A stretch of DNA of 34,937 nt, from assembly GCA_023253495.1 (NCBI GenBank), contig JALRGF010000172.1, forward strand, positions 1 through 34,937. The letters are read 5' to 3'. Below are positions 1-34,937 of this stretch, piece by piece. Positions within the stretch are counted from its first letter, which is position 1; every line of letters starts with the position of its first letter. A model generated the notes under the pieces. That model made no database searches, was not told the origin of the DNA, and was given only the letters and a program-made list of their open reading frames with translations. Source of the DNA: Verrucomicrobiales bacterium (GTDB lineage: Bacteria > Verrucomicrobiota > Verrucomicrobiia > Verrucomicrobiales > V1-33). Made by a program: the position numbers and the translations under genes.

Positions 1-367
1 TGCGGCCGTCCGCGCCCGCCAGTGATTGCAGGGCGGCTTTCACCGGGGCCGGCACCCGGTCCATCGGCAGCTCCTCGCTGCGCCAGACCACCTCGCCGCT
101 GGCGCGCAGCTGCAGCTTCACATCATGGTCGCCGGCGCGGTCGATGGCAGCGAGATACAGCGTCTGGTCACCGCGGCGCACCGCACGCACTTTTTCGATG
201 CGATCGGTTCCGGCCGCTTTCAGCACGGCCTCGCGGACAGGCGCCGGACAGGCGTCAAGTCCCGGGACTGCCGGGGCGGCCGGGGCCGCCGGAGCCGCCG
301 GGGCGGCCGGGGCCAGAAGCAGCGGGGCGGTCACACTGAGTGCCAGGCGGATGAGGCGTTGGTTCAT
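1..367 (-). CDS. Secreted hypothetical protein (PepSY-like modules), N-terminal part only; the gene runs off the window start
   Basis: ATG at 367-365. It is not in the ORF track because there is no stop in the window. Hand translation: MNQRLIRLALSVTAPLLLAPAAPAAPAAPAAPAVPGLDACPAPVREAVLKAAGTDRIEKVRAVRRGDQTLYLAAIDRAGDHDVKLQLRASGEVVW... This gives a signal peptide, a (PAA)n linker, then a globular part. It lies 78 bp downstream of the preceding minus-strand gene. Confidence 0.55.
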   Translation of the reverse strand, partial: MNQRLIRLALSVTAPLLLAPAAPAAPAAPAAPAVPGLDACPAPVREAVLKAAGTDRIEKVRAVRRGDQTLYLAAIDRAGDHDVKLQLRASGEVVWRSEELPMDRVPAPVKAALQSLAGADGR

Positions 368-444
368 GGTATGGATTGGGGTGAGAGTGGAATACGGGTG
401 GAACATGATGGAAAGCCAGTGGGGCACGGAAAACAGGAGGTGGG

Positions 445-1530
445 TCACGGCCGCGCGGGCGCGCCGGTCAAAGCCGGACGGTTCAGGCGGTACGCCGTGG
501 CGCCGCCATCGGGCGCGCCGTCAAACAGACACACCACGTCGATATGCGCCCCCGCATCTTCGAGGACCAGCAGAGCCTCGGCCTTGCCCTCGCCAGCGGT
601 AAGTTCGCCGATCCATTCGACTGACGGGGTGGTGCCGGGGCGCCACCAGCCCAGCCGGAAGCGCGTGTCCGGCTGACGCGCCTCGCTGACCGGAAACGCC
701 TTGCTCGCTTCCGCGCTGGCATTGCCGGCAATGAAGAGAAACCCGTCGCGGCAGGCGACCAGATCGCGCACTCCCCGGCCGGCGCCCAGCGGCAGCCGGT
801 GCACCACCGGCTCCACCGCCGCCCCGCTGAAGAGAGCGTCCGCCCCGACCTCGATGACGAAGGCGTGGCCCTCGACATTCGGGCCGCGCAGCCCGAAATA
901 AAGCTTCCCGTCGGCGAACGCGAGACCCTCAATGTTCAGGCCGTTGTGCTGCAGCGGCTGACCGAGATGCGCAGCCCACTCGGGGGTGCGTTCCATCCAC
1001 GGGCGCAGGCTGCTTTTGCGGATCTCCTCGCGCCGGACAGCCCCGGTCGCCGGATCCACCGGGACTTTGTAGACGGCATAACGCTCGGCCTGCACGTCCC
1101 CCTTCTTTTTGCCGACTCCATGGGAGCCGGTGACATAATACGTCCGGCCCGCGGGATCAGCGGCCACCCCCTCGATGTCGATCTCCGCCTTTTTTTTCCC
1201 GGCGGCGTCGCCCAGCGACACCATCGCGCCGGCGGTGATACGGCCGGTCTCGGGGTCGAGCTGCCCGACCTGCACCGCGATGAGCTCGTCGCTGGCCACC
1301 AGACAATGGCGTCCGTCGACGGAGGCGAGGCCGCTCAAATCAAGGGACTCGGCAAATCCCTCGGCCACCCACGGCTTCGGGGCGGGTTGCAGCTTCCAGC
1401 CGCCGTCACGGCCGCCGTCCGCCAGGCCGGCATTCGAGGGGGGGATGCCGGGGATCAGGGCGGCCAGAACCAGGGCGGGCGCCATGCCGGATGGTTTCAT
1501 GGATCGTGGTTTCATGGATCGTGGTTTCAT
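445..1530 (-). CDS. Secreted hypothetical protein, beta-propeller-like (phytase-like/DUF3616-like; family not certain)
   Basis: 361-aa ORF with a hydrophobic signal segment (MAPALVLAALIPG) after a K/R-rich N-region. The composition is non-repetitive and protein-like (NIEGLAFADGKLYFGLRGP, YYVTGSHG). Four in-frame ATGs (1530, 1515, 1500, 1485) leave the start ambiguous. Confidence 0.7.
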   Translation of the reverse strand: MKPRSMKPRSMKPSGMAPALVLAALIPGIPPSNAGLADGGRDGGWKLQPAPKPWVAEGFAESLDLSGLASVDGRHCLVASDELIAVQVGQLDPETGRITAGAMVSLGDAAGKKKAEIDIEGVAADPAGRTYYVTGSHGVGKKKGDVQAERYAVYKVPVDPATGAVRREEIRKSSLRPWMERTPEWAAHLGQPLQHNGLNIEGLAFADGKLYFGLRGPNVEGHAFVIEVGADALFSGAAVEPVVHRLPLGAGRGVRDLVACRDGFLFIAGNASAEASKAFPVSEARQPDTRFRLGWWRPGTTPSVEWIGELTAGEGKAEALLVLEDAGAHIDVVCLFDGAPDGGATAYRLNRPALTGAPARP

Positions 1531-1537
1531 GGATGGT
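1493..1537. repeat. 15-bp tandem repeat x3 (GGTTTCATGGATCGT, third copy GGTTTCATGGATGGT) covering the start region of the 445..1530 gene
   Basis: Read directly: two identical copies and one copy with 1 mismatch. On the minus strand each copy encodes MKPRS or MKPSG and so carries its own in-frame ATG. Confidence 0.9.
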
Positions 1538-1591
1538 ACAGGTTGGTAACAGGAAAGTCAGGAGGGCGCCGCCATGGCGCCCGGAGTGCCG

Positions 1592-2914
1592 TCAGTTCGG
1601 CCAGCGGCGGAACTCGGTGAGCCGGTAAAAGCGGGCCGCTGCCGGATCGACGCCGGGCCCGGCCCATTCCTGCCACGCGCCGGTGGCAGGGCCGCTCTGC
1701 TCGGTGGTCCAGACGCCGCCGGCCGGGTTGTCGGACGATTCGAGGCGGAACCACCGTTGCGGGTCCGCCCGCCAGCGCACAACCGGGATCTCCGGCCCGG
1801 CGGTCACGATCAGTTCCGCCGTCGGCTCCATCCGCGATCCGGTGTAACGGATGCGCCGCACATATCCCGCGTCATTGCCGCAGATGAGGATGTCGCCGTT
1901 GAGCGCGACCGAAACCGACCTTGGTTCGGCCATGACCTGGCGGGTCGTCGGCACCGGCTGGGGGTCGGGGAAGAATGTCGCTCCGGCATCACCCTCGACA
2001 AACATCCAGGCCAGCCCGCGGGTATCGACGTACCAGACGTCCCCCCCGCGGTGGGTGGCCACAAAAAACCCGCCGGCCGGATGAAACGCCACGCCGCGCG
2101 CCTCCCGCAGGCCGACCGAAAGCGCCGGCTTGCCGCTCGCCTTGGGCCCGTCCCCGGCAGTGCCGCCCAGTCCGGCCACCGGCACCGGCGGGATGCCCGG
2201 CGTGTTGGTCGGCGGCACCCGGTAGACGCGGGAGGCGCCGCGGTCAGAAATGTAGATATCCCCATTGGCCGCCACATCCAGATTTCCCGCATCCGCCAGA
2301 CCGGTGGCCAGTACCACCCCCGGACGCATGCCGAGGTCCGGCGTCCATTTTTTCAGAGCCGTGCCGGTGGCATAATAAATGACACTTTCGTCGCGGCTCA
2401 CCCACAGGCCGCGCGACAGGTCGGCGGTCTCGACAATGGTGGTGACCATCTGGCCGTCGGTCCCCACCCGCCGGATGCGCCGGTTGCCGGTATCGAGGAT
2501 GTAAAAGGTTCCGTCCGGCAGGACGTAGGCGTGCTGCGGGCCGTCGAGCCGCCGTTGCGTCGCCGGCCCGTCGCCGTCGAATCCCGCGGCATTGGTCCCG
2601 GCCACCGTCACAAGCACCCCGTCCGGACGGATCTTGCGGATGGCATGGGCATTTTTGTCGGCGACGTAGACCGCCCCGCTCAGATCAGCCATGGCCGAAT
2701 GCGGCTCGGACAATTCGGCCTCCACAGCCGGTCGCCCTTCGGCGAAGTTCCACTCGTTGCCATTGCTCGCTGATTCGCCGCTCCGGCCGGCGATCCATTC
2801 GATCTCCCGGTACTGCTGGCGGATGACCATCCAGTCGAGGTCGGTGGCCCGAGCCGCCGGCAGGACGGCCAGCCAGGGCAGGAGCATCAGGAATCGAAAA
2901 CGGCGCAAGGTCAT
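1592..2914 (-). CDS. Secreted NHL-repeat beta-propeller protein
   Basis: 440 aa with signal peptide MTLRRFRFLMLLPWLAVLPAARA. Recurring NHL-like modules are present (VYVADKNAHAIRKIRPDG, FYILDTGNRRIRRV, IYISDRGASRVYRV, ILICGNDAGYVRRI). Confidence 0.85.
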   Translation of the reverse strand: MTLRRFRFLMLLPWLAVLPAARATDLDWMVIRQQYREIEWIAGRSGESASNGNEWNFAEGRPAVEAELSEPHSAMADLSGAVYVADKNAHAIRKIRPDGVLVTVAGTNAAGFDGDGPATQRRLDGPQHAYVLPDGTFYILDTGNRRIRRVGTDGQMVTTIVETADLSRGLWVSRDESVIYYATGTALKKWTPDLGMRPGVVLATGLADAGNLDVAANGDIYISDRGASRVYRVPPTNTPGIPPVPVAGLGGTAGDGPKASGKPALSVGLREARGVAFHPAGGFFVATHRGGDVWYVDTRGLAWMFVEGDAGATFFPDPQPVPTTRQVMAEPRSVSVALNGDILICGNDAGYVRRIRYTGSRMEPTAELIVTAGPEIPVVRWRADPQRWFRLESSDNPAGGVWTTEQSGPATGAWQEWAGPGVDPAAARFYRLTEFRRWPN

Positions 2915-3055
2915 GGCGGCGGATCGGGTGAACGTCCCATCCGTCGCACGGCGGCATTACGTTCCGATTACGGCGCAGCCGCAAAAATACGCCGCGATCC
3001 CCGGGCCGCCCGGCCATGGCCGCACGCGTTTCCACCCGGACAACGCCTGCGAGTT

Positions 3056-4057
3056 TCAGCGCTCGTGCAATGACGCTGCCAGCTCCGCGGGCGTCAGGGT
3101 GGCCGTGCCGATCTTGCCTACCACCACGCCGCTGGCATGGTTGGAAATTTCCGCGGCCTCCTCCGGCGTCGCCCCCGCGCTCAAGGCCAGCGTGAACAGG
3201 GCGATCGCCGTGTCCCCCGCCCCCGAAACATCAAAAACTTCCCGGGCCAGCGCCGGCAACCGGAACGGCGGCGCCTCCTTCCGCAGCAGCGCCATGCCCT
3301 GCTCGCTGAGCGTGATCAGCAGCATCTCGGTGTCCCATTGCCGGAAAAGACGTTGGCCCAGCTCATCCAGCGCCGCGTCCAGCGTGGCCGGTGAGCGCAG
3401 ACCGCTCTCGACCAGCCCGGCCGCCTGAAACGCCTCGGACCGGTTCGGCTTGATCGCCGTGGCGCCCCGCCAGTGCAGCGGGTTGTTCGGGTTCGGATCG
3501 ACGGTCACAATCAGGCCGGTCCCGCGCGTCCGCTCCGCCAGCCCGTCGACCAGCGCCTGGGTCAGAAACCCTTTGCCATAGTCTTCCAGAATCACCGCAT
3601 CCACCTCCGGCAGCCGGCTCTCCAGAAACGCCAGCACCCGCGCCCGCATCGCCTCGCCAAGGGCCCGCCGGGTTTCCCGGTCGATCCGCACCACCTGCTG
3701 GTTGCGCGCCACGATCCGCGTCTTCACGATCGTCTGGTACTCCGGATCGCGCATCAACCCGGCCGTGTCGATCCCGCTCGCCGCCAGCAGCCCGTCCAAC
3801 TCGCCGGCAAACACATCGTCACCGACCAGACCCGCCACACTGACCTGCCCGCAGAAGGGCAGGAGGTTGCGCGCCACGTTGGCCGCCCCCCCGGGATACG
3901 CATCTTCGCTCTTCACCTCCACCACCGGTACCGGCGCCTCCGGCGAAATCCGCGAAACCGCCCCCCAGATAAACCGGTCCAGCATCACATCCCCCACCAC
4001 CAGCAGCTTCTTCTGGCGAAAGGCGGCAAGCAGCGAATCCAAACGGGCGGTATCCAT
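3056..4057 (-). CDS. rfaE1: D-glycero-beta-D-manno-heptose-7-phosphate kinase (RfaE domain I / HldA; PfkB family, kinase domain only)
   Basis: LLVVGDVMLDRFIWGAVSRISPEAPVPVVEVKSEDAYPGGAANVARN closely parallels the E. coli HldE N-terminus (VMVVGDVMLDRYWYG..SRISPEAPVPVV...GGAANVA). The PfkB motif DVSGAGDT is near the C-terminus. I placed the start at the ATG at 4057 (MDTARLDSLL); the track ORF extends to 4114. Confidence 0.85.
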   Translation of the reverse strand: MDTARLDSLLAAFRQKKLLVVGDVMLDRFIWGAVSRISPEAPVPVVEVKSEDAYPGGAANVARNLLPFCGQVSVAGLVGDDVFAGELDGLLAASGIDTAGLMRDPEYQTIVKTRIVARNQQVVRIDRETRRALGEAMRARVLAFLESRLPEVDAVILEDYGKGFLTQALVDGLAERTRGTGLIVTVDPNPNNPLHWRGATAIKPNRSEAFQAAGLVESGLRSPATLDAALDELGQRLFRQWDTEMLLITLSEQGMALLRKEAPPFRLPALAREVFDVSGAGDTAIALFTLALSAGATPEEAAEISNHASGVVVGKIGTATLTPAELAASLHER

Positions 4058-4229
4058 GCGCAACCTGCCGACCCTGAACCCGCACCGGCAAACATCAACA
4101 TTCAAAAGCACCATCGCCGGCCCGCCGGCGGGAACCGCCGCCCGCCGCCCTGCAAAATGATTTGTCGCTCCCGGTGGCCGGTGACATTGTAGACAGGCAA
4201 GCCGCGCTTGGCCGCTTCCCTACGTCCTT

Positions 4230-5039
4230 TTGCCTGTGAAAACGTTGATCTCCTTCTTCCGGCTCGCCCTCGCCCTCGCCCTCTCCTCCGCCGCTCCCGG
4301 TTCCGTCTCGGCAGCCGAGGCTGTCGCCGGTTTTCCGGGGGAGGTCATTGAGGAGGTGATCGTGCCGGTGCCGAGCGAGATCTTCACCGTCATGGACAAA
4401 CTCGGCCGTCCGGACTGGCGGTCGGAACTGCGCACCACCAAAACCCCGACGTTCTCCAACCGGGTCGACGTCGCCCTCCTGCTCGGCAGCGTGGTCGCCG
4501 AAGGTTTTATCGCCGTGGAAGCCGAGGACAAGGACGCCGTCGAACGCATCGGCAAGGACGTCCTCCGGCTCTCGGAATCGCTCGGCCTCAAGGAAACCGT
4601 GCTGCCGCACACCAACAGCATCCTCGAAGCCTCCAAAAACAACCACTGGGAAATCGTCCGCGTCGAACTCGACAAAACCCAGAAAACCGTGCGCGACACC
4701 ATGGAGCAACGGCGCGACACCGAACTCGGCCAGTGCGTCAGCCTCGGCGGCTGGCTGCGCGGCACCGATGCCGTGACCAGCCTGATCGCGAAGAATTATT
4801 CGTCCGACGCCGCCGAACTTCTCAACCAGCCGGACATCATCCGCCATTTCCAGAAGGAGCTGAAAAAGCTCGCCGCCCGCCATGGCAAGCTCAAGGCACT
4901 GCTCGACGGCCTGGAAACCATCGCCGGCGTCATCGGCGATGGCGACGAAACTCCCGGCGCCGCCGGCGTCCAGACCATCCATGACACCGCCGTCCGGCTG
5001 GTCCGATCCATCACCACCAGCCCCCCTGCCACCCGCTAG
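4230..5039 (+). CDS. Secreted hypothetical protein
   Basis: 269-aa ORF with a clear signal peptide (KTLISFFRLALALALSSAAPGSVSA) and balanced, charged, helical-looking composition, unlike the R/P/G-rich antisense ORF 4095..5078. The start is uncertain (TTG 4230 or GTG 4236). Confidence 0.7.
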   Translation: MPVKTLISFFRLALALALSSAAPGSVSAAEAVAGFPGEVIEEVIVPVPSEIFTVMDKLGRPDWRSELRTTKTPTFSNRVDVALLLGSVVAEGFIAVEAEDKDAVERIGKDVLRLSESLGLKETVLPHTNSILEASKNNHWEIVRVELDKTQKTVRDTMEQRRDTELGQCVSLGGWLRGTDAVTSLIAKNYSSDAAELLNQPDIIRHFQKELKKLAARHGKLKALLDGLETIAGVIGDGDETPGAAGVQTIHDTAVRLVRSITTSPPATR

Positions 5040-5090
5040 GCCCACCCCCGGGCCCGGTGGCCTCGTTTCCTGTTTCACACGTTTTTTCCC

Positions 5091-5543
5091 ATGATGCGTC
5101 CCTTCATCTCACGGCTGCGCGCAGGCGCCTTGCTGGCCGCCGTCTGCTGCCTGGTCGCCCTGCCCCGCGCCCACGCCTTCGTGGATGACGCCCACAGCAT
5201 GGCCATGGAACTGGCCACCCCTTATGTGGAAAAAGGTTTCCAGGTGCGCCAGGACTACTGGAGCGGCGAGGTCAGGAGCGGCCAGTCCAAAAAGGTCAAA
5301 GCCCAGCTCTTCAAGGGCAATGAATACTGGTTTTTCCTCGGCTGCGACGCCGACAACTGCACGCTCGAACTGAAAATCGTCGACGCCAAAGGCAAGGAAC
5401 TGCACACCGAAACCGCCCGCATCAAGGGGGCCGTCGGCGTGCGCATCCTGCCGCCCAGAACCGGCAGCTTCGCCATCATCTTCACCGTCACCTCGCCCGA
5501 CGTCCGCAAACCCCATTGGGCGCTGGCCTACGCCTACCGCTGA
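5091..5543 (+). CDS. Small secreted hypothetical protein
   Basis: 150 aa with signal peptide MMRPFISRLRAGALLAAVCCLVALPRAHA, followed by a beta-rich sequence (YWFFLGCDADNCTLELKIVDAKGKEL). It is co-oriented with, and 51 bp after, the previous secreted protein. Confidence 0.7.
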   Translation: MMRPFISRLRAGALLAAVCCLVALPRAHAFVDDAHSMAMELATPYVEKGFQVRQDYWSGEVRSGQSKKVKAQLFKGNEYWFFLGCDADNCTLELKIVDAKGKELHTETARIKGAVGVRILPPRTGSFAIIFTVTSPDVRKPHWALAYAYR

Positions 5544-5650
5544 GCGCGGAAGGACCGGGCCGGAGCCGTCCGGGCCACACCGCCTTTTCCGCGCCCCTCC
5601 GGGAACCGCCGGTACCGGCCGGTCCCCGCCCCGGACCACCACACTCGCCA

Positions 5651-6679
5651 TCACGATGGATCATTCCGCGGGTGGCTGCCGTGCGCACCGCCCCGCGGTG
5701 CCGGGTGTTCCCCCTGGTTATCGAGGAAAAGCACGCCGCCGCGCCGCCGCACCCGGCGACCACCCGTCACGTTGCAGGACGCCGGCCGCCCGGCGGCGCG
5801 CGCCACCCGCAACGCCGCCTCGACCACGTCGAAGCCGGCTTCCGGAACCGCGTGGGCGGTCAGCCAGTCATGGACGACGCGCCGCGCCAGCGCGGGAGTC
5901 AGCCCCCGCAGGCCGGCGACCTGCAGCCCGCCCGGGGGGTCGGCGGTGGCCAGAGATTCGCGCGCGCGGGTGGCGGCGGCGCTCAGTTCCGCATCGTCCT
6001 CGGCCGCCAGCACCGCGGCCCGGCGCAGTGACTCGCGCACGTCGCGGCCCGCGGCCGCCTCGAGAGCCGGCAACGCTTCGTGACGTATGCGGTTGCGGAA
6101 ATGCTCGCCGGACCGGTTGCTCGCATCCTCGCGCCAACGGATCCCCTCGGCCCGCGCCCAGGCCTCAAGATCGCGCCGCCACACCCCGAGCAGCGGACGC
6201 ATGATTTCCAGACCGCGCCACGGCGTCACCGCCCGCATGCCCGCCAACCCGTGCGTGCCCGCACCCCGCAACAGGTTCATCAGCAGCGTCTCCACCTGGT
6301 CGTCGGCATGGTGCGCCAGCACCACCCGCCGCAGGCCGCGGCGCATCGCCACTTCATGGAAAAACGCCCGCCTCGCCTCGCGCCCGGCCGTTTCCAGAGA
6401 ATGCCCCGTCGCCGCCGCCACCGCCGCCACATCGACGCGCCTGATCTCACAGGCACAGCCGCGACACGACGCCCACTCGCGCACCAGGGTCTCGTCCGCA
6501 TCGGCTTCGTCCCCGCGCAGTCCATGATGCAGATGCGCCACCACCAGCGGTGCCACCCCCGCCCGCCACAGGCCCTCGGCCAGCACCATCGAATCGACCC
6601 CGCCGGACACCCCGACGACCACCGCCTCACCCGCCGGCATCGGCCAGGGCCAGTCGCGCAGGTGAGCCACCACATCCAT
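5651..6679 (-). CDS. tilS: tRNA(Ile)-lysidine synthetase
   Basis: PP-loop motif VVVGVSGGVDSMVLAEGL near the N-terminus, plus HLHHGLRG..AD and LAHHADDQVETLLMNLLRG, which are typical of TilS. The start is set at the ATG at 6679 (MDVVAHL); the track ORF extension to 6970 would overlap serS. Confidence 0.85.
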   Translation of the reverse strand: MDVVAHLRDWPWPMPAGEAVVVGVSGGVDSMVLAEGLWRAGVAPLVVAHLHHGLRGDEADADETLVREWASCRGCACEIRRVDVAAVAAATGHSLETAGREARRAFFHEVAMRRGLRRVVLAHHADDQVETLLMNLLRGAGTHGLAGMRAVTPWRGLEIMRPLLGVWRRDLEAWARAEGIRWREDASNRSGEHFRNRIRHEALPALEAAAGRDVRESLRRAAVLAAEDDAELSAAATRARESLATADPPGGLQVAGLRGLTPALARRVVHDWLTAHAVPEAGFDVVEAALRVARAAGRPASCNVTGGRRVRRRGGVLFLDNQGEHPAPRGGAHGSHPRNDPS

Positions 6680-6732
6680 CGTGCCACCGAAGCCCGGAAC
6701 GAGCGCGCGCGAAACCCCGATTCTCGCGCCCC

Positions 6733-8040
6733 TCAGCCTTGCGGGCAGTCGGCCTCGGCGGCCCGGATCTCGGTCACCCCGACATATGGCCGCAGCACCT
6801 CCGGCAGCAGAATCGAACCATCCGCCTGCTGGCACGTTTCCAGGAGCGCCACGTACAGGCGCGCCAACGCGGTGCCCGACCCGTTCAAGGTGTGGGCAAA
6901 CCGGTTTTTGCCGGTGTCCGGGTCCCGGAAGCGCAGGTTCATCCGCCGCGCCTGGTAGTCGCCGAAACACGAGCAGCTCGACACCTCCAGATAACTGTTC
7001 TGCCCCGGCGCCCAGACTTCAATGTCATAGGTCTTGGTGGATCCGAACCCGAGATCTCCCGTGCACAACTCGATCACCCGGTAATGCAGGCCGAGTTGCT
7101 GCAGGATGTTCTCGGCATGCCTGGTCAGATCCTCCAGCGCCGCCATCGAAGCCTCAGGCACCGTGATCTTCACCAGCTCCACCTTGTCAAACTGATGCAT
7201 CCGGATCAGCCCGCGCGTGCCCACCCCCGCCGCCCCCGCCTCGCGCCGGAAACACGGCGTATACGCCACATACCGGATCGGCAGCCGGTCGGCCCGCACG
7301 ATTTCCTCACGATGCAGGTTCGTCACCGGCACCTCGGCCGTCGGCGCCAGATACAGGCCGTCCTCCGGACACGCGTAAATCTGGTCGGCAAACTTCGGCA
7401 GCTGCGACGTCCCGATCAGCGAATCCGCATGCACCAGATACGGAGGCAAGACCTCGGTGTACCCGTGGTCGCGCGTGTGCACGTCGATCAGGAAATTGAT
7501 CAATGCCCGCTCGAGCCGCGCCCCGACCCCCCGATAGACCACGAACGCACTGCCCGTGATCCGGGTCGCGCTTTCAAAATCCAGCATCCCCAGCGCCGTG
7601 CCCAGCGTCACATGGTCCTTCGGCGGAAACGCAAACACCGGCTTCTCGCCCCAGGTGCGCACCTCGGGGTTCGCGGCCGCGTCGTGACCGACCGGACACG
7701 CCTCGTGCGGCAGATTCGGGATGCCCAGCAACAGGTCGCGCTGCCGCACGTCCGCCCGCTCCGCCATCGTCTCCCACTCGGCCAGCTCCGCCGCAAACCC
7801 CTTCACCTGCGCCTCCGCCGCCGCTGTGTCTTCCCCTGCTTTCCTGCGCATCCCGATCTCCTTCGACATCCGGTTGCGCTCGCTCTGCAGCCGCTGCTTT
7901 TCGGTCTCAGCCTGACGCCGCGCCTCGTCACAAGCCAGCACCTCGTCCACCAACGCCGCCAGCGCCGCCCCGCCATGGCGGGCTGCCAGTCGGTCTTTCA
8001 CCCCTTGCGGGTTCTCACGAATCAACCGGATATCGAGCAT
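6733..8040 (-). CDS. serS: Seryl-tRNA synthetase
   Basis: MLDIRLIRENP start, an N-terminal coiled-coil arm, and class II motifs (YLAPTAEVPVTNLH, FRREAGAAGVGTRGLIRMHQFDKVE, LNGSGTALARL). The start is set at the ATG at 8040 (track ORF 8073). Confidence 0.95.
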   Translation of the reverse strand: MLDIRLIRENPQGVKDRLAARHGGAALAALVDEVLACDEARRQAETEKQRLQSERNRMSKEIGMRRKAGEDTAAAEAQVKGFAAELAEWETMAERADVRQRDLLLGIPNLPHEACPVGHDAAANPEVRTWGEKPVFAFPPKDHVTLGTALGMLDFESATRITGSAFVVYRGVGARLERALINFLIDVHTRDHGYTEVLPPYLVHADSLIGTSQLPKFADQIYACPEDGLYLAPTAEVPVTNLHREEIVRADRLPIRYVAYTPCFRREAGAAGVGTRGLIRMHQFDKVELVKITVPEASMAALEDLTRHAENILQQLGLHYRVIELCTGDLGFGSTKTYDIEVWAPGQNSYLEVSSCSCFGDYQARRMNLRFRDPDTGKNRFAHTLNGSGTALARLYVALLETCQQADGSILLPEVLRPYVGVTEIRAAEADCPQG

Positions 8041-8087
8041 TGCGTACCGTGGCGCATCTTTGCCGCCGGGCAATCGCAGAGCACAAA

Positions 8088-8118
8088 CCGTAGCGTTGCC
8101 TTCCAGGCAACGCTACGG
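8088..8118 (-). terminator. Rho-independent-type terminator hairpin after the sigma/anti-sigma operon
   Basis: Perfect 13-bp stem CCGTAGCGTTGCC (8088-8100) / GGCAACGCTACGG (8106-8118) with a 5-nt loop. It begins 5 nt after the anti-sigma stop codon (8124-8126). The minus-strand tail is UUUGUGCU, a short U-tract. Confidence 0.55.
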
Positions 8119-8123
8119 GACGC

Positions 8124-9740
8124 CTACGGTCCAACACGCTGGCCCCCGCTTTCCGGCGGCGGAGAAGGCGCATCGTTCGGCTCCCCCACCGGCGGTCCAC
8201 CGCCATCCGCACGATGCACCGTCACGGCCATCGCGAAGTACGGGCCATCCGATGATTCATTCACGGAAAATACCGCCGTCTGACCCAGGGGAATGATCGC
8301 TTCAAAGTCGGTGGCCGTCGTCACCAGTTCCGCGGCGGAAATTTTCTCCGCACTTATCAACTTGCCGGCCTGCCGGTTCACCGGCAGCCGAATCTCCACG
8401 GCTCCGAGCAGTTTAACCACTTCGCCTTCAAGGATCGGCTCGATCGGAATTCGCAGTCCTTGCCAGTCGACTTCGGTTTCGGACCGATCAGCTTCCCTCT
8501 CCATTGGCTCCACGACCTCCTTGGTCACCTCCGCCATCGCCCGCTGACCGCTGCGGGTCGTTAGTTGCGGTGCCGTCAGCAAGTCGACTCCCTTGGTCTG
8601 ATTCATCTCCCTCAGCCAGAGCTGGAACTGCTGATCTGTCAGCAAATCGCCCTTGATGGGACGAGCCTGCGCAAACTCGAGGATTTTTGTGGAGATCATG
8701 ATCATCACCAGCGGGCGAGCACTCCCCATTGCCAGCAATTCCTTGATCGCGCGAATGGTGGATGCGGTGTGACAAATGGTCATCGCGGCAGTGGCCTCAT
8801 CGTAAGAAGCGCTCGCGTGCTCCCCAAACGCGATGCCCCACGACTGAAACAATTCGATCGGCGTCAGGCGCGGCACGGTCGGGGCTTCGGTGGTCCCGCC
8901 AAAGGGGTCAGGTCCCACTTCCGATGGCAGCAGGTCGCGTCGGACCCGCACCACTTCGGTCACCAAGGTCTCGTTTTCGGCGGGCTCCCACGGGCGAAAA
9001 GTGATGACACCCGGCTCCTTGAGGAAAACCTCGCTGCGGTTCAACGCCGCCATCCATGTGAGGCCATCCATCAGCGAAACGTGCTTCAGCGGCAGAGCCA
9101 CCACCGTCTCCGGGCGGCCGTCGCCTTCCTCCGCAGCCGCGAGCTCCGCGCTCAGCCGTTCGATCACCGGATTCTTGAGATGGTTCACCTCGCGGGCGCG
9201 CTGCAACAAATGCTCCAATGCCTCGTCCAACGGACGCGCCGTCTCGAGCTTCAGATCAGGCAGGTAATAACGGGATAGAAACCGCCGCAACGACACCATG
9301 GCGGTTGTTTCGCTTTCCACCCGCGGAGGATCGACCACCCGATCAGGCCTTGCCGAAACCCGCGCCGGCACAAACGGCCGCGTCGCTCGCGGCGGGTCGC
9401 TCGCCATGGAATCGGAGTGGGCCGAGCCGATCGATCGCATCCACGCCCCCACCGCCGCCGCCAAACCCAGCACGAGCACCAGCGCCGCCGCCACCGCGAG
9501 CGGGCGACGCCAGCGGGCGATCGAATGCGCCTTGGCGCGGCCGCGTTTCAGTCCGGCCAAACACGCCAGTTCGGACCGACCGGGGCCGAGTCGCGCCGCG
9601 AGGCGTTGGTCCATCCGCGCCGCTGCCACCAAGCGACTGGCGACGGCTGGATCGCCGCCCATCGCGGCTTCAAGCGTGGCGGTTTCCTCGTCGGTCAGTC
9701 CGTCGGCAAGGTGTTTTTCGACAAGCAGGGAATCGTTCAT
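8124..9740 (-). CDS. Membrane-anchored anti-sigma-like protein with periplasmic secretin-N/secretin-homology region
   Basis: The start overlaps the sigma gene stop (ATGA at 9740-9737). It has a 78-aa cytoplasmic N-terminus (MNDSLLVEKHLADGLTDEETATLEAAM) and a single TM (LAVAAALVLVLGLAAAVGAW). The C-terminal segment ISTKILEF...TKGVDLLTAPQLTTRSGQRAMAEV...GLRIPIEPIL.GEVVKL resembles the start of secretin domains (IEAKIVEV...GVD..L.sPrvtTlnGq.A.i). Confidence 0.75.
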   Translation of the reverse strand: MNDSLLVEKHLADGLTDEETATLEAAMGGDPAVASRLVAAARMDQRLAARLGPGRSELACLAGLKRGRAKAHSIARWRRPLAVAAALVLVLGLAAAVGAWMRSIGSAHSDSMASDPPRATRPFVPARVSARPDRVVDPPRVESETTAMVSLRRFLSRYYLPDLKLETARPLDEALEHLLQRAREVNHLKNPVIERLSAELAAAEEGDGRPETVVALPLKHVSLMDGLTWMAALNRSEVFLKEPGVITFRPWEPAENETLVTEVVRVRRDLLPSEVGPDPFGGTTEAPTVPRLTPIELFQSWGIAFGEHASASYDEATAAMTICHTASTIRAIKELLAMGSARPLVMIMISTKILEFAQARPIKGDLLTDQQFQLWLREMNQTKGVDLLTAPQLTTRSGQRAMAEVTKEVVEPMEREADRSETEVDWQGLRIPIEPILEGEVVKLLGAVEIRLPVNRQAGKLISAEKISAAELVTTATDFEAIIPLGQTAVFSVNESSDGPYFAMAVTVHRADGGGPPVGEPNDAPSPPPESGGQRVGP

Positions 9741-10300
9741 GATCGGATGCGCAGGGATGTGGCGGGAGAGGCCTCGGATGGATGGTTTTCCGCAAGGCGT
9801 CGACGGATGCAGTCGCCCAGCACGGCGCGCAGGCGGCTGAGCTGCTGATAAATGGCGGCCGTCGTGGTGCCCCGGCGGTCAGCCAGCACCGCGATGCCGG
9901 CCCGTTCGGAGTACCGCAGTCCCACCAGTTCGGCCGATCGCGGCGGCAGCGACTTGAGACAATGCCCCAAGGCCTCTTCCTCCTGACGCACTGTCCCACC
10001 GTCCGTCTCCGCTTCGTCAAACGCCCGCCGCACCGCCTCCAACGCCTCCGGCGACAACAACACCAGCCGCCGGCTTTCCCGCCGATGATGGTCGAACACC
10101 TTGTGCGTCGCCACCCCGCGCGCCCATGCCCCAAAAGACTGCCGCGGGTCGTACCGGTCAAAACTCTTCCACAACGCGAGCGCCACCTCCTGCATCACAT
10201 CGTCCCGCGACCCCGGCACCCGCACCGCAGTCGCCACGTACGCGCGCAGATCACTCTCATGCGCGAGAAAAAGTCGAAGGAAATGACTGGGACGGTCCAT
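9737..10300 (-). CDS. ECF-type RNA polymerase sigma-70 factor (Rhodopirellula/Verrucomicrobium-like subfamily)
   Basis: Region 2 (DVMQEVALALWKSFDRYDPRQSFGAWARGVATHKVFDHHRR) and region 4 HTH (LPPRSAELVGLRYSERAGIAVLADRRGTTTAAIYQQLSRLR) are present. The start is set at the ATG at 10300 (MDRPSHF), preceded by a GAGAGGGAAG SD-like stretch. The track ORF runs to 10600. Confidence 0.9.
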   Translation of the reverse strand: MDRPSHFLRLFLAHESDLRAYVATAVRVPGSRDDVMQEVALALWKSFDRYDPRQSFGAWARGVATHKVFDHHRRESRRLVLLSPEALEAVRRAFDEAETDGGTVRQEEEALGHCLKSLPPRSAELVGLRYSERAGIAVLADRRGTTTAAIYQQLSRLRAVLGDCIRRRLAENHPSEASPATSLRIRS

Positions 10301-10620
10301 CAGCGGGCTTCCCTCTCTTTGGCGCGAATCGCCGTTTTTTGACACGAAATCTCCCGGCAATCTCCCGGGACCGCCGCAGTCGCCTGCGGCTCGACGCCCC
10401 GGGCGCACGCCTCCAACGACCTCCAGCGCCTCGTTCCCCGGGCGAGCGCGGCTGTCCCAGCTCTCGACAGCGGCCGGAGCTCCCGGAGGTCGCGCTGCGC
10501 TGCAGGCCCTCAACGACCAACGCGGTGGCGTCGGGCCGCGGATGACTGCGGCGGTCCCAGCTCGGCAGCGGCTCGAACACCCGGAGGTCACGCCCGTCAA
10601 AAAATCCGCTGGCGCGGCAA

Positions 10621-10642
10621 CTGTATTAGTGTACTAATACAG
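10621..10642. promoter_or_regulatory. Candidate GntR/YtrA operator: perfect 9-bp inverted repeat CTGTATTAG-tgta-CTAATACAG
   Basis: Read directly. It is an AT-rich palindrome in GC-rich DNA, ending 45 bp upstream of the gntR-family start (10687). It overlaps a possible -10 (TAATAC). Confidence 0.5.
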
Positions 10643-10686
10643 CATTACTCCCTCTGCAGCTCTCTTCTCCTCCGCCCGTCGCTCCC

Positions 10687-11103
10687 ATGCTCCCCTTTCG
10701 TCTCCAGCTTGATTCCGGGGTGCCGGCGTACCGGCAGGTGATGGAGCAGGTGCGATTTTTTGTGGCGGCCGGACTGCTGCGTGGCGGCGACCAAGTCCCG
10801 AGCCTGCGCGAGCTGGCGCGCACGCTGGCGGTGACCCCGGGCACGATCGTGAAGGCGTATTCGGAGCTGGAGCATGCGGGAGTGATCGAAAGCCGGCACG
10901 GCCGCGGGTATTTCATCGCCGAGGGCCCGGCACGCCTGTCGCGAGCGGAGCGCGAAGCCGCGGTGCGCGACGCCGCGCGGCGGCTATGGCTGACCGCCAG
11001 CCAGGTCGGCCTCTCGCCGGAACGCACCGAGGAACTCGTCGCCGAGGCACGCGCCGCCGCCGCCACCTCGCCGACCGTTTTCAACTGCCCTCCGACCACC
11101 TAA
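10687..11103 (+). CDS. GntR-family transcriptional regulator, short YtrA-like type
   Basis: 138 aa. A winged HTH is present (VPSLRELARTLAVTPGTIVKAYSELEHAGVIESRHGRGYFI). The short helical C-terminus is typical of the YtrA subfamily. Confidence 0.9.
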   Translation: MLPFRLQLDSGVPAYRQVMEQVRFFVAAGLLRGGDQVPSLRELARTLAVTPGTIVKAYSELEHAGVIESRHGRGYFIAEGPARLSRAEREAAVRDAARRLWLTASQVGLSPERTEELVAEARAAAATSPTVFNCPPTT

Positions 11104-12008
11104 AAATACCCTTCCTTCTTCCGGTCCTCCATGGCCGTTTCGGAGACCTTGTCGTCGGCACGCGTGCCGCGTTCGGTCACCCGCGCCGCCGCCACTTCCG
11201 CAATGATCTCATCAATCGTGCCGGCCGCCGACTCCCAGGCACCGGTGCACGTCACGTCCCCGATCGTGCGGAAACGGATCGTCCGCTCCTCCACCACCTC
11301 ACCGTCCATCGGCCGGGCAAAACCGGTCTCCGCATCCAGCCACGCCCCATCCCGCTTGAAGACCCTCCGACGATGCGAAAAATACAGGCTCGGCAACGGA
11401 ATCGACTGCTCCTTGATATACATCCACACGTCCATCTCCGTCCAGTTGCTCAACGGAAACACCCGGAAATGCTCGCCGGTATGATGCCGGCCATTGAAAA
11501 TATTCCATAATTCGGGCCGCTGGTTCTTCGGATCCCACTGCCCGAATTCATTCCGGTGCGAAAAAAACCGCTCCTTCGCCCGCGCTTTCTCCTCGTCCCG
11601 CCGCCCACCCCCGAGCAACGCGTCAAATTTCCCCTGCTCAATCGTCTCCAGCAGCGTGATCGACTGCAACCGGTTCCGCGACGCCTTCGGTCCCGTCTCG
11701 TCCCGCGCCGTGCCGCGACGGATACTGTCCTCCACATGCCCGACCACCAGTCGCGCCCCCAGCATCTGCACAAACTCGTCCCGATACGTCAGCGTCTCCG
11801 GAAAATTGTGCCCCGTGTCCACATGCACCAAGGCAAACGGCACCTTCGCAGGCCAAAACGCCTTCCGCGCCAGCCACGCCATCACAATCGAATCCTTCCC
11901 CCCGGAAAACAACAACCCCGGATTCTGAAACTGCGCCGCTGTCTCCCGAAGCACAAAAATCGCCTCGGCCTCCAACTGCTCCAAATGACTCAACGTGTAC
12001 GAATTCAT
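11100..12008 (-). CDS. cysD: Sulfate adenylyltransferase subunit 2
   Basis: MNSYTLSHLEQLEAEAIFVLRE..., the PP-loop FSGGKDSIVM, HVDTGHNFPETL, FSHRNEFGQWDPKNQRPELWN and the C-terminal MEDRKKEGYF are all typical of CysD. Confidence 0.95.
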   Translation of the reverse strand: MNSYTLSHLEQLEAEAIFVLRETAAQFQNPGLLFSGGKDSIVMAWLARKAFWPAKVPFALVHVDTGHNFPETLTYRDEFVQMLGARLVVGHVEDSIRRGTARDETGPKASRNRLQSITLLETIEQGKFDALLGGGRRDEEKARAKERFFSHRNEFGQWDPKNQRPELWNIFNGRHHTGEHFRVFPLSNWTEMDVWMYIKEQSIPLPSLYFSHRRRVFKRDGAWLDAETGFARPMDGEVVEERTIRFRTIGDVTCTGAWESAAGTIDEIIAEVAAARVTERGTRADDKVSETAMEDRKKEGYF

Positions 12009-12096
12009 GGGAAATCAATCGATCCAGTCCACCACCTACCTCAGGCGCAGACAACACTCGCACTCTGCATACCGCATCTGCCTTGTAAAGTAAATG

Positions 12097-12345
12097 TCCC
12101 TATTGTCTATCGGCATAGTCGTGTTTTTGGGCACTCACAGCGTACCTGTCCCGTTGCGACTTCCCATTGTCTATAGGAATAGTCGTGTTTTTGGGCACAC
12201 ACAGCGTACCTGTCCCGTTGCGAATCGTACTGCGTACCTGTCCCGTTTTGCAGTATGGCTCGCACAGAGTACCTGTCCCGTTGCCAGCGGGGCCGGTCCA
12301 GCGTACCTGTCCCGTTGCCACCGGCGGCACCGTGTCCCTGTCCGG
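12097..12345 (+). repeat. Intergenic repeat array 1: two 64-bp tandem units, then 3-4 short units, each carrying the core (CA)CAGCGTACCTGTCCCGTTGC
   Basis: Cores at 12136-12159, 12200-12223, 12232-12247, 12263-12286 and 12298-12320, plus a degenerate copy around 12328-12345. All are in the same orientation. The 64-bp units 12097-12160 and 12161-12224 are about 58/64 identical. Confidence 0.9.
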
Positions 12346-12366
12346 AGGGAGTCGCACTGTCTCTGA

Positions 12367-13701
12367 ATGATTTGTATGAACCTGTTTTTCCCTTCTTTTT
12401 GCCGGTCGTTATGGACGGGCCTGCTGGTGTGGGTGAGTGCCGCGGGGGGGCTTGCGGGTGCGGAGGGCGGGCGATGGCAGGTGCCGTTGGCGGGCAACGG
12501 GTATCAGACGGCGCGGGCGGACGGCGGGCGTGAGGGCATGGGGCGGCGCGGCGGACGCTGGGCGGATCCGGAGACGGTGTGGTCGATTTTTTTCCGGGTT
12601 GATCGGCCGGCGGTGCTGGATCTGGGGTTGAAGGTGAGTGTTCCGGAGGGGGAGTCGGTGATCCGGGCTACGGTGGGGGGCCGGGTTTTTGAGGTGGTGG
12701 CCCGGGGTGCCGAGGAGGCGGAGGTGTCGTTGGGTCGGGTGGAGGCGGCGGCGGCCGGTTATGTGCGGGTGGAGGTGCAGGGGGTGCGTCGATCCGGTCC
12801 GGAATTCGGGCGGATTTCGGACTTGGTGGTGACCTCGCCGACTCCGGGCCTAGAACCGGTTTTTGTGAAGACCAACGAAGGCAATATGTTTTACTGGGGG
12901 CGGCGGGGTCCGTCGGTGCATCTTGGCTACGAGGTGCCGCGGGGGGTGGACATCGAGTATGCTTACAGCGAGGTGACGGTGCCTGAGGGTGGGGATCCGA
13001 TCGGGTCGTTTTACATGGCCAATGGTTTTGGCGAAGGGTATTTCGGGATTCAGACGAAGAGTCCGACCGAGCGCTGGGTGCTTTTTTCGGTATGGAGTCC
13101 GTTTGCCACCGACGACCCGGAAAAGATCCCGGAATCCGACCGGGTGGTATTGCTGGGCAAGGGGGAGGGGGTGCAGGCCGGCGAATTCGGCAACGAGGGC
13201 AGCGGGGGCCAGAGTTATCTCGTGTATCCGTGGAAGACGGGCATGACCTACCGGTTCCTGAACACGGCAAAGCCGGATGGTCGGGGAAACACGGAATATG
13301 CCGCCTGGATCGCGGAAGCCCCGGACGGCGAGTGGCGGCTGATCGCCCGGTTCCGCCGGCCGAAGACGGACAAGCACCTGACCGGCTTCCATTCGTTCCT
13401 TGAGAATTTCTCAGCCGAAAACGGCCATCGGAGCCGCACCAGCCGCCACGGCAACCAGTGGGTCCGCGACACCGGCGGGCGCTGGCACGAAGTCACCCGG
13501 GCGCGCTTCACCGGCGATGCCACCGCCGGCGGCCGCCACCGTCTGGATTATGCCGGCGGCGTGCAGAACGGCGGATTCTTCCTGAAAAACGGCGGGTTTT
13601 TTGATGAGCCGGTACCGCTCGACAGCCGGTTCGAGCGCGCGTCCGAGCCGGACCGCCCACCGGTCATCGATTTGGAAAAGCTGGAGGTGATGGGGCGCTG
13701 A
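12367..13701 (+). CDS. Secreted DUF5077/DUF3472-like domain protein
   Basis: 444 aa with a signal-like N-terminus. Segments GEGYFGIQTKSPTERWVLFSVWSP, GNEGSGGQSYLVYPWKTGMTYRF and GFHSFLENF match my memory of DUF3472 proteins. The CDS is confident; the family assignment is moderate. An alternative ATG lies at 12376. Confidence 0.8.
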   Translation: MICMNLFFPSFCRSLWTGLLVWVSAAGGLAGAEGGRWQVPLAGNGYQTARADGGREGMGRRGGRWADPETVWSIFFRVDRPAVLDLGLKVSVPEGESVIRATVGGRVFEVVARGAEEAEVSLGRVEAAAAGYVRVEVQGVRRSGPEFGRISDLVVTSPTPGLEPVFVKTNEGNMFYWGRRGPSVHLGYEVPRGVDIEYAYSEVTVPEGGDPIGSFYMANGFGEGYFGIQTKSPTERWVLFSVWSPFATDDPEKIPESDRVVLLGKGEGVQAGEFGNEGSGGQSYLVYPWKTGMTYRFLNTAKPDGRGNTEYAAWIAEAPDGEWRLIARFRRPKTDKHLTGFHSFLENFSAENGHRSRTSRHGNQWVRDTGGRWHEVTRARFTGDATAGGRHRLDYAGGVQNGGFFLKNGGFFDEPVPLDSRFERASEPDRPPVIDLEKLEVMGR

Positions 13702-13776
13702 TTCCGGAGGGTGGGTTGCGATTGGCGGGCGGTGGTTTTCGCGGGCGCGACGGCCCGGCCGCGCTAGGCTGGGCGG

Positions 13777-15282
13777 ATGTCCATCACCGCCTATCACCAC
13801 CTTCATGACCGGTTGCGCGAAGCCGCCCTGCTGCGCTCCGCGGCCGGCGTACTGGGCTGGGACCAGGAAACCTATCTGCCGCCCCGGGGAGTGGCCTGGC
13901 GCGCCGAACAACTCGCCGTGCTCAGCGGCCGCGTCCACCGCATGGTCACTGCCCCGGAAATCGGCGAGTGGCTCGCCGCTGCCGAAACGGCCGCCGTCCC
14001 GCTGCCGGCCGACGCCCCGCCCGACGCCGTGGTCGCCGACACCAACCTCCGGGGCTGGCGCCGGGCGTACGACCGGGCCACCCGGTTGCCGGTTGATCTG
14101 GTCGAGGAATGGACCCGCACCACCTCGCTGGCCCAGAACGTCTGGGCGGAAGCGCGCCGCACCTCGGATTTTGCGCTCTTTCAGCCGCACCTGGAAAAGT
14201 TGGTCGGCCTGGCCCGCCGCAAGGCGGATGCCTGGGGCTGGCAGACGTGCCGCTACGACGCCCTGCTGGACGAATACGAACCCGGAGCCCGCTCCGCCGA
14301 GCTGGCCGCCCTCTTTGCCGAACTCGGGCCGCAGATTTCCGCTCTGGTCGGTCCGGCCACGGAAAAAGCGGCCCGCTTCCCCCGCGACCTGCTGGCCGGC
14401 CGGTATCCGGTGGCCGCGCAACAGGCGTTCAACCGGGAGGTGGCGCAGGCCATCGGGTTCGATTTCACGGCCGGCCGCATCGACACCACCACTCATCCAT
14501 TCTGCACCGGCCTCGGCCCCGGCGACACCCGGCTGACCACCCGCTACGACGAAACGGACTTCACTTCGTCGCTCTACGGCGTGCTTCACGAGGCCGGCCA
14601 CGGCCTCTACGACCAGGGACTGAACCGCGCTGAATGGGGCCAGCCCGCCGGGGACGCCTGCAGCCTGGGCATCCACGAGAGTCAATCGCGCCTCTGGGAA
14701 AACCACGTCGGCGGCAGCCGCGCGTTCTGGGACCACTGGCTGCCGCGCGCCGCCCACCACTTCCCGCACCTCGCCCGACGCACCCCCGAAGAAATCGCCG
14801 GCGCGGCGGCCCGGGTGCAGCCGAGCTTCATCCGCGTCGAGGCCGACGAAGTCACCTACGACCTGCATATCATTCTGCGCTTTGAAATCGAAAGGGCTCT
14901 CATCGAGGGCCACCTCCCGGTGGCCGAAGTGCCGGGAGTGTGGAATGAAACATTCCGCTCCCTGCTCGGGCTCGCCGTGCCTGATGACGCGCGCGGCTGC
15001 CTGCAGGACGTGCATTGGAGCTTCGGGCTCTTCGGGTATTTCCCGACCTACACGCTCGGCAACCTGAATGCCGCCCAGCTCATGCATCACGCGCGCCGTG
15101 TCCTGCCCGGGCTCGAACAGTCGCTCGCCGCCGGCACCTATGCCCCCTTGCTCGGGTGGCTGCGGCAGAGCCTCCATATCCATGGCCAGCGGTTCGACGG
15201 ACCGGGCCTGATGCGCCACGCCACCGGCGAGCCGGTGACCGGCCGCGCTTTTCTCAACCACCTGCAGTCGAAGTTTTTGTAG
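13777..15282 (+). CDS. Carboxypeptidase Taq-type metallopeptidase (M32 family)
   Basis: All M32 signatures are present: HEAGHGLY (HExxH), DTRLTTRY, IHESQSRLWEN, LQDVHWS, GYFPTYTLGN. Confidence 0.95.
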   Translation: MSITAYHHLHDRLREAALLRSAAGVLGWDQETYLPPRGVAWRAEQLAVLSGRVHRMVTAPEIGEWLAAAETAAVPLPADAPPDAVVADTNLRGWRRAYDRATRLPVDLVEEWTRTTSLAQNVWAEARRTSDFALFQPHLEKLVGLARRKADAWGWQTCRYDALLDEYEPGARSAELAALFAELGPQISALVGPATEKAARFPRDLLAGRYPVAAQQAFNREVAQAIGFDFTAGRIDTTTHPFCTGLGPGDTRLTTRYDETDFTSSLYGVLHEAGHGLYDQGLNRAEWGQPAGDACSLGIHESQSRLWENHVGGSRAFWDHWLPRAAHHFPHLARRTPEEIAGAAARVQPSFIRVEADEVTYDLHIILRFEIERALIEGHLPVAEVPGVWNETFRSLLGLAVPDDARGCLQDVHWSFGLFGYFPTYTLGNLNAAQLMHHARRVLPGLEQSLAAGTYAPLLGWLRQSLHIHGQRFDGPGLMRHATGEPVTGRAFLNHLQSKFL

Positions 15283-15440
15283 TCTGTCCGCGGTGCGCCA
15301 TCGTTACGACTGTGATCCGCCGCCGGGCGGCGCACCCCCGCCCGGGCCGACCGGCCGCCACGCCGGATGCCGATTCCCATTTTGATTCCGCCTCCGGACT
15401 TTTCCCGAACCGCCATTCACCATCCGCCATCCGCACTGCC

Positions 15441-15962
15441 ATGCCCGACGCTCCCCGCCCTTCCCATCGACTGACCTCCGCGCTTGGCGGTGTGCTCCTG
15501 GGAGCGGCCATCGCGGTGGTGGGTGCGGTGTTTGTCTGGTTGATGTGGGCGTCGTTCCAGCGCGCCCGGGTCATGGAGGCGTGGATCCAGGTGCCCGGCG
15601 TGATTCTCGAGTCGCGTCTCACCGAGGAAATCCTCAACCCCAACACCCCGGTCAATTACCGCCCGGTCATCCGCTACCGCTACGAATACGCCGGAGCATC
15701 CCGCGAATCCGCCCGCATCCGCCGCATCGAAACCAAATCATCGCGCCGCGCAAAAATGGAGTCACTGCTCGCCGGGTTTCCCGCCGGCACCGAGGCAACG
15801 GTCTGGATCAATCCGGCCGATCCCGCCGATGCTGTGCTCATCCGCGACAAGCGCACGGCCATCTACAGCATCTGGTTTCCCGCGCTCTTCGTGATCGGCG
15901 GCACCGGTATCGCGCTCAGTTCGCTGATCCGCAACCTGAAACCCCGAACCACCACCCCATGA
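15441..15962 (+). CDS. DUF3592-like membrane protein
   Basis: 173 aa counted from the ATG at 15441. It has N- and C-terminal TM helices (LGGVLLGAAIAVVGAVFVWLMW; IWFPALFVIGGTGIALSSLI) flanking a beta-rich domain (YRPVIRYRYEYAG...ATVWINPADPADAVL), the usual DUF3592 layout. The track ORF start at 15015 would overlap the M32 gene. Confidence 0.75.
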   Translation: MPDAPRPSHRLTSALGGVLLGAAIAVVGAVFVWLMWASFQRARVMEAWIQVPGVILESRLTEEILNPNTPVNYRPVIRYRYEYAGASRESARIRRIETKSSRRAKMESLLAGFPAGTEATVWINPADPADAVLIRDKRTAIYSIWFPALFVIGGTGIALSSLIRNLKPRTTTP

Positions 15963-15969
15963 CCACCCC

Positions 15970-17619
15970 ATGACCACCCGCCTCCTCGTCGCCCTCGCCA
16001 CCACCCTTGGCCTGCTCACTGCTTCCCCCACCCGCGCCGCCGAAACCACCACCCACGACATCGTCATTTACGGCGGCACCAGCGCCGGCGTGACCGCCGC
16101 CATCCAGGCCGCCCGGCAGGGCAAGTCAGTCGCCCTCATCGAGCCGGCCCGCCACCTCGGCGGCCTCTCGTCCGCCGGCCTCGGCATGACCGATTCCGGC
16201 AAACACGAGGTCATCGGCGGCCTCGCCCGCGAGTTCTACCGCCGCATCAAAAACCACTACGAAACCGACAACGCCTGGAAGTGGGAGAAGCGCGACGACT
16301 TCAAATGGTGGTCCGAAACCGGCGACGCCCTCTGGCGGTTCGAGCCGTCCGTCGCCGAAATCACCTTCCGCGCCATGCTCGCCGGGACCCCGGTCACCGT
16401 GGTCGAGGGGGAACGGCTCGACCTCACCCGCTGGGGCCGCAAATCAGGCACCGCCATCACCGAAATCCGCATGGAAAGCGGCCGCGTCTTCCAAGGAAAG
16501 ATCTTCATCGACGCCACCTACGAAGGCGACCTCATGGCCAAGGCCGGCGTCCCGTACCACGTCGGCCGCGAAGCCAATGCCACCTACGGTGAGACCCTCA
16601 ACGGCGTGCAGGTCGCCCAGGCCACCAAACACCAGTTCCTCCTCGACATCGATCCGTGGCGCGTCCCCGGTGATCCGTCCAGCGGGCTGCTGCCGACCAT
16701 TCAGACGGACGGGCCCGGCACCGACGGCGCCGGCGACCAGCGCATCCAGGCATACTGCTTCCGGATCTGCCTGACCGACGTGCCCGCCAACCGGCTCCCC
16801 TGGGAAAAACCAACCAACTACGACCCACTGCGCTACGAAGTGCTCCGGCGCTATCTCGCGGCCGGCTGGAAATGGAAGGAAATGTGGCGGGGCCACCACC
16901 TCATGCCCAACCGCAAAACCGACACCAACAACAGCGGCGGTTTCAGCAGCGATCACATCGGCGCCAACGACGCCTATCCCGAAGGCGATTACGCCACCCG
17001 CGAAGCCATCGTCAAAGACCATGAGGAATACCAGAAGGGGTTCTGGTACTTCCTCGCCACCGACCCGGGAGTGCCGGCCGAAGTGCGCGAAGACGTCAAC
17101 CGCTGGGGGCTGCCCAGGGACGAATTCCAGGGCACCGGCGGCTGGCCGCACGCCCTCTACATCCGCGAAGCCCGCCGCATGATCTCCGATCACATCCACA
17201 CCCAGATGGACTGCCAACTGACCCGGGAAACACCTCAGCCAGTCGGCATGGGCAGCTACGCCATCGATTCCCACAACACCCAGCGTTACGTCGACACCCG
17301 CGGATTCGTCCGCAACGAGGGCGACGTCCAGGTGCCGCTCGCCGCCCCCTACCCGATTTCCTACCTTTCGATCCGCCCGCGCGCCGCCGACTGCACCAAC
17401 CTGCTGGTACCCGTCTGCTGCGCCGCCTCCCACATCGGCTACGGCAGCGTGCGCATGGAACCGGTCTTCATGATCCTCGGTGAATCCGCGGCCACCGCCG
17501 CCTCCCTCGCCCTCGACGCCGGCACTTCCGTCCAGGATGTCCCCTACCCGGCTCTGCGCCGGCGGCTGCTCGAAAACGGACAGGTGCTCGAGTGGAACAA
17601 ACCACCCGCCAAACACTGA
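15970..17619 (+). CDS. Secreted FAD-dependent oxidoreductase (PF12831-like)
   Basis: Signal peptide MTTRLLVALATTLGLLTASPTRA, followed by a Rossmann dinucleotide-binding motif (DIVIYGGTSAGVTAAIQAARQGKSVALIEP..HLGG). Confidence 0.9.
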   Translation: MTTRLLVALATTLGLLTASPTRAAETTTHDIVIYGGTSAGVTAAIQAARQGKSVALIEPARHLGGLSSAGLGMTDSGKHEVIGGLAREFYRRIKNHYETDNAWKWEKRDDFKWWSETGDALWRFEPSVAEITFRAMLAGTPVTVVEGERLDLTRWGRKSGTAITEIRMESGRVFQGKIFIDATYEGDLMAKAGVPYHVGREANATYGETLNGVQVAQATKHQFLLDIDPWRVPGDPSSGLLPTIQTDGPGTDGAGDQRIQAYCFRICLTDVPANRLPWEKPTNYDPLRYEVLRRYLAAGWKWKEMWRGHHLMPNRKTDTNNSGGFSSDHIGANDAYPEGDYATREAIVKDHEEYQKGFWYFLATDPGVPAEVREDVNRWGLPRDEFQGTGGWPHALYIREARRMISDHIHTQMDCQLTRETPQPVGMGSYAIDSHNTQRYVDTRGFVRNEGDVQVPLAAPYPISYLSIRPRAADCTNLLVPVCCAASHIGYGSVRMEPVFMILGESAATAASLALDAGTSVQDVPYPALRRRLLENGQVLEWNKPPAKH

Positions 17620-17667
17620 AACACCGGCGCCAGCTCCGTGCGGCCCCCGCGGCTCATCCGCGTACTC

Positions 17668-17701
17668 AAAAAAATCCCCACCGGCCTTGAAGCCGGCAGG
17701 G
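17668..17701 (-). terminator. Rho-independent terminator of the rpmJ-rpsD operon
   Basis: The minus-strand RNA CCCUGCCGGC-uucaag-GCCGGUGGGG forms a 10-bp stem (two G-U pairs) followed by AUUUUUUU. On the plus strand the two outer pairs become mismatches, so it is strand-specific. It lies 23 nt after the rpsD stop. Confidence 0.6.
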
Positions 17702-17723
17702 AAGAAACCAACGGAAAAGGAGC

Positions 17724-18338
17724 CTACCTCGAGTAGAGCTCGACAATCAGCTGCTCGTTCACGATCGGGCTGATTTCATCCTTGGTCGGGACGCGCGAAA
17801 CGGTGCCGGCGAGCTTGTCCTTGTCAAAGGTCACCCATCCGGGCACCACCGCAGCCTGGGTCAGGTCCAGAGCGCGCAGCGCCAGCTGTTTGGAGCGCGG
17901 ATTTTCGCGGATAGTGATGACATCTCCCGGCTGCACCTGGTAGGAAGCGACATTGACACGGGTGCCGTTGACGCGCACGTGACCGTGGCTGACCAGCTGG
18001 CGGGCCGCATCCCTCGTATTGCCGAGACCGAGCCGGTAAACGACGTTGTCGAGACGCGTCTCGAGAAGCTGGAGAAGGATTTCACCGGTCACGCCCTTGC
18101 GGCGCTGAGCCTCGGCAAAGGTCTTGCGGAATTGTTTTTCCAGCACGCCGTACTGATAGCGGAGCTTCTGCTTTTCAGCCAGGGCGACAGCGTAATCGGA
18201 AAGTTTCTTACGCCCGCCTTTGGCGCCGCCGTGTTGGCCCGGCGAATACGGGCGGCGATCCAGCGCCTTGGAGGGGCCGAACAGAGCGATGCCGTGGCGG
18301 CGGCTGATTTTATCCTTGGGACCAGTGTAGCGGGCCAT
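17724..18338 (-). CDS. rpsD: 30S ribosomal protein S4
   Basis: MARYTGPKDKISRRHGIALFG... plus an S4 RNA-binding domain (RLDNVVYRLGLGNTRDAARQLVSHGHVRVNG). The start is at the ATG at 18338. Confidence 0.95.
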   Translation of the reverse strand: MARYTGPKDKISRRHGIALFGPSKALDRRPYSPGQHGGAKGGRKKLSDYAVALAEKQKLRYQYGVLEKQFRKTFAEAQRRKGVTGEILLQLLETRLDNVVYRLGLGNTRDAARQLVSHGHVRVNGTRVNVASYQVQPGDVITIRENPRSKQLALRALDLTQAAVVPGWVTFDKDKLAGTVSRVPTKDEISPIVNEQLIVELYSR

Positions 18339-18376
18339 CGTGAAAAATATGCGGTGAAGATGAAAGAGACGGGAAA

Positions 18377-18877
18377 TCAGACACGCCGCGGCTTGGGCGG
18401 GCGGCAACCGTTGTGCGGAATCGGGGTGACGTCGCGGATGGCCAGTACCTCGATGCCCATCGCCTGGACAGCGCGCACCGCGGACTCGCGGCCCGCCCCG
18501 GGACCTTTGACCTCGACGACAGCTTCCCTCAAACCGTGACCCATGGCCTGGCGGCAGGCGTCCTGGGAAACGAGCTGTGCGGCATACGCAGTGCTCTTGC
18601 GGGACCCCTTGTAACCCATCTTGCCGGCACTGGACCAGCCGACCACGTTGCCGCGGGCATCGGTCACCGAAACAATGGTGTTATTGAAGGTCGCGAGCAC
18701 ATGCACCACTCCGCTGCTGATGTTTTTGGCGCCTTTGGCGCGCACGACCTTCTGGCCGGCGGCGATGTCGACGTTGAGAAGTTCGGCGGCGGTCGGCGGA
18801 CCGGCGGGAGCTTCGGGGGCGGCAGCGGCCGGAGCGGCGGTCGCAGCAGCGGCGGTGTTCTTGGGATCCTCGGCCAT
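18377..18877 (-). CDS. rpsK: 30S ribosomal protein S11 (with Ala/Pro-rich N-terminal extension if the ATG at 18877 is used)
   Basis: [41 protein letters not shown]...[14 protein letters not shown]...[18 protein letters not shown] aligns with E. coli S11 over its whole length. Confidence 0.95.
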
Positions 18878-18907
18878 GGGAAATCAGGGATGAGCAGTCG
18901 GTGGAAA

Positions 18908-19285
18908 TTATTTCTTCGCGCGGACCACGCCGACCGTCTTTTTCTTGCCCTTGCGGGTGCGGGCATTGGTGTGGGTGCGCTGGCCGCGGACCGGCAGGCT
19001 CTTGCGGTGGCGGATGCCGCGGTAGCAGTTGATCTGCTGGAGGCGCTTGAGATTGAGCTGCAGGTCCCGGCGCAGGTCACCCTCAATGGGCAGGCCGGTT
19101 TGCTGGATCGCCGTGACGATGGCACCGATCTGCTCCTGGGTCAGCTGGCCGGTACGGGTGTCGGGATCGATTCCGGCGCTTTCGAGAACGCGTTTGGCCC
19201 ATGACGGACCGATACCGTAGATGTAGGGGAGGGACGCTTCGATGCGCTTCTCGTTCGGAATATCAACGCCAAGGAGTCGGGCCAT
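18908..19285 (-). CDS. rpsM: 30S ribosomal protein S13
   Basis: [34 protein letters not shown]...[29 protein letters not shown]. 125 aa counted from the ATG at 19285. The track ORF's 5' extension is spurious. Confidence 0.95.
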
Positions 19286-19329
19286 AAAAAAGTGGTTCGC
19301 TGGAAAACTTCGGGGGAGCCGGCTGACGC

Positions 19330-19443
19330 TCAGCCTTGTTTCTGCTTGTGGCGGGGGTTTTTGCAGATGACACGGACGATTCCCTGCCGGCGGATGATGC
19401 GGCAGTTTTCGCAGAGTCGTTTGATGGATGGCCGGACTTTCAT
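19330..19443 (-). CDS. rpmJ: 50S ribosomal protein L36
   Basis: Not in the ORF track because it is too short. Hand translation of the minus strand gives [37 protein letters not shown] (37 aa), the canonical L36 zinc-ribbon sequence, directly upstream of rpsM. Confidence 0.9.
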
Positions 19444-19620
19444 GGGGAAATGAGATGGAGCGTGGCGCCAAGGCGGCGCTGATCAACGGAGCCGCTTGTT
19501 TACCGGGAGACGCAGGAGGCTGCCGCAGGGGGAAGCAGGCGGACGGATGCGTTACCACCGATTGCCCGCCCCGCAAGCAGGAAATTCCGCTCTTTTTTTG
19601 CCGCGCCGACGCGACTGGTC

Positions 19621-20997
19621 TCAAGGCTCCTCGCGCCATGACTCGGAGACAATGTCGCGGAGTTCGACCCGGGCGCGGCCGGTGATCCCGCGAGCCCATT
19701 GCAGCCGCACCATGACGAGGTGGGTGGCCTGGGGGTTCAGCCGGTCGGCGATCTTCGGGCCAACCACAGGGTCGTTCTTGTCCGCATAGATGATGCCTTC
19801 GTGCCCCTGAATGGGAGCGGCAATACGGAATCGATGCTCCGGAAAGCTGGCATCCGGATCGAAACCGTCGGGGTCGCCCGGCGGCAGCCACCGCAGGCGC
19901 ACCCGGAAGACGGCAGGAGACTCCCGGAAGTCGTCAAGGAAACGCTTGAGCCGGCTTTCCCGGAACTCGATGAAGGTGCGTCCGTCAAGTCGCCATCCCC
20001 GGCTGGTCTGCCGGACCGGCACCGGAAATCCCTGCGGCAGATCCGGGAAGGCGACCTGAAAGACCTGCACCGTCCGCAGGCCGTCGGGCAACGGAGCACT
20101 GGCAATATGCTCGACGGAAAGGGGAACGTGCGCCCCGTCCCCGATGCGACGGTCATAGGCCTCCAATTCCTCACGCAACCGATCGCCCTCCTCGCACCAC
20201 ACCACCCGCTCCCGCCAGTTGCGGGCCTGCAGAAATGACATGAGGACACGCCTCGCCTCGGCGGGAGGATCTTCGGTGACGGCGGACGCGGCGGCGGGCA
20301 CCGGGAGCTCGACTTCCGCGTCCGCCGGTATCACCAGAGGCTGGGCCTCAGCCGGGGCCGCAGGGAGCATCGGCCCCACCAGGGCCGGGGCCGGGACTGG
20401 AGCCGCAGGGGCGGCGACGGCCGGCGGCACCACCGGGGCCGGCGCCGGTAAACGTGGCTCCGCCGGTCCGCCCGCATCGTGCCACGCGCCAGCCGCCACC
20501 GGAACAGCCACCGCCGGCCACCGTGCAGAAAGCGCCTCCTCCAGCCGGGGCTCCCACCACGGGCGCGTCAGCAAGGCCAGAGCCGCCACCCCCGTCAAGG
20601 CACCCACCGCCACCCGCAGCACCGGAACAAAACGCCTCCGGGTGCCACGCACCGACGATGGCGACGATGGCGGCGCGGCCGGCGGTGGCACGGGAAGCGA
20701 AGATACCTGCGGCGCGCCACCGGAAGCCGCTGGTGCCGGAGAGGCCGGCGGCGACCCGTGGCCCGGGCGACCGCTGGGCGGCGCAGACTCGGGTGTACCG
20801 GGTACAGGCGGGGCTGGAGGCGGGGCCACCGGAGCGTCCGCCGCAGCAGCGGCAGCCTCCCCCGGTGTGTCCGGCACGGGTGCGGTGATGTCCTGATGGC
20901 AGTGCGGACAGGGACCGCGGGTGCCGGCCAGCACCCTCGGCAGTCTCAAGCGCACCGCACACGCCGGACACGGAAAAGAGTAGCTGTCTTGTCTCAT
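19621..20997 (-). CDS. Hypothetical membrane protein: N-terminal zinc-ribbon, Pro/Ala-rich linker, one TM, conserved-looking C-terminal domain
   Basis: CPAC-X17-CPHC in the first 35 aa. A roughly 90-aa P/A-rich linker follows, then a TM ([18 protein letters not shown]), a second P/A-rich tract, and about 220 aa of balanced composition ([33 protein letters not shown]...). Confidence 0.7.
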
Positions 20998-21203
20998 GGA
21001 AAGAACGGGGAGCCCGGAGCCTCCGCGCCGTCATGTCCGAACCGCCCGAAACACTTCCTGATCCTAGGCCGAGCGGAGAGTGTGTCAACGCAGCCGCCAC
21101 ATTTCCCGTTGCCAGAGCGCACCGCCGTGGAAATCATCCGGGAATCCCCCCCGAAAATCTGTTCCGCCCGCTCCCGATCCACCAGTACACCACCCACACC
21201 ACC

Positions 21204-22208
21204 ATGCCCCGCCCCGTCACCCTGTTCACCGGCCAGTGGGCCGACCTGCCATTCACCACCATCCTGCAGAAGGCCAAAGCCTTCGGCTATGACGGCGTGG
21301 AGCTCGCCTGCTGGGGCGACCACTTCGAGGTCGCCAAGGCCGACCAGGCGTACTGCGACGCCAAACGCCGGGCACTCGACGAGGCTGGCATGAAATGTTT
21401 CGCCATTTCCACCCACCTTGTCGGTCAGGCGGTGTGCGACAACATCGACGAACGCCACAAGACGATCCTGCCCGACTACGTGTACGGTGACGGAAAGCCC
21501 GAGGGCGTGCGCCAGCGCGCCGCCGAAGAATTGATCCGCACCGCCCAGGCCGCCGCCCGCTTCGGTGTCAAAGTCGTCAACGGATTCACCGGCTCCAGTA
21601 TCTGGCACCTCGTGTATTCCTTTCCGCCGGTCCTGCCGGGGCAGATCGACGCCGGCTTCAAAGACTTCGCCGCCCGCTTCAAGCCGATCCTCGATGAATT
21701 CCAGAAACTGGGACTGAAATACGCTCTGGAAGTCCATCCGACCGAAATCGCCTTCGACATCGCCTCGGCCGAACGCGCCCTGCAGGCGCTCGACTACCAC
21801 CCCGCCTTCGGCTTCAACTACGACCCGTCCCACTTCGGCTACCAGGGAGTCGATTACGTCGGGTTCATCCGCAAATTCCATGATCGCATTTTCCATGTGC
21901 ACATGAAGGACGTCGCCTGGAGCGACCGGCCGACCGAGGCCGGCGTCTTCGGCGGGCACGTCGATTTCCACCAGCCGAACCGCTTCTGGGACTTCAAGTC
22001 CGTCGGCCGCGGCAACATCAATTTCGAAAAAATCATCCGCGCCCTGAACGACATCGGCTACGCCGGGCCGCTCAGCGTCGAGTGGGAGGACGGCGGCATG
22101 GACCGCGAGTTCGGGGCGGCCGAGAGCTGCGCCTTCTGCAAGCGCATCGATTTCCCGTCGAGCCAGATCGTGTTTGACGCGCAATTCGACAAGTCCCGTC
22201 AGGCGTGA
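21204..22208 (+). CDS. Sugar phosphate isomerase/epimerase (xylose isomerase-like TIM barrel)
   Basis: [56 protein letters not shown] and PLSVEWED follow the AP_endonuc_2/TIM-barrel pattern. The start is set at the ATG at 21204 ([12 protein letters not shown]). Confidence 0.9.
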
Positions 22209-22278
22209 CGCCTGGTCCGGCGGGTGTTCCGCCATTTGGGGATTGTGCGGGGATGGGGTAAACTGCCATGGTCACCCG

Positions 22279-25200
22279 ATGAACGCGCATCCCCCTGCCC
22301 CCAACCCCTCCCGTGGCGCCCGGAGCCGGGCGCTCCTGACTCCGGTCACACTCGCCCTGTGCGTCCTGAGCCTGCCGATGGCGTCCGGGCAATCCGTGGT
22401 CATCTCGGAATTCATGGCCATCAACACCGCCTCAAAAAAACCGGGCGGCCTCGCCATGGTGGATGAAGACAAGAGCTACGAAGACTGGCTCGAACTGCAC
22501 AACCCGGGAACCACCACCGTCAATCTGGGCGGATGGTCGCTCACCGACGACCCCGGCAACCTCCGCCGCTGGCCGATCCCCCCGGTGGACCTGGCTCCGG
22601 GTCAGTTTCTCGTCATCTGGTGCTCGCAGAAAAACCGCACCCAGCCGGCCGCGCCGCTGCACACGAATTTCAAACTCTCGGGAGTCGGCGACTACCTCGC
22701 CCTGGTGCGCCGCGACGGCACCACCATCGCCCATGAATACGCGCCGACCTACCCGCCCCAGACGACCGACGTGAGCTTCGGCCTGAATGGCGCCGTGGCC
22801 GAGGAAACACTCGTCGGACCGGGCAGCGAAATCAGTTTCCTCGCTCCCGCCGACAGCACCGCCGAGGCCGCCTGGTACCAGGGCGGTTTCACTCCCGACG
22901 CCGCCTGGGGCCGCGTGCGCCTGCAGACAAAGGACACCGCCGCCCCCAATACCACCGTCCCCCGCGTCCAGACAGTCGGCCTCGGCTACGCCACTTCCGC
23001 CTCTTCCCCCCTCAACCGCCACCTCGCCGACGGCGGCAATGTGCGCGCCCTGCTCCACGATACCGGCCGCACCTCGCTCTGGATGCGGACCACCTTCACC
23101 GTCGCCAACCCCGCCGCCCACAGCAACCTGCGGCTGCGCCTGAAATACGACGACGGCTTCGTCGCCTACCTCAACGGCGTGCCCGTCGCCGCCGCCAACG
23201 CCCCCGAGGCCCGGCCCGTTCCCTGGAACGAACCGGCGACCGCCACCACCACCGACACCGCCGCCACCGCCTTCAAGGAGTTCGCCCTCGGCGCCTCGGC
23301 CCAGCTGGCCGCCGGCGAAAACGTGCTCGCCATCCACGGCCTCAATACCGCCGTGACCGCCAGCAGCGACGCCCTCTGGGTGCCGGAACTGGTCTCGGAC
23401 ACCGCGCTCCCGCCCGGCACCCAGCCGGTCTATTTCACCTCACCCACCCCCGGCCTGCCGAACGGCACGGGGTCCACCGTCATCCCGCCGCTGGTCTTCG
23501 ACCTCACGGAAAACCCGCCCCCACCCGCCCCCGGTCCCTTCTCCCTGCCGGTCACCGCCCGCGTCGTCGCCACCCGCAACCCGGTCGCCGGCGCCACGCT
23601 GTACTGGCGCCGCATGTTCGACCCCGAAATGTCGGCACCGATGCGCGACGACGGCCAGGACGGGGACGCGGTCGCCGGCGACGGCATCTTCTCCGGACGG
23701 ATCAGCGGTGTGTCCCTGGCGGCCGGCGAAATGGTGCGCTGGCGCGTCACCGCCCATGACACCGCGAACCGGCTCGGCCGCGCCCCGGCCCACAACGAGC
23801 CGAACGACTCCCAGGTCTACCACGGCACGGTGGCCGAAAACCCCGCGCTCCAGTCGTCGCGCCTGCCCGTCCTCCACTGGTTCATGGCCCCCGGCGTCAA
23901 CCCGGACACCACCACCCGCGTCCGCATCAGCCTGGCTTACGGCGGCGAGTTCTACGACAACGTCGGGGCCGACGTGCACGGCCAGAGCACCAGCGGCTTT
24001 CCGAAAAAAAGCTACAACCTGGATTTTCCCGCTGACCACGCCTTCCGCTACGACCCGGCCCGGCGGCGGGTCGCCGACATCAAGCTGCTGACCAACTACG
24101 CCGACAAGACCAAGGTCCACAACACCGTGGCCTATCAGCTGCTGCGCGACGCCCAGGTGGCCGCCCACTTCGCCTTCCCGGTCCGCGTCCAGCGCAACAG
24201 CCAGTTTTTTGCCGTCGCCGAATTCGTCGAGGACGCCGACGAACTGTACCTCGAACGCGCCGGGCTCAACCCCGAGGGCGCGCTCTACAAAATGTACAAC
24301 TACGTCGTCCCCAACCTCTCGCCCGGGGGCAGCGGCTACGAGAAAAAAACCCGGCGCTCCGAAAACGCCGCCGACCTCAACGCGCTCGCCACCGGCCTCG
24401 CCCGCTCCGGTGAAACCCTGCTCCAGTACGGCTTCGACAACGTCAACCTGCCCGCCACCGTCAATCATCTCGCCGCCTACACCATGACCAGCGCCACCGA
24501 CGTGGCGCACAAGAATTATTACTGCTTCCGCGACACCACCGGCACCGGGGAATGGCAACTGCTGCCCTGGGACCTCGACCTCTCGTTCGGCCGCGTCTGG
24601 ACCGGCGATTTCAATTATTTCAACGACCGCGTCCACGCCACCAATGCCGTCAGCCCGAGCGGAGCCGCCGGCAACGGCAACAAATTCTGGGATTTCGGGT
24701 TCCGCGGGTCGCCGGCCATCCAGCAGATGTACCTGCGGCGGCTGCGCACGCTGCGCGACCAGTTTCTGGCGCCGCCGGGAGGCACCGACGACTGGCACGT
24801 TCAGCAGTTCAGCCGCTGGCTGCCGATCATTGATGCGACCGGGGACGCCACCTCGGACGCCGCCCTCGACCTCGCCAAATGGAAACCGGCCGCCTGGAAA
24901 CTCTCCGGCGCACCGAACAGCGTCTCGCCCTTCGCCGGATACACCATGGCCCAGGAAATCGGTCGGCGGCTCAGCGAGTACATCCCGCAACGGCGAACCT
25001 TCCTCTACTCCGGAGCCACCAACGCCGCCTTTCCTCCCGCCCAGCCGGCCGCACCATCGATGACCTTCGGGCCGATGGACGTCAACCCGGGCCTGCCCGA
25101 CAGCCAGAACCAGGAGTACTTGACCATCGTCAATCCCAACCCGTACGCCGTCGAACTGACCGGCTGGACGATCACCGGCGGCGTGAACTTCACCTTCCCT

Positions 25201-26379
25201 CCGGCCACCGTGATCCCGTCAGCCACCCTCGCCACCGCCGCCGACCCGGACCGCAACAAACTGTTCGTCGCCCGCCACGCCCCGGGTTTCCGCAGCCGCG
25301 CCACCAGCCCGAAAGCCGGAGAAAAACGTTTTGTCGTCTCCGGATACCAGGGGCAGCTCTCCGCCCGCGGCGAAGCTCTCGAACTGCGCAACAGCGCGGG
25401 CACCGTGGTCGCCACCACCCGCTGGGACCCCGCTCCCACCCCGGCCCAGCAATGGCTGCGCGTCGCCGAAATCCACTACGCCCCGGCCGAACCCACCGCC
25501 GCCGAAGCCAGCGCCCTGCCCGGCGTCGTCGCCTCCGACTTCGAATTTCTCGAATTGGTCAACACCGGCCCGGTCACCCTCGACCTCAGCGGCGCCCGCT
25601 TCTCCGAAGCTATCGACATCACCCTGCCGGCCGCCACCACCCTGGCCCCGGGAGCCCGCCTCGTCGTCGCCGCCCGCACGGCCGCCCTGGCCCTGCGCCA
25701 TCCGGGCGCCGGCCCGGTGGTCGGCGACTGGTGGGGACGTCTGAACAACGACGGGGAACGGCTCCAGCTGGTCGACTCCTCCGGCGAAACAGTGCTCGAT
25801 TTCAGCTTCAATGACACCTGGCACCCGTGGACCGAAGCCCACGGCCACTCGCTGGTCATGCTCGACGAGGCCGGCACGCCGTTCAGCGAATGGGGCGACC
25901 GGAACCGCTGGGGGATCAGTGCGCCGCCCGGCGGCTCGCCCGGCACCACCGCCCCCGTCGGCCACGCCTATTCCTCCCTGCTCAACCGCTTCAACGCCGC
26001 CGATCGCGAAAACCCCGCCGTCAGCGGCCCGACGGCCAATCCGGATCAGGACGACCTCGTCAATTTCGCCGAATACTGCCTGGGCCAGGACCCGCTCTCC
26101 AGCCAGCGCGCCACCGACTGGCTCCAGGCCGGCCTGCACCTCGTGGAAGGACAGCCCCACCTCGCCGTCACCTACCGCCGCACCCAAAACCTGCTCGACG
26201 CCGACATCACCACCGAAACCAGCCCGGACGGTGTGACTTGGTCTGCTTCCCGGATGGTCCCCATCGAGCCGCCCACCGCCCATGGCGACGGCACGGAAAC
26301 CGTCCGCCTGCGCCAGGAATCACCCGTCACCACCACCGGCACCGGCCTCGTCCGCCTGCGGTTCACGCCGCGGCCGTAA
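22279..26379 (+). CDS. Giant secreted multidomain protein: lamin-tail domain (LTD) + CotH kinase-family domain + further LTDs + Ca-binding-like motif
   Basis: Signal peptide (LLTPVTLALCVLSLPMASG). The first LTD is VVISEFMA...EDWLELHNPGTTTVNLGGWSLTDD. The CotH core is FPKKSYNLDF...KLLTNYADKTKVHNTVAYQL...VRVQRNSQFFAVAEFVEDADELYLERAGL..GALYK. Later LTDs are EYLTIVNPNPYAVELTGWTITGG and EFLELVNTGPVTLDLSGARF. NPDQDDLVNFAEYCLGQDP is TSP3/dockerin-like. The start is set at the ATG at 22279. Confidence 0.9.
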   Translation: MNAHPPAPNPSRGARSRALLTPVTLALCVLSLPMASGQSVVISEFMAINTASKKPGGLAMVDEDKSYEDWLELHNPGTTTVNLGGWSLTDDPGNLRRWPIPPVDLAPGQFLVIWCSQKNRTQPAAPLHTNFKLSGVGDYLALVRRDGTTIAHEYAPTYPPQTTDVSFGLNGAVAEETLVGPGSEISFLAPADSTAEAAWYQGGFTPDAAWGRVRLQTKDTAAPNTTVPRVQTVGLGYATSASSPLNRHLADGGNVRALLHDTGRTSLWMRTTFTVANPAAHSNLRLRLKYDDGFVAYLNGVPVAAANAPEARPVPWNEPATATTTDTAATAFKEFALGASAQLAAGENVLAIHGLNTAVTASSDALWVPELVSDTALPPGTQPVYFTSPTPGLPNGTGSTVIPPLVFDLTENPPPPAPGPFSLPVTARVVATRNPVAGATLYWRRMFDPEMSAPMRDDGQDGDAVAGDGIFSGRISGVSLAAGEMVRWRVTAHDTANRLGRAPAHNEPNDSQVYHGTVAENPALQSSRLPVLHWFMAPGVNPDTTTRVRISLAYGGEFYDNVGADVHGQSTSGFPKKSYNLDFPADHAFRYDPARRRVADIKLLTNYADKTKVHNTVAYQLLRDAQVAAHFAFPVRVQRNSQFFAVAEFVEDADELYLERAGLNPEGALYKMYNYVVPNLSPGGSGYEKKTRRSENAADLNALATGLARSGETLLQYGFDNVNLPATVNHLAAYTMTSATDVAHKNYYCFRDTTGTGEWQLLPWDLDLSFGRVWTGDFNYFNDRVHATNAVSPSGAAGNGNKFWDFGFRGSPAIQQMYLRRLRTLRDQFLAPPGGTDDWHVQQFSRWLPIIDATGDATSDAALDLAKWKPAAWKLSGAPNSVSPFAGYTMAQEIGRRLSEYIPQRRTFLYSGATNAAFPPAQPAAPSMTFGPMDVNPGLPDSQNQEYLTIVNPNPYAVELTGWTITGGVNFTFPPATVIPSATLATAADPDRNKLFVARHAPGFRSRATSPKAGEKRFVVSGYQGQLSARGEALELRNSAGTVVATTRWDPAPTPAQQWLRVAEIHYAPAEPTAAEASALPGVVASDFEFLELVNTGPVTLDLSGARFSEAIDITLPAATTLAPGARLVVAARTAALALRHPGAGPVVGDWWGRLNNDGERLQLVDSSGETVLDFSFNDTWHPWTEAHGHSLVMLDEAGTPFSEWGDRNRWGISAPPGGSPGTTAPVGHAYSSLLNRFNAADRENPAVSGPTANPDQDDLVNFAEYCLGQDPLSSQRATDWLQAGLHLVEGQPHLAVTYRRTQNLLDADITTETSPDGVTWSASRMVPIEPPTAHGDGTETVRLRQESPVTTTGTGLVRLRFTPRP

Positions 26380-26387
26380 CCCTCACC

Positions 26388-26476
26388 CCGCCCAACCCGG
26401 GGCAACCACCCCGCCCGATCCCGCCCAACCCGGGGCAACGCCCCACCCCATCCATCCCAGCCTGGGGCAACGCCCC
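26388..26476. repeat. Three tandem units of about 33 bp (CCGCCCAACCCGGGGCAAC...) between convergent genes; two contain the hairpin GGGGC-AAC-GCCCC
   Basis: CCGCCCAACCCGGGGCAAC occurs at 26388-26406 and 26421-26439. A partial third copy CCTGGGGCAACGCCCC is at 26461-26476. GGGGCAAC starts are 33 and 32 bp apart. Confidence 0.7.
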
Positions 26477-26533
26477 GGGAAAAGCCCCCAAAACCGTCAG
26501 GGCTGAAGGCCCGCCCCCAACTCGCACCGCACG

Positions 26534-27790
26534 CTATTCCGGCAGCGGCCGGCCACGGGTTTCCGGCGCCAGCCAGACCAGAAGCAGTCCGCCAACGTAC
26601 ACCAGGGTGATTACCGCGCCCATCTGCGGATAGCCGCCGTAGTGCGCCACCAGCTGTCCGCTGGTCAGCGCGCCCACCGCCGCCACAATCCGCCCGGCAT
26701 TGAAACACAACCCCTGCCCGGTCGCCCGCACCCGGGTCGGAAAGAGCTCCGGCAAATACAACGGAAACCACCCGTAAAAGGCCGCCGTGGTCGCCCCGGT
26801 CAGGCACACCAGGGTGAGAAATACCGGGCCGTATTCCGTCTGGGTGCGGAACAGGACCGCGCAGACCACCAGCGAGACCAGGCACAGCACGCTGTACCCG
26901 ATCCTCCGGGTCACCCGCCCCAGCAGAATCGGCGCCAGCAGACTGCCCACCGTGGCCCCCAGCGCGGAAAGCGTGTGCGCCGTTGCCTTCGCCCCGTCCA
27001 CCGCTCCGGCGGTCATCTTGTCGGCCCACAGCGGGATCCACTGGACCGACCCCCAGGTTCCGATCAGGGCCACCGACGTCAGCCCGATCCCGACCAGGGT
27101 GCGTCCGAGCAGCGGTCCCCCCAGCACCTCGGCCAACGGTGATCCCGCCACCCCGCGCGGCCGCGCCGCCGCCGCCTCCCGCGCCGCCATCCAGCGCTCT
27201 GACTCCGGCACAAACAGACGGATCAAAAACGTCAGGACCGCCGGCGAGGCGCCGACCAGAAACATCCAGCGCCACGACTCCGGCGTGACCGGCCAGATCG
27301 CCGCCACCACCCCCACCAGCACCATGCCGATATTCGCCGCCGCCCCGATCGCCCCCGCCAGCCACGGACGGTGCTTTTCCGGCCACACCTCCATCACCAG
27401 GGCCACCCCCAGCGCCCACTCGCCACCCATACCCAGGGCCGCCACAAACCGAAACACCCCGAGGTGCCACGGCTCGGCCGCAAAATACGCCGCCCCGCTG
27501 AACAGCGAATAGCACAGAATGCTCAACGACATCGCCCGCACCCGCCCGATCCGGTCGCCCAACCACCCGAAAACCACCCCACCCAGAGCCGCCCCGATCA
27601 GAAAAGCCGCCGTGATCCGCCCCATCCACTGTCCGACCTCCCCTTCGCCACCGGGACCCAGCATCGACAGCAACGCCGGCCGCGCCACCACCGGAAACAA
27701 CCCGATTTCAAAACCGTCAAACAACCAGCCGAGAAAAGCCGCCACCAGGGCGAGCATCGGGCCGCGGGTGGATCCGGAAACAGAAGACAT
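26534..27790 (-). CDS. MFS transporter
   Basis: 418 aa counted from the ATG at 27790 (MSSVSGSTRGPMLALVAAFLGWLFDGFE). MFS motif A is present (GWLGDRIGRVRAM) and I count about 12 hydrophobic segments. The 5' part of the 705-aa track ORF is non-protein-like. Confidence 0.9.
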   Translation of the reverse strand: MSSVSGSTRGPMLALVAAFLGWLFDGFEIGLFPVVARPALLSMLGPGGEGEVGQWMGRITAAFLIGAALGGVVFGWLGDRIGRVRAMSLSILCYSLFSGAAYFAAEPWHLGVFRFVAALGMGGEWALGVALVMEVWPEKHRPWLAGAIGAAANIGMVLVGVVAAIWPVTPESWRWMFLVGASPAVLTFLIRLFVPESERWMAAREAAAARPRGVAGSPLAEVLGGPLLGRTLVGIGLTSVALIGTWGSVQWIPLWADKMTAGAVDGAKATAHTLSALGATVGSLLAPILLGRVTRRIGYSVLCLVSLVVCAVLFRTQTEYGPVFLTLVCLTGATTAAFYGWFPLYLPELFPTRVRATGQGLCFNAGRIVAAVGALTSGQLVAHYGGYPQMGAVITLVYVGGLLLVWLAPETRGRPLPE

Positions 27791-27925
27791 CCCCCTGCCA
27801 TAGCCGGTCCGGCCACCTGCTGGCCATTTCTTTTTTCCGCAAACCCGCGACTCTCCCGCCCGGCCGCTCCCGATCCCCGACCGGTCGTGCGATTGGCCAC
27901 TTGCCGCCGGGCGGGGGGAGGTGGT

Positions 27926-28849
27926 ATGGGACCGCTTCCGATTGCGCCGATGACCGAGACTCCGCCCGTTGCCAGCAGCAAAGCCGCCGTTTTTGTCCGG
28001 CGGCTCGGGAGCACGCTGGTCTTGTGGGCGCTGATTGCCGCGGCCGTCTGGACCGGCCAGCCGCTTCTCTTTTTCGGCATCATTGTCGCGCTCGGAGCCC
28101 TGGGGCTGGTCGAGTGGCGGCGCCTGTTCGGCGCCACGCTGGACGGCGGATGGCGGGTGTGGCTGTATTCGGTCAGCGCCTTGTACGCCGCCCTTGTGTT
28201 CTGGCAGAGCCGCGGCGGCCACGGCGGCTCCCCAGGCCTGCCGGAGGCGGTGGCGCTGCCGCTCTTGTTTTTCGGGCTCTTCGCCGGCACGCTGCGCGCC
28301 CCGCTGGAAGGCCGCGAAACACTCTGGCGCGTCCTCGTCGCGCTGGCCGGATTCATCTACGTCGTCTTCCTCTTCAGCTTCGCCTGGCGTCTGGTGCTGG
28401 TACCCCGCTGGACCGGCTCCGGCCCGCTGCCCGGCATCTTCTATCTGCTGTTTGTCATCGCCGTCACCAAGTTCACCGACATGGGCGCCTATGCCGTCGG
28501 CGTCGTCTTCGGCCGTCACAAAATGATCCCGCATATCAGCCCGGGCAAAACCTGGGAGGGACTGGCGGGAGCCTTCCTCGGTGCCTTCGCCGCCGCTCAT
28601 GGCATGGTGGCCGTCTTCGGAAAACACATCCCGATCATCGACCACGCCCATGCCGCCGGGCTTGCCGTGGCCCTCGCCGCCATCACCGTGGTCGCGGATC
28701 TCGCCGAATCAGTCATCAAACGGTGCCTTGAAGCCAAGGATTCCGGACACTTTCTGCCCGGCATCGGCGGGGCCCTCGATCTGATTGACAGCCTGCTGTT
28801 CACCGCTCCCGCCGCATGGCTGTATTTCCACTTCGTGGTGACATCATGA
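27926..28849 (+). CDS. cdsA: Phosphatidate cytidylyltransferase (CDP-diglyceride synthase), with atypical signature residues
   Basis: Polytopic membrane protein with ISPGKTWEGL and the C-terminal SVIKRCLEAKDSGHFLPGIGGALDLIDS (compare E. coli KDSGHLIPGHGGILDRIDS). GGAGG lies upstream of the ATG at 27926. The stop overlaps the dxr start, the classic cdsA-dxr order. Confidence 0.85.
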   Translation: MGPLPIAPMTETPPVASSKAAVFVRRLGSTLVLWALIAAAVWTGQPLLFFGIIVALGALGLVEWRRLFGATLDGGWRVWLYSVSALYAALVFWQSRGGHGGSPGLPEAVALPLLFFGLFAGTLRAPLEGRETLWRVLVALAGFIYVVFLFSFAWRLVLVPRWTGSGPLPGIFYLLFVIAVTKFTDMGAYAVGVVFGRHKMIPHISPGKTWEGLAGAFLGAFAAAHGMVAVFGKHIPIIDHAHAAGLAVALAAITVVADLAESVIKRCLEAKDSGHFLPGIGGALDLIDSLLFTAPAAWLYFHFVVTS

Positions 28850-30036
28850 CTCCCGGAGCCGCCCCACCCACCTCGCCCAGGCGCGTCGTCATCCTCGGAT
28901 CGACCGGATCCATCGGCACCAGCGCCCTGAAAGTGGCCCGCGACCTGCCGGCATGGATGCAGGTCGTCGGACTGGCAGCCGCCGGCAACGGGACCGCGCT
29001 CGCCGACCAGGCCGCAGAATTCAACGTGCCGCACGTCGCGCTGGCCGACCCCACCGCGGCCGCCGCCACCGCTTCCCTGCTGCCGGCCGGCACCGCCCTG
29101 CACCGCGGGGCGTCCGGTCTGGTTGACCTCGTGGAGGCGACCCGTCCCGACCTCGTCCTCGTCGCCATTGTCGGCACAGCCGGTCTGCGGCCGGCCCTGG
29201 CGGCGATTGCCGCCGGTGCCGACCTTGCCGTGGCCAGCAAGGAGATTCTGGTGATGGCCGGCGAAACGGTAATGGCGGCCGCCCGGGAAAAAGGGGTGCG
29301 CCTGCTGCCGGTCGACAGCGAACACAACGCCATTTTCCAGTGCCTCGAAGGCCGCGATCCCGACAGCGTGGCCCGGCTGCTGCTCACCGCCAGCGGCGGC
29401 CCGTTCCGCGCCCTGCCGGCCGCCGACCTCGCCCGGGTCACGGTGGCCGAAGCCCTGAAACACCCGACCTGGAACATGGGCCGCAAGATCACCATCGACT
29501 CGGCCACCCTGTTCAACAAAGGCCTCGAAATGATCGAAGCCCGCTGGCTCTTCGACGTCGGCATGGACCGCATCGAGGTCGTCGTCCACCCCCAGAGCAT
29601 CGTCCACAGCATGGTGGAATTTGTCGATGGCTCGGTGCTCGCGCAGCTCAGCCATTCGGACATGTGCTTTCCCATTCAGTATGCCGTCACCTGGCCGGCG
29701 CGCACCCGCGGCCGCCTGCGGCCGGTCGACTTCGCCGCCCTCGGACAACTGACTTTCGAAGCCCCGCGCACCCGTGATTTCCCGGCTCTCGAACTCGCCC
29801 GCCACGCCGGCACCACCGGCGGCACCCTGCCCGCCGTCCTCAATGCCGCCAACGAGGTGGCGGTCGCCGCCTTTCTCGACGGCCGGCTCCCGTTTCCCGG
29901 CATCTGGCGCGTGGTCGAAGACACCATGAACCGCCACCCGGTCCATCCGCATCCCTCCCTCGAGGACATTCTCGAGGCCGACGCCTGGGCCCGGGCCCGG
30001 GCCGAAGCCGCCCTGCCTTCCTTCCGCTGCGCCTGA
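28846..30036 (+). CDS. dxr: 1-deoxy-D-xylulose 5-phosphate reductoisomerase
   Basis: VVILGSTGSIGTSALKV (NADPH site), LPVDSEHNAIFQCL, LTASGGPFR, HPTWNMGRKITIDSATLFNKGLE, VVVHPQSIVHSMVEFVDGS. The ATGA overlap with the cdsA stop sets the start at 28846. Confidence 0.95.
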   Translation: MTPGAAPPTSPRRVVILGSTGSIGTSALKVARDLPAWMQVVGLAAAGNGTALADQAAEFNVPHVALADPTAAAATASLLPAGTALHRGASGLVDLVEATRPDLVLVAIVGTAGLRPALAAIAAGADLAVASKEILVMAGETVMAAAREKGVRLLPVDSEHNAIFQCLEGRDPDSVARLLLTASGGPFRALPAADLARVTVAEALKHPTWNMGRKITIDSATLFNKGLEMIEARWLFDVGMDRIEVVVHPQSIVHSMVEFVDGSVLAQLSHSDMCFPIQYAVTWPARTRGRLRPVDFAALGQLTFEAPRTRDFPALELARHAGTTGGTLPAVLNAANEVAVAAFLDGRLPFPGIWRVVEDTMNRHPVHPHPSLEDILEADAWARARAEAALPSFRCA

Positions 30037-30116
30037 CCCAACGGCGCCGGCCCCCCGGAAAAAATGATCCGGAAAAAAGCGGCGGCCGGACCGCCGCGCA
30101 CGCGTAGGCTCCGAAC

Positions 30117-30560
30117 ATGTCCGCTTCGTCCGACCCCCCATCCCCCATACCCGCCGCGCCCGACTCCCCGGCCTCCGAGCCGGCACCCGGTCCAGCCACG
30201 GACACCGCCCCCGCGGCCGGCGGGGCGGCGGCCGGGGCGGAGGCGCTGTGCGATGAAGCGGCCGGGGACGTGGCCGTGGGGGATCTGGAGGCGGCGGTGG
30301 GCAAATACCGGCGGGCGACGGAGCTGGATCCTTCGTGTTTCGAAGCATGGCATGCCCTCGGCATGGCGCTGATGAAATGCGACCGCCTCAAGGAAGCGAT
30401 CGGTGCCGGTCTCATGGCCACCACGCTGCAACCGAACGACCTGCTCGCCTGGACCGCCCTTTCCCAGATGTACGTGAAGAACGGCCAGATCGCCGAGGCC
30501 GAGGACGCCAAGGGCAAGGCGCGCATCCTTTCCCTGGGCGGCAAAGTGGTGCGCGGGTAG
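30117..30560 (+). CDS. Small TPR-repeat protein with Pro/Ala-rich N-terminus
   Basis: GDLEAAVGKYRRATELDPSCFEAWHALGMALMKCDRLKEAIGAGLMATTLQPNDLLAWTALSQMYVKNGQIAEAEDA reads as 2-3 TPR units. Confidence 0.7.
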   Translation: MSASSDPPSPIPAAPDSPASEPAPGPATDTAPAAGGAAAGAEALCDEAAGDVAVGDLEAAVGKYRRATELDPSCFEAWHALGMALMKCDRLKEAIGAGLMATTLQPNDLLAWTALSQMYVKNGQIAEAEDAKGKARILSLGGKVVRG

Positions 30561-30681
30561 CGCCGCAGGATTCCGGTTTGAGCTTTGCCAATCCGGGGTA
30601 ACACGAAGTCGGGACACCGGCGACCGACCGGGGCGCGGACCGGAGTCCCCAGATCACCAAAACCCGAGCCCTTTTTCCCAC

Positions 30682-32283
30682 GTGAAGCCGTTTTATCTCA
30701 CCACCGCCATTGATTATCCGAACGCGGCGCCGCACCTCGGCCACGCCTACGAAAAGGTGCTGGCCGATGCCATCGCGCGCCACGTCCGCCGGACCGGACG
30801 CCCGGTCCACTTCCTCACCGGCCTGGATCAGCACGGCCAGAAAGTCCAGCAGACCGCGGAAAAAGCCGGCATCCACCCGGCCACCCACGTCAAAAAAACT
30901 TCCAAACTCTTCACCCGGCTCTGGGAATCACTCAGCATCAGCCACGACGCCTGGATCGAAACCACCGACGAGCGCCACAAGAAAGCCGTGCGCACCCTCC
31001 TGCAGCGGCTCTACGACGCCGGTGACATCACCAAGGGCACTTACCGCGGCTATTACAGCGTGCGCCAGGAACAATACATCACCGCCAAGGAGCGCCGCGA
31101 GGACGGTTCGTTCGGCCCGGAATGGGGCGAGGTGGTCGAACTGGAGGAGGAAAACTGGTACTTCGCCCTGAAAAAACATCTGCCCTGGCTGCGCGCCTTC
31201 CTCAACTCCCACCCCAAAGCGGTCTTTCCCGCAAGCCGCCTTCGCAACCTCGTCCAGGCCGTCGAAGAATCCGAGGGCGCCGACCTCTGCATCTCGCGGC
31301 CCAAATCACGTCTGCGCTGGGGCATCGAACTGCCCTTCGACCCCGATTACGTCTGCTACGTGTGGTTCGACGCCCTGACCAACTACATCAGCGGGGCCGG
31401 CTGGCCGGACGGCTCGTGGGACGCCGGCGGCCCGCGCTTTGACGAGCTCTGGCCCAACGACTGCAACGTCATCGGCAAGGACATCCTCGTCCCCGCCCAT
31501 GGCATCTACTGGCTCTGCATGCTCCACGCCGCCGGCTTCACCGACGACCAGATGCCGCGCTTCCTCGTCCACGGATGGTGGAACATCCGCAACCAGGCCG
31601 GCGAAAGCGAAAAAATGAGCAAATCCCTCGGCAACGTGGTCGATCCCCAGGCGCTCGTCGACACCGTCGGCGCCGACGCCCTCCGCTATTACCTGCTCAG
31701 CGAAATGACCACCGGCCAGGACGCCGATTTCTCCCACGAGCGCCTCATCGTGCGCACCAACGCCGAACTCGCCAACGGCCTGGGCAACCTGCTCAACCGC
31801 GCCCTCAATATGACCCAGCGCTACTGCGGCGGCGTGGTCACCCGCGGCCACCACGACGACCCCCTGCTCGCCGAGGTGCGCGACGCCGTCGCCACCCTGC
31901 CCGCCCGCCACCTCGCCGCCCTCGAAACGTGGCAGTTCAACCGCGCCCTCGAGGCGGCCTGGTCGGTCATCGATACCGCCAACCGCTTCGTCGAGCGCAC
32001 CGAACCTTTCAAGCTGGCCAAGGATCCGGCCCAGGCCGACCGGGTCACCGGCATCATGCACCACCTCTGCGAGGCGCTGGCCCATCTCTCAATCTTCCTC
32101 GAACCGGTCATCCCCGCCGCCATGAGCCAGCTCCGCGCCCAGCTGCGCTGGGAACCGCCCGCCGGACTGACCTACCACACCCTGCGCTGGGGCCTGCTGC
32201 CCGACGGCCACACCATCGGCAAACCAAAACCCCTCTTCACCAAAATCGAAACCGACGCCGCCGCTCCTCCCGCCGCCGGGTGA
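30682..32283 (+). CDS. metG: Methionyl-tRNA synthetase (short form, no C-terminal tRNA-binding appendage)
   Basis: GTG start. HIGH motif (AAPHLGHAYE), KMSKS motif (EKMSKSLGNVVDP), and WFDALTNYIS. Confidence 0.95.
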   Translation: MKPFYLTTAIDYPNAAPHLGHAYEKVLADAIARHVRRTGRPVHFLTGLDQHGQKVQQTAEKAGIHPATHVKKTSKLFTRLWESLSISHDAWIETTDERHKKAVRTLLQRLYDAGDITKGTYRGYYSVRQEQYITAKERREDGSFGPEWGEVVELEEENWYFALKKHLPWLRAFLNSHPKAVFPASRLRNLVQAVEESEGADLCISRPKSRLRWGIELPFDPDYVCYVWFDALTNYISGAGWPDGSWDAGGPRFDELWPNDCNVIGKDILVPAHGIYWLCMLHAAGFTDDQMPRFLVHGWWNIRNQAGESEKMSKSLGNVVDPQALVDTVGADALRYYLLSEMTTGQDADFSHERLIVRTNAELANGLGNLLNRALNMTQRYCGGVVTRGHHDDPLLAEVRDAVATLPARHLAALETWQFNRALEAAWSVIDTANRFVERTEPFKLAKDPAQADRVTGIMHHLCEALAHLSIFLEPVIPAAMSQLRAQLRWEPPAGLTYHTLRWGLLPDGHTIGKPKPLFTKIETDAAAPPAAG

Positions 32284-32372
32284 CACCCCCGCCCTCGACC
32301 GACCCCTCCGCCCCTCCCCATCAGCCCGGCCGCCGATTCCGGCCCGCCGCACGCCACCCGTCGCCAGAGCTC

Positions 32373-32404
32373 CCGCCGATCCGCCGATCCGCCGATCCGC
32401 CGTC
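32373..32404. repeat. 8-bp tandem repeat CCGCCGAT x3 plus a degenerate fourth copy (CCGCCGTC)
   Basis: Read directly at 32373-32380, 32381-32388, 32389-32396 and 32397-32404, in the metG-dnaA intergenic region. Confidence 0.9.
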
Positions 32405-32691
32405 CGCGGCGGAAAACCCGACCGCGGCAGTCGGCAATTCATTCCAGCTGTTGCGGTTTTCTAAAAAGATTTCTGGTGGGCTGTGGGAAATGCAGCTCCC
32501 TGACCGACTTTTTTTACAAAACAGGCAAATGCCCTTGTCGGCAAATTGACCGCCGTCTAGCGTCCCCTCGCCCTCTCCTTGCGGAGCGGGATTCCTTCGA
32601 TGGACACCTGCCGGACCATCGCCGGGGAGGACTCCATCCGGCCCATAATCAATTGATATTCAACGATCATACCTCCCGGGGGAAGACAGAA

Positions 32692-34125
32692 ATGACGAAC
32701 GCACTCGACGGCCTGTGGGAAAAAATCTGTGACACCGTGCGGCTCGGGATGACCCCCGACGCCTTCCAGCGATGGTTCGCTCCAGCGCGTCTCATGGAAG
32801 CAAATGAGGAGTCCCTCACCCTCGCCGTCCCCAACAGCATTCAGCAGCTGTGGATCGAGTCGAACTACGCCTCCCTGCTCCAGGACGCCATCATCGTCAC
32901 CTTGGGCGACCGCCGGACCGTGAAATTCCGCGTCGAAATGAACGGAGCCGGCACTCCCCGCCCGAATGCCGCCGGCCACGGGGGGCACGCCGTGGACGTC
33001 AACGGCACTCCGGGCAGCCGGAGCGCGCGCCCGTCCGATCCCGCACAGGCCTCACCCGCCCCGCGCCCCACAGGCACCCCCGCAGCCGCCGGCAGCGAAA
33101 CCACCGGCGGCTTCAACCCGAAATACGTCTTCTCCAACTTCGTCGTCGGCACCAGCAACCAGTTCGCCCACGCCGCCGCCCACGCCGTGGCCGAAAACCC
33201 GGCCCGCATCTACAACCCCCTGTTCATCCACGGCGGGGTCGGCCTGGGCAAAACCCACCTCATGCAGGCGATCGGCCACCACATCCTCGCCCACCGCAAA
33301 AAAGCACGCGTCCTCTACCTCTCCAGCGAACAGTTCACCAATGAGTTCATCGACGCCATCCAGCAAGGCACCCTGACCAAATTCCGCCGCCGCTACCGGC
33401 AGGCCGACGTGCTCCTCATCGACGACGTCCAGTTCTTCGCCGGCAAGGAACGTTCCCAGGACGAGTTTTTCCACACCTTCAACGCCCTGTTCGACGGCCA
33501 CCGGCAGATCGTCATGACCAGCGACCGCCCGCCCAGCGAAATGCAGAAACTGGAGGCACGGCTGGTCTCACGCTTCGAATGGGGCATCGCCGCCGAAATG
33601 CAGGTCCCCGATGTCGAAACCCGCACCGCCATCCTGCGCCACAAAATGTCCCAGCTCCAGGTCACCCTGCCGGATGACGTGGTCCGCTTCATCGCCGAAC
33701 GCATCAGCAACAACGTGCGCCGGCTCGAGGGCAGCCTGCTCCGGCTCGCCAGCTTCGCCTCGCTCTCCAACGAAAAACTCACCCAGCCAAGGGTCGAGGA
33801 CCTGCTGCGCGACCTGCTCCAGGAGGACGCCCACAACCAGGTCACCATCGACAAAATCCAGCGGGTGGTCGCCGAACACTTCGACGTGCGCCTGGCCGAC
33901 ATGACCAGCAAACGCCGCCCCGCCTGCATCGCCTTTCCCCGCCAGATCGCCATGCACCTCGCCCGCCACCTGACCCGCGCCTCGTTCTCCGAAATCGGCA
34001 TGGCCTTCGGCGGTCGCGACCACGGCACCGTCATGCACGCCTGCAAATTGATCACCGGCCGCATGAACGACGACCCCAAGCTGCGCAGCTCCATCCTCGT
34101 GCTCGAATCCCGGCTCAAAGGGTGA
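32692..34125 (+). CDS. dnaA: Chromosomal replication initiator protein DnaA
   Basis: Domain I (LWEKICDTVRLGMTPDAFQRWF), a P/A-rich linker, AAA+ Walker A GGVGLGKTHLMQAIGH, Walker B LLIDDVQF, and the domain IV signature FGGRDHGTVMHACKLI. The start is set at the ATG at 32692 (MTNALDGLW). Confidence 0.95.
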   Translation: MTNALDGLWEKICDTVRLGMTPDAFQRWFAPARLMEANEESLTLAVPNSIQQLWIESNYASLLQDAIIVTLGDRRTVKFRVEMNGAGTPRPNAAGHGGHAVDVNGTPGSRSARPSDPAQASPAPRPTGTPAAAGSETTGGFNPKYVFSNFVVGTSNQFAHAAAHAVAENPARIYNPLFIHGGVGLGKTHLMQAIGHHILAHRKKARVLYLSSEQFTNEFIDAIQQGTLTKFRRRYRQADVLLIDDVQFFAGKERSQDEFFHTFNALFDGHRQIVMTSDRPPSEMQKLEARLVSRFEWGIAAEMQVPDVETRTAILRHKMSQLQVTLPDDVVRFIAERISNNVRRLEGSLLRLASFASLSNEKLTQPRVEDLLRDLLQEDAHNQVTIDKIQRVVAEHFDVRLADMTSKRRPACIAFPRQIAMHLARHLTRASFSEIGMAFGGRDHGTVMHACKLITGRMNDDPKLRSSILVLESRLKG

Positions 34126-34165
34126 GGTCCCGAGACAGCGTACCGGACCACCTGTAGCATTTCGC

Positions 34166-34187
34166 AATATGCTCATATGAGCATATT
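34166..34187. promoter_or_regulatory. Perfect 22-bp AT-rich palindrome AATATGCTCATATGAGCATATT, with an imperfect second copy at 34245-34266
   Basis: The reverse complement was checked by hand and is identical. The second copy AATATGTTCATATGCGCATATC lies 79 bp downstream within the next repeat unit. Confidence 0.85.
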
Positions 34188-34368
34188 CCAATAGCGCACT
34201 TGGTGGCGGGGGCCACAGAGTACCTGTCCAGCGATGGCATCCGCAATATGTTCATATGCGCATATCCCAATAGCGGGCCACAGCGTACCTGTCCAGCGAT
34301 GGGGAGGTCACAGCGTACCTGTCCAGCGATGGCATTCGACTGGCTGGGGGCCCACAGGGTACCTGTCC

Positions 34369-34414
34369 GGATGTTGTGCATGTGTTCGTTTGGATGTTGT
34401 ACATGTGTTCGTTT
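34369..34414 (+). repeat. Tandem AT-rich 23-mer x2 (GGATGTTGTGCATGTGTTCGTTT / GGATGTTGTACATGTGTTCGTTT)
   Basis: Read directly at 34369-34391 and 34392-34414, with one mismatch. Confidence 0.9.
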
Positions 34415-34649
34415 GAACGCATATTGATATTCGCCATGGCGACGCACCGACAGCGTGCCTGTCCGAATGCCGCTCCCAAGTGGCAACGCCTTGCCCCGAT
34501 CCCACCCCGCCGTCTCTTCCGGCCCCGTCCGAGGCGCTTGCGTACGGGCAATTCCCGCTTGCGCCGCCGGCCATGGCCGGGACAGTCGTGCTGCCGGAGG
34601 GGTATGGAGTCCCTCCATCCTTCCGCGAGGATCCGCCCCGTTTCCCGTC

Positions 34650-34937
34650 ATGACCGTCCGCCGACACGCCCGCTCCGTCCTGTCGCTGCTGCGCCTTGGC
34701 CTGCGGCTGGCGCTTCTGGTCGGCGGTTTCACCGTCACCACCGCCGCCGCCACCACCACGGTCCCGCCGCGCCCCAAGGTGGCCGCGCCAACAACCAAAA
34801 CGAAACCTGCTCCGGCCGCGGCGGCCGGAGCCCGCGCCCTCAACGCGGATCTGATCATCCGCCGGGACCCGGCGGCAGCGGCCCGCGCCCAGCTGCCCTC
34901 CGTCTACGCGCCCACCCGCCCGCGCACCGGCCTGAAC
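34650..34937 (+). CDS. Hypothetical membrane-anchored or secreted protein, N-terminal part only (runs off window end); not DnaN
   Basis: ATG at 34650 with an open frame to the window end. Hand translation: MTVRRHARSVLSLLRLGLRLALLVGGFTVTTAAATTTVPPRPKVAAPTTKTKPAPAAA... This is a K/R-rich N-region, a hydrophobic helix, then a P/T/A-rich linker. The only support is open-frame length and signal-like architecture. Confidence 0.4.
   Translation, partial: MTVRRHARSVLSLLRLGLRLALLVGGFTVTTAAATTTVPPRPKVAAPTTKTKPAPAAAAGARALNADLIIRRDPAAAARAQLPSVYAPTRPRTGLN

Follow-up and report, generated by a model that had tools for sequence, protein, structure and literature searches.

The window analysed here is the whole 34,937-bp contig of a Verrucomicrobial MAG, in which no tRNAs were found. 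A search of both strands for the 16-mer CACAGCGTACCTGTCC at up to 3 mismatches returned 12 copies, which were confined to two arrays at positions 12136–12343 (array 1) and 34134–34464 (array 2). Array 1 occupies the spacer that separates cysD from a divergently oriented DUF5077/DUF3472 gene, and array 2 lies downstream of dnaA and ends approximately 190 nt ahead of the next same-strand ORF (Table 1). The two arrays sit at unrelated intergenic sites. No common functional theme was seen for the two loci. When the window was shuffled with its dinucleotides preserved, the 16-mer was matched 0.25 times on average and twice at most, and 0 of 100 shuffles reached 12, which places the repeat observation far beyond chance. 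The initial annotation, in which a chance origin of the shared 16-mer had been excluded, was thus upheld on this point. Its reading of array 2 was also reproduced by the motif search, including the exact copies at 34279 and 34309, the one-mismatch copies at 34214 and 34353, the two-mismatch copy at 34449, and the core spacings of 65, 30, 44, and 96 bp. The orientation that it had given for both arrays, plus strand only, was found for 12 of the 12 copies. A near-identical strain (at least 90% identical) is represented by an 81-kb contig.

Table 1. Features of the two repeat arrays and their neighbours, in window coordinates.
Feature	Position	Strand	Basis or remark
cysD, divergent neighbour of array 1	11100–12008	−	Pfam
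Array 1 long units, 61 nt each, 93% identical	12099–12159, 12163–12223	+	Repeat-family analysis
Array 1, six cores (12136, 12200, 12228, 12263, 12297, 12328), 3′ flank CGTTGC	12136–12343	+	Motif search
DUF5077/DUF3472 gene, other neighbour of array 1	12376–13701	+	Pfam
dnaA (context, outside the element)	32692–34125	+	Pfam DnaA_N, Bac_DnaA, Bac_DnaA_C; 477-aa database protein P0001
Insert carrying array 2	~34130–34490		No counterpart in the alignment of L122, L121, and L118
Array 2 degenerate sixth copy, GACAGCGTACCGGACC, 3 mismatches	34134–34149	+	9 nt past the dnaA stop codon
AT-rich 34-nt element of long unit 1	34163–34196		Repeat-family analysis
Array 2 unit 1, core CACAGAGTACCTGTCC, 3′ flank AGCGATGG	34214–34229	+	Part of the first long unit
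AT-rich 34-nt element, second copy, 91% identical, palindrome degenerate	34242–34275		Repeat-family analysis
Array 2 unit 2, exact core with AGCGATGG flank	34279–34294	+	Motif search
Array 2 unit 3, exact core with AGCGATGG flank	34309–34324	+	Motif search
Array 2 unit 4, CACAGGGTACCTGTCC	34353–34368	+	Motif search; covariance model E 0.07
Two tandem 23-nt copies of GGATGTTGTGCATGTGTTCGTTT within the inserted segment	34369–34414	+	Only in the window among fetched loci
Array 2 unit 5, degenerate core GACAGCGTGCCTGTCC	34449–34464	+	Motif search
Promoter-like element GGGCAATTCCCGCTTGCGCC	34547–34566	+	Conserved upstream of the gene after dnaA; homology of relatives resumes here

The long-then-short layout that had been described for both arrays is real, as each consists of two long units with core-only units after them. 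In array 1 the long unit is composed of an AT-rich part, ATTGTCTAT(C/A)GG(C/A)ATAGTCGTGTTTTTGGGCAC, and then the core, and this AT-rich part was found in the window only and in no other fetched locus. In array 2 each AT-rich 34-nt element has a core after it, and the first of them contains a perfect 22-bp palindrome, AATATGCTCATATGAGCATATT, at 34166–34187. Both the 34-nt element and the palindrome were absent from all fetched loci, including the transposase loci described below, and the element is probably local sequence that was co-duplicated with the core. The 3′ flanks differ between the arrays as first reported, being CGTTGC on array 1 and AGCGATGG on three units of array 2.

The surroundings of dnaA were compared with those in related contigs (L118–L122), which were traced via DnaA homologs of 78–88% identity. 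The gene order metG-dnaA-unknown-leuD-like is conserved in these relatives, and the spacer 3′ of dnaA is 524 bp long in the window versus 116–223 bp in the relatives. In approximately 74 kb of sequence from the dnaA relatives, two of whose loci are near-duplicates, not a single copy of the block GTACCTGTCC, which forms the invariant part of the repeat units, was detected at up to 1 mismatch. The short, motif-free spacers of the relatives indicate that array 2 is a lineage-specific insert of approximately 360 bp. Homology resumes at the promoter-like element, for which the consensus GGCAAxxCCxxCTTGCxCC was obtained.

These results bear directly on a proposal of the initial annotation, namely that the cores are initiator or iteron-type sites tied to dnaA. 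The arrays would then be replication-control sites, either DnaA-box clusters (oriC, or datA/DARS-like) or initiator iterons. Array 2 indeed abuts dnaA, its spacer also holds AT-rich palindromes and tandem repeats, and CTGTCCA is similar at 6/9 positions to part of the actinobacterial box, TTGTCCACA. The comparison of dnaA-downstream regions that had been suggested in the same place was carried out, and it speaks against the proposal, because the motif was absent beside dnaA in the relatives examined and from their flanks. Furthermore, DnaA boxes of the TTATCCACA type were not enriched in the window (2 hits with no more than 1 mismatch, for an expectation of 1.7), and both hits lie outside the spacer. 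In L118 the GC skew has the same sign throughout the 10 kb flanking dnaA on each side, which indicates that oriC is not located at dnaA in this relative. The conserved block is also far longer than any DnaA box and flanks transposase genes elsewhere. The absence of the motif in relatives, the lack of box enrichment, and the steady skew together leave the initiator or iteron reading unsupported, and we consider it extremely improbable. DnaA-box clusters (oriC, datA, DARS) and plasmid iterons resemble the present feature in that they are short direct repeats near dnaA with a second cluster elsewhere, but the units described here match no DnaA box, are not conserved in relatives, and are associated with a transposase gene. 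The repeat consensus GGGG[AT][CG]A[CG], to which the units are compared below, was likewise described as unlike DnaA boxes (Quentin 2018, PMC6006769). The 16-base motif is hence most likely not a replication signal. On this reading, the proximity of dnaA is incidental, the element having landed in a tolerant spacer upstream of the promoter-like element of the next gene. The repeats beside dnaA should accordingly not be used for placing oriC or for inferring DnaA regulation.

A metagenome scan for the unit variant specific to the window gave two contigs of 63% GC, L128 and L133. Both contain an ORF (348/357 aa) located between an upstream array of plus-strand units and a downstream array of minus-strand units of the window type. 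The same layout of plus array, gene, and minus array was observed for L135, L136, L137, and L140, whose enzymes are 80–94% identical. The flanking arrays at these transposase loci consist of 3–4 short units at each end, and their identity with the window units reaches 24/25 for L140 and 20/20 for L128. The former value was obtained between window positions 34308–34332, which cover unit 3 of array 2, and the outermost upstream unit of L140, and the latter between unit 2 of array 2 and a unit flanking the L128 gene. The core belongs to a dispersed family of repeats that has no tie to either locus, and a locus-specific role is thereby disfavoured.

The association of repeat and gene extends to more distant homologs. 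A homolog of 54% identity has another, related repeat at its flanks (...CTGTCACCTTATG / CGTCCCCTTATGC), which is expected if repeat and enzyme co-evolve. Among approximately 127 loci that were selected by the motif, 6 have a Y1 transposase gene within 250 bp of it, and these include Prevotella, Eubacteriales, Clostridiaceae, and Alphaproteobacteria. In Pseudomonas, Rhodospirillum, and Skermanella, plasmid-borne homologs have GGGGACAG or GGGGTCAG repeats at their flanks. The transposase family comprises 1,401 clusters at E ≤1e-30 and is common in Verrucomicrobia, and many of the homologs carry the JGI label “REP element-mobilizing transposase RayT”.

The 348-aa protein matched Pfam Y1_Tnp with an E-value of 1.8e-10, and its score of 60 bits for the NCBIfam model REP_Tyr_transpos (REP-associated tyrosine transposase) is below the cut-off of 80. 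It contains the HUH and Tyr motifs of IS200-like Y1 transposases. The motifs NHFH (61–64), WE (156–157), and YIDLNP (177–182) are invariant or nearly so in 47 homologs, and, as in subclass 2.3, the HUH motif is separated from the W motif by an insertion of approximately 55 aa. The AlphaFold model of this protein (pLDDT 86.9) has a helical C-terminal region, and its best fold match in the PDB is 4ER8, the E. coli RAYT with its REP hairpin (E 7.7e-6, target TM 0.75), followed by ISDra2 TnpA and IS608 TnpA. A profile search of PDB sequences with the transposase gave no match, so that 4ER8 was reached by fold comparison only. TIRYTs as a class have a C-terminal helix-turn-helix (HTH; Bac_DnaA_C, HTH_23 or HTH_28-like). 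No HTH Pfam domain was detected in the 348-aa Verrucomicrobial protein, and the Prevotella and Clostridiaceae homologs gave HTH matches below threshold only.

In the window itself, neither a transposase gene nor a remnant was found by tblastn or by a six-frame hmmsearch with the 47-sequence profile (best E 1.7). The segment 34369–34440, which comprises the 23-nt tandem and the bases after it, was considered as a relic of a transposase promoter and start, and this was rejected, as its local alignment score of 24 lies within the range of shuffles (mean 19.8, max 27). Most contigs with the enzyme gene in metagenomes are only 1–2 kb long. Repeats of this type fragment metagenome assemblies, and the GTACCTGTCC block offers a simple search pattern for their annotation.

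The units share an invariant part of 10–12 nt, GTACCTGTCC(CC), whose reverse complement corresponds to the GGGGWSAS motif published for repeats that flank TIRYT genes. A full-text literature search for the 10-mer string gave primer matches only. One genome per species was scanned with the pattern GTACCTGTCC-N14-44-GTACCTGTCC, and more than 115 loci matched, against a chance expectation of a few tens that was roughly estimated from the database size. Among the matches listed, counted as 8-kb blocks, 17 belonged to one Propionibacteriaceae MAG, 12 to one Binatia MAG, and 5 to one Lentisphaeria MAG. The lineages with the block include Actinomycetota, Bacillota, Bacteroidota, Binatia, Planctomycetota, Lentisphaerota, Verrucomicrobiota, and Pseudomonadota. 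In the scanned loci the 10-mer is usually extended by CC, mostly as GTACCTGTCCCC, and is bracketed by lineage-specific complementary arms. These arms represent more than 30 stem types, including TGAACCG/CGGTTCA, GAAACC/GGTTTC, CTGACAG/CTGTCAG, GGGACAAG/CTTGTCCC, and GCGATAGC/GCTATCGC. In many phyla the block occupies the loop of a hairpin with a covarying stem.

The stems were evaluated with one unit per lineage by permuting the 3′ flanks around the block. Stems with 5 or more contiguous Watson-Crick pairs occurred in 28% of 107 independent units, compared with 5% of permuted ones (max 13%). A covariance model was then built from seven hairpins of other lineages and one TIRtron unit (from L128, whose loop matches the window core), and it recovered 134 further units. 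In the 134-unit alignment, 85.5% of the cells were paired versus 46% after shuffling, and the covariation score was 0.906 versus 0.219 for shuffles and at most 0.23 with the partners slid by 1–3 columns, although both figures lean towards structure because the alignment was fitted to the model. In the window, this model matched five units of array 1 (E 1.5e-5 to 0.014) and unit 1 of array 2 at 34211–34239 (E 5.4e-4). Nine of its best 10 window matches were the window's own units, and the tenth, at 34123–34152 on the minus strand, overlaps the degenerate copy that opens array 2. The window units folded no better than their shuffles as single-stranded DNA (z −1.1 to +1.1), and only some of them have stems of 4–6 bp, the 6-bp stem being located at 12228–12257.

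These observations raise the possibility of a wider family, in which GTACCTGTCC(CC), where the GGGGWSAS block is joined to GTAC and displayed in a lineage-specific hairpin loop, would be the recognition element, with RAYTs of subclasses 2.1/2.3 (Group 1) as its partner. The repeats would form a REP-like superfamily spanning multiple phyla, of which the window arrays would be orphan members. We put this forward tentatively, as an idea that is plausible but has somewhat less than even odds. Recognition in such a superfamily may proceed through the loop sequence and not through a 5′ GTAG foot. If it is true, the DNA partner that is missing for the largest RAYT subclass would, in all these phyla, be the loop-displayed GTACCTGTCCCC block.

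The position of the arrays would also allow a role that is independent of any transposase, in which they would be clusters of binding sites for a host transcription factor or nucleoid-associated protein that regulates the flanking genes. The target genes in that case would be cysD, the DUF3472 gene, and the exported-protein gene downstream of dnaA. Array 1 fills a divergent promoter region, array 2 precedes the promoter-like element that is conserved ahead of the next gene, and the units of the window lineage are direct repeats with weak hairpins, beside which array 2 has the perfect 22-bp palindrome. In addition, contig L142 contains a DUF3472-gene ortholog of 84% identity with three related units (CATTTTACCTGTCCCTTTGT) just upstream. 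This suggests that array 1 may be old and could have gained a host role, so that its long retention, possibly with a regulatory function for the host, is conceivable. However, inverted units flank a transposase gene in six related contigs, the two window loci lack a shared theme, and the relatives have no such sites beside dnaA. The invariant block is, furthermore, common to covarying REP-like hairpins across phyla, and such covarying stems point to a single-strand structure instead of a duplex operator. We hence judge binding sites independent of any transposase to be improbable, while exaptation of the repeat by the host is possible and compatible with a transposase origin.

Stabilising and terminating roles in RNA have been proposed for many REPs. 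The units could likewise act mainly as RNA, with hairpin arrays that stabilise or terminate the 3′ end of the dnaA mRNA and that form part of the 5′ UTR of the DUF3472 gene. This would agree with the start of array 2 immediately past the dnaA stop codon on the same strand, with the sense-strand location of array 1 just upstream of the DUF3472 gene, and with the report that many REPs are found downstream of coding regions and are plausibly transcribed (Di Nocera 2013, PMC3733652). Against it, the covariance models of Rfam 15 gave no match at gathering score in the window or in 17 motif-rich loci, the folding of the window units did not exceed that of shuffles, and units in other genomes occur in both orientations relative to genes. 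Such a role would also be secondary, as it leaves the origin of the repeats and their link to the transposase unexplained, and as a main explanation it is quite improbable.

The reading that we favour, at a probability of roughly 0.8, is that both arrays are orphan clusters of REP/BIME-type (TIR) repeats, whose cognate enzyme would be a RAYT-like HUH Y1 transposase of the TIRYT type resembling subclasses 2.1/2.3; repeat and enzyme are linked here by association. The initial annotation had offered either a common binding factor or a propagating element as alternatives. From the sequence comparison, both together appear to apply, as the units match those beside a RAYT/TIRYT-type Y1 gene in related contigs and the invariant part is found again in REP-like hairpin families of many phyla. 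The repeats look like an ordinary, if little-described, selfish or domesticated repeat. By analogy with E. coli TnpA_REP and the TnpA of IS200/IS605, the enzyme would recognise single-stranded units in folded form, on the lagging-strand template for instance, and would cut and rejoin DNA, so that copies are seeded outside genes at new positions. A seeded unit could then be expanded by tandem duplication in place, along with the sequence next to it. Such seeding and duplication would account for the separate 3′ flank (CGTTGC or AGCGATGG) and AT-rich companion of each array, and for the long units standing ahead of the short ones. The restriction of the AT-rich companions and the palindrome to the window suggests that they are not part of the mobile unit.

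Several other resemblances were considered and set aside. The string GTCACAGCG at 34306 equals the M. tuberculosis MtrA motif, and ATTGTCTATAG in array 1 is similar to the R388 nic site. Both were rejected as coincidences on account of their misfit in spacing, taxon, and cross-lineage conservation. Readings of the flanks as sigma-54 or ECF promoters were dismissed because the consensus spacing does not fit, and CRISPR and type III toxin-antitoxin repeat arrays were ruled out by unit length, spacing, and the lack of adjacent genes.

The TIRtrons are among the closest known systems. Di Nocera (2013, PMC3733652) described RAYT-like “TIRYT” genes flanked by inverted repeats (TIRs) that share GGGGWSAS, and reported that some TIR families are moderately abundant in genomes, where they occur as dimers or clusters. 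Most TIRYTs were later assigned to TnpA_Y1 subclass 2.1, which equals Bertels' Group 1, and subclasses 2.1/2.3 were characterised by the motifs NH[YF]H, W[EQ], and Y[IV]xLNP and by the repeat consensus GGGG[AT][CG]A[CG], while REP-like sequences were reported as not found for subclasses 2.1 and 2.3 (Quentin 2018, PMC6006769). The 16-mers flanking Group 1 genes number only about 12 per replicon (Bertels 2017, PMC5581495). No experimental demonstration of TIRYT activity on such repeats was found in the literature consulted. The related contigs of this study resemble TIRtrons in having a RAYT-like Y1 gene within inverted GGGGWSAS repeats, and the repeats also occur elsewhere as singles, dimers, and clusters at low to moderate copy number. 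The NHFH, WE, and YIDLNP motifs of the enzyme fit those of the subclasses, in which the HUH motif may also read NHVH.

The reverse complement of the units reads (C/T)(G/T)GGACAG here and GGGGACAG in other phyla, of which CTGTCCCC is the reverse complement in turn. The same-family units of other phyla match GGGGWSAS at 8/8 positions through GGGGACAG. The values for the window are 7/8 for array 1 (CGGGACAG) and 6/8 for array 2 (CTGGACAG), which means that the match in the window itself is imperfect. The features that characterise TIRYT repeats were thus found in the form of the GGGGWSAS motif (6–7/8 in the window), inverted flanking units (in the related contigs), and the enzyme motifs. There are also differences from TIRtrons. 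The ends are arrays of 3–4 short units here instead of one long TIR, and the conserved block is longer (GTACCTGTCC) and lies inside a hairpin loop in many lineages. The Verrucomicrobial enzyme, of 348 aa, differs from TIRYTs by the HUH–W insertion of approximately 55 aa and by having no detectable HTH Pfam domain.

The REP/REPIN-RAYT systems have been described by Nunvar 2010, Bertels & Rainey 2011, and Messing 2012 (PDB 4ER8). The canonical REP/BIME/REPIN-RAYT systems, which are those of E. coli, Pseudomonas, and Stenotrophomonas (Corneloup 2021, PMC8266576), share with the present feature short extragenic repeats in arrays, the flanking of a single Y1 HUH gene by the repeats (REPtron layout), and repeat-enzyme co-evolution, and the predicted enzyme fold is closest to 4ER8. 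Canonical REPs are dispersed in extragenic DNA at high copy number, and within the 35 kb analysed here the 12 units form two arrays, both of which are intergenic. The units read ...CACAGC-GTAC-CTGTCC..., with GTAC placed within the loop and no GTAG or GTGG at the hairpin foot, so that the conserved nucleotides are in the loop, whereas those of canonical REPs are at the foot. Owing to the lack of a 5′ GT[AG]G foot, the feature falls outside the canonical REP definition. Canonical REPs are typified by an imperfect palindrome of 20–40 nt that forms a hairpin. For the present units, covariation strongly supports a hairpin in other lineages, and those of the window gave the z-values and the one 6-bp stem reported above. 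Unlike the inverted doublets of REPINs and BIMEs, the window units are weak palindromes arranged head-to-tail, and both arrays are unidirectional.

The subterminal hairpins of IS200/IS605 are recognised by enzymes of the same superfamily, presumably also as folded single-stranded DNA. The repeats described here differ from them in that they are not the ends of an IS carrying its transposase, many copies are without a gene, and the enzyme has extra domains. The feature hence belongs to a known kind, the REP/TIR-type repeat family, which is little described. Its interest lies in tying a concrete and strongly conserved DNA block to the RAYT subclass that is most widespread and for which the literature defines the DNA partner poorly, and the usual presentation of this block in a covarying hairpin loop provides a defined substrate for TIRYT biochemistry.

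In L122, the closest relative (DnaA 88% identical), the dnaA-downstream spacer contained five tandem copies of GGCTCCCACCCC where the window has array 2. The motif GGCAA(A/T)xCCxxCTTGC(G/A)CC was conserved in 4/4 lineages (the window and the dnaA loci L122, L121 and L118) and was located approximately 90–110 nt 5' of the gene after dnaA in all four; the motif is probably a promoter or regulatory site of that gene. Companion repeats were also detected in the spacer of the window, as listed in the table. A 22-bp palindrome was duplicated along with the core units of array 2 in this genome of ~66% GC and had no match among the other loci compared, being present in the window only; a dimeric regulator could use it as an operator, or it could be no more than spacer amplified with the units. 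A 13-nt inverted repeat encloses the part of array 2 that bears the cores; it may have arisen by chance or may delimit the inserted segment. A slight likeness of the 23-nt tandem pair to the promoter region 5' of transposase genes (TTGACA...GTTTTT..GAAC) was dismissed, as the alignment was not significant.

Coordinates of the repeats and conserved elements in the window and the compared loci
Feature	Locus	Position	Sequence	Remark
Palindrome, 22 bp	window	34166-34187	AATATGCTCATATGAGCATATT	perfect; degenerate second copy at 34245-34265
Tandem pair, 23-nt copies	window	34369-34414	GGATGTTGTGCATGTGTTCGTTT	
Inverted repeat, 13 nt	window	34197-34209, 34470-34482	CACTTGGTGGCGG / CCGCTCCCAAGTG	7 bp perfect
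Conserved motif	window	34547-34566		
Tandem repeat	L122	3745-3810		
Upstream units	L142	1380-1740		
Satellite	L075	960-1040		
Transposase-flanking repeats	L138	2870-2960, 4240-4360	upstream GATAAATTGCCTGTCACCTTATGG; downstream CGTCCCCTTATGCATCC	opposite-strand reading of downstream repeat
Transposase-flanking repeats	L145	1340-1450, 2195-2225		

GC skew was negative throughout positions 1–34000 of the window (dnaA coding strand), and was strongly positive (+0.1 to +0.3) over positions 1–21000 of L118, which shares 78% DnaA identity and the local gene order with the window. A sign change was looked for within 10 kb of dnaA in L118, and none was found. Because the skew signs are opposite and no switch occurs within this distance, an inversion with respect to the direction of replication is suggested between the two loci, as is an oriC that does not adjoin dnaA in this group.

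Units related to array 1 occur in L142, where three CATTTT(A/G)CCTGTCCCTTTGT units, oriented as in array 1, precede a DUF3472-gene ortholog (84% identical), the start of which is partially duplicated in the same region (ttttATGAACAT). Either the insertion is old and shared, or the site is a hot spot for insertion. Elsewhere in the window, a 1401-aa ORF (22174–26379), in which a CotH kinase domain accompanies three Lamin Tail Domains, bears no relation to the repeat arrays. The core is evidently able to seed microsatellite-like expansions, because long satellites with a 15-nt period, found in L075 and the metagenome contigs L123, L130 and L132, consist of the same block; examples are G(T/G/A)ACCTGTCC(A/G)GAGC, present in 12 to 18 or more copies, and repeated CCTGTCCCCGGATTA.

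Most contigs carrying the RAYT/TIRYT-type transposase family are only 1–2 kb long, which fits assemblies broken at the arrays of repeats on either side of the gene. In some NCBI records, homologs bear the name "chemotaxis protein CheW", apparently a misannotation. The homolog in L138 (54% identical) carries on both sides a repeat differing from the window type, and this repeat and its enzyme appear to have co-evolved. Another homolog, on the P. aeruginosa plasmid NZ_CP116719.1 (L145), is flanked by AGTAGGGAAAATAAATCTGTCCCCTTTATT repeats that form an AATAAA/TTTATT hairpin with TCTGTCCCC in the loop; with respect to the gene, these repeats point the opposite way from those in the Verrucomicrobial loci.
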